Program-made: the position numbers and the translations under genes | Shown here: one piece after another, positions 1-32,807 of the stretch | How positions within the stretch are numbered: position 1 is the first letter of the stretch | Layout: the number at the start of each line of letters is the position of its first letter | Assembly (NCBI GenBank): GCA_002269645.1 | Contig: NIVC01004869.1 | Location: 1 to 32,807, forward strand | DNA: 32,807 bases | Origin: Macrostomum lignano | Taxonomy: Eukaryota | Reading direction: 5' to 3' | Notes under the pieces: generated by a model | What the model was told of the DNA's origin: nothing | Database searches by the model: none | The model's input: the letters and a program-made list of their open reading frames with translations, nothing else

Positions 1-302
1 GGCAGACAAGAGTTGATAATTGCTTGCCACGGCTGCAGAATCCCAGGCAGGAAAAAAATAGCTAAAAGATGCCAAGTAGTTGCCATGCATGTCTACAGGT
101 AGATCTGCGCTGAAATTTCATTGCACCTGAGAAGAAAAAAGAAACAGTGTGTGAATTACCATGGCGACAGCTGCTGCAGCTCTGAGACCTGTGCCTCAGA
201 AGATATAGTTAATAATACAATATTACGTACGCGTAGGGCTGACTGGTTGGTTACTTACTCACTTCTCAGCTTCATCCATTAACCCAGGCCGGCTGTCTGA
301 AA

Positions 303-1227
303 ATGCCACATTTCAGAGCGGCCAACGATGCCCAGTTCCATCCCTACCTGCCCACGGACGCCACTGTGGTGTGGAATACGAAAATTAGTGGAGTGGATTA
401 CAGCTTGGCTCTCGGTGAGTTGATTGGCTCTAGCTAAAACAAACTGATTACTATAATTAGAAATAATTAATAATTAATACTTAATGTTGCCAGAAAATTT
501 TCTATTGTACCTTCAGATAAGGAATCGCTGGATCTCTGGTGCAATGATAATGTCATTGATGCCGAGGTGAGATAATTGAGATTCTCATTGGTGAGATATC
601 GATAATTGAGACTCTCATTAGTTGAGATATCGATAATTGAGACTCTCATAGGTGAGATATCGATAATTGAGACTATCATTAGTTGAGATATCGATAATTG
701 AGACTCTTGTAGGTGAGATATCGATAATAGGGACTCTCATGGATGAGATATCGATAATTGAGACTCTCATTAGTTGAGATATCGATAATTGAGACTCTCA
801 TTAGTTGAGATATGGATAATTGAGACTCTCATACATGAGATATCGTTGATTGAGATTATCATACATGAGATATCGATAATTGAGACTCTCATACATGAGA
901 TGTCGATAATTGAGACACTCATTTGTGAGATATCGATAATTGAGACTTTTATATGTAGTATTTGAGACTCTCATTGGTGAGATATCGATAATTTAAGGTT
1001 CTCATTTGTAAAAATCGATAACTAATATTCTCCCCAAATGCCACCATATAAAAACTTTGAATTCAATACACCAGTGCGACTTCAACGACACCGGCTCTAA
1101 GATGGAGTTCCAGCTGGCGGGCAAGCGAGCCTGCCTCAAGATGCAGCCCAGCAGCCGCGGCACCAAATACAGACTGACCTTGGACGGGGCCAAGGTGCCC
1201 AAAGCAAAGGCCACCAATCAGGATTAA
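303..1227 (+). CDS. FAIM: FAIM (Fas apoptotic inhibitory molecule)-like protein, C-terminal domain only; exons 303(or 270)-414, 517-566, 1075-1227
   Basis: Exons join in frame across GT-AG introns (ctcg|gtgagt, cttcag|AT, GAG|gtgaga, ccag|TGC). They give MPHFRAANDAQFHPYLPTDATVVWNTKISGVDYSLALDKESLDLWCNDNVIDAECDFNDTGSKMEFQLAGKRACLKMQPSSRGTKYRLTLDGAKVPKAKATNQD* (104 aa). This matches the FAIM C-terminal pattern TW..HMDGENFRIVLEKDAMDVWCNG..GEFVDDGTETHF..HTLIVD as recalled. The start is uncertain: ATG 303 or an upstream exon. Confidence 0.85.
567..1000 (+). repeat. 30-31 bp minisatellite filling FAIM intron 2
   Basis: About 14 copies of GAGATATCGATAATTGAGACTCTCAT(TAGTT/AGGT/ACAT), starting at the splice donor. 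Confidence 0.95.
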
Positions 1228-1485
1228 AGGGGTCTCCAAGCTTAAATTAACTTGTCTATTAGTTAAAACAAAATTAACACGAAAATTTTGACAATTTCTC
1301 GTTAAAAAGTAGAAAATGCCTTAGATATTGTTTAAACGCAAATATTTTACTTTTAATTTTGCCTTTAAACTGCTTCTACGAAACCTTTTCACACCCTTTT
1401 ATTTAGAAATTTACCGCACTTCTAAATGTCATGTTCTGCTTTTCGATAATTGGGCTAGTTACTCGTATAGAGGGACGCCTCAAAT

Positions 1486-2428
1486 CTACAGAATGTGGCG
1501 CCACAAAAACAACAGAATGGGGCGCCACAAAGGCTACAGAATGTGGCGCGACAAAGGCTACAAACTGGGGCGGCACAAAGGCTACAGAATGTGACGCCAC
1601 AAAGGCTACAGAATGTGGCGCCACAAAGGCTACAGAATGTGGCGCCACAAAGACTACAGTATGTGGCGCCACAAAAACTACAGAATGGGGCGCACAAAGG
1701 CTACATAATGTGGCGCGACAAAGGCTACAGAATAGGACGCCACAAAGGCTACAGAATGTGGCGCCACAAAGGCAACAGAATGTGGCGCCACAAAGGCAAC
1801 AGAATGTGGCGCCACAAAGGCAACAGAATGTGGCGCGACAAAGGCTACAAACTGGGGCGCCACAAAGGCTACAGAATGAGGCGCCACAAATGCTACAGAA
1901 TGTGGCGCCACAAAGGCTACAGAATGTGGCGCCACAAAGGCTACAGTATGTGGCGTCACAAAAACTACAGAATGGGGCGCCACAAAGGCTACAGAATGTG
2001 ACGCGACAAAGGCTACAGAATAGGACGCCACAAAGGCTACAGAATGTGGCGCGTCAAAGGCTACAGAATAGGACGCCACAAAGGCTACAGAATGGGGCGC
2101 CACAAAGGCTACAGAATGTGGCGCCACAAAGGCTACAGAATGTGGCGCCACAAAGGCTACAGAATGGGGCGCCACAAAGGCTACAGAATGGGACGCCACA
2201 AAGGCTACAGAATAGGACGCCACAAAGGCTACAGAATAGGACGCCACAAAGGCTACAGAATGGGACGCCACAAAGGCTACAGAATAGGACGCCACAAAGG
2301 CTACAGAATAGGACGCCACAAAGGCTACAGAATGAGGCGCCACAAAAGCTACAGAATGAGGCGCCACAAAGCCTACAGAATGAGGCGCCACAAAAGCTAC
2401 AGAATGAGGCGCCACAAAGGCTACAGAG
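1486..2428 (+). repeat. 24 bp minisatellite
   Basis: About 39 copies of GGCTACAGAATGTGGCGCCACAAA with local variants (TAGGACGCC, TGGGACGCC, TGAGGCGCC). Confidence 0.97.
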
Positions 2429-2970
2429 GGAAATTCGAATGGCAAACAGCACAGGTGAAGTTCTTCATCTTTCATTCTATCATCGCATCTATCAAGGCAT
2501 TAATAAAGTTTTACTTATGTTTTAATTACTTTTCTCAATATATTGTTCTTCGTAAGGAAACAATTTTTCTGTAAAAACTTTACGAACTTTAATTCTCTAT
2601 TTTCGAATTAATATTGATAGAAGTTTCTTTTCATTTTAAAGTACACTCTAATTACCGTCATTTCTGTGATGCAACTGTGTGCACTAAAATATTTAGTTGG
2701 TTGGGTATCACGTATTGTTACAAGTTACAATGCGGGTAGATTTTCCACTAAAGTAATTTGTCACTCCAGACAAATACAATTAAACTGCTGTTAAGTAATA
2801 TATATATATACTCGTACATGTATATTATTAAAACTTTCATTGTAATTTCTGCAATTGCTGAGATATGTGCAACTTGTTTATTTCAAATTGTTTCATACAT
2901 TGCCAGAATGTCAGAAAGTTATGAAACTTGTTGGAATGCTTGAAGTTTTAGTAACAAGGGGTTGCTTAGT

Positions 2971-4890
2971 GTCAGGAAAGGAGGAGACGCTGAAGTTAGT
3001 GTCAGGAAAGGAGGAGACGCTGAAGTTAGTGTCAGGAAAGGAGGAGACGCTGAAGTTAGTGTCAGGAAAGGAGGAGACGCTGAAGTTAGTGTCAGGAAAG
3101 GAGGAGACGCTGAAGTTAGTGTCAGGAAAGGAGGAGACGCTGAAGTTAGTGTCAGGTAGAGGCGCTGAAGTTAGTGTCAGGAAAGGAGGAGACGCTGAAG
3201 TTAGTGTCAGGTAGAGGCGCTGAAGTTAGTGTCAGGTAGAGGCGCTGAAGTTTGTGTCAGGTGGAGACGCTGAAGTTTGTGTCAGGTGGAGACGCTGAAG
3301 TTAGTGTCAGGTAGAGACGCTGAAGTTAGTGTCAGGTAGAGGCGCTGAAGTTTGTGTCAGGTAGAGGCGCTGAAGTTTGTGTCAGGTAGAGGCGCTGAAG
3401 TTTGTGTCAGGTAGAGGCGCTGAAGTTTGTGTCAGGTGGAGACGCTGAAGTTTGTGTCAGGTAGAGGCGCTGAAGTTAGTGTCAGGTAGAGGCGCTGAAG
3501 TTAGTGTCAGGTAGAGGCGCTGAAGTTTGTGTCAGGTAGAGACGCTGAAGTTAGTGTCAGGTAGAGGCGCTGAAGTTAGTGTCAGGTAGAGACGCTGAAG
3601 TTAGTGTCAGGTAGAGGCGCTGAAGTTTGTGTCAGGTAGAGGCGCTGAAGTTTGTGTCAGGTAGAGGCGCTGAAGTTTGTGTCAGGTGGAGACGCTGAAG
3701 TTAGTGTCAGGTAGAGGCGCTGAAGTTAGTGTCAGGTAGAGACGCTGAAGTTAGTGTCAGGTAGAGACGCTGAAGTTAGTGTCAGGTAGAGACGCTGAAG
3801 TTAGTGTCAGGTAGAGGCGCTGAAGTTTGTGTCAGGTGGAGACGCTGAAGTTTGTGTCAGGTGGAGACGCTGAAGTTTGTGTCAGGTGGAGACGCTGAAG
3901 TTAGTGTCAGGTAGAGACGCTGAAGTTTGTGTCAGGTAGAGACGCTGAAGTTAGTGTCAGGTAGAGACGCTGAAGTTAGTGTCAGGTAGAGGCGCTGAAG
4001 TTTGTGTCAGGTAGAGGCGCTGAAGTTTGTGTCAGGTTGAGGCGCTGAAGTTTGTGTCAGGTGGAGACGCTGAAGTTTGTGTCAGGTAGAGGCGCTGAAG
4101 TTAGTGTCAGGTAGAGGCGCTGAAGTTAGTGTCAGGTAGAGGCGCTGAAGTTAGTGTCAGGTAGAGACGCTGAAGTTAGTGTCAGGTAGAGGCGCTGAAG
4201 TTAGTGTCAGGTAGAGGCGCTGAAGTTAGTGTCAGGTAGAGACGCTGAATATAGTGTCAGGTAGAGGCGCTGAAGTTTGTGTCAGGTAGAGGCGCTGAAG
4301 TTAGTGTCAGGTAGAGGCGCTGAAGTTTGTGTCAGGTAGAGGCGCTGAAGTTAGTGTCAGGTAGAGGCGCTGAAGTTAGTGTCAGGTAGAGGCGCTGAAG
4401 TTTGTGTCAGGTAGAGGCGCTGAAGTTAGTGTCAGGTAGAGGCGCTGAAGTTTGTGTCAGGTAGAGGCGCTGAAGTTTGTGTCAGGTGGAGACGCTGAAG
4501 TTAGTGTCAGGTAGAGGCGCAGAAGTTAGTGTCAGGTAGAGGCGCTGAAGTTTGTGTCAGGTAGAGGCGCTGAAGTTAGTGTCAGGTAGAGGCGCTGAAG
4601 TTTGTGTCAGGTAGAGGCGCTGAAGTTTGTGTCAGGTGGAGACGCTGAAGTTAGTGTCAGGTAGAGGCGCTGAAGTTAGTGTCAGGTAGAGACGCTGAAG
4701 TTAGTGTCAGGTAGAGACGCTGAAGTTAGTGTCAGGTAGAGACGCTGAAGTTAGTGTCAGGTAGAGGCGCTGAAGTTTGTGTCAGGTGGAGACGCTGAAG
4801 TTAGTGTCAGGTAGAGGCGCTGGAGTTAGTGTCAGGTGGAGACGCTGAAGTTAGTGTCAAGTAGAGGCGCTGGAGTTAGTGTCAGGAAAG
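2971..4890 (+). repeat. 30 bp / 25 bp satellite array
   Basis: Six 30-mers GTCAGGAAAGGAGGAGACGCTGAAGTTAGT (2971-3150), one 25-mer, one 30-mer, then about 67 25-mers GTCAGGT(A/G)GAG(G/A)CGCTGAAGTT(A/T)GT. The array ends in GTCAGGAAAG. Confidence 0.97.
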
Positions 4891-5472
4891 CATGATATTT
4901 TTGTCTAGTTTTTTAAGCACTCGTATTTCACTGAGTTGTCAGACATAATTTAATTAGGAGTAATTATTGCACCTCAACTATCTTCAGGAACAATGACAAC
5001 AAGTAATATTTAATCATAAATAGAATATCAAAGCTCATTCCTAAACACAAAATTACGAAGTATAACTAAAATGAACTTTATGAAGTGACTTTATAGTCTA
5101 TTGCGATAGAAACACAGCACTCATTTGTTATAGGTACCTACCCACTTACTTTGTGTTCAACACGCCATTGACTACACGTCTCGATTAAAACAAAAGTAAT
5201 GGAACAACTCTTATCTAGCCAGTTGGGTATTATAAATTGTTTGTATAGGGGTAGGAGGGATGGGGAGGTAGAGATCGAGAGAATTTACATGTAACTTTTT
5301 TCCTAATTCATTATTGCTCCATTACGGGGTCTAGCTAATATATTTGGGATAAAATATTTCATACCGGATCAGTTAATTGGCAATTATATATATTAGCACT
5401 GATGGATGTGTTGTGGATTTTGACAGGCTACAATGTGTGGGCCTGCGTCGCGGGAAAAAGCTTGGGGAGCCG

Positions 5473-7991
5473 CCCAGTGAAAAAAATGATATGGATTCCA
5501 TGTGGATTTTTCATATGAAATCCATATGTGCATTTGTCTCCGTCCATCCATGTGGAATCAAGATATGGATTCCACATGGAAGATCCACATGGAAGTAATT
5601 ATGTATTTCACATAGAATCCACATTGTCATTGAGTAAGCAGCCATTATACTGGTTGCCATAATAAATTGTTGCATCCTAAATCACAAAATAATACCAGAT
5701 CTTAAAATTTCATACGAACCCAGATCTCAATACTATATAAAAGAAACTGAAACACAGATAAAAACACTAGCTATAGCCAAAAATATTTCTGCACAAAAAT
5801 ATATTCAAACAGGATGTCTCAATAAGTAAGGTGTATTTATGTACAGTAGTGAGTCACTGGCACACAAAGAATAAAGACACTGATGTAGATATTGATATCT
5901 TTAAAGTTGCGCTGCGCATATGATATAATATATAATTTGAAATTGACATTGTCAATAGCATTAATTAATTAACAATAATATAATGCACCAGAATTAAAAC
6001 AGTCAGAAACATGCTGCTGCCAATTGCCAGAATGCTGCTTCTTCAGGTCAGGTGAGCAACCTTAGAAAAGAAAGGGGTTAAATAACAGAATTTTATAACA
6101 GATTGATGACAGATTTTGTAATAGATTTTGATAGATTTTGATCATATAACAGATTTTGATGACAGAAAAAAATCAGTTTATAACTAAAACTTACCATTGC
6201 TTCACAAAAGGTAGCATTCTAGATATTAAATTCAAATTCCAAGTAGCTTTGCATGCTTCTTCAAAGGCAAGACCAAGGTGACATCCAAGTTTGAGGATGG
6301 GCCATGTAATATTAGGCATGCATGAAATAGAAAAATAATTGTTGCCAATTAAAATTGGTAGATTATATTGATATAATTCATAAAACTAATTTAAGGATGA
6401 ATACTTAATAAAGTTTATTTTAAAATTAACTAGGCCTAAGTCCTAGGTTTATTTTTTATGCACAGTGTGCATATGTACCCTAAATTTTAAAATGACACCT
6501 TGAAAATTGAAATTAAAAAGTGGATACAGCTTAGGTGCAATCTCATTACCTATTTTTCTATTGAAGCCTTATTTGCACTGCCTTTATATTAGAAAAAAAT
6601 TGTATTCTAAGCCTTAAAATCATAAAACCCTAAAAGTGAGCATAGGCCCCTAGGGTATGATTTTGCCACTTGTCTCTAGCAAAAAGAAAACCCTACCTAA
6701 GTCAATCAATAAAATTACCAATGAAATAATAAGTACAAAAAAAGTTAATATATGTTTCTATAAATTTAATTTTTTATTTAAAATTGATTTTAGACTATAA
6801 AGTATTTAGGCAATGCAATGCACGTTTTTTATATTTGCTAGCCTAGTATGATTTAACATTAGGCCTAAGCCTAAATAGCTAGGCCTATGCCCTATGGCTA
6901 TTAAATACTAGACTTGGCCTAAATCAGATCAAATTTACAATAATCATTATTTATTAATAATAGCAACCTTAGGGATCTGCTAGGCTAGCTATGCCAAAAG
7001 CAAGTTGCAAGTGTAATTGTAGAATTATTTATTACAAATATTGTTTTTAAAAATGCAACAAGTCCAAAAGATGCTAATAGGCTTTTTTAAAGAAAATCAT
7101 AAATTAATAGATTTTTAACAGATTAACTAGATTGACTAGTCACAAATCACAAAGTCAAGCTAGTCCCAACCTTAATTAAAATAGAAGGACCTAAATTGAT
7201 AGTTATAGGCCTAGCTTAAAATAGGCCTAATAAGCATACATATAAATAGATAGGTAGGACTAAGAGGAAATTATGAACTTCTAAAGGCCTATTTAAGTTA
7301 AAAAAATGAGTAGCCAATCTATGGACATGGCCATGGGATTCCTAGAAATTGGATAGGCCTAAATAAATTTATCATGGATTTTACCAAAATTATTAGGCCT
7401 ATCTATGATAAAATACTGATTTATCTAATTTCTAATCCCATGGAGGCCATGGTCTTATAAGTTATTGCCTATAGGCTAGGTCTACTAATTTTTTTAAGGT
7501 GCTTAAATAGCCATAAACAAGGCAATTTATCTTTCAAGGCCTTGAACCAAGACATTGACGAATATAAAAAAGTAATTTAATTTTAAAAAGCACGAAACAT
7601 TTTTTATTGTTTACTTCTATTTTGTCTATTTTAACAAAAAGTGTCCTTTTTTCCGATTATAATTTAGCTTTAAGATATTAATTTTTACTTAAAAGCATAT
7701 AAATATAATAATTAATTTTAGAAATTTCATAAAAACGTCTGAATGTGGTGTATCACAGTTTTTTATCGAAGTGGATTCCATATTGAATCAATATACGCTT
7801 ATTTCTCATGAATTCCTTGTAAAATCCACATCAACATTAGGACAGTAAAAATAAAAAAATAATGCGTAAAAAATACTTTGCATACCATTATGTCATCTTT
7901 AAGTCATTAATTTGCAAAAATTAAAGAAACATTTAAATTCCACATGGCCACGTGGAACCCACGTGGAATCCATGAATCATTTTTCACTGGG
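5473..7991. mobile_element. Non-autonomous DNA transposon, CMC/EnSpm(CACTA)-like, about 2.5 kb
   Basis: TIR CCCAGTGAAAAA(AA)TGAT..ATGGATTCCA(T/C)GTGG at 5473, inverted copy ending at 7991. CG flanks both ends (possible 2-bp TSD). Subterminal CCACATGG/CCACGTGG/GGATTCCA repeats on both sides. CCCAG fits the CMCWR terminal consensus. AT-rich interior with no transposase ORF seen. Confidence 0.75.
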
Positions 7992-8689
7992 CGAGTACGT
8001 TATAGTCAAGCTTCAGGCAGTATAGAGATCGTTGCTAATTAATATTGCTAGTTTATTGTAGCAGCAGGCACGGACGGAGATCCAGACAATTATAAGTGAT
8101 TAGTGCATTAATTATGAATGTAGTATATGCATTTAGGACTCATATGCAGGCCATGAGTGCGGGTTTTGAATAGTAGAGGCAGTTTGCTTTACATGGGATT
8201 GTTGGGAGGGTTGGTTCAACACTTCGCCAAAAGCAATTAATAAAGAAAATATAATGACTATAATACATATGTATATATGTCAAGGACGGCTATAATTGCT
8301 GTATACCTGAACCAGCGGCTATATAGGCAATTCTACCTTCATTTGCACTGACTCCTAAACCAACACCGTTACGTACGCAGGCGCGCGCATTCATAGGAGT
8401 ACAATTAACACTCATCTCCAGGGTCGTGAGACTCTGGTATTGCTGCATGATGGCGTGACCATTTGCTGTCAAATTTGACCGCAGCTCCATGGGCGCTTCC
8501 TGTGGACAGAATTATAGTGCATGATGGCTTCCAAAAACTGACCTACTGAAATGGCCGTACTTAAAATTAAAACAAAAATTTATATCAATCGCAAGTTACA
8601 TGTTACTTACATGTACGAGCTTTTAAAAACCTGATTACGTCACACATGCATATTTAGGAGTGTACGGGAATTGCATGGCGATCAAGGGA

Positions 8690-9420
8690 CAAAAAAACTA
8701 GCGAGAAGTTTCTCTATATAAACTTCTACTATACATGTCGTACATGTACATACATGTATGTATAGCGAGAAGTTACAAAATGGCTGACGTACATCTATAC
8801 ACATGTACGTACCGTACATTTGCATGCAGTGATGTGGCTACGGATTACGCTTGGTCGGGTACGTGACGTCATAGATCTGCTCAACAACTCTCTAATATTT
8901 TTCACCCGGACTTGAAAAATGCATTTTATAGCAACTTTGCTAAAATCTTGCTGCTTCAGTGATTTCGAACAATTATATTTAGAGGAGCTTTAGCGGGAGT
9001 GATTGCAGAGAGATCGACGAGGGAGCTCCATAGAGGATCCCGGGAAATCGGTAAGCCAAAGACAAACATCGCAAGACATCGCCGAATCCATGCACCGCCG
9101 CACGTACAGAACCATGCAATGAGTTAAGATAAGACAAGAAATCGGTAAGGTTGAGGATCGAATCCTCTTAATTCTTAACCACAATTGCCTTGGATCTTCT
9201 CGACCCTCAGCGTCGGGGAAAACGCATGTACATGCAATTCAATAAATTCTCAGTATATTTAGAATTTTTATTTTTATTTTTGTAATAGTAACTAAAATTT
9301 GCTGAAGTTCTAAGAGAAGTTGCACGGCCGCGACGACATTGCAACTCAAGATATTCGTTTCTAATCTGGTCGAGTAGGTGGTGGTGCGGCTGCAGAATTC
9401 AGGTACGTTTTCTGAGCTGC
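8690..9420. promoter_or_regulatory. CpG-rich promoter-like / first-exon-like region of an unidentified gene
   Basis: CpG-rich compared with its flanks. YY1-like CAAAATGGCT at 8776-8785, CRE palindrome TGACGTCA at 8864-8871, and plus-strand donor-like sites (AAATCG|GTAAG twice, CAG|GTACGT). Confidence 0.25.
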
Positions 9421-10250
9421 AATTTCCGCGTGATATTTTATGTATACACGTGTGTATAGCCTAATCCGAGTTCCAAGATGAGATAAGTGGTAAAAGAGGC
9501 CCAGATGTTGATATCAACTGAACCGAGGCATATGTTCCGAGGCAAATGTTTTAAAACAAATTTTGCGTCATCTTATAAAACAAAACTTTATTTTCTTTTA
9601 AGCTTTAATACTTTATGAAAAATTTAAGACAGAAAAATAAATTCCTTATTAATAAAAAATTAAGTAATAATAAGTTTCGCGAATTCAGGTTCGCCAGACC
9701 ATAGCGAAAACCATGCAAAACGAATGCTTCTAAGGCTATACCGAACATGTAGGCCTTGTAAAGCACTGATATATTATTATATCTGACCACTCGCTTATGG
9801 TAGGTAGGCCCCTAGCTTATGGTATTTTGGAACTGCTTAGCACATGCCATGCTGTAGCATGTGGTATGTGAATTATATTCTAATATAATTCACATATGAT
9901 TATATGAACTAATATATAGCCAATGTGAATTCTGTGGTTTAGTAAGGTCACAATTAGGTAGATAGTTAATAGCTTAAAATACATGGCAAATTACTTTAAT
10001 TTGGCCTACAAGGCCTACATTAGTATATATACAGGCCCTATCCTATAGGCCTATCTCTATCATTGGCCTAGATGGAAGTAATAGTCCTGCCATACTATTT
10101 CAGTTTTTTATACTTCAAGTAATTTAGCCTACTATGAATTTTTTGTATCTTTATTTGCCTTTCTCTCCTTGTCTTATATAGCAACTTTAAATTATATAAA
10201 TCTAGGTTAGCAAGTCAGAGCTAAGCTTTCTATATGACTATAGGCCTAAT

Positions 10251-10801
10251 GGCAATCCTACACTTCCGTTCGGTAAATTATTTTCACATTTGAATTCGTA
10301 CCACCGAGTCAAATGACGTCGATTGGCAATGTGTCTATGGCCAAAAGTTTGAGCGAACAGAGTTTAAAGGGGTGTCAGTTTAAGGGAGCTGTTGCTTGTG
10401 AGCTGCTTGTTTTATTGAGCTTCAATTTCTCATATCTTCCAGTCTTCATTGCCATGGAGACATGTCCACACCAACACCGTGGAGGGCACATGGGCCCACG
10501 CGAAGCGCAAGATCCGCAACATGCATGGCACGAGCGACGCTCTCTTTGATGCACACATTGAGGAATTTCTCTGGCGTCGTCTGTATCCCCAATGTCCATT
10601 TGGGGCTATCCTGTACTGGATTGGACATTACTATCCATTGTAGACACCTTAATGACCTATAGACACTCTAAGTGACTATGCGCTCTAACAGACTGCTACC
10701 ATGTTCCACTGTTTTAGTTTTGTTTGGTTACATTGTTATTTACCACGCCTGTTCAAAATTCAATGTCAAAATAATTTACCGAACGGAAGTGTAGGATTGC
10801 C
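10251..10801 (+). mobile_element. Merlin (IS1016/IS1595-related) DNA transposon, internally deleted, 551 bp
   Basis: About 45-bp TIR GGCAATCCTACACTTCCGTTCGGTAAATTATTTT(C/G)ACATT(T)GAATT at both ends, first 34 bp perfect and starting with GG. Right flank is ACTATAAT; left flank is ACTATA[GGCCTA]AT. A transposase remnant lies inside. Confidence 0.9.
10461..10643 (+). pseudogene. C-terminal fragment of an ISXO2/IS1595-like (Merlin) DDE transposase
   Basis: HVHTNTVEGTWAHAKRKIRNMHGTSDALFDAHIEEFLWRR matches the family motif HTNxxEGxW..K.....G.....F..HLxEFxWR with the catalytic Glu. The N-terminal DD part is missing. Confidence 0.85.
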
Positions 10802-10855
10802 ACTATAATTAATTATATTATATGCAGTTAAAAAAATAAATTTAAAGAATTAATT

Positions 10856-12296
10856 CTCCCCACTTTTCTTCTTACCCCTATATTTCTCTCCCCTATATCT
10901 CCTTACCCCTATACTATACTCCCTCTCCTTTATTATCCTCTCTTTCTTTAGGGGCCTATTCTCCCTGGCTTTTCTACCTTTCCTTTGCTCTGACCACTCT
11001 TGTCTACTTTCTCCTGCCCTCTTTTCCACACTTTATCTCATTCACTTTCCTTTGCTCTCCAATGCTCTCTATCTCTCCCCTATTCTACCCTTGCTTCCCC
11101 ATTCTTCCCCCTCTCTCCAAGTCTCTTTTTCTCTCTTCTCTCCCTACACTATATTGCTTGCCATTCTCTTCTCTCCCCTAGTCCCCCCTTCCCTCACTTC
11201 TCCCTTTTCTTTCTCTACATTCTCTACTTTCTTCCCCTCTCCCTCAGTTTTCATCTCTCCCTCTACTCTACCCTACTCACCTATTCTCCCTCTCTCCCCT
11301 AGGCTCTAATTCCCCCTCTTCCCCATCCTTATTCTACACTGTTCCCTTACTCTTTCTTCTATTATCCAGTCTGCCTTTCTCCTCCCCCTTAAACCTACTC
11401 TTCACTACTCTCCTACCCTCTCCCTCTTCCCACTCTCCCCTGCTATCCCCTTACTCTCCTCCATTCTCTTCCAGACCCTCTCTCCCCTCTTCCCCCCCTC
11501 TTGCTACTCTTCACTGCTCCCCTACTCACCCTCTCTTTCAGCTTTCCCCTGCTCTCCCCTTGCTCTCCCCCCTTTTCCCCTACTATATCCCTGCTCACTC
11601 CCACTCTCCCCCTTTCTACCAGTCCCCCCTCTCTCCTACTACCCCTCTGCCCCTCTCCCTACTCTACCCCTCTCCCCTTGCTCCCCACTCTACCCCTGCT
11701 CTCCACTAGTCCCCCTTTCCCCCTCTCCCCTCTTCCTCCTCTCCCCCTCTTCCCCCTCTCCCCTCTTCCCCCTCTCCCCTTCTTCCCCTCTCCCTACTCT
11801 ACACTGCTCCCTCTTTTCCCCCGCCTCCCGCTCTCCCCTACTCTACCCCCTTGCCACCACCTCTCCCCATCCACCTCTCCCTCCCACTCACTCTACCCCC
11901 ATCCCCCACTCACCCTCTCCCTCTCTCTACTCTATATCGCTCCCCACTCTCCCCCTCTTTCTGCTCTCCTCTGCTTATCCTCTCTTCTTTGTTCTCTGCA
12001 GCTCTTCTCCGCTCTCTGCAGCTCTTCCCTGCTCTTCCCCACTCTCCTCTGATCTTCCCCACTCTACTCCGCTCTTCTCCACTCTCCTCCGCTCTCCCCC
12101 CTCTTCCCTGCTCTTCCCCTCTCCTTCGCTCTTCCCCACTCTCCTCCACTCTTCCCCCTCTTCCCCGCTCTTCCCCACTCTCCTCCGCTCTTCTCCACTC
12201 TCCTCCGCTCTTCTCCACTCTCCTCCGCTCTTCCCCACTCTCCTCCGCTCTTCCCCCTCTTCCCCGTTCTTCCCTACTCTCCTCTGCTCTTCTCCA
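10856..12296. repeat. 1.44 kb polypyrimidine (CT-rich) tract, resolving into a 20-bp unit at its right end
   Basis: Nearly G-free plus strand. CTCCTCCGCTCTT(C/T)(C/T)CCACT units at about 12040-12296. Confidence 0.95.
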
Positions 12297-15200
12297 CCAG
12301 GCTAGCCTCTTCGTTGATTCGTTGATAAAGCTTTAATAGCTTGACCACTTGTCGCTTCAGTGCGTGATCAGGCACTGCAGAAGTAGCGTCAGTGCAGGTG
12401 TTCCAAATGTTGGTCAATCTGATCATTCCAGTAGGATAGCAATTTGCATTGTGCTCTTTGACTAGCTTCTCGCCCTTCGCAGTAAGTTTGTTAAGAGACC
12501 TGTTTAGCACTTTGTTGAGCTTTTGGCCAGCTGCAGTAGCTGCTTGTCGAATTAGAAACGCACGTTCACATGCTAGCTGCTGCAGCTTACTGAGAACAGC
12601 TTCTTTAGGCATTCTCCTCGTTAGTCCACAAGTGTCATTATCAGCGGAATGCAGCAGCTCCTGCTCCCAAACGCGACAATTGCCGACAAAGGATTCAATA
12701 TCACCTGGTGAAAGTAAAGTAAATAAAGTAGATGCCTACACTAGCCATTATTATCCAGCGTGTGGACATATTTAGTGCTTCAGCTTACATTTTTCTTTGG
12801 ATACGGGACAAAAACAAAAACGAATGCATTTAAACATTTACGACGCAATTAAATATTAAATATTAAATATTAAAAAATAATATATTAAATATTAAATAAT
12901 GCCTTTTTAATTAAAGTAGCTTATCCATAATCATTGCTCACCATTCCCTCCAATGTTTACAATAGCTGACGTAGTAACTCAGTTTTCTTAATGTAGAACA
13001 GCCCTACTAGGCCATTGCAAACATGCAACATATCATCTAGTCCATTCTTTTGGCAGAATGATTGAACTTCAATTGAAAACGCTTCAGGCTTTGCTCCTCT
13101 ACCTTGGTTTGTTGAAAAAGCCAGACACCTATAAACAAATTTAGGAAGAAGTTAAAAAGTTATGATGAAAAAAATGATGAAAATGAACATACGCGAACAA
13201 ATTCATGCATTAAATGAAGGCAGGCAGCTGAAAGAGGCTAACTGGTAAGAAAAGCCTTAGTAATTAAAAACTTTGTCCCTATAAAGAGATTATGATATAG
13301 TTTAGGAAAATGCTGCAAAGTATATGCTTATACTTCATAGAATTTCGGACAACTCACTAATAGTATTAATGACGTTTAGATTGACGGAGCTCACCCAATA
13401 GTTAAGGAATTCGCGCCTGTTGACATGAGTCATTTCCTTCAACTGTGGCCCAAAGCGCGTGACATAGACCAAAGCCATTCACAGCTTTTGCCATCAGTCA
13501 AGCCTACTCCGGATTGGTGTCAAATGCCAAACTTAGTTTGGCAGGCCTCTTTGTGGCCATATGAGTGAAAAGCTAGAATGGCAAAGCTGACTTTGGCATC
13601 ACTGAAGTGACCAGCAAGCTTGCAACCGATGTCATAAGAGACAACAAGCTTCTGGTCTTCTGGATTATCGTCCAGAAGCTTAGAAACCATGGCTTTAGAG
13701 TAGGCAAGCCTGAGAAACAATGAAAAACCAATGCGCACTTTATATTAGTAGTATATACAGAATTTACATGAAATTATTTAAAAAGAACCTTTTCTAGTAA
13801 GAAAAAGATTTTCCAGAATGAAAGGAGAAATAAAAGTAGATGGACATGTCTTTATAGAAGTATGTGTTGCAATCTACCTTTCTCCTTTTGTCACGAGGTC
13901 GGAAAGATAAGAAACAGCAGAGTGCCGGCAGGATCCACAGAATAAGCCAAAAATGTCAAGCTTACTTTCGTCAGATGCAGTCGTAAGGTCTTTTCCACAA
14001 CATCCAGCAGTCCAATTGGGACAATAGGACTTGCTAGGGACTTCTGACATTTGAAAGTCCACATTGACAAAATAGCCAGTGGATGGTGGAAGCACAGCTT
14101 TTCTAGCAAGCCTTCGGTGTCTAAAACCGAAGCAGGCATCCAGCATCTAAAAAACAGGAATGGTTGGATTTCTACTGACAGAGAAGCAGCATAGGACATC
14201 TTCGACTTCAGTAGATGTAGCGGCACAATTAGCGTCATTGCCTAAGCCGCTGCTGTTCGTTTGTGTCTCCTGTATAGAAAGGGCAGGGCACAACCCTTAA
14301 CAGTATGTTTTGTAACTGGTTTAAATATAATTATGAAACATATATATAAATATATTAATTATTATATTTTTCATTATAAAAATATAAGTATGCAGAAAAT
14401 ATAATTGACGAGTAAGATAAAATAATAAAACCTTTACGATGAAGCACGACAGGCATGTTGCTTTAGGGCCCCAGCAATATATATCAAAAGCCGTCAAAAT
14501 GCTTGAAAGCTGCTGGATGTGTTTAACGCATGGAATATGTTGACCTAAAATAGACGATTGTTAGATCACATTTTCTGATTAAGAATAGTCTTTCAAAGTT
14601 TTCGAAAGTATTTCAAACTACAACTGGCAAAAAAAGTAAAAAATAATTAATAAAAAAGCCAGGCACACATAAAACTACAATTTATTATACCTATATACCT
14701 ACTGAGAGCAGGTTGTTAGCTAACTTATCTGATTAATTGTTTAATAAAAGAATTATACTATGATTTGGGAAGCCTATAATTATTAGATATAATAAGAAAT
14801 TGTTCTTGCTTAAATTTTTTACTGTGCTGCCTACCTGAATTGGTGGACGTAGCCATAGAGAATTCTGGCTGTTACTCCAGGCTTCACATAGTGATGACAG
14901 TGACACGGAATAACGTGATGAAATGCTGTCCAGTGTCAGAAGCAGGTTAAAATGATAGCAACGATTCTAGTAACATTAGTGAAAGGTTGCGTCGGCCAGA
15001 ATCCATGCAATAAGAGGTTGGCAAAAATATCAGTACAGGCACACTCCTTGACAGAAAGTGAAATCTTGTCTCCTGGTTTGAAAGCGAGAATATACTTTAA
15101 GTAACTTTACATTACAATTTCATATCAATAAGACACCCAACATCTTTTTCTATTGAAATATTCTTCAAAGAACAGATGGCAGCAGATCCACAAAGACTAC

Positions 15201-15669
15201 CATATTTAATTGTTTCAATATATTATATTGAATTCTATTAATTTGGTTTCACTATGCAGACATTTAAGACATAAGACAGGGCCTAATTATCAAAACATTC
15301 TCTTGAGAATGCTTGAAGTAATTTAAGAATAGCAGATAAAATTTGACAAATACAGTGAATACAAATAGTACATGGTAGATTAAAACTTAATACACCTTCT
15401 CTATTTAGTGCTGTAATGGACCTGGAAGTGACAGTCTCGCAGCTACAAACACTGCGTCTGGTAATATGAACCACAGTTTTAACTGTCTTGTAGAATGAGC
15501 CCTGAAAGGACACATAACATCACTTTTATGTTAAAAAACTTTACCATCATATTTTACAGATATACATGGAGACGTTTAGAGATTCGTTAATAAGAGGCTA
15601 GGTAAGTAGGTAAATAAATAAACAAACTTGGCGTCTTAAAATCGAAACAAAAGTTTGAGACAATGCATT

Positions 15670-15808
15670 AATATTACATGCTGACTGAGTGCGGCAAGGA
15701 CCTAGACACAAGCGTGGGGTCTCAAGGGGTAGCTGAGTCACTGAAGGATCAGGGATGCACGCACTTATGTCTACGGTCCTTCCTGCACTCAGTCAGCGTG
15801 TGAATATT
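15670..15808. mobile_element. 139-bp hairpin/MITE-like element in a KDZ intron
   Basis: About 47-50-bp imperfect arms: AATATT-ACATGCTGACTGAGTGCGGCAAGGACC-TAGACACAA--GCGTG versus the reverse complement AATATTCACACGCTGACTGAGTGCAGGAAGGACCGTAGACATAAGTGCGTG, with a roughly 40-nt loop. Confidence 0.7.
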
Positions 15809-15956
15809 TCATTGTTCTTTGGCCATAGACAGCGTGCAGTAATGCCCCATTATCAGCAGTGCTGATTCAGCACGCTAATAGAAATTTTCATTAACACATG
15901 TCTATGGCATAGAACAATGATAACTGTTTTTGAACTCACAGTCCATTTGTTTGTAG

Positions 15957-16315
15957 GGGGGCCGTAGCCCAGCGTAGCGCAGCTGCTCTGGTGTGCCAGC
16001 GGCCCAGGCTCGATTCCAAGTGCAGCCACATTAATTTGGGGCTGAATTGGAATTTCGGCTTGGCTTGCTTGTGCAATTAACAGCCTTGAGAGCCAACCCC
16101 CCAAGGCGCAGTGAAGTGTACATGCCTAACAATTGATAAAGTTAGGGCCGTTGTACACTCCTGTGTGAGTGTGTGCCTGCGTAACCTATCCGCGCTTGTA
16201 TGCCTGCTCAGGGGAGTTGGCGGAATGGGCAGTAATGCCTCTCGCCGGTTGTGTGCCTGTCGCCTAAAGTGCGCCAGGGTGCACACAACCCCCCTGCCTC
16301 TAATCAATAAAAAAA
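15957..16315 (+). mobile_element. tRNA-derived SINE, copy 1, with target-site duplication
   Basis: Head GGGGCCGTAGCCCAGCG (A box) and GGCTCGATTCC (B box), about 270 bp of unique body, AATAAAAAAAA tail. Flanked by ACAGTCCATTTGT(TTGT)AG (15938-15956) and ACGGTCCATTTGTAG (16316-16330). Homologous along its length to 31693-32064. Confidence 0.9.
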
Positions 16316-17245
16316 ACGGTCCATTTGTAGACGACATGTGGTGGATTATGTGAGTGAGCAGAAGTAAGGCATGTTTTGCATATGTTGAGCAAATGGCAGG
16401 CTTTGCAGCGAAAAGTTTCTCCTACTTCCCTGCATGCGCAACATGCAGGAGAAAGACGAGAGTAATAAGAGGCCAATCTAGTCTCAAGTTGGCTTGCTAA
16501 GCTGGACCAGGCTTCTTCCTCTTTTTCTTGAAGGATATCATATCTGCTGGCAGTGCTGGGATCTGATGGATCCAATGCATGGTCAGTAGAGAAGAGATCA
16601 ATACTTTCGATATTTGGGACCAACTCAGTCATAGTAGTGTCACTAACAGTGACACTATGCTGATTGACATGCCTGAAAGCCGGACGCATGCCAACTGTAC
16701 CTTTTAGAAGTTTCATAGCTTCCTTTGCCATCATAAGGATGATATTAATAAGCAATTTTAACCAAAAAACATATTACCTACCTAGACAATTCCTGAGCAG
16801 CAGTAGAACTCAGTCGAATATGCGTGATTTGCCTTCTTGGTCAATGAACCTCGATTTTTTCTTAATTTGAAATTTCTTAGGCATGTTTTTTAATGAATTT
16901 GATCTGAAATTAAAAATTTCAATTTATACTTACTTTTATTGCTCTTACACAATCATTTTAGGCTGATGACAGCCTATGCTATTGCATATGATTAACAAAT
17001 GCTAGAAATCACAATATATAAAAGCTAATACTATGACAGAAGCCTAATCAGTTAGTGGTACAACAATGGAATGAATTGTTGGTGCCTTTTAAAACTCTAA
17101 GAGCAAATATATGTGAGAAATTAATTCATAGGAAATCTAGCCCAGGGTATTTATACTTTACCACTCTTTTGTGCCTGTATGCTATTTGTTAGCCATATAA
17201 AATTTAAATAAAACTGTATATACTCATAGTTCATAAAGAAACATT

Positions 17246-17457
17246 CTAAATAAGAGGCAAGCACATGGGTTCAGAACACCCTTAGATAGACACTCGCCCC
17301 TCTACCACCAAGTTGGATGTTCATGGTGGGCTTTAGCTGTTTAATGTACAACACCTCAAGAGTAGAGACATTGAGAAAGTTTAAAGTTTTGTTACCAATC
17401 TCAGCAGTGAAGTCCATCTAAGGGTGTTCTGACCCCATGCGCTTGCCTCTTATCTAG
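17246..17457. mobile_element. 212-bp MITE-like element
   Basis: About 46-bp TIR CTA(A/G)ATAAGAGGCAAGC(A/G)CATGGG(T/G)TCAGAACACCCTTAGAT(A/G)GAC. The target could be CTAG or TA. Confidence 0.8.
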
Positions 17458-17547
17458 GGCCATCTAACTCAGTTACCCATACTTACAATCTTTTTGGCCT
17501 ATTAGACTTTAAATAATTTACCATCTCTCTGAAAATATATTATTGCC

Positions 17548-17590
17548 TTGCCTGAAGATGCCAATTGTTCGGCGAAACATGTCGCGTGAA
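17548..17590 (+). ncRNA. Minimal type I hammerhead ribozyme motif, Penelope-like pseudo-LTR type
   Basis: TTGC-CTGAAGA-T-GCC-AATTGTTC-GGC-GAAA-C-AT-GTC-GCG. Core CUGANGA at 17552-17558, helix II GCC/GGC, GAAA, palindromic helix III ACATGT, GUC cleavage triplet at 17581-17583, 3-bp helix I. AATAAA follows at about 17599. Confidence 0.65.
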
Positions 17591-19495
17591 GATTGATTAA
17601 TAAATTGTAATTTCGTAATTTCGTATTATCAAAGATAAAATGCAAATGTTCGCCTTTGCTTTCATTTTTCTGACTTTCCTTAAATTTAAAACTAGGGCCT
17701 ACTGACTGCTGTTAAGATTTATTATCATGACAAAAGTATTGTAGTAAGATTCTTTTTTTGTACTATATATAATTTTGGTAACTACAAGTCAATAGTTCAA
17801 AGGAATATAATAACCTATTATTATTACCACACTCTAGATAACTAGTAGCCTTTTTTACAAAGTCTACTCCAGAATTGGAATAAAATCCAATTCCAGAACC
17901 AGATTCGCTAAGAAATGAAAAGCATCAAGTAAATTTTATTTTTAGTCAAAAATTACTTTAAACATTAAAAAATTTTTCCAAGTTACTTATTTTTTACCTT
18001 TAAGTTATATTTGAAGTTAAATTGACTTTAAATATTTTTCATTGTTTCCATAGAAATATGTAAACGAATTGAGAAATTTTGTCAAACCAAATTCTAGAAC
18101 CAAAGTAAGGTTCTGGAACCGATTCTGAAAACGGAATTGGCAAAATGAAAAGTATTGAACCAGTTCTAAAAATGGAATCAGGAATATGAAAAGCCTCTAG
18201 ATCATGTAAAAGCACATTCAGAAATTCAGAAAATAGAATTTCTGAATCCAAAATACTTGGATTTCTAAAATAGTGAGACCTTTTGGATTTCAATTGAATA
18301 TTTGGATCTATCATTAATGCTAATGTGGCAAAGAAGTCTACCCTATGAGTTATCTATGGCCCAAAGGGATGGTGGCCTGCAGCCTGATAGTTACTGAGTG
18401 GGAAGAATAGCAAAAAACATTTTTACTGTTGTAGGGGTTACTTCTGTCTCTAATAATAATTTCACACTGTCACCAAAAGCTATCACAGGGCTAATTTACT
18501 AATCTCTCAAGTGTTCTTCTTAGGTTGGTAGTTGCCACCAAGATTATTCAATTAATAAATTTTTATCAATATTAGAATAATCTGAGAAATGTTTCTTAGA
18601 ATAGGTCTGAGTATAAGTCTTTAAGTATCAGTCTTAGTATAAGTCTAAGGATAAGTCTAGGTATATGTCTAAGGATTAGTCTAAGTATCTACTTTTATTG
18701 GTAGCGTTCTTAGTATATGTATTGGTAGCATTCTTAGTATATGCCGAGTGGTCTACTATTGGCCTGGAATGTATTTCTCAGAATGATCTTCCTTGTAACC
18801 CTTTTGTAGTTAATTAAGTATCTGATTGTCTAGTCCAGTCCTTTAGGCATTCCCGAGATTAGAGGGTCACGGCCTTCTCAATACTGTATATGTATTCCCG
18901 AGATCTACTTTGTTTCACTTCAATCTCCTTGGTATTCTGAGTATCAGTAGTATCTGTGATATGATTAACTTCCACTTCACTCTTTGAATCAAAAAATTTA
19001 CTGTCTTGAAAAGATTTCTAAGTAACAGTTTAAGGCTCAACAAGTAGCGAGACTTGAGACTAATTTAGGAACAGGCAATCAGCCAGTTGGTGGCTCTCTG
19101 GCCAGATCCCGTCTATTTATACTATTTTAAGACTTGATCAATATTAATTTTGATATATGCAGTATTAAAACAAATAGGGCTAAAATTAGTTTTCAGTTTA
19201 AAAATACATACAAATTTTACATGAATATTATTATTAAACGTTAGAAGATTAAAACAAATAATATGTGAATACTATTCTTGAGTGATTAAACTCAAAATTA
19301 TTATTGACAAAATTTATTTACAAAAACTATTATTATTACTATTAGTAGCATTAAGCGCTTGCACATTACTAATCTATTTTTTCTAAGGCAATAAGTATTC
19401 TTATATTTATAAGCATATTTTATTACTGCGACCAAAAATTCAGTTGGATAGTGCCACCAAATGAAGTATTGAATGATCAAACTCCTAATTTTCCA

Positions 19496-19895
19496 AATAA
19501 TTTCTGTCCTTTTCCAATGGTACCGTGGGAATAATTTTCTGCTTTTACGCATGGCACACTGACAAGATAGCTGCCATATCTTCTACATATATATGCTGTA
19601 TATGAATAGTTTATAGCTTTTTAAAAGGGAATTTGAATTGAGGATACTAAGATGCTGTTGATCTGGATCAACACCACAACCAGCGTTTTTTGCATAAAAA
19701 AGTTATTTAATCTTTACTTCAATTAAACAAATTGTCAAGCAAAGTTATATTGTTATACTGCACTTAAACCGTAAGTACTAAACTAAATTATTTCCACGGC
19801 ATATGTAGAAGATGGGGCAGCTATCTCGTCAGTGTGCCATGTGGATAAGCAGAAAATTATTCCCACAGTACCATTGGAATAAGACAGAAATTATT
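19496..19895. mobile_element. About 400-bp foldback element (95-bp arms, 210-bp spacer)
   Basis: 19496-19590 is the reverse complement of 19801-19895 with few mismatches. Internal CCGTGGGAATAA sub-repeats. Confidence 0.75.
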
Positions 19896-21995
19896 CCTAC
19901 AATACCGTGGGAATAAGCACTGCCTATTAGGCAATTAGTTTAGCTAAATTCAAAAGAAAAATAATGTTGCAAATGAAGCTACACTAGTACCATTATTTAA
20001 TGGTACTAATTAATATCAATTAATTATTTCATTTTATCATTTATGCCTGTGCCACTGCCAGACTTATACCAAGCGTAGGTTAGGCTATTCTAAGTATAAT
20101 GGACTATGGGAGGTAGCATGGACAGTTATCTTGTATATGATATTTTGTTTTAAAAAATATGAAAAAATTTGTTATAAATAGAAACCAGCTATAAGACAAA
20201 GCCAAATAAAGTATGTCTTTTCTGTTCTGATTTAGTCTGAGCAATATTTAAGTGGTCTCCAAATTATTCAACATTGGAAACAAAACTGATAATCAGCTTT
20301 AAGGCTAAGTATTTGCTCTCATGTTAGCCTACTTATTTTGAGTAGTAGATAGTGACATAGGAATAGCCCCAAGGTTGGGAGAATTTTAGTGTTCCACTAT
20401 AAGGAGGGTCCATGTACCATAGCTATCTATAGCTATAAGCAAAACTATGGCTTATTCCAATTCTCCATATTCCATAGCCAAAGAGACTCCAATATTACTA
20501 TATTCCCATAGTAGCCATAGCCATAATTTTCACAAAGTCTAGGAAACAAAATATTTTGAACCAGAAAGATAACCTAGTAGTTAAACAATTGCAAATTAAG
20601 ATAGAAAACAAAGAAAACACTTGATTGCCTTTGTAAGATTATATTTCATATTTTTACAAAGAGGAACAATACTTAATCACTACTGAAAGTATTACTGCTA
20701 AACTTTTTCACATTATTAAAAGTTAGTGTTTGCTAATATTTTATTGTACTTTATTAGGTACGAGCTATAAGTTAAGTTTCTAAGTCTATATATAATTTAT
20801 AGTTTACCAAAGTATCTTTTTTACTTAACCTGTTTCTAATATTTTTTTAAATTAATAACTATGGCTATAGGAATCTACAAAATATGATAGCAACTACCAT
20901 ATTTCCATAGTTGTAGCTGTAAGAGCAGCTATCTACTGTAGGCATATCTGTAGTTGTTGTAGGCACCTATTTTACCATATTTGCCATAGGATCCCATAGC
21001 CATAGCCATAACTATGGCAAAATACTAGAGAATTTTCTCCATTCTTAGAGAACAAGACTTTTAGATTTAGAATCTATAATATCACCTTAGAAGGCAGAAT
21101 ATCCACCCAAGGATAAGACCTCTAGACCTAGGGCAATAAATCTACCACTGTTAGATGTAACCCTCTGATCTCTCCAGTAATGAAGTGAAGAATAAAACAT
21201 AGTTTTAAGCCATAATACATAGGATAAGATAAAGTACAAGTGCCATAAGACCACTTAGGCCAAAAGTACATTTTTGCTACCGAATTTATATAATATGCTA
21301 CTAGTAAATAGTATAATAGTATAGATAAAGAGGAGAACAAAAAGCCAATATAATAGCTTGATGGCATTAGTGAAATTTCATTAAATAGAAAAAATACCCC
21401 TGTTACAATTTATAAGTACAAGACATATCAAAACATTAAAAACCAAAAGTTGTTGCATTATTGCACACTAAATTATAGAATTTAAATTCTATGTTTTATC
21501 AAATACAATTAAGTTACATGGGACTTGTAATGGCACTCCAGAAAATCATGTGTAGTTGTTTTTATGCCAGGCATTTATGCAAAAGCTAATATTTCTCTAG
21601 ACTTATGCTGGATATTTCTGGTAGCTTGTATATAATGAAACAGACTAATGGATATGCTTATACTTCTAATTTTATTAGTTGTCAGTTATCAATTTTTATA
21701 GTTCCACTATAGCTATAGTTATGGCTATTGGATTATTGGAAGTTATAAATACAGAGATGTTTTTAAAGAATACAGGTATGGTAATATATATTTCTAATAT
21801 CTATTTCCCATAGGCCTATCTAGTAATACCACTCGAATGAGACTTGAAAGACCATTGGAGCTATTGGTTTGATAGGATAAGGATGAATAAGTATTCAGAG
21901 TGTCAAAATGAGGAGAGATCCTCTTCCTTCTACCCTCCACTCCTCTTTAATCTCCTCTCTACCTGACTGGTTCTATCTAAAGAGACACTTAATGG

Positions 21996-22928
21996 ATGTC
22001 AAATCGATTTGCAAATAAATGTATCGAAGCGTCTGTCAGAAGATTGTTCACAATAATTTACACTAAAAAACAATTTCAGAATTCGATTTCAAAATCGACT
22101 CGCTCTAGTCGAAGCCGATCGACTTTACGCAACAGCCATGGATTTGTCAGCTTAATTGATTCCGATTCAGATGACGAAGTAGATCCTTCGACACTTGAGC
22201 CGCAGCAAAGAATTGTCACGGTGCGTCCGAAGGCAGAAATTATTGATTTAACAGCAGCAACTGCAGTGCCAGAAGGTTCAGACGATTGCATTGTTATTAG
22301 TGACAATGAAAGCGACAATGACCTTGCCAATAATGCTGATGATGGTGAGGAAGCTGCTAGGAGAACAGCAGATTCCCTAGTTTGGATCGATCTGGACGCT
22401 AACGAACTTGAAAGCGACACAGATGACGATGACGACCTCATTGTAGTAGCGGCGACTCCGCCCGCGACTCGACAGATGAAACCGACATTGCCAGCCAAAC
22501 GGAAACTGCTGTATTGTCAGATTTGTAAATCGAACTTTTCGGATCCAATTCGAACTCATCAAGCATCGATTGCTCATCAGCTGGCTCTGATGCCTGATGA
22601 GGCAGCCGCTCCAGCCTCCGGTTCAGCAGCTGACAGAAAATTGTGCGTAGCCTCTGGTCCAGCTTATCGGATGATGCTTAAACAGGGCTGGACACCCGGC
22701 AGCGGACTGGGTCGACATGGCCAGGGCCGTTCTCAGCCCATAGCAACCGTTGTCAAGCGGGACCGACTCGGTCTGGGCATGGCCGCTCCGAAAAGGAAGA
22801 AAAAGCAGATTCCGCAAAGCAACAATAGTTCTGCCGCCGAGCCTGCAGGCTCCGGTTGCAAAGCTAATTTTGAGCGAGATTTTCGACGATATATGAACGA
22901 CCCAGATTCCACTGCCTGGTTCCAATAA
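21996..22928 (+). CDS. GPANK1: GPANK1-like G-patch protein (zinc-finger-like motif + G-patch + conserved C-terminal helix) without ankyrin repeats; acidic N-terminus
   Basis: 310-aa ORF. YCQICKSNFSDPIRTHQASIAHQL (CxxC...H...H), G-patch GPAYRMMLKQGWTPGSGLGRHGQGRSQPIATVVKRDRLGLG, and C-terminal FERDFRRYMN, all like GPANK1 as recalled (YCxxC..H..STAHL; GFKLLLRGGWEPGMGLG..GEGR..PI.TVLKRDQEGLG; WERDLRTYMN). The 5' end is uncertain (possible acceptor TTTCAG at about 22079). Confidence 0.85.
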   Translation: MSNRFANKCIEASVRRLFTIIYTKKQFQNSISKSTRSSRSRSTLRNSHGFVSLIDSDSDDEVDPSTLEPQQRIVTVRPKAEIIDLTAATAVPEGSDDCIVISDNESDNDLANNADDGEEAARRTADSLVWIDLDANELESDTDDDDDLIVVAATPPATRQMKPTLPAKRKLLYCQICKSNFSDPIRTHQASIAHQLALMPDEAAAPASGSAADRKLCVASGPAYRMMLKQGWTPGSGLGRHGQGRSQPIATVVKRDRLGLGMAAPKRKKKQIPQSNNSSAAEPAGSGCKANFERDFRRYMNDPDSTAWFQ

Positions 22929-23274
22929 TACAATGGTTCAACTACATTAGTCGTTCATTTTTTGCTTGTTATAATGTTATTGTATCTCAATTTTGTGCTA
23001 CAATCCTGTTACGATTGTTTATATGCTGGTTTAATATGTTTCAGTGTAACAAAAATATAAGACAAGAAAATCGTTTTTTATAATTATTAATCAGAATCTT
23101 TTATTAACTTTCTACACAATCTACTTGTTAGTAGTTTTGCATGGATTGTTTATTTAATTTTCTTACTAATCATTTTTCGATACATATCGGTATAGGCTTA
23201 TATTAACTTGTTTTAACAGTAGCGACAGTACAAGTAGGAAAGATTGGGAAACTTCTGTACGGGTCTTCCCGTTG

Positions 23275-24553
23275 CTATGACGACACTCCGCAATCTGCAA
23301 TAACCAGCAGTTTTGTGGGTCTTCCCGACGGGGTGCCCAGGTCTTCGGCTCGTTGCAGCACGTCCCAACCGGATGTTAGCTCGCCAAATACCACGTGACG
23401 ACCGTCCATCCACGGACAGGGGGCCAGCGTGATCAAAAACTGGGAGCTGTTCGTGTCGGGGCCTGAAAGTTGGGGCAGATCGATCGCTTTCGTTTCAGTG
23501 CTTCACGTCTCTTCTCACCCCTGTGTCTCCTATCTCGCTTCTGTGTCTCCCATCTCATCTCTTCCTTGTGTCTCTTATCTCATCACTTCCTTGTGTCTCT
23601 CATCTCATCTTTTCTCTGTGTCTCTTATCTCATCTCTTCCCTGTGTCTCCCATCTCATCTCTTCCCTGTGTCTCCTATCCTCTTCCCTGTGTCTCTTATC
23701 TCATCTCTTCCCTGTGTCTCTCATCTCATTTCTTCCCTGCGTCTCTCATCTAATCTCTTCCCTGTGTGTCTTATCTCATCTTCCCTGTGTCTTCTATCTA
23801 ATCTCTTCCCTGTGTCTCCTATCTCATATCTTCCCACTGTCTCCCATCTCATCTCTTCCCTGTGTCTCTTATCTCATCTTCACCCTGTCTCCCATCTTAT
23901 CTCTTCCCTGCGTCTCATCTTATCTCTTCCCTGCGTCTCTCATCTCATCTCTTCCCTGTGTCTCTCATCTCATCTCTTCCCTGTGTCTCTTATCTTGCCC
24001 CGTGTCTCCTATATTTTCTTACCCCCGTGTCTCCCATCTTATCTCACCCTGTGTCTCCCATCTCATCCCACCCCTATGTCTCGCATCTCACCTCACCTGT
24101 CTCCTCTCTTTTCAACCCCGTCTCCAATCTCATCTCACACCGGTGTCCTCATCTCTTTTCATCCCTGTGACTCCCCTGTCTCTCCCTCTCTTCTCACTCT
24201 TGTGTCTCCAATCTCATCCCACAATGCTCACCGGAGTTGGCCATGCTCAAAAGGCCTCTCCTATCGTGCCTGCCAGTGAGATCCTCATCGGGGAAATACC
24301 TGCCATAGATAGACCAGCCGCCAGTGCCGTTGCCAGACTGGAAGTCGCCAGCTTGTATAGCAAAGCCGGGTATGCACCGGTGGACCCGGCTGCCCCTGTA
24401 GCCCGAACAGCCGTTCTCGTGTCCAACGCAGAGGCTGGCAAAGTTCCGGCAAGTCAGGGGGACTTTCGTAGCGAATAGGCGGAATTCGAGTCGGCCGAGA
24501 GGCACTGAGTTGGCTTCGAGCCTCAGATAGCAGCTGGTTGTGCTGGACTGCAT
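23275..24553 (-). CDS. Single-domain cyclophilin-type peptidyl-prolyl isomerase, 169 aa; exons 24553-24232 and 23462-23275
   Basis: Exon 1 carries [68 protein letters not shown]. Phase-1 intron gtgagc...tttcag. Exon 2 is [62 protein letters not shown]. Confidence 0.95.
23505..24215. repeat. Degenerate approx. 25-bp CT-rich minisatellite in the cyclophilin intron
   Basis: Repeated ATCTCATCTCTTCCCTGTGTCTC(C/T)(C/T). Confidence 0.9.
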
Positions 24554-24705
24554 TCTGTGTGGCTGAGGGTGCAGACAGTAAGTTTTTGTGCCTCAAAGCC
24601 TCAATGCTTCATCTATAGAGCTCCAGGCGTTTGTTAGGCCTTTATAAATGTCTTTTAAAGGCCACACAGTTATTTAGCGTTAAAACACAGTCTAGCTTCA
24701 CGAGA

Positions 24706-27115
24706 CAGCGTATTTAGCATGCCACAACACGTCTATTTAGCGCAACAACACAGTCTATTTAGCGCCACAACACAGTCTATTCAGCGCCACAACACAGTCT
24801 ATTTAGCGCAACAACACGTCTATTTAGCGCAACAACACAGTCTATTTAGCGCCACAACACAGTCTATTCAGCGCCACAACACAGTCTATTTAGCATGCCA
24901 CAACACAGTCTATTTAGCGCAACAACACAGTCTATTTAGCGCCACAACACAGTCTATTCAGCGCCACAACACAGTCTATTTAGCGCAACAACACGTCTAT
25001 TTAGCGCAACAACACAGTCTATTTAGCGCCACAACACGTCTATTTAGCGCAACAACACAGTCTATTTAGCGCCACAACACAGTCTATTCAGCGCCACAAC
25101 ACAGTCTATTTAGCGCAACAACACGTCTATTTAGCGCAACAACACAGTCTATTTAGCGCCACAACACGTCTATTTAGCGCAACAACACAGTCTATTTAGC
25201 GCCACAACACAGTCTATTTAGCATGCCACAACACAGTCTATTTAGCGCAACAACACAGTCTATTTAGCGCCACAACACGTCTATTTAGCGCAACAACACA
25301 GTCTATTTAGCGCCACAACACAGTCTATTTAGCGCCACAACACGTCTATTTAGCGCCACAACACGTCTATTTAGCGCCACAACACAGTCTATTTAGCGCC
25401 ACAACACAGTCTATTTAGCGCCACAACACGTCTATTTAGCGCCGCAACACGTCTATTTAGCGCAACAACACAGTCTATTTAGCGCCACAACACGTCTATT
25501 TAGCGCAACAACACAGTCTATTCAGCGCCACAACATAGTCTATTTAGCGCAACAACATAGTCTATTTAGCATGCCACAACACGTCTATTTAGCGCCACAA
25601 CACAGTCTATTTAGCGCCACAACACGTCTATTTAGCGCAACAACACAGTCTATTCAGCGCCACAACACAGTCTATTCAGCGCCACAACATAGTCTATTCA
25701 GCGCCACAACACAGTCTATTTAGCATGCCACAACACGTCTATTTAGCGCCACAACACAGTCTATTTAGCGCCACAACACAGTCTATTTAGCGCCACAACA
25801 CAGTCTATTTAGCGCCACAACACAGTCTATTTAGCGCCACAACACAGTCTATTCAGCGCAACAACACAGTCTATTCAGCGCCACAACATAGTCTATTCAG
25901 CGCCACAACACAGTCTATTCAGCGCCACAACACAGTCTATTCAGCGCCACAACATAGTCTATTTAGCGCAACAACACAGTCTATTTAGCGCCACAACACA
26001 GTCTATTCAGCGCCACAACACAGTCTATTTAGCGCAACAACACGTCTATTTAGCGCAACAACACGTCTATTTAGCGCAACAACACAGTCTATTTAGCGCC
26101 ACAACACAGTCTATTCAGCGCCACAACACAGTCTATTTAGCGCAACAACACAGTCTATTTAGCGCCACAACACAGTCTATTCAGCGCCACAACACGTCTA
26201 TTTAGCGCAACAACACAGTCTATTTAGCGCCACAACACAGTCTATTCAGCGCAACAACACAGTCTATTCAGCGCCACAACATAGTCTATTCAGCGCCACA
26301 ACACAGTCTATTCAGCGCCACAACACAGTCTATTCAGCGCCACAACATAGTCTATTTAGCGCAACAACACAGTCTATTTAGCGCCACAACACAGTCTATT
26401 CAGCGCCACAACACAGTCTATTTAGCGCAACAACACGTCTATTTAGCGCAACAACACGTCTATTTAGCGCAACAACACAGTCTATTTAGCGCCACAACAC
26501 AGTCTATTCAGCGCCACAACACAGTCTATTTAGCGCAACAACACAGTCTATTTAGCGCCACAACACAGTCTATTCAGCGCCACAACACGTCTATTTAGCG
26601 CAACAACACAGTCTATTTAGCGCCACAACACGTCTATTTAGCGCAACAACACAGTCTATTCAGCGCCACAACACGTCTATTTAGCGCAACAACACAGTCT
26701 ATTTAGCGCCACAACACAGTCTATTCAGCGCCACAACACAGTCTATTTAGCGCAACAACACAGTCTATTTAGCGCAACAACACAGTCTATTCAGCGCCAC
26801 AACATAGTCTATTTAGCGCAACAACACAGTCTATTTAGCGCCACAACACAGTCTATTCAGCGCCACAACACAGTCTATTTAGCGCAACAACACAGTCTAT
26901 TTAGCGCAACAACACAGTCTATTTAGCGCAACAACACAGTCTATTCAGCGCCACAACACAGTCTATTTAGCGCAACAACACAGTCTATTTAGCGCCACAA
27001 CACAGTCTATTTAGCGCCACAATACAGTCTATTCAGCGCCACAACACAGTCTATTTAGCGACTCAACACAGTCTATTCAGCATCTCAACACAGTCTATTC
27101 AGCGCCACAATACAC
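24706..27115 (+). repeat. 2.4-kb 21/22-bp satellite with higher-order structure
   Basis: About 110 copies of AGCGC(C/A)ACAACA(C/T)(A)GTCTATT(T/C). Degenerate edge units from about 24661. Confidence 0.97.
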
Positions 27116-27974
27116 TGTTATCGAATTAGCGCCAATGATCAGAACGAAACAATTCGTAAGCAATTCGAATTAATCTTACCTGAATAGATAATAATAAACT
27201 ATATAGTGCAGTTTGTACAGCATCTACTTAAACCTGTACTGGCCTCTTTAAGTCACTATATAGAAACTATTAAGCAAGGTTAATACGCTTGCAGCAAAGT
27301 GAAAGTCGATCCATGAGTGCAGAGAGCTTCAATAGGATTATCGGGAAATGTTTGATGAGGCGTTGACGCTGGCTGTTTGGCTGCAGGAGGAGCAGGGAAA
27401 CACGGGAAAGCTGGGGGTTGGAGCAAACATCGGTTGAGCTTCTCAGTCTGTACAACAGGCTTCCATGGCTTAACTATGTCTATAGTACGGGCTTTTTAGC
27501 TTCGGTTGTCATTGACAACGTATTTTCCATGCTTAAAGTATGCTGGGGCAAGGTAGACAAGAGCGGTGGAGGGAAGTTGCGACGGATTTATCGAATGGAT
27601 TGGGGAACAACTTGCATTACTGAATTGCATTGGGTTGTAGAGTTTTCATTTCAGCCCCGACAGACATTTTTTGAAGCAGAAAGCCAAGCTTGCTGTTTTA
27701 TCCATTGTCTGCGTGTCCTCAGCAATTACAAGGCGAATCGTTGAGGTTTTTGTGTGTTTTACAGCAGGCTGAATTCATTTTTATTGAAGAAAAACTATAC
27801 TTGAAATAGTAAGCATAATGCTTTATAACTGGCTGTAGGGGTTGTAGAGCATTCAGGACTCCGGCCTTTGGGTCACATGCGGCCCACAAAGCCTCTCTGA
27901 GTCTCTACCTGGGCCCCGGGTCCTTTGAAACTTTACAATAGCAACCCAGTCTGATTAAGATTTGTATCTTCTCA

Positions 27975-28297
27975 GCCTTCTCTTCTCTCCTCTCCTCTCT
28001 TCTCTCCTCCTCTCCTCTCTCTCATCCTCTCCTCTCCTTTCCTCTCCTTTCCTCTCCTCTCTCCTCTCTTCTCCGACATCTCAGAAACTCAACCTCATGG
28101 AGCCTTGACATCTCAGCAACTCAACCTCATTGAGCCCTCTCCTCTCCTCTCCTCATCTCTTCTCTCATCTCCTCTCCTCTTTCTTCTTTCCTTTCCTCTC
28201 ATCTCCTCTCATCTCCTCTCTTCTCTCATCTCCTCTCCTCTCTTCTCCTCTACTCTCTTCGCCTCTCCTCTCCTCTCCTCTCCTCTCTCCCATCCTC
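27975..28297. repeat. (CTCCT/CTCTC)n microsatellite interrupted by a 33-bp tandem duplication
   Basis: Pyrimidine tract. GACATCTCAG(A/C)AACTCAACCTCAT(G/T)GAGCC occurs twice at about 28075-28140. Confidence 0.9.
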
Positions 28298-28532
28298 TAG
28301 CCCGCAGTCATGCGCTGTTGTTGACTATACGCTCGTACGCGAGTATACGAAACATTTAATGCCTTCTCAGCCAAGATAAAGGAAGTTGCTGTCACCAAAT
28401 CTTGTACAACTAAACTCTCTTGTCTTATCTGATAAATGACAGGCACTGTATTTAATGTAGGCCAGCACAAGCCAACCTGCTCGCCTGCCTGACTAACGTT
28501 TTCAGGGCTGATTCAGAGCTGAGCTACAAAAA

Positions 28533-30468
28533 ATGTCTTCAAACTACACAGTGAACTGTCTGTTGGACTCTGTAGCCAAAACCTGCGGCGAAGGTCCCTT
28601 CTGGGAGCCGGTCACCAAAACTCTGTACTTTGTTAGCATCGCTGATGGTGAGGTTCACGTGTGGAGTGAGCCGAATAATTACCACAGCACCATCCAGGTG
28701 AGCGGAGCAGAGACCAGCCCAGCGTAAATTGCCTGGCTCTGCGTCGTTGTGGCGGACGATGTCCCCGAAGGCCTTGCACCAGGGTGTCCATACAGCCCTT
28801 CCTGAGAATATCTATTTCTTATTTTCCAGGTGGGTGAACAGCCTGGCAATTTCGTCAGCTTTGTCATCCCGTGCCAGAGTGGCGGCTTCCTAGCCGGAAT
28901 TAACAAGAGCATCGTGCACTGCGACTGGCAGGCTGGAGAGCTGAAACGTCGAGTGCTGCACGAAGTAGATCCTCAGGAGCCTATTAGGTGACTATTAACA
29001 CTTAGTTTAACTCAGAAACGTAAAATGCACATTCTATGTCCATAAACCAATCAATAAGTGACGAAATCGTTAGCGAATATACGCTTACTATTTTAATCAA
29101 ATTAATGCTCCGATAACGTCATCACAGTGCAGAGTCAAAAACTTCAGTATTTGCTGACGAAACTTCCGCAGGTTCAACGACGCCAAATGCGACCCGGCCG
29201 GACGCCTCCTGGCCGGCACGATGAGCCTGGAAAAAGAGGCTGGCTTAGTGATGAAGCCCGGTGCTGGCAGCCTGTTCGGCCTTGACCTGGACGGCTCCAT
29301 CAAGACGCTGGACACAGGATTCTCCCTTAGTAACGGCTTGGGCTGGCATGGCAACACGTTCTACTTCACCGACTCAGTCGCTCGAGTCATCTACGCCTAC
29401 GACTGGGACGCTGAGGCGTTCAGCATCTCGAATCGGCGAGTTGCCATCGACTTCTCGAAGCTGCCCGAGCAGGAGAAGCTCGGCGTGCCGGACGGTCTGG
29501 CTGTGGACGCAGATGGGCGGCTGTGGGTGGCCTGCTTCTTCGGCTCGCGGGTTCTGTGCCTGGACCCGCAGAGTGGCCAGGTGGTCAGCCAGATCCCCAT
29601 GCCTGTGCCCAACGTGACCTCCTGTTGCTTTGGGTCGGACGGAGAGCTGTTTGTGACCACCGCCAACCACTGGGGTGTGCGCGAGGGAGAGCAACCGCCT
29701 CCGCAGGTGGGTTAATTCGTGTATTTGCGGCTTTTGCGTCCCTTCATGTGTGTTATATTCGACGTGTCTTTCTTGAGGTGTCTATCGAGGTGTGTCATTT
29801 TTTAGTTGTGTCTGTGTCTGTGGAGGAGTGTCTTTGTCGATGAGTCTCTTTGTCGAGGAGTGTCTTTGTCGAGAAGTGTCTTTGTCGAGGAGTGTCTTTG
29901 TCGAGGAGTGTCTTTGTCAAGGAGTGTCTATGGAGGTTTTTTTTGTCGAGGAGTGTCTTTGTGGAGGAGTGTCTATGTCACGGTCACGGTGTCTATCAAG
30001 GAGTGTCTTTGTCACGGTGTCTATCAAGGAGTGTCTTTGTCATGGTGTCTATCAAGGAGTATCTTTGTCGCAGTGTCCATCGAGGAATGTCTATATCGAG
30101 ATGTGTGTTTGCCAAGGCTTGTCTTGTCGAGGAATGTCTTTGTCGAGGTGGATCTGTGTCGAGGAGTGTCTTTGTTACGGTGTATCTTTATCTAGGCGTG
30201 TCTTTGTAGAGGAGTGCCATTCTCTAGGTGTGTCTTTGTGTGTAAAATTAGGATTTAAAGGTTGTCTTAAAGGATTAAAAGGGTTAAACGAAATAATCTG
30301 AAGACACTACTAACTGACAAGTTGAGTACTGGCTGGTCGCATGTCAAACGTGAAGCTCCGCCGTCCCATCCGCAGGCCGGCAGCGTCTTCCGCGTCACCG
30401 GACTGGACCGAATTCGCGGAACGCCCAGCGTGATGTACAAAGGCAGCCTGCCCCTCATCAGCGATTAA
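28533..30468 (+). CDS. RGN: Regucalcin / SMP-30 / gluconolactonase family, copy 1, 316 aa; exons 28533-28697, 28830-28987, 29172-29706, 30376-30468
   Basis: In-frame joins (phases 0, 2, 0) at canonical GT-AG sites. Motifs GEGPFW, RFNDAKCDPAGRLLAGTM, LSNGLGW, FYFTDS, VPDGLAVDADGRLWVA, PNVTSCCFG, LFVTTA, AGSVFRVTGL. The metal ligands equivalent to E18, N103, N154 and D204 are present. Confidence 0.96.
29765..30242 (+). repeat. Degenerate 16-bp minisatellite in regucalcin intron 3
   Basis: Repeated GAGGAGTGTCTTTGTC and variants. Confidence 0.9.
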
Positions 30469-30930
30469 CTGCACCGCTAGAAATGTCCGCTTAGACTACT
30501 ACTGATGAACATAATAATTACGAGCATAAACAATAAGTAGTGCGTATTTTATGCCAAATACTTGGATTTTTTATAACTTCACAGTCAAGTCATGCAAATA
30601 TAGCCTAATGCTTTGTGATTTTCTCATTTTTATAGGAAAAACATGTTTATCCTATGTTTAGTGTTTCTGTTTTGAGTTGAATTCAACCAGGAAATTATTG
30701 ATCGTTGAAGATCAACTTATTATAGGATTTGGATGCAAGTTCAATATATATATCTGTTGAGAAATGCACAATAAGCGCGTCTTTAACTGTGTTACCTTTC
30801 AAGACAACATTTATTAATACTTTTGCATATTTAGATTATTTGTGTCCTTAATAAATACTTAAAGTACTAGTTTAAACAAGTCCACCAGAATTGTGTCTAG
30901 TCAGGGGATCCTTTTTGACTTTTGACCACG

Positions 30931-31260
30931 GTTTATGTTAGGGTTTAGTTTAGATTAGGTTTTTATGTTCAGGTTAGGTTTTCCATTTAGGTTAGGTTTA
31001 GGTTGGGTTTAGGGTTTAGGTTTATGGTTTAGGTCAGGGTTTAGGGTTAGGGTTTAGGGTTTTGGTTAGAGTTTATAATTTAGGTTGTGGTTTAGGGTTA
31101 GGGTTTAGGGTTTTGGTTAGAGTTTATAATTTAGGTTGTGGTTTAGGGTTAGGGTTTAGGGTTTTGTTTAGAGTTTATAATTTAGGTTGTGGTTTAGGGT
31201 TCAGGTTAGGGTTTATGGTTTATGGTTTAGGTAAGTTAGGGTTTATGGTTTAGGTTTAGG
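30931..31260 (+). repeat. Interstitial telomere-like TTAGGG/TTTAGGG tract with a 51-bp higher-order unit
   Basis: GGTTTAGGGTTAGGGTTTAGGGTTTTGGTTAGAGTTTATAATTTAGGTTGT three times at 31038-31190, within degenerate TTAGG(G) repeats. Confidence 0.9.
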
Positions 31261-31527
31261 ACTCTCTGTATAAGCTCGTACTAATATCCACTAGCTTTGC
31301 AACAACTGACACAATTTTCCAATAATCTGTAATCAACGACTTGTTTTGATCAGTTCAAGTACTTCGCAGATCAAATTGTTTTTGACGCGCAGTGAAAATT
31401 TTTTGAGAATTTAACGCATTACTAAAACCATAAAAAGCAACTTTATGAAATTGTACTGTGGAATAGCAGCTGTTTGTTATAATGATAATTTTTGCAGGAC
31501 CGCTGTGGCATCCTGCATATGCTTTCC

Positions 31528-31685
31528 GCGACATCGTCCCTCAGCCAGTCCGCTCACTTCTGACCTCATGAGTACAAGCTCACCAATATTGTACAGGCAC
31601 GCACTCATAAACACGCTCACACGGTGTGTACAGTGGCGCTGATTTTCTAATCTTCAGACATGTACACTCTGTGCTTTGGCTGGGA
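31528..31685 (-). mobile_element. Older partial relative of the SINE body
   Basis: ACAGGCACGCACTCA..GTGTACAGTGGCGCTGATTTT..GACATGTACACTCTGTGCTTTGG aligns by eye with the same stretch of copy 2 (ACAGGCACACACTCA..GTGTACAGCGGCCCTGACTTT..GGCATGTCCACTTCACTGTGCCTTGG). Confidence 0.6.
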
Positions 31686-31692
31686 TGTGGGT

Positions 31693-32064
31693 TGTTTTTT
31701 ATTTTTATTAGAGGCAAGGGCAGTGTGCACCTGGCGCACTTCAAGCGACATTGTCGCACAACCGGCGAGAGGCATTACTGCCATTCGCCGACTCCCCTGA
31801 GCAGGCACACAAGCGCGCCAATACGAACGCAGTCATACGCACAGGCACACACTCACACAGGAGTGTACAGCGGCCCTGACTTTATTTATCGTTAGGCATG
31901 TCCACTTCACTGTGCCTTGGGGGTTGGCCCTCAAGGCCGTTAACTGCACGAGCAGAGCCAAGCCGAGATTCCAATTTAGCCCCAAATGAATGTGACTGCA
32001 CTTGGAATCAAGCCTGGGCCGCTGGCACATCAAAACGCCGCGCCAGACCACTTGGCTACAGCCT
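31693..32064 (-). mobile_element. tRNA-derived SINE, copy 2
   Basis: The reverse strand starts GGCTGTAGCCAAGTGG (A box), then GGCTTGATTCC (B box). The body matches 15957-16315 and ends in AATAAAAATAAAAAA. Confidence 0.9.
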
Positions 32065-32166
32065 AAGGGTATAAGGGTGTCTGAAAGTCAAAATAATGAA
32101 ACTTCAACCAAGCAGCAGGAACCCTGTTTTGCATACCTTTGTGTAAAATAATTTTCGAAGCCAAGC

Positions 32167-32280
32167 TTTATCTGCATTTTTGTCTCCAGGGTCCTAAGCA
32201 TGTCTCAGATTTGGTTTTATCTGCATTTTTGTCTCCAGGGTGCTAAGCATGTCGCAGATTTGGTTTTATCTGCATTTTCG
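32167..32280 (+). repeat. 49-bp tandem repeat (about 2.3 copies)
   Basis: TTTATCTGCATTTTTGTCTCCAGGGT(C/G)CTAAGCATGTC(T/G)CAGATTTGGT at 32167 and 32216, partial at 32265. Confidence 0.9.
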
Positions 32281-32488
32281 CGTCGCAGTTAAAGTCGCAG
32301 ATTTAGCCACCACACCTATGAAAGCTAGTTGAGTCTTAAAGCCTTATCTAATCTGACTGAACAAGCGTTTCTATATGGGACTGTCTTGCAGACATTTTTC
32401 TCTGTATAAATTAATTCTTCATTGAATAGCAGTCGTGGTTCCATTAGCCAGCTATAGAGCTGATCAGGGCTTACTAAAGGTCATAAAA

Positions 32489-32807
32489 ATGCCTTCAAAC
32501 TACACAGTAAACTGTTTGTTGGACTCTGTAGCCAAAACCGTAGGCGAAGGTCCCTTCTGGGAGCCCGTCACCAAGACTCTGTACTTTGTTAGCGCCTTTG
32601 ACGGCGCAGTTCACCTGTGGAGTGAGCCGAATAATTACCACAGCACCATCCAGGTGACCGAAAAGCAGGGCAGCTGTGTCAGCTTCGTCATCCCCTGTCA
32701 GAGTGGTGGTTTCCTAGCTGGCATCAACAACACCATCGTGCACTGCGACTGGCAGGCTGGAGAGCTGAAACGTCGAGTGCTGCGCGAAGTAGATCCTCAG
32801 GAGCCAA
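32489..32807 (+). CDS. RGN: Regucalcin / SMP-30 paralog, copy 2, 5' part (runs off the window); lacks intron 1
   Basis: MPSNYTVNCLLDSVAKTVGEGPFWEPVTKTLYFVSAFDGAVHLWSEPNNYHSTIQVTEKQGSCVSFVIPCQSGGFLAGINNTIVHCDWQAGELKRRVLREVDPQEP reads uninterrupted. It has 14 differences from copy 1 in 106 aa by hand count. Confidence 0.93.
   Translation, partial: MPSNYTVNCLLDSVAKTVGEGPFWEPVTKTLYFVSAFDGAVHLWSEPNNYHSTIQVTEKQGSCVSFVIPCQSGGFLAGINNTIVHCDWQAGELKRRVLREVDPQEP

Follow-up and report, generated by a model that had tools for sequence, protein, structure and literature searches.

An ankyrin-less GPANK1-type G-patch protein of Macrostomum lignano with an acidic, SIM-like arm: a possible SUMO-guided helicase adaptor

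G-patch proteins decide the place and time of action of multifunctional helicases such as DHX15, and GPANK1 is, to our knowledge, among the last of this class that have yet to be characterised. A C2H2 finger before the G-patch is also found in RBM5/10, and patches that resemble SUMO-interacting motifs (SIMs) are frequent in the acidic disordered regions of nuclear proteins. A 2026 review describes GPANK1 as functionally uncharacterised and lists its helicase partner as unknown (PMC13111387). For DHX15, a network of 20 associated human G-patch cofactors has been reported (bioRxiv 10.64898/2026.06.30.735655). The SIM is a loose motif, currently defined as a four-residue core with at least three V/L/I(/C) residues, read in either orientation and flanked by acidic or phosphorylatable residues (PMC12751080). 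Arrays of such motifs in proteins of the RNF4/Slx5-Slx8 type read multiple or poly-SUMO by avidity (PMC3901395). In the literature searched we found no paper linking GPANK1 or G-patch/DHX15 proteins to SIMs, and no described G-patch cofactor with a SIM array.

The window is the whole Macrostomum lignano contig NIVC01004869.1 (32,807 nt), and the gene on it is one of five near-identical Mlig032911 copies. The original prediction placed a 310-aa protein at 21996..22928 (+); this ORF is present in the sequence, but its ATG at 21996 is not the start of the annotated protein, which begins at 22080, directly 3' of a TTTCAG acceptor (22074..22079, +). Both the protein annotated on this contig (P0153, 282 aa) and that of copy g2 (P0001) begin at 22080, and all annotated Mlig032911 proteins are flagged as partial (5'-partial). 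Because the annotated protein starts right after TTTCAG, the first 28 codons of the 310-aa ORF (21996..22079, +) are probably non-coding, and they are most likely outron. The hexamer fits the M. lignano spliced leader (SL) trans-acceptor motif [T/C]TNCAG, and the SL itself ends in ...TTGCATG (PMC8629364), with its terminal AUG in frame before AAT at 22080. The flatworm SL AUG is reported to be an initiator (Cheng et al., JBC 2006, pmid 16230357). The sequence most likely describes a trans-splice junction at 22079/22080 (TTTCAG/AATTCG) that joins the SL AUG to a single-exon CDS of 282 codons plus stop (22080..22928, +), yielding a 283-aa protein.

Comparison of four paralogues at this junction showed a graded conversion toward SL sequence, the last 4 nt reading TCTG, TATG or CATG as they approach the SL 3' end ...GCATG. 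We attribute this gradient to the assembly itself, given that Pilon polishing used RNA-seq reads (PMC5730564). A genuine genomic start at the junction ATG of copies g1-g3, lost in this copy, was considered and rejected in favour of a polishing artefact, because all three variable columns shift to the SL base, contiguously from the junction, in an assembly polished with RNA-seq. The protein is the same whichever of the two holds.

Two other starts would change the protein. If the SL AUG were skipped and translation began at the internal ATG at 22476, residue 134 of the 283-aa protein, the product would be a ~150-aa zinc finger and G-patch protein with the acidic arm left untranslated, a reading that gains from the partial flags on the annotated proteins and from the lack of any genomic ATG between the acceptor and 22476 in this copy. 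We consider it improbable, however, given that the 132 codons 5' of this first internal ATG contain no stop (p=4e-4), as against 6 and 18 stops in the other two frames, and are G-rich at codon position 1. In addition, the arm DNA is conserved as much as the domain part, with arm indels in copy g4 only, and the SL AUG falls exactly in frame in a group of animals that uses SL AUGs as initiators. Still further from probable is a 310-aa protein initiated in the genomic sequence at 21996, whether the transcript is left unspliced or carries additional exons 5' of that ATG. This copy does have an open frame beginning there, but a 1-nt indel near 22042 breaks the frame (21996-22079) in copies g1, g2 and g4, and the upstream region is AT-rich (~32% GC vs 47% in the coding sequence). 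The annotated start at 22080, the acceptor and the SL footprints at the junction, and the lack of family-related coding sequence elsewhere on the contig likewise speak against it.

The predicted likeness to GPANK1 held firmly, since hhalign against 14 ankyrin-type GPANK1 proteins gave 99.7% probability (E=9e-26) over a match that spans the zinc finger, the G-patch and a C-terminal helix. Word-indexed searches, whether started from the full ORF or from an alignment of 11 sequences, returned almost only paralogues, and the relatives discussed here come from an exhaustive HMMER search. The best named matches are fish, bird and mollusc proteins, which when looked up carry the name GPANK1, and 93 of the best 150 representatives have the GPANK1 ankyrin region. 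The zinc-finger-like motif follows the arm as had been predicted, lies at aa 174-194 in 310-aa numbering, and is a U1/matrin/JAZ-like C2H2 finger with the spacing C-x2-C-x10-H-x5-H (22515..22577, +), assigned from conservation and an AlphaFold2 model. Conservation of its ligands C146, C149, H160 and H166 reaches 90% or more in the best 150 family representatives, its predicted fold is beta-beta-alpha with a pLDDT of 96, and its position agrees with the family feature of a C2H2 finger that precedes the G-patch by about 40-60 aa. The Pfam zf-C2H2_14 match is weak in the flatworm protein; relatives match zf-met and zf-C2H2_jaz.

The G-patch domain (22653..22781, +) likewise follows as predicted, at aa 220-262 in 310-aa numbering, where PF01585 matches over profile positions 2-44 of 45 (E=1e-15; 57.6 bits vs a cut-off of 22). 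It sits near the C-terminus, as in the GPANK1 family, and matches G-patches solved on DHX15 in the PDB, namely those of SUGP1 (8ejm_B, 4e-5) and NKRF (6sh6_B, 4e-4). The G-patch of the flatworm protein is intact and resembles the DHX15-bound ones, and the similarity of the protein to the cofactors NKRF, SUGP1, TFIP11/Ntr1, PINX1 and RBM5/10 is confined to that domain. Membership in the RBM5/10-type zinc finger and G-patch family was rejected because the similarity to RBM5 lies in the G-patch only (E=0.039). Beyond the G-patch, the basic KRKKK patch at aa 266 of the 310-aa numbering (22791..22805, +) was present as predicted and is a putative nuclear localisation signal. The helix GCKANFERDFRRYMN (22854..22898, +) is the equivalent of the GPANK1 WERDxRxY tail by hhalign and AlphaFold2; it covers residues 259-273 with a pLDDT of ~80, and its FERDFRRYMN aligns to WERDxRxYFN of GPANK1. 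When the AlphaFold2 model was compared with the PDB by Foldseek, nothing scored E<1, and only small zinc fingers (Dbf4, JAZ, U1C-like) headed the list.

Compared with animal GPANK1 (BAT4; G-patch domain and ankyrin repeats 1), the flatworm protein keeps the order and spacing of zinc finger, G-patch and WERDxRxY helix. It differs in that the ankyrin repeats are missing, with an acidic SIM-like arm in their position, and in that no (K/R)VTHF motif follows the G-patch, where the sequence reads PKRKKKQIPQSNN; two chytrid members also lack this motif. Neither of two N-terminal motifs, FVPA and FYExL, is clearly recognisable, only GFVSL resembling FVPA, and hhalign aligns nothing before residue 133. 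As had been predicted, no ankyrin repeats were found by Pfam, a family ankyrin HMM, tblastn or AlphaFold2. Pfam Ank gave no match in the flatworm protein, while Ank_2 matches 87 of the best 150 representatives; run on the complete contig translated in six frames, the family-specific ankyrin HMM reached a best E of 1.2, and the 150 family proteins used as tblastn queries matched the contig at 22200-22800 only. The original prediction had named upstream exons that add ankyrin repeats as a refutation, a scenario which trans-splicing at 22080 makes very unlikely. Its domain swap is an inference; given that ankyrin-bearing versions occur in vertebrates and in a mollusc, the flatworm most likely lost the repeats secondarily. 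We hold with high confidence to the gene model and the identification of an ankyrin-less GPANK1-family member taken together.

The arm itself was put at about 170 aa in the original prediction, a length that the start at 22080 reduces to about 145 aa (22080..22514, +; 31 D+E, 15 K+R, 28 S+T). It is predicted to be disordered, with an AlphaFold2 pLDDT that stays under 50 across almost all of residues 10-106 and does not exceed 70 until about residue 130, and hhalign aligned it to no part of ankyrin-type GPANK1. All five motifs lie at the predicted positions (aa 51, 82, 99 and 129 in 310-aa numbering, with the DDDDDLIVV string from 143 and its LIVV core at 148). The first, VSLIDSDSDDE (22146..22178, +), has a V-x-L-I core and a Ser/acidic tail, the core being identical in all copies and the flank showing D/A variation. 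The second, IIDLT (22239..22253, +), has a PIAS/RNF4-type core and a weakly acidic flank with one flanking acidic residue only. The third, CIVISDNESD (22287..22316, +; IVISDNESD at 22290-22316), combines a C/I/V/I core with a Ser/acidic tail whose character is retained in an N/S variant among the copies. The fourth is (L)VWIDLD (22380..22397, +), and the fifth, DDDDDLIVV (22422..22448, +), places an acidic stretch before the core, in reversed orientation. A sixth core, RIVTV, has basic flanks and is not SIM-like. The SIM-like cores are spaced 17-31 aa apart, and several of the motifs resemble validated SIMs of PIAS, RNF4, PML and Daxx.

The clustering of hydrophobic residues in the arm is non-random, in agreement with the prediction of an array, as it holds 6 V/I/L cores where 2.1 would be expected from shuffles of matched composition (p=7.5e-4) and 19 of the 30 V/I/L residues lie inside cores (p=0.002, shuffles). 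A stricter count of acid-flanked cores is of modest significance, with 4 seen against 1.18 in shuffles (p=0.011). The five motifs fit the SIM definition of PMC12751080 and lie in a predicted-disordered region; by sequence, the SIM-like cores in the arm number four or five, and whether they truly bind SUMO is in our judgement an evenly balanced question. A disordered N-terminal array of closely spaced putative SIMs is also what the protein shares with RNF4 and Slx5-Slx8, from which it differs in its effector, a G-patch (helicase cofactor) and not a RING. Pfam found no RING domain in the flatworm protein, which is not a STUbL. An antisense ORF of 140 aa (22076-22498) is taken as a by-product of the run of acidic codons.

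The claim that this architecture is undescribed was borne out for the papers searched; in protein databases, however, the same architecture is present in chytrid fungi and other eukaryotes. Ankyrin-less relatives with SIM arrays before the same zinc finger occur in five chytrid genera, where they are called 'GPANK1' (Spizellomyces SPPG_05469, Gaertneriomyces, Rhizophlyctis, Powellomyces, Phlyctochytrium), and among proteins of a Tara Oceans marine metagenome and an NCBI assembly. In these relatives, acid-flanked V/I/L cores (VIDLT, CIDLT, VIVLDSDDE) precede the same zinc finger and G-patch, and their arrays share a motif xV[IV]V[IL]D[SG]D[DE]E with which the fourth flatworm motif aligns. These uncharacterised relatives share no more than 22-31% identity with the flatworm protein; those from chytrids retain PxxFV and IYR motifs at the N-terminus and, in most cases, VTH. 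Among the best 150 representatives, two or more strict SIM-like motifs were found in 8 of 17 ankyrin-less against 6 of 87 ankyrin-type proteins (odds ratio 12, p=1.7e-4, Fisher), a comparison partly confounded because the N-terminal regions of the ankyrin type are largely folded. Two of the ankyrin-less relatives have been named automatically as ankyrin-containing despite having no such repeats.

In Pavlova (a haptophyte) and in environmental relatives, an N-terminal SP-RING-like domain is fused to the GPANK1-type core, P0045 being one SP-RING-like member. A profile of this domain best matches Siz2 (4.6e-8), PIAS2 (1.4e-7), PIAS3 (3.4e-7) and Siz1 (1.1e-6), against 2e-4 or worse for ubiquitin RINGs; against Pfam zf-MIZ the haptophyte proteins score under the curated cut-off, and an SP-RING regular expression had no match among the 150 representatives. 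The flatworm protein has no SP-RING, and its link to the Siz/PIAS SUMO E3 ligases lies in this domain fusion in distant relatives only. The fusion of SP-RING-like domain, zinc finger and G-patch ties the GPANK1-type core to the SUMO pathway.

These relatives, with their SIM arrays and the haptophyte SP-RING-like fusion, lend family-level support that makes a SUMO-guided helicase adaptor plausible. In such a protein, the G-patch would bind and stimulate a DEAH-box helicase (DHX15/Prp43 orthologue) and the zinc finger would contact an RNA or protein partner. The multivalent SIM arm, placed where the animal ankyrin module normally sits, would dock the complex on SUMO-modified or poly-SUMOylated nuclear assemblies, possibly with strengthening by CK2-type phosphorylation of the Ser/Asp tails, and the protein would thereby serve as a SUMO-guided helicase adaptor. 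Taken as the best explanation of the whole, an ankyrin-less GPANK1 member acting in this way is a tentative reading to which we give slightly less than an even chance, and the full mechanism as laid out from sequence is a shade more tentative still.

Another possible, if doubtful, reading is a reduced GPANK1 orthologue that works as a G-patch helicase cofactor of the ordinary kind and whose disordered acidic arm is generic. Its patches would not bind SUMO but would serve as an acidic tail without specificity, be phosphorylated by CK2, or dock basic partners, for instance histones, ribosomal proteins or importins; WIDL also fits an LC3-interacting WxxL core. The loose definition of SIMs (PMC12751080), the prediction of disorder throughout the region and the modest p-value of the strict acid-flanked count fit such an arm, as do the near-neutral substitutions among paralogues and the absence of a SIM link for GPANK1 or G-patch/DHX15 proteins in the literature searched. 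It explains less well the non-random hydrophobic clustering, the match of several motifs to a V/I/L core with Ser/acidic residues, the repeated occurrence, in chytrids and other eukaryotes, of SIM-like arrays beside this zinc finger and G-patch core, and the SUMO-ligase-type domain of the haptophyte members. If the targeting module of the adaptor is indeed a SUMO-reading arm, it would represent a new route of RNA helicase recruitment through SUMO modification of the target complex. The relatives with a SUMO-ligase-type domain point the same way, and together they suggest a testable function for the whole GPANK1 family. Should SUMO binding fail, the finding becomes one of lineage-specific ankyrin domain loss in a flatworm gene.

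A broader and rather unlikely reading is that the GPANK1-type core is an ancient SUMO-pathway effector that uses lineage-specific SUMO attachments to bring a DEAH-box RNA helicase to ribonucleoprotein or chromatin complexes modified by SUMO, the animal ankyrin form being a later replacement. The attachments would be SIM arrays in chytrids and some other eukaryotes and, independently, in Macrostomum after ankyrin loss, and an SP-RING-like SUMO-ligase domain in haptophytes. If true, the function of human GPANK1, an uncharacterised protein, would become approachable for the first time.

The Mlig032911 paralogues are 97-100% identical, and the homologue-search matches include no orthologue of intermediate divergence; the SIM cores are unchanged across the paralogues compared. 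Among the five copies the coding sequence is ~3-fold less diverged than the flanks, a difference for part of which RNA-seq polishing may account, and 10 non-synonymous stand against 4 synonymous substitutions, which is close to neutral. That ratio would suit decaying duplicates of a recent polyploidisation, drifting and with motifs devoid of function, as would the three 1-nt deletions and frameshifted 101-aa product of copy g4 and the premature TAA at the last codon of g2. We find decay very improbable, however, given that the full frame is kept in 4 of 5 copies, that the changes leave all SIM cores, zinc ligands and G-patch glycines untouched, that the RNA-seq polishing footprints imply expression, and that the g4 indels may be PacBio assembly errors. 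The basic patch KRKKK reads KKQKK in g1 and g2.

The open reading frame at 21996-22928 on the forward strand encodes 310 aa, and every motif that the original prediction described was found where it had been placed. In a Pfam scan of this ORF (310-aa numbering), aa 220-262 matched the G-patch (E=1e-15) and aa 173-196 gave a weak match to a CIZ1-like C2H2 finger; the scan returned no ankyrin repeat. When 1.84 billion representatives were searched exhaustively with HMMER, 641 matched with E<1e-3; among the best 150 of these 641, the G-patch was present in all 150, Pfam ankyrin repeats in 87 and the ankyrin region, as detected by a family-specific HMM, in 93, and the four zinc ligands were at least 90% conserved. 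The fish, bird and mollusc (Patella) matches that were looked up carry the name ‘G patch domain and ankyrin repeat-containing protein 1’ (GPANK1). The predicted likeness to GPANK1 was borne out when profiles of the Macrostomum copies and of 14 ankyrin-type GPANK1 proteins were compared (99.7% probability, E=9e-26): the alignment covers 138 columns, from the zinc finger and the G-patch to a terminal WERDxRxY helix, and residues 1-132 of the Macrostomum protein gave no alignment to these proteins. AlphaFold2 predicted residues 1 to ~130 to be disordered (pLDDT <50 over most of the span), followed by a confident beta-beta-alpha finger (pLDDT 96), the G-patch (~80) and a C-terminal helix. The protein is also ankyrin-less as proposed, an ankyrin HMM finding no match when the entire contig was translated in all six frames (best E=1.2), and tblastn matches of all 150 family proteins to the contig were confined to 22200-22800; the VTHF motif is likewise absent from the protein. 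Judged from the sequence of its core, it is a true GPANK1-family member; the gene represents a previously known family with altered architecture and not a new kind of system. Since a mollusc and vertebrates have the ankyrin form, the simplest reading is that the repeats were lost secondarily in the flatworm. Four of the better matches (P0004, P0011, P0140 and P0146) carry two or three tandem G-patch domains, an unrelated multi-G-patch architecture.

The predicted architecture was right, while the start at 21996 needed correction. The annotated products of the window contig (called as 282 aa) and of g2, one of four further copies (g1-g4), start at NSISK, i.e., at nt 22080, immediately 3′ of ACAATTTCAG. 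The frame of the 28 upstream codons is open in the window, but in g1, g2 and g4 a 1-nt indel interrupts it; we regard the 310-aa model as extremely improbable. The TTTCAG before 22080 matches [T/C]TNCAG, the top motif of M. lignano trans-splice acceptors, and the spliced leader of this species is CGGTCTCTTACTGCGAAGACTCAATTTATTGCATG (PMC8629364), whose terminal ATG is in frame with AAT TCG, which yields a protein of 283 aa beginning M-N-S-I-S. Immediately before AATTCG, the four nucleotides read TCAG in the window (22076-22079), TCTG in g4, TATG in g3 and CATG in g1 and g2 (9997-10000 at L001, the g2 locus; equivalent sites in the paralogous loci L002, L003 and L004), in copies that are otherwise 97-99% identical, and all of the changes go towards CATG, the last bases of the leader, contiguously outwards from the junction. 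Given that the assembly was polished by Pilon using STAR-mapped RNA-seq reads (PMC5730564), we read this stepwise change as footprints of leader-containing reads, which are best taken as indirect indication of trans-splicing at exactly the 22079/22080 site. If they are a polishing artefact, such bases could mark trans-splice sites, and corrupt acceptors, throughout Mlig_3_7. A flatworm leader AUG has been documented as initiator (Cheng et al., JBC 2006, pmid 16230357, as cited in PMC5832876). Translation might instead begin at the first internal ATG and skip the acidic N-terminal arm, which we consider quite unlikely: the 132 codons from 22080 to that ATG contain zero stops (p=4e-4 by shuffling), and the other two frames contain 6 and 18.

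The window spans one entire contig (32,807 bp) of the M. lignano assembly GCA_002269645.1. The nearest protein is Macrostomum lignano BOX15_Mlig032911g2 (98% identity), and protein identity across g1-g4 is 97-100%; the annotated products of every copy except g4 are labelled ‘partial’. The flanks of the g2 locus are collinear with those of the window (96-98% identity), which, together with the multiple copies, is consistent with the hidden polyploidy of M. lignano (PMC10468722). Substitutions among the five copies number 1.4-1.9 per 100 bp in the coding region vs 4.1-4.3 in the flanks, a difference to which RNA-seq polishing could have contributed by raising the likeness of transcribed parts. 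Coding-region indels occur in g4 only, and the substitutions, 10 non-synonymous to 4 synonymous, are near neutral. We consider it highly unlikely that the copies are decaying duplicates. The g4 copy (L004) has three single-base deletions in the CDS, at the equivalents of window 22271, 22509 and 22795, and its annotated product (P0003) stops at 101 aa and ends in a frameshifted tail, so that g4 is either a pseudogene or a case of PacBio indel errors. In g2 the final codon CAA (Gln) is TAA at the equivalent of window 22923, and the protein is one residue shorter.

As currently defined, SUMO-interacting motifs (SIMs) have a core of four residues, three or more of them V/L/I (Cys also favoured), and acidic or phosphorylatable flanks; they can bind in either orientation and are explicitly called a loose motif (PMC12751080). 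The five motifs of the original prediction, VSLIDSDSDDE, IIDLT, (C)IVISDNESD, (L)VWIDLD and DDDDDLIVV, all fit this definition; a sixth core, RIVTV, has basic flanks. The 145-aa arm (22080-22514) contains 6 cores against a mean of 2.1 in composition-matched shuffles (p=7.5e-4) and 4 acid-flanked cores against 1.18 (p=0.011), and 19 of its 30 V/I/L residues lie inside cores (p=0.002). The SIM-like array is non-random. Paralogues show zero differences in the cores, which is weakly informative at 97-100% identity. That the arm, predicted to be disordered, is a generic acidic region is a serious possibility, if a slightly less likely one than the SUMO reading. Opposite the arm lies a Ser/Leu/Ala-rich antisense ORF of 140 aa (22076-22498, reverse strand), most likely a by-product of GAN-rich codons without sign of coding.

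Similar arrays stand before the same finger in ankyrin-less proteins of five chytrid genera (Spizellomyces, Gaertneriomyces, Rhizophlyctis, Powellomyces and Phlyctochytrium), with CIDLT twice in Spizellomyces and VIDLT, IDLT and DDDVIIIEPDSE in Gaertneriomyces. A Tara Oceans protein has at least six DDAVEV-type repeats at this place (six to eight depending on counting strictness), and another ankyrin-less protein from an NCBI assembly has a similar array. In a joint alignment, most array-bearing relatives share xV[IV]V[IL]D[SG]D[DE]E 30-60 aa upstream of the finger, the position at which the flatworm LVWIDLD aligns. At least two strict SIM-like motifs were present in 8 of 17 ankyrin-less vs 6 of 87 ankyrin-type representatives (odds ratio 12, p=1.7e-4), a comparison partly confounded because ankyrin regions are folded. 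The architecture had been proposed as undescribed; in the searched literature, no paper linked GPANK1, or G-patch/DHX15 proteins, with SIMs, but as the chytrid and other sequences indicate, it is not unique to Macrostomum lignano. Two Rhizophlyctis rosea proteins (P0066 and P0115) bear the full GPANK1 name, ankyrin repeats included, in NCBI and UniProt; the family-specific HMM found no family ankyrin region in either, and the automatic name is therefore misleading.

In one representative, a protein of the haptophyte Pavlova gyrans, the N-terminus matched Pfam zf-MIZ/zf-Nse below threshold, and a search with this protein retrieved six homologues (33-45% identity over aligned parts), including Pavlova sp. 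CCMP459 and proteins on environmental-assembly genomic contigs. The same N-terminal Cys/His domain occurs in five of the seven proteins (zf-MIZ E 5e-7 to 4e-4, short of the curated cut-off in every case), followed by common RFVPA and ADxYAAL motifs, the finger, the G-patch and LRVTH. A profile of this domain ranked Siz2 (4.6e-8), PIAS2 (1.4e-7), PIAS3 (3.4e-7) and Siz1 (1.1e-6) at the top of PDB sequences, with ubiquitin RINGs at 2e-4 or worse. Taken together, the fusion to this SP-RING-like domain, of SUMO-ligase type, in one lineage and the SIM arrays in others constitute domain-fusion evidence by which it is plausible that the GPANK1 core works with the SUMO pathway, and this comparative evidence strengthens the SUMO hypothesis for the flatworm protein. 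In P0045, P0165, P0166, P0167 and P0169 (haptophyte and environmental), S/D-x-E-L-[VI]-[VI]-D, an acid-flanked hydrophobic core, lies directly behind the SP-RING-like domain, at the place of the SIM in PIAS proteins.

The intact flatworm G-patch resembles G-patches solved with DHX15 (PDB sequence matches to SUGP1, 8ejm_B, 4e-5, and NKRF, 6sh6_B, 4e-4), and it would recruit and activate a DHX15/Prp43 orthologue. The arm would bind SUMO-modified or poly-SUMOylated complexes through avidity, in the manner of RNF4 (PMC3901395), and phosphorylation of the Ser/Asp tails may tune this binding; the net effect would be a helicase directed to nuclear assemblies that carry SUMO. According to a preprint (bioRxiv 10.64898/2026.06.30.735655), human GPANK1 is nucleoplasmic, few RNAs were recovered with it, and its depletion shifts alternative splicing; a list of these proteins still gives it as uncharacterised (PMC13111387).

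The region is eukaryotic, with 47% GC in the coding stretch vs 30-32% in the flanks, and the neighbouring genes encode a cyclophilin and an SMP-30/gluconolactonase-like protein. The cyclophilin-type peptidyl-prolyl isomerase gene (23213-24553, minus strand) contains introns and has at least two exons (PF00160 on 24194-24550 and 23275-23433). Between the exon matches, a minisatellite with a 25-bp unit (23508-24175) creates long spurious plus-strand ORFs. An SMP-30/gluconolactonase/LRE-like (SGL) gene exon lies at 29221-29715 on the plus strand (PF08450), and this gene is also found downstream of the G-patch gene at L001-L003. Further large minisatellites occupy 24711-27114 (22 bp x 110 copies), 2984-4886 (25 bp x 75), 1486-2427 (24 bp x 39) and 571-993 (30 bp x 14). 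A 364-aa ORF (1431-2525) arises from the 24-bp array and has a low-complexity Pfam ‘Cornifin’ match; it is probably not a real gene. A 51-bp tandem repeat with TTAGGG-like units at 31016-31260 is interstitial telomere-like sequence.

Follow-up and report, generated by a model that had tools for sequence, protein, structure and literature searches.

A 132-nt intron with an 8-nt junction repeat distinguishes one of three tandem regucalcin genes in Macrostomum lignano

The window, by which we mean the whole 32,807-nt stretch of Macrostomum lignano DNA that was analysed, carries on its forward strand a complete regucalcin gene (copy 1) and the beginning of a second one (copy 2). Copy 1 is composed of four exons. 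Exon 1 (28533–28697), delimited by its open reading frame and the splice model, comprises 55 codons and terminates in ACC ATC CAG. It is separated by intron 1 (28698–28829; 132 nt, GT-AG, phase 0) from exon 2 (28830–28987), which opens with GTG GGT GAA CAG CCT GGC, corresponding to the hypervariable loop VGEQPGNF. Intron 2 (28988–29171; 184 nt, phase 2) is followed by exon 3 (29172–29706), intron 3 (29707–30375; 669 nt, phase 0), which contains a minisatellite, and exon 4 (30376–30468), which includes the stop codon. The spliced product spans 316 amino acids and belongs to the SGL/regucalcin family. The Pfam profile PF08450 (SGL) matched its residues 18–273 with E=7e-65 over profile positions 1–246 of 246, a full-length six-bladed propeller match that places the protein among the SMP-30/gluconolactonase/LRE (regucalcin) proteins. 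Its closest named relatives are annotated as regucalcin or regucalcin-like and share ~40% identity with it.

The initial annotation had placed a 132-nt intron at IQ|VG in copy 1, and our analysis confirmed this intron, in phase 0 between Q55 and V56. Intron 1 runs from GTGAGC to TTTTCCAG behind an exon that ends in ATCCAG. Its ends, CAG|GTGAGC and CTATTTCTTATTTTCCAG|G, together with a polypyrimidine tract and the restoration of an open, conserved frame, are those of a U2-type intron, and the spliced copy 1 product aligns gap-free with copies 2 and 3 and with P0001. The deposited gene models P0002, P0124 and P0126, which are models and not raw transcripts, also splice out intron 1 and join TIQ to VGEQPG. 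When intron 1 is retained, the reading frame hits a stop after 9 codons. Copy 1 is under purifying selection (dN/dS ~0.18 against copy 2), and based on these two observations intron 1 would have to be spliced.

Intron 1 was also correctly described as unusually GC-rich, with 55% GC in comparison with 35% and 45% in introns 2 and 3, 50–63% in the exons and 41% in the entire window. This richness is localised to the first 100 nt (63%); the last 32 nt form a pyrimidine/AT-rich tail with 31% GC. We found no internal direct repeats of note in intron 1 and no Rfam match at E≤1, and its predicted fold is not unusually stable (z-score −1.2). A role as a small-RNA host or structured element was dropped in view of the empty Rfam search and the fold score.

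Copy 2 starts at ATG 32489, and its fused exon 1+2 occupies positions 32489–32807 of the forward strand, up to the window edge. It reads without a gap across 32653|32654 as TIQVTEKQGSC, in accordance with the reported absence of intron 1. A public contig (L001) that extends the window contains the complete copy 2 exons at its positions 13979–14301, 14367–14901 and 15785–15877, and intron 2 of copy 2 begins 4 nt past the window edge, as had been estimated. The two copy 2 introns (65 and 883 nt) lie at the positions of introns 2 and 3 of copy 1. The same contig contains a third tandem copy, from which intron 1 alone is missing; introns 2 and 3 are present at the same positions (599 and 526 nt). 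Introns 2 and 3 are therefore common to the three copies, and intron 2 is absent from the outgroups. Intron 2 of copy 3 has been expanded by a mobile repeat of ~330 nt that is active at the locus.

The three copies form a head-to-tail genomic array with homologous flanks. Two more loci of the same assembly (L010 and L011), about 3–5% diverged, show the same pattern of presence and absence; the identity of intron 1 is 100% in L001 and 96% in both L010 and L011. Because both diverged loci repeat the pattern, the difference is fixed. The presence/absence of intron 1 between the paralogs is thus confirmed as real, precise and fixed in all three assembled loci. The sequence around the site agrees closely with the initial annotation, which had reported about 40 nt of identity between copies 1 and 2 before the site and differences at five of the seven residues 57–63: the identical run comprises 38 nt of exon plus GTGA, or 42 nt, and the five differing residues were found as described.

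The exactness of the absence would fit a loss of the intron from copy 2 by way of a reverse-transcribed mRNA, whether copy 2 is itself a retrocopy or recombined with a cDNA. However, copies 2 and 3 retain introns 2 and 3 where copy 1 has them, and both lie within a genomic array. cDNA-mediated loss typically takes 3' or adjacent introns, whereas here the 5'-most intron alone is missing. The retained introns refute the identification of copy 2 as a retrocopy, and we regard any cDNA route as extremely improbable.

The 8-bp direct repeats that had been noticed around intron 1 were identified as two copies of TCCAGGTG, split by the junction as TCCAG|GTG, with 5 nt to its left and 3 nt to its right. 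The upstream copy (28693–28700, forward strand) provides the donor GT and the downstream copy (28825–28832, forward strand) the acceptor AG, so that AG|GT is duplicated at both ends of the intron. Copies 2 and 3 hold exactly one such 8-mer at the junction, in copy 3 with one substitution. The repeat is longer than those of all 12 outgroup introns measured (0–6 nt, mean 3). However, the junction repeats of intron 3 span 8, 8 and 7 nt in the three Macrostomum copies, that of copy 1 being TCCGCAG|G at 29700–29707 and 30369–30376 (8 nt). Because this older, shared intron has an equally long repeat, such a repeat is no mark of youth in the regucalcin gene. All homologues, among them a relative at dS~1 seen through its transcript, read CAG|GT or AAG|GT at the intron 1 site, which therefore represents a ready proto-splice site. 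Transcripts with 78% identity were also observed in SRR28338163-7.

The explanation that we consider best, with a probability of about one half, is that intron 1 is a young, copy-1-specific intron that arose by insertion of unrelated GC-rich DNA at CAG|GTG with an 8-bp target duplication; here both direction and mechanism are deduced from sequence comparison. The insertion would postdate the origin of the tandem copies and predate the split of the second locus, which is ~3–5% diverged. A GC-rich segment of about 124 nt, unrelated in sequence and pyrimidine-rich at its 3' end, would have entered the coding sequence of copy 1 at the pre-existing CAG|GTG proto-splice site, and the 8-bp target (TCCAGGTG) would have been duplicated. 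Since the duplicated 8-mer contains AG|GT, the upstream copy would have become the donor GT and the downstream copy the acceptor AG, whereas the insert would have contributed AGC, completing the donor GTGAGC, and the polypyrimidine tract. Splicing would then remove exactly 132 nt and bring back the original frame. The exon-like composition of the first 100 nt suggests that the sequence has not had enough time to decay towards that of non-coding DNA.

Such an insertion would probably have come about when a staggered double-strand break was repaired with filler DNA, in the manner of the Daphnia neointrons, or through a transposon-like event. The staggered-break neointrons of Daphnia pulex have junction repeats of 4–12 bp (PMC4202315), a range that includes the 8 nt of intron 1 with its 5+3 layout. 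Intron 1 also resembles the Daphnia cases as a short, unrelated intron in a coding exon with exact, frame-restoring excision (PMC4202315; PMC3020277). It differs from them in that the Daphnia introns were polarised by population polymorphism and close outgroups, whereas intron 1 is fixed and is compared between tandem paralogs instead of alleles.

The putative inserted DNA, that is, the intron 1 body between the repeat copies (28701–28824, forward strand, 124 nt), gave only self-hits in blastn searches of the window, L001, L010 and L011. Its concatenated six-frame open segments, with stop-bounded pieces dropped, showed no match at E≤10 among 5.8 billion proteins, and on this basis its origin as a captured piece of a coding gene or of a transposon open reading frame was dropped. 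These nucleotide and six-frame protein searches thus did not identify a source of the inserted DNA, which counts against gain.

As a special case of gain, the body might be one copy of an introner-like, multi-copy mobile element whose insertion duplicates 8 bp of target, with donor and acceptor both derived from the duplicated AG|GT. Introners have been described in which the target duplication contributes the two splice sites (PMC9860276). The 8-bp duplication at intron 1 holds both splice dinucleotides and falls within the 3–9 bp of introner target duplications; as in introners, the insert adds the remaining signals (PMC9860276, PMC12130899), namely AGC, which suits a donor, and a strong polypyrimidine tract. 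Intron 1 is of a length reported for introners, there are known families with donor and acceptor both drawn from the target (PMC9860276), and another mobile repeat, the one in intron 2 of copy 3, is active at the locus. However, introners are defined by a multi-copy family, whereas about 80 kb of M. lignano sequence (the window together with the diverged loci L010 and L011) yielded no second copy of the body, and the proteins searched contained no translated trace of it. Its ends carry no terminal inverted repeats, and its fold is unremarkable. Introners are generally reported to be less GC-rich than exons, whereas intron 1 matches the GC content of exons. Literature searches found no reports of introners in Macrostomum or flatworms, and the word flatworm is absent from the main introner survey (PMC9860276). 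Based on this, we consider an introner quite unlikely. A broader scenario is rather doubtful, in which M. lignano would currently be gaining introns through insertions that duplicate an AG|GT target of ~8 bp, possibly those of an introner-like family unreported in flatworms; intron 1 would then be a recent product of this process and the repeat at the lineage-specific intron 3 an older footprint of it.

The initial annotation had suggested another possible mode of gain, namely tandem duplication of an AG|GT-containing segment; with a 132-nt exon segment duplicated in this way, intron 1 would be a diverged copy of flanking exon. A model of introns from duplicated AGGT-containing exon segments reportedly goes back to Rogers (1989), and Hellsten et al. 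(2011, Nat Commun) are said to have described introns formed by segmental or tandem duplication of such segments. Intron 1 shares with them AG|GT at both ends within a direct repeat, but its interior shows no detectable similarity to exon. Local alignments of intron 1 on both strands with exon 1, exon 2, both exons together, and copies 2 and 3 scored no better than alignments of dinucleotide shuffles (p=0.07–0.9). There was likewise no excess of shared k-mer coverage between intron 1 and its flanks, nor of common 7–10-mers within flanks of 150–600 nt.

The resemblance that had been pointed out between the intron start and copy 2 coding sequence is weak (13 of 21 positions, ungapped): p is 0.009 at fixed length, 0.027 when length is scanned and 0.089 as the best of four comparators, and the gapped anchored alignment gave p=0.08. 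The gapped comparison with copy 3 matched 12 of 13 positions (p=0.015, or 0.017 as the best of four comparators), whereas the anchored comparison with the exon 2 of copy 1 itself gave p=0.46. The likeness of the 5' end of intron 1 to paralog coding sequence is only nominal (p 0.015–0.09). This weak resemblance over the first 13–21 nt would fit an initial duplication that extended somewhat beyond 8 nt. Because the copies differ by dS 0.25–0.31 (at most 0.25 since copies 1 and 2 split), an exon duplicate that arose after the split should still be ~80% identical, and only the junction repeat can be a duplicate. An origin of the intron body by tandem duplication is thus not borne out and, in our judgement, very unlikely.

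Two other templated origins were also set aside. A polymerase-theta style mosaic of short templated flank insertions was dropped for want of a 7–10-mer excess within 150–600 nt. The best single flank match is an inverted one of 12 of 13 nt between intron positions 28726–28738 and exon 2 positions 28840–28852, with a near-palindromic core (p about 0.07). A single repair event that copied copy 2 into copy 1, producing both the 38-nt tract and the intron start, was rejected by reasoning: with 0/38 and 8/21 differences, respectively, the identical exon tract and the intron start differ in age.

The main rival to insertion into copy 1 is loss from copies 2 and 3, in which intron 1 was present before the duplications and was later removed precisely when microhomology-mediated end joining united the two TCCAGGTG copies. 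We regard this loss as a serious possibility, though at less than even odds. It may have happened once in a common ancestor of copies 2 and 3, or once and then spread by gene conversion within the array. An 8-nt microhomology on the shortest of the three introns of copy 1 is the profile reported to favour precise genomic intron loss, and exactly one junction 8-mer is what copies 2 and 3 have kept. Intron 1 thus resembles the microhomology-mediated losses of Caenorhabditis and Drosophila (PMC3698931), with their small introns, long microhomology, precise absence and retention of the other introns. That model, however, needs an ancestral intron. Here the synonymous distances (dS 0.25 between copies 1 and 2 and 0.31 for both pairs with copy 3) fit ((c1,c2),c3), the number of unique changes is about twice as high in copy 3 as in the others, and the informative sites of exon 1, beside the intron 1 site, favour pairing copy 1 with copy 2 by 6:0:1. 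Because the distances and exon 1 sites pair these copies, loss would need two events, or one loss and conversion.

The relationships of the copies are not uniform along the gene. The informative sites overall split 14:9:14. Copies 2 and 3 group together at the 5' end of intron 3, copies 1 and 3 at the 3' end of intron 2, and copies 1 and 2 in the 3' flank. In the first 60 nt of intron 3, copies 2 and 3 are 83% identical, whereas either is only about 60% identical to copy 1, so they may be sisters or have exchanged sequence here, and one loss could suffice. The copies have a mosaic, gene-converted history. The parsimony argument based on the tree is therefore weak, and the gene tree fails as an arbiter of direction, with distances in favour of ((c1,c2),c3) but informative sites and non-coding segments mosaic.

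The origin of the ancestral intron that loss presupposes can be considered in the light of the outgroups Owenia, Ostrea, Lingula, Lineus, Diadema and Etheostoma, all of which are distant. None of these six orthologs has an intron at the exact position and phase of intron 1. However, an ancient phase-1 intron interrupts the codon corresponding to G57 in all six, 4 nt downstream of the intron 1 site, and Macrostomum has a 4-residue insertion exactly at this codon. In comparison with the six outgroups, Macrostomum has 4 nt less in exon 1 and 16 nt more in exon 2 (net +4 amino acids), as expected if both splice sites had shifted. Under loss, intron 1 may therefore be this ancient bilaterian intron, kept in copy 1 alone and with donor and acceptor sites both displaced, or else an older gain of the Macrostomum lineage, as for introns 2 and 3. 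Equating it with the ancient intron requires a rare change, from phase 1 to phase 0. The Macrostomum regucalcin gene has none of the other three ancient introns, so keeping this one is not the default. In an old intron, moreover, one would look for non-coding composition and not for 63% GC over 100 nt.

Taken together, gain in copy 1 appears modestly favoured over loss in copies 2 and 3, a direction that we infer from these comparisons. The case for gain is weakened because an ancient intron lies 4 nt away, intron 3 has an equal repeat, and microhomology also predicts loss.

Intron differences between very recent gene copies that retain a legible junction footprint are rare and constitute the main material on intron birth and loss. 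The regucalcin array offers a clean three-way comparison, in which copies separated by dS 0.25–0.31 share the same splice-site context and one of them has a 132-nt intron with an 8-bp repeat. M. lignano is, moreover, a laboratory flatworm open to transgenesis (PMC8717057). Whether gain or loss, the event belongs to a kind already known and not to a new one. If lost from copies 2 and 3, intron 1 would provide a textbook case of microhomology-mediated precise deletion; if gained in copy 1, it would document, in an animal other than Daphnia and tunicates, a neointron of the break-repair or transposon type.

Copy 1 of the three tandem regucalcin genes is composed of four exons on the forward strand (28533–28697, 28830–28987, 29172–29706, and 30376–30468) separated by GT-AG introns, and encodes a 316-residue product. 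This product matches the Pfam SGL family (SMP-30/gluconolactonase/LRE) end to end (E = 7e-65), has M. lignano hypothetical proteins as its closest named proteins, and shares about 40% identity with animal regucalcins. Over its last 11 kb, the window is 99.87% identical to contig NIVC01003182.1 (L001) of the M. lignano assembly GCA_002269645.1, through which the array was followed past the 3′ edge. Copy 2 starts at 32489 in the window and corresponds to 13979–14301, 14367–14901, and 15785–15877 on L001; its introns of 65 and 883 nt occupy the positions of copy 1 introns 2 and 3. Copy 3 (L001 16423–16736, 17336–17870, and 18397–18489; 313 residues) lies beyond the window, contains introns 2 and 3 but not intron 1, and shows a 9-nt deletion in the loop directly after the intron 1 site. 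The initial annotation had named cDNA-mediated loss as an alternative to intron gain, with copy 2 as a retrocopy devoid of all introns; the retrocopy form is refuted by the presence of introns 2 and 3 in copies 2 and 3. The dN/dS ratio between copies 1 and 2 is approximately 0.18, and copy 1 is therefore under purifying selection. The deposited copy 1 protein (gene model P0002, L001 10001–11100) leaves the frame in exon 3 (…DTGLTAWAGMATRST…) relative to our open 316-residue model; this departure is probably an annotation error. Several other public gene models (P0123, P0127, and P0128) wrongly join all three copies, and P0128 additionally takes in an upstream G-patch gene.

This single-exon G-patch domain gene (approximately 22108–22929, forward strand) precedes the array and is found in the same place in L010 and L011, two loci of the same assembly with the same three-gene array. 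The region is rich in minisatellites, with large arrays at 1486–2427, 2984–4886, 23508–24175, and 24711–27114 (units of 24, 25, 25, and 22 nt, up to 110 copies) that explain why GC skew swings strongly along the composition profile of the window. Intron 3 of copy 1 also contains a minisatellite (29819–30239; 16-nt unit TGTCGAGGAGTGTCTT), which is unlike those in copies 2 and 3 (L001 15040–15700 and 17970–18370; approximately 17 nt, TTGTTGAGCTTGTGTCT). The spacer between copies 1 and 2 carries a telomere-like GGGTTTA/GGGTTAG array with 51-nt higher-order units (31005–31260). An interspersed repeat of approximately 330 nt, unrelated to intron 1, is located between copies 1 and 2 (31733–32060, reverse strand), elsewhere in the window (15985–16275, forward strand), and within intron 2 of copy 3 (L001 16760–17090), which is thereby enlarged to 599 nt; its copies are 84–92% identical. 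No tRNA was called by ARAGORN in the window.

Intron 1 of copy 1 spans 28698–28829 (132 nt) and separates Q55 from V56 in phase 0. The donor side reads CAG|GTGAGC and the acceptor side TTTTCCAG|GTG, and the 8-nt sequence TCCAGGTG is found at both junctions. If left unspliced, the intron would stop the frame after nine codons, and the deposited gene models P0002, P0124, and P0126 splice it out. Copy 2 is continuous across the homologous point (32653|32654), and its residue number there is unchanged; the 38 nt before the site are identical in both copies, and five of the seven residues at positions 57–63 differ. The GC content of intron 1 is 55% (63% in the first 100 nt and 31% in the last 32 nt), compared with 35% in intron 2, 45% in intron 3, and 50–63% in the exons. 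On rechecking, the initial annotation proved correct as to the site, length, repeat, GC content, identical tract, and residue differences. In both L010 and L011, copy 1 has the intron with its 8-nt repeats and copies 2 and 3 lack both. Relative to the window, the copy 1 coding sequence of these loci differs by approximately 1.4%, intron 2 by 2.7%, and intron 1 by 3.8% (four substitutions and one indel, all within the first 78 nt). The presence/absence pattern is thus fixed and older than the split of the window locus from L010/L011.

Synonymous divergence is 0.25 between copies 1 and 2, 0.31 between copies 1 and 3, 0.315 between copies 2 and 3, and approximately 1.0 to P0001, a 78%-identical transcript from a relative. 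At this divergence, an intron derived by exon duplication later than the split of copies 1 and 2 should remain roughly 80% identical to its parent, which intron 1 is not. Local alignments of intron 1 to exon 1, exon 2, both exons, copies 2 and 3, and the whole coding sequence on both strands did not exceed dinucleotide shuffles (p = 0.07–0.9), and no surplus of 7–10-mers common to the intron and its flanks was observed. When the alignment was anchored to the junction, the start of the intron (GTGAGCGGAGCAG) matched GTGAGC-GAGCAG in the copy 3 coding sequence (p = 0.015; 0.017 when corrected for choosing the best of four comparators), and the comparison with exon 2 of copy 1 itself gave p = 0.46. 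The resemblance to copy 2 coding sequence reported initially amounts to 13 of 21 ungapped matches (p = 0.009 at that length, 0.027 length-scanned, and 0.089 as the best of four). Any hint of homology is restricted to the 5′ end, and at most the initial duplication may have extended slightly beyond 8 nt. Tandem duplication of an exon segment, the origin put forward in the initial annotation, is accordingly disfavoured by these comparisons and appears highly improbable. Judged by sequence similarity, the intron body is foreign to the gene. Neither the window nor L001, L010, or L011 contains a second copy of it. It shows neither terminal inverted repeats nor an unusual fold, and it gave no hit in Rfam and no protein match for the concatenated open segments of its six frames. 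A 13-nt inverted repeat (12 of 13 positions complementary) between the intron (28726–28738) and the start of exon 2 (28840–28852) could pair in the pre-mRNA; it is not significant against shuffles (p of approximately 0.07).

Exon boundaries were exact in Owenia, Ostrea, and Lingula and approximate in Lineus, Diadema, and Etheostoma. In none of these six outgroups does an intron coincide with intron 1 of copy 1 in position and phase. Four introns, each in phase 1, are common to the three species with exact boundaries, which lack Macrostomum introns 2 and 3. The Macrostomum introns (phases 0, 2, and 0; 28533–30468) occupy positions unused in the annelid, mollusc, and brachiopod orthologs (L006, L008, and L009), corresponding to complete intron turnover in this gene. 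The first ancient phase-1 intron, which in the nemertean, echinoderm, and fish orthologs likewise separates exons 1 and 2, falls in the codon aligned with copy 1 G57, 4 nt downstream of intron 1 and exactly at a loop with a 4-residue insertion in Macrostomum. Relative to conserved anchors on either side, exon 1 of Macrostomum has 4 nt fewer and exon 2 has 16 nt more than their outgroup counterparts, the geometry that shifting both splice sites of a retained ancient intron would give. Such an origin of intron 1 is possible but not likely, as it would require phase 1 to become phase 0, and the loop is in any case prone to indels, its length varying in copy 3 and in P0003 and P0004, which are more distantly related.

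Distances and unique changes (30, 37, and 66 in copies 1, 2, and 3) favour the grouping ((c1,c2),c3). Informative sites in exon 1 support copies 1 and 2 as sisters by 6:0:1, and those of the whole coding sequence are split 14:9:14. The non-coding segments conflict: the 5′ end of intron 3 joins copies 2 and 3 (83% versus approximately 60%), the 3′ end of intron 2 joins copies 1 and 3, and the 3′ flank joins copies 1 and 2. Sequence exchange is evidently ongoing within the array, making tree-based event counts unreliable. A 42-nt run identical in copies 1 and 2 (28660–28701 and 32616–32657) extends approximately 4 nt beyond the intron junction, where it gives way to highly divergent sequence, and looks like a gene-conversion tract halted by intron heterology.

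Across the three fully mapped outgroups, the junction microhomology of their 12 introns ranges from 0 to 6 nt (mean 3), compared with 8 nt in intron 1 and 4–5 nt in intron 2. Intron 3, common to all three copies, bears a junction repeat (TCCGCAG|G, 29700–29707 and 30369–30376) that measures 8 nt in copies 1 and 2 and 7 nt in copy 3. Junction repeats of unusual length are thus present in two of the gene's three lineage-specific introns, and the repeat of intron 1 is unusual without being specific to the variable intron. A duplication can arise in intron birth by staggered-break repair (PMC4202315) or transposon insertion (PMC9860276), and microhomology favours the exact removal of small introns (PMC3698931); the 8-nt repeat suits either model equally well.

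We assign a probability of about 0.5 to recent gain of intron 1 in copy 1. The intron is absent from two of the three copies, including the nearest by distance, and from the exact site and phase in all six outgroups; the AG|GT proto-splice site is conserved across all homologues, the GC content of the interior resembles that of exons and not that of the gene's other introns, and both splice dinucleotides lie inside the junction duplication. An introner-type element, counted within this reading, is an improbable source. Loss of intron 1 from copies 2 and 3 is a serious possibility that we place short of even odds: an ancient intron lies 4 nt away, the older, shared intron 3 has a junction repeat of this kind too, precise deletion prefers short introns with long microhomology, and a single loss could spread by gene conversion. 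Our literature search brought up no publication on introners or intron gain in Macrostomum. Whether gain or loss, the event belongs to a known class, and the locus represents a good candidate case rather than a new phenomenon.
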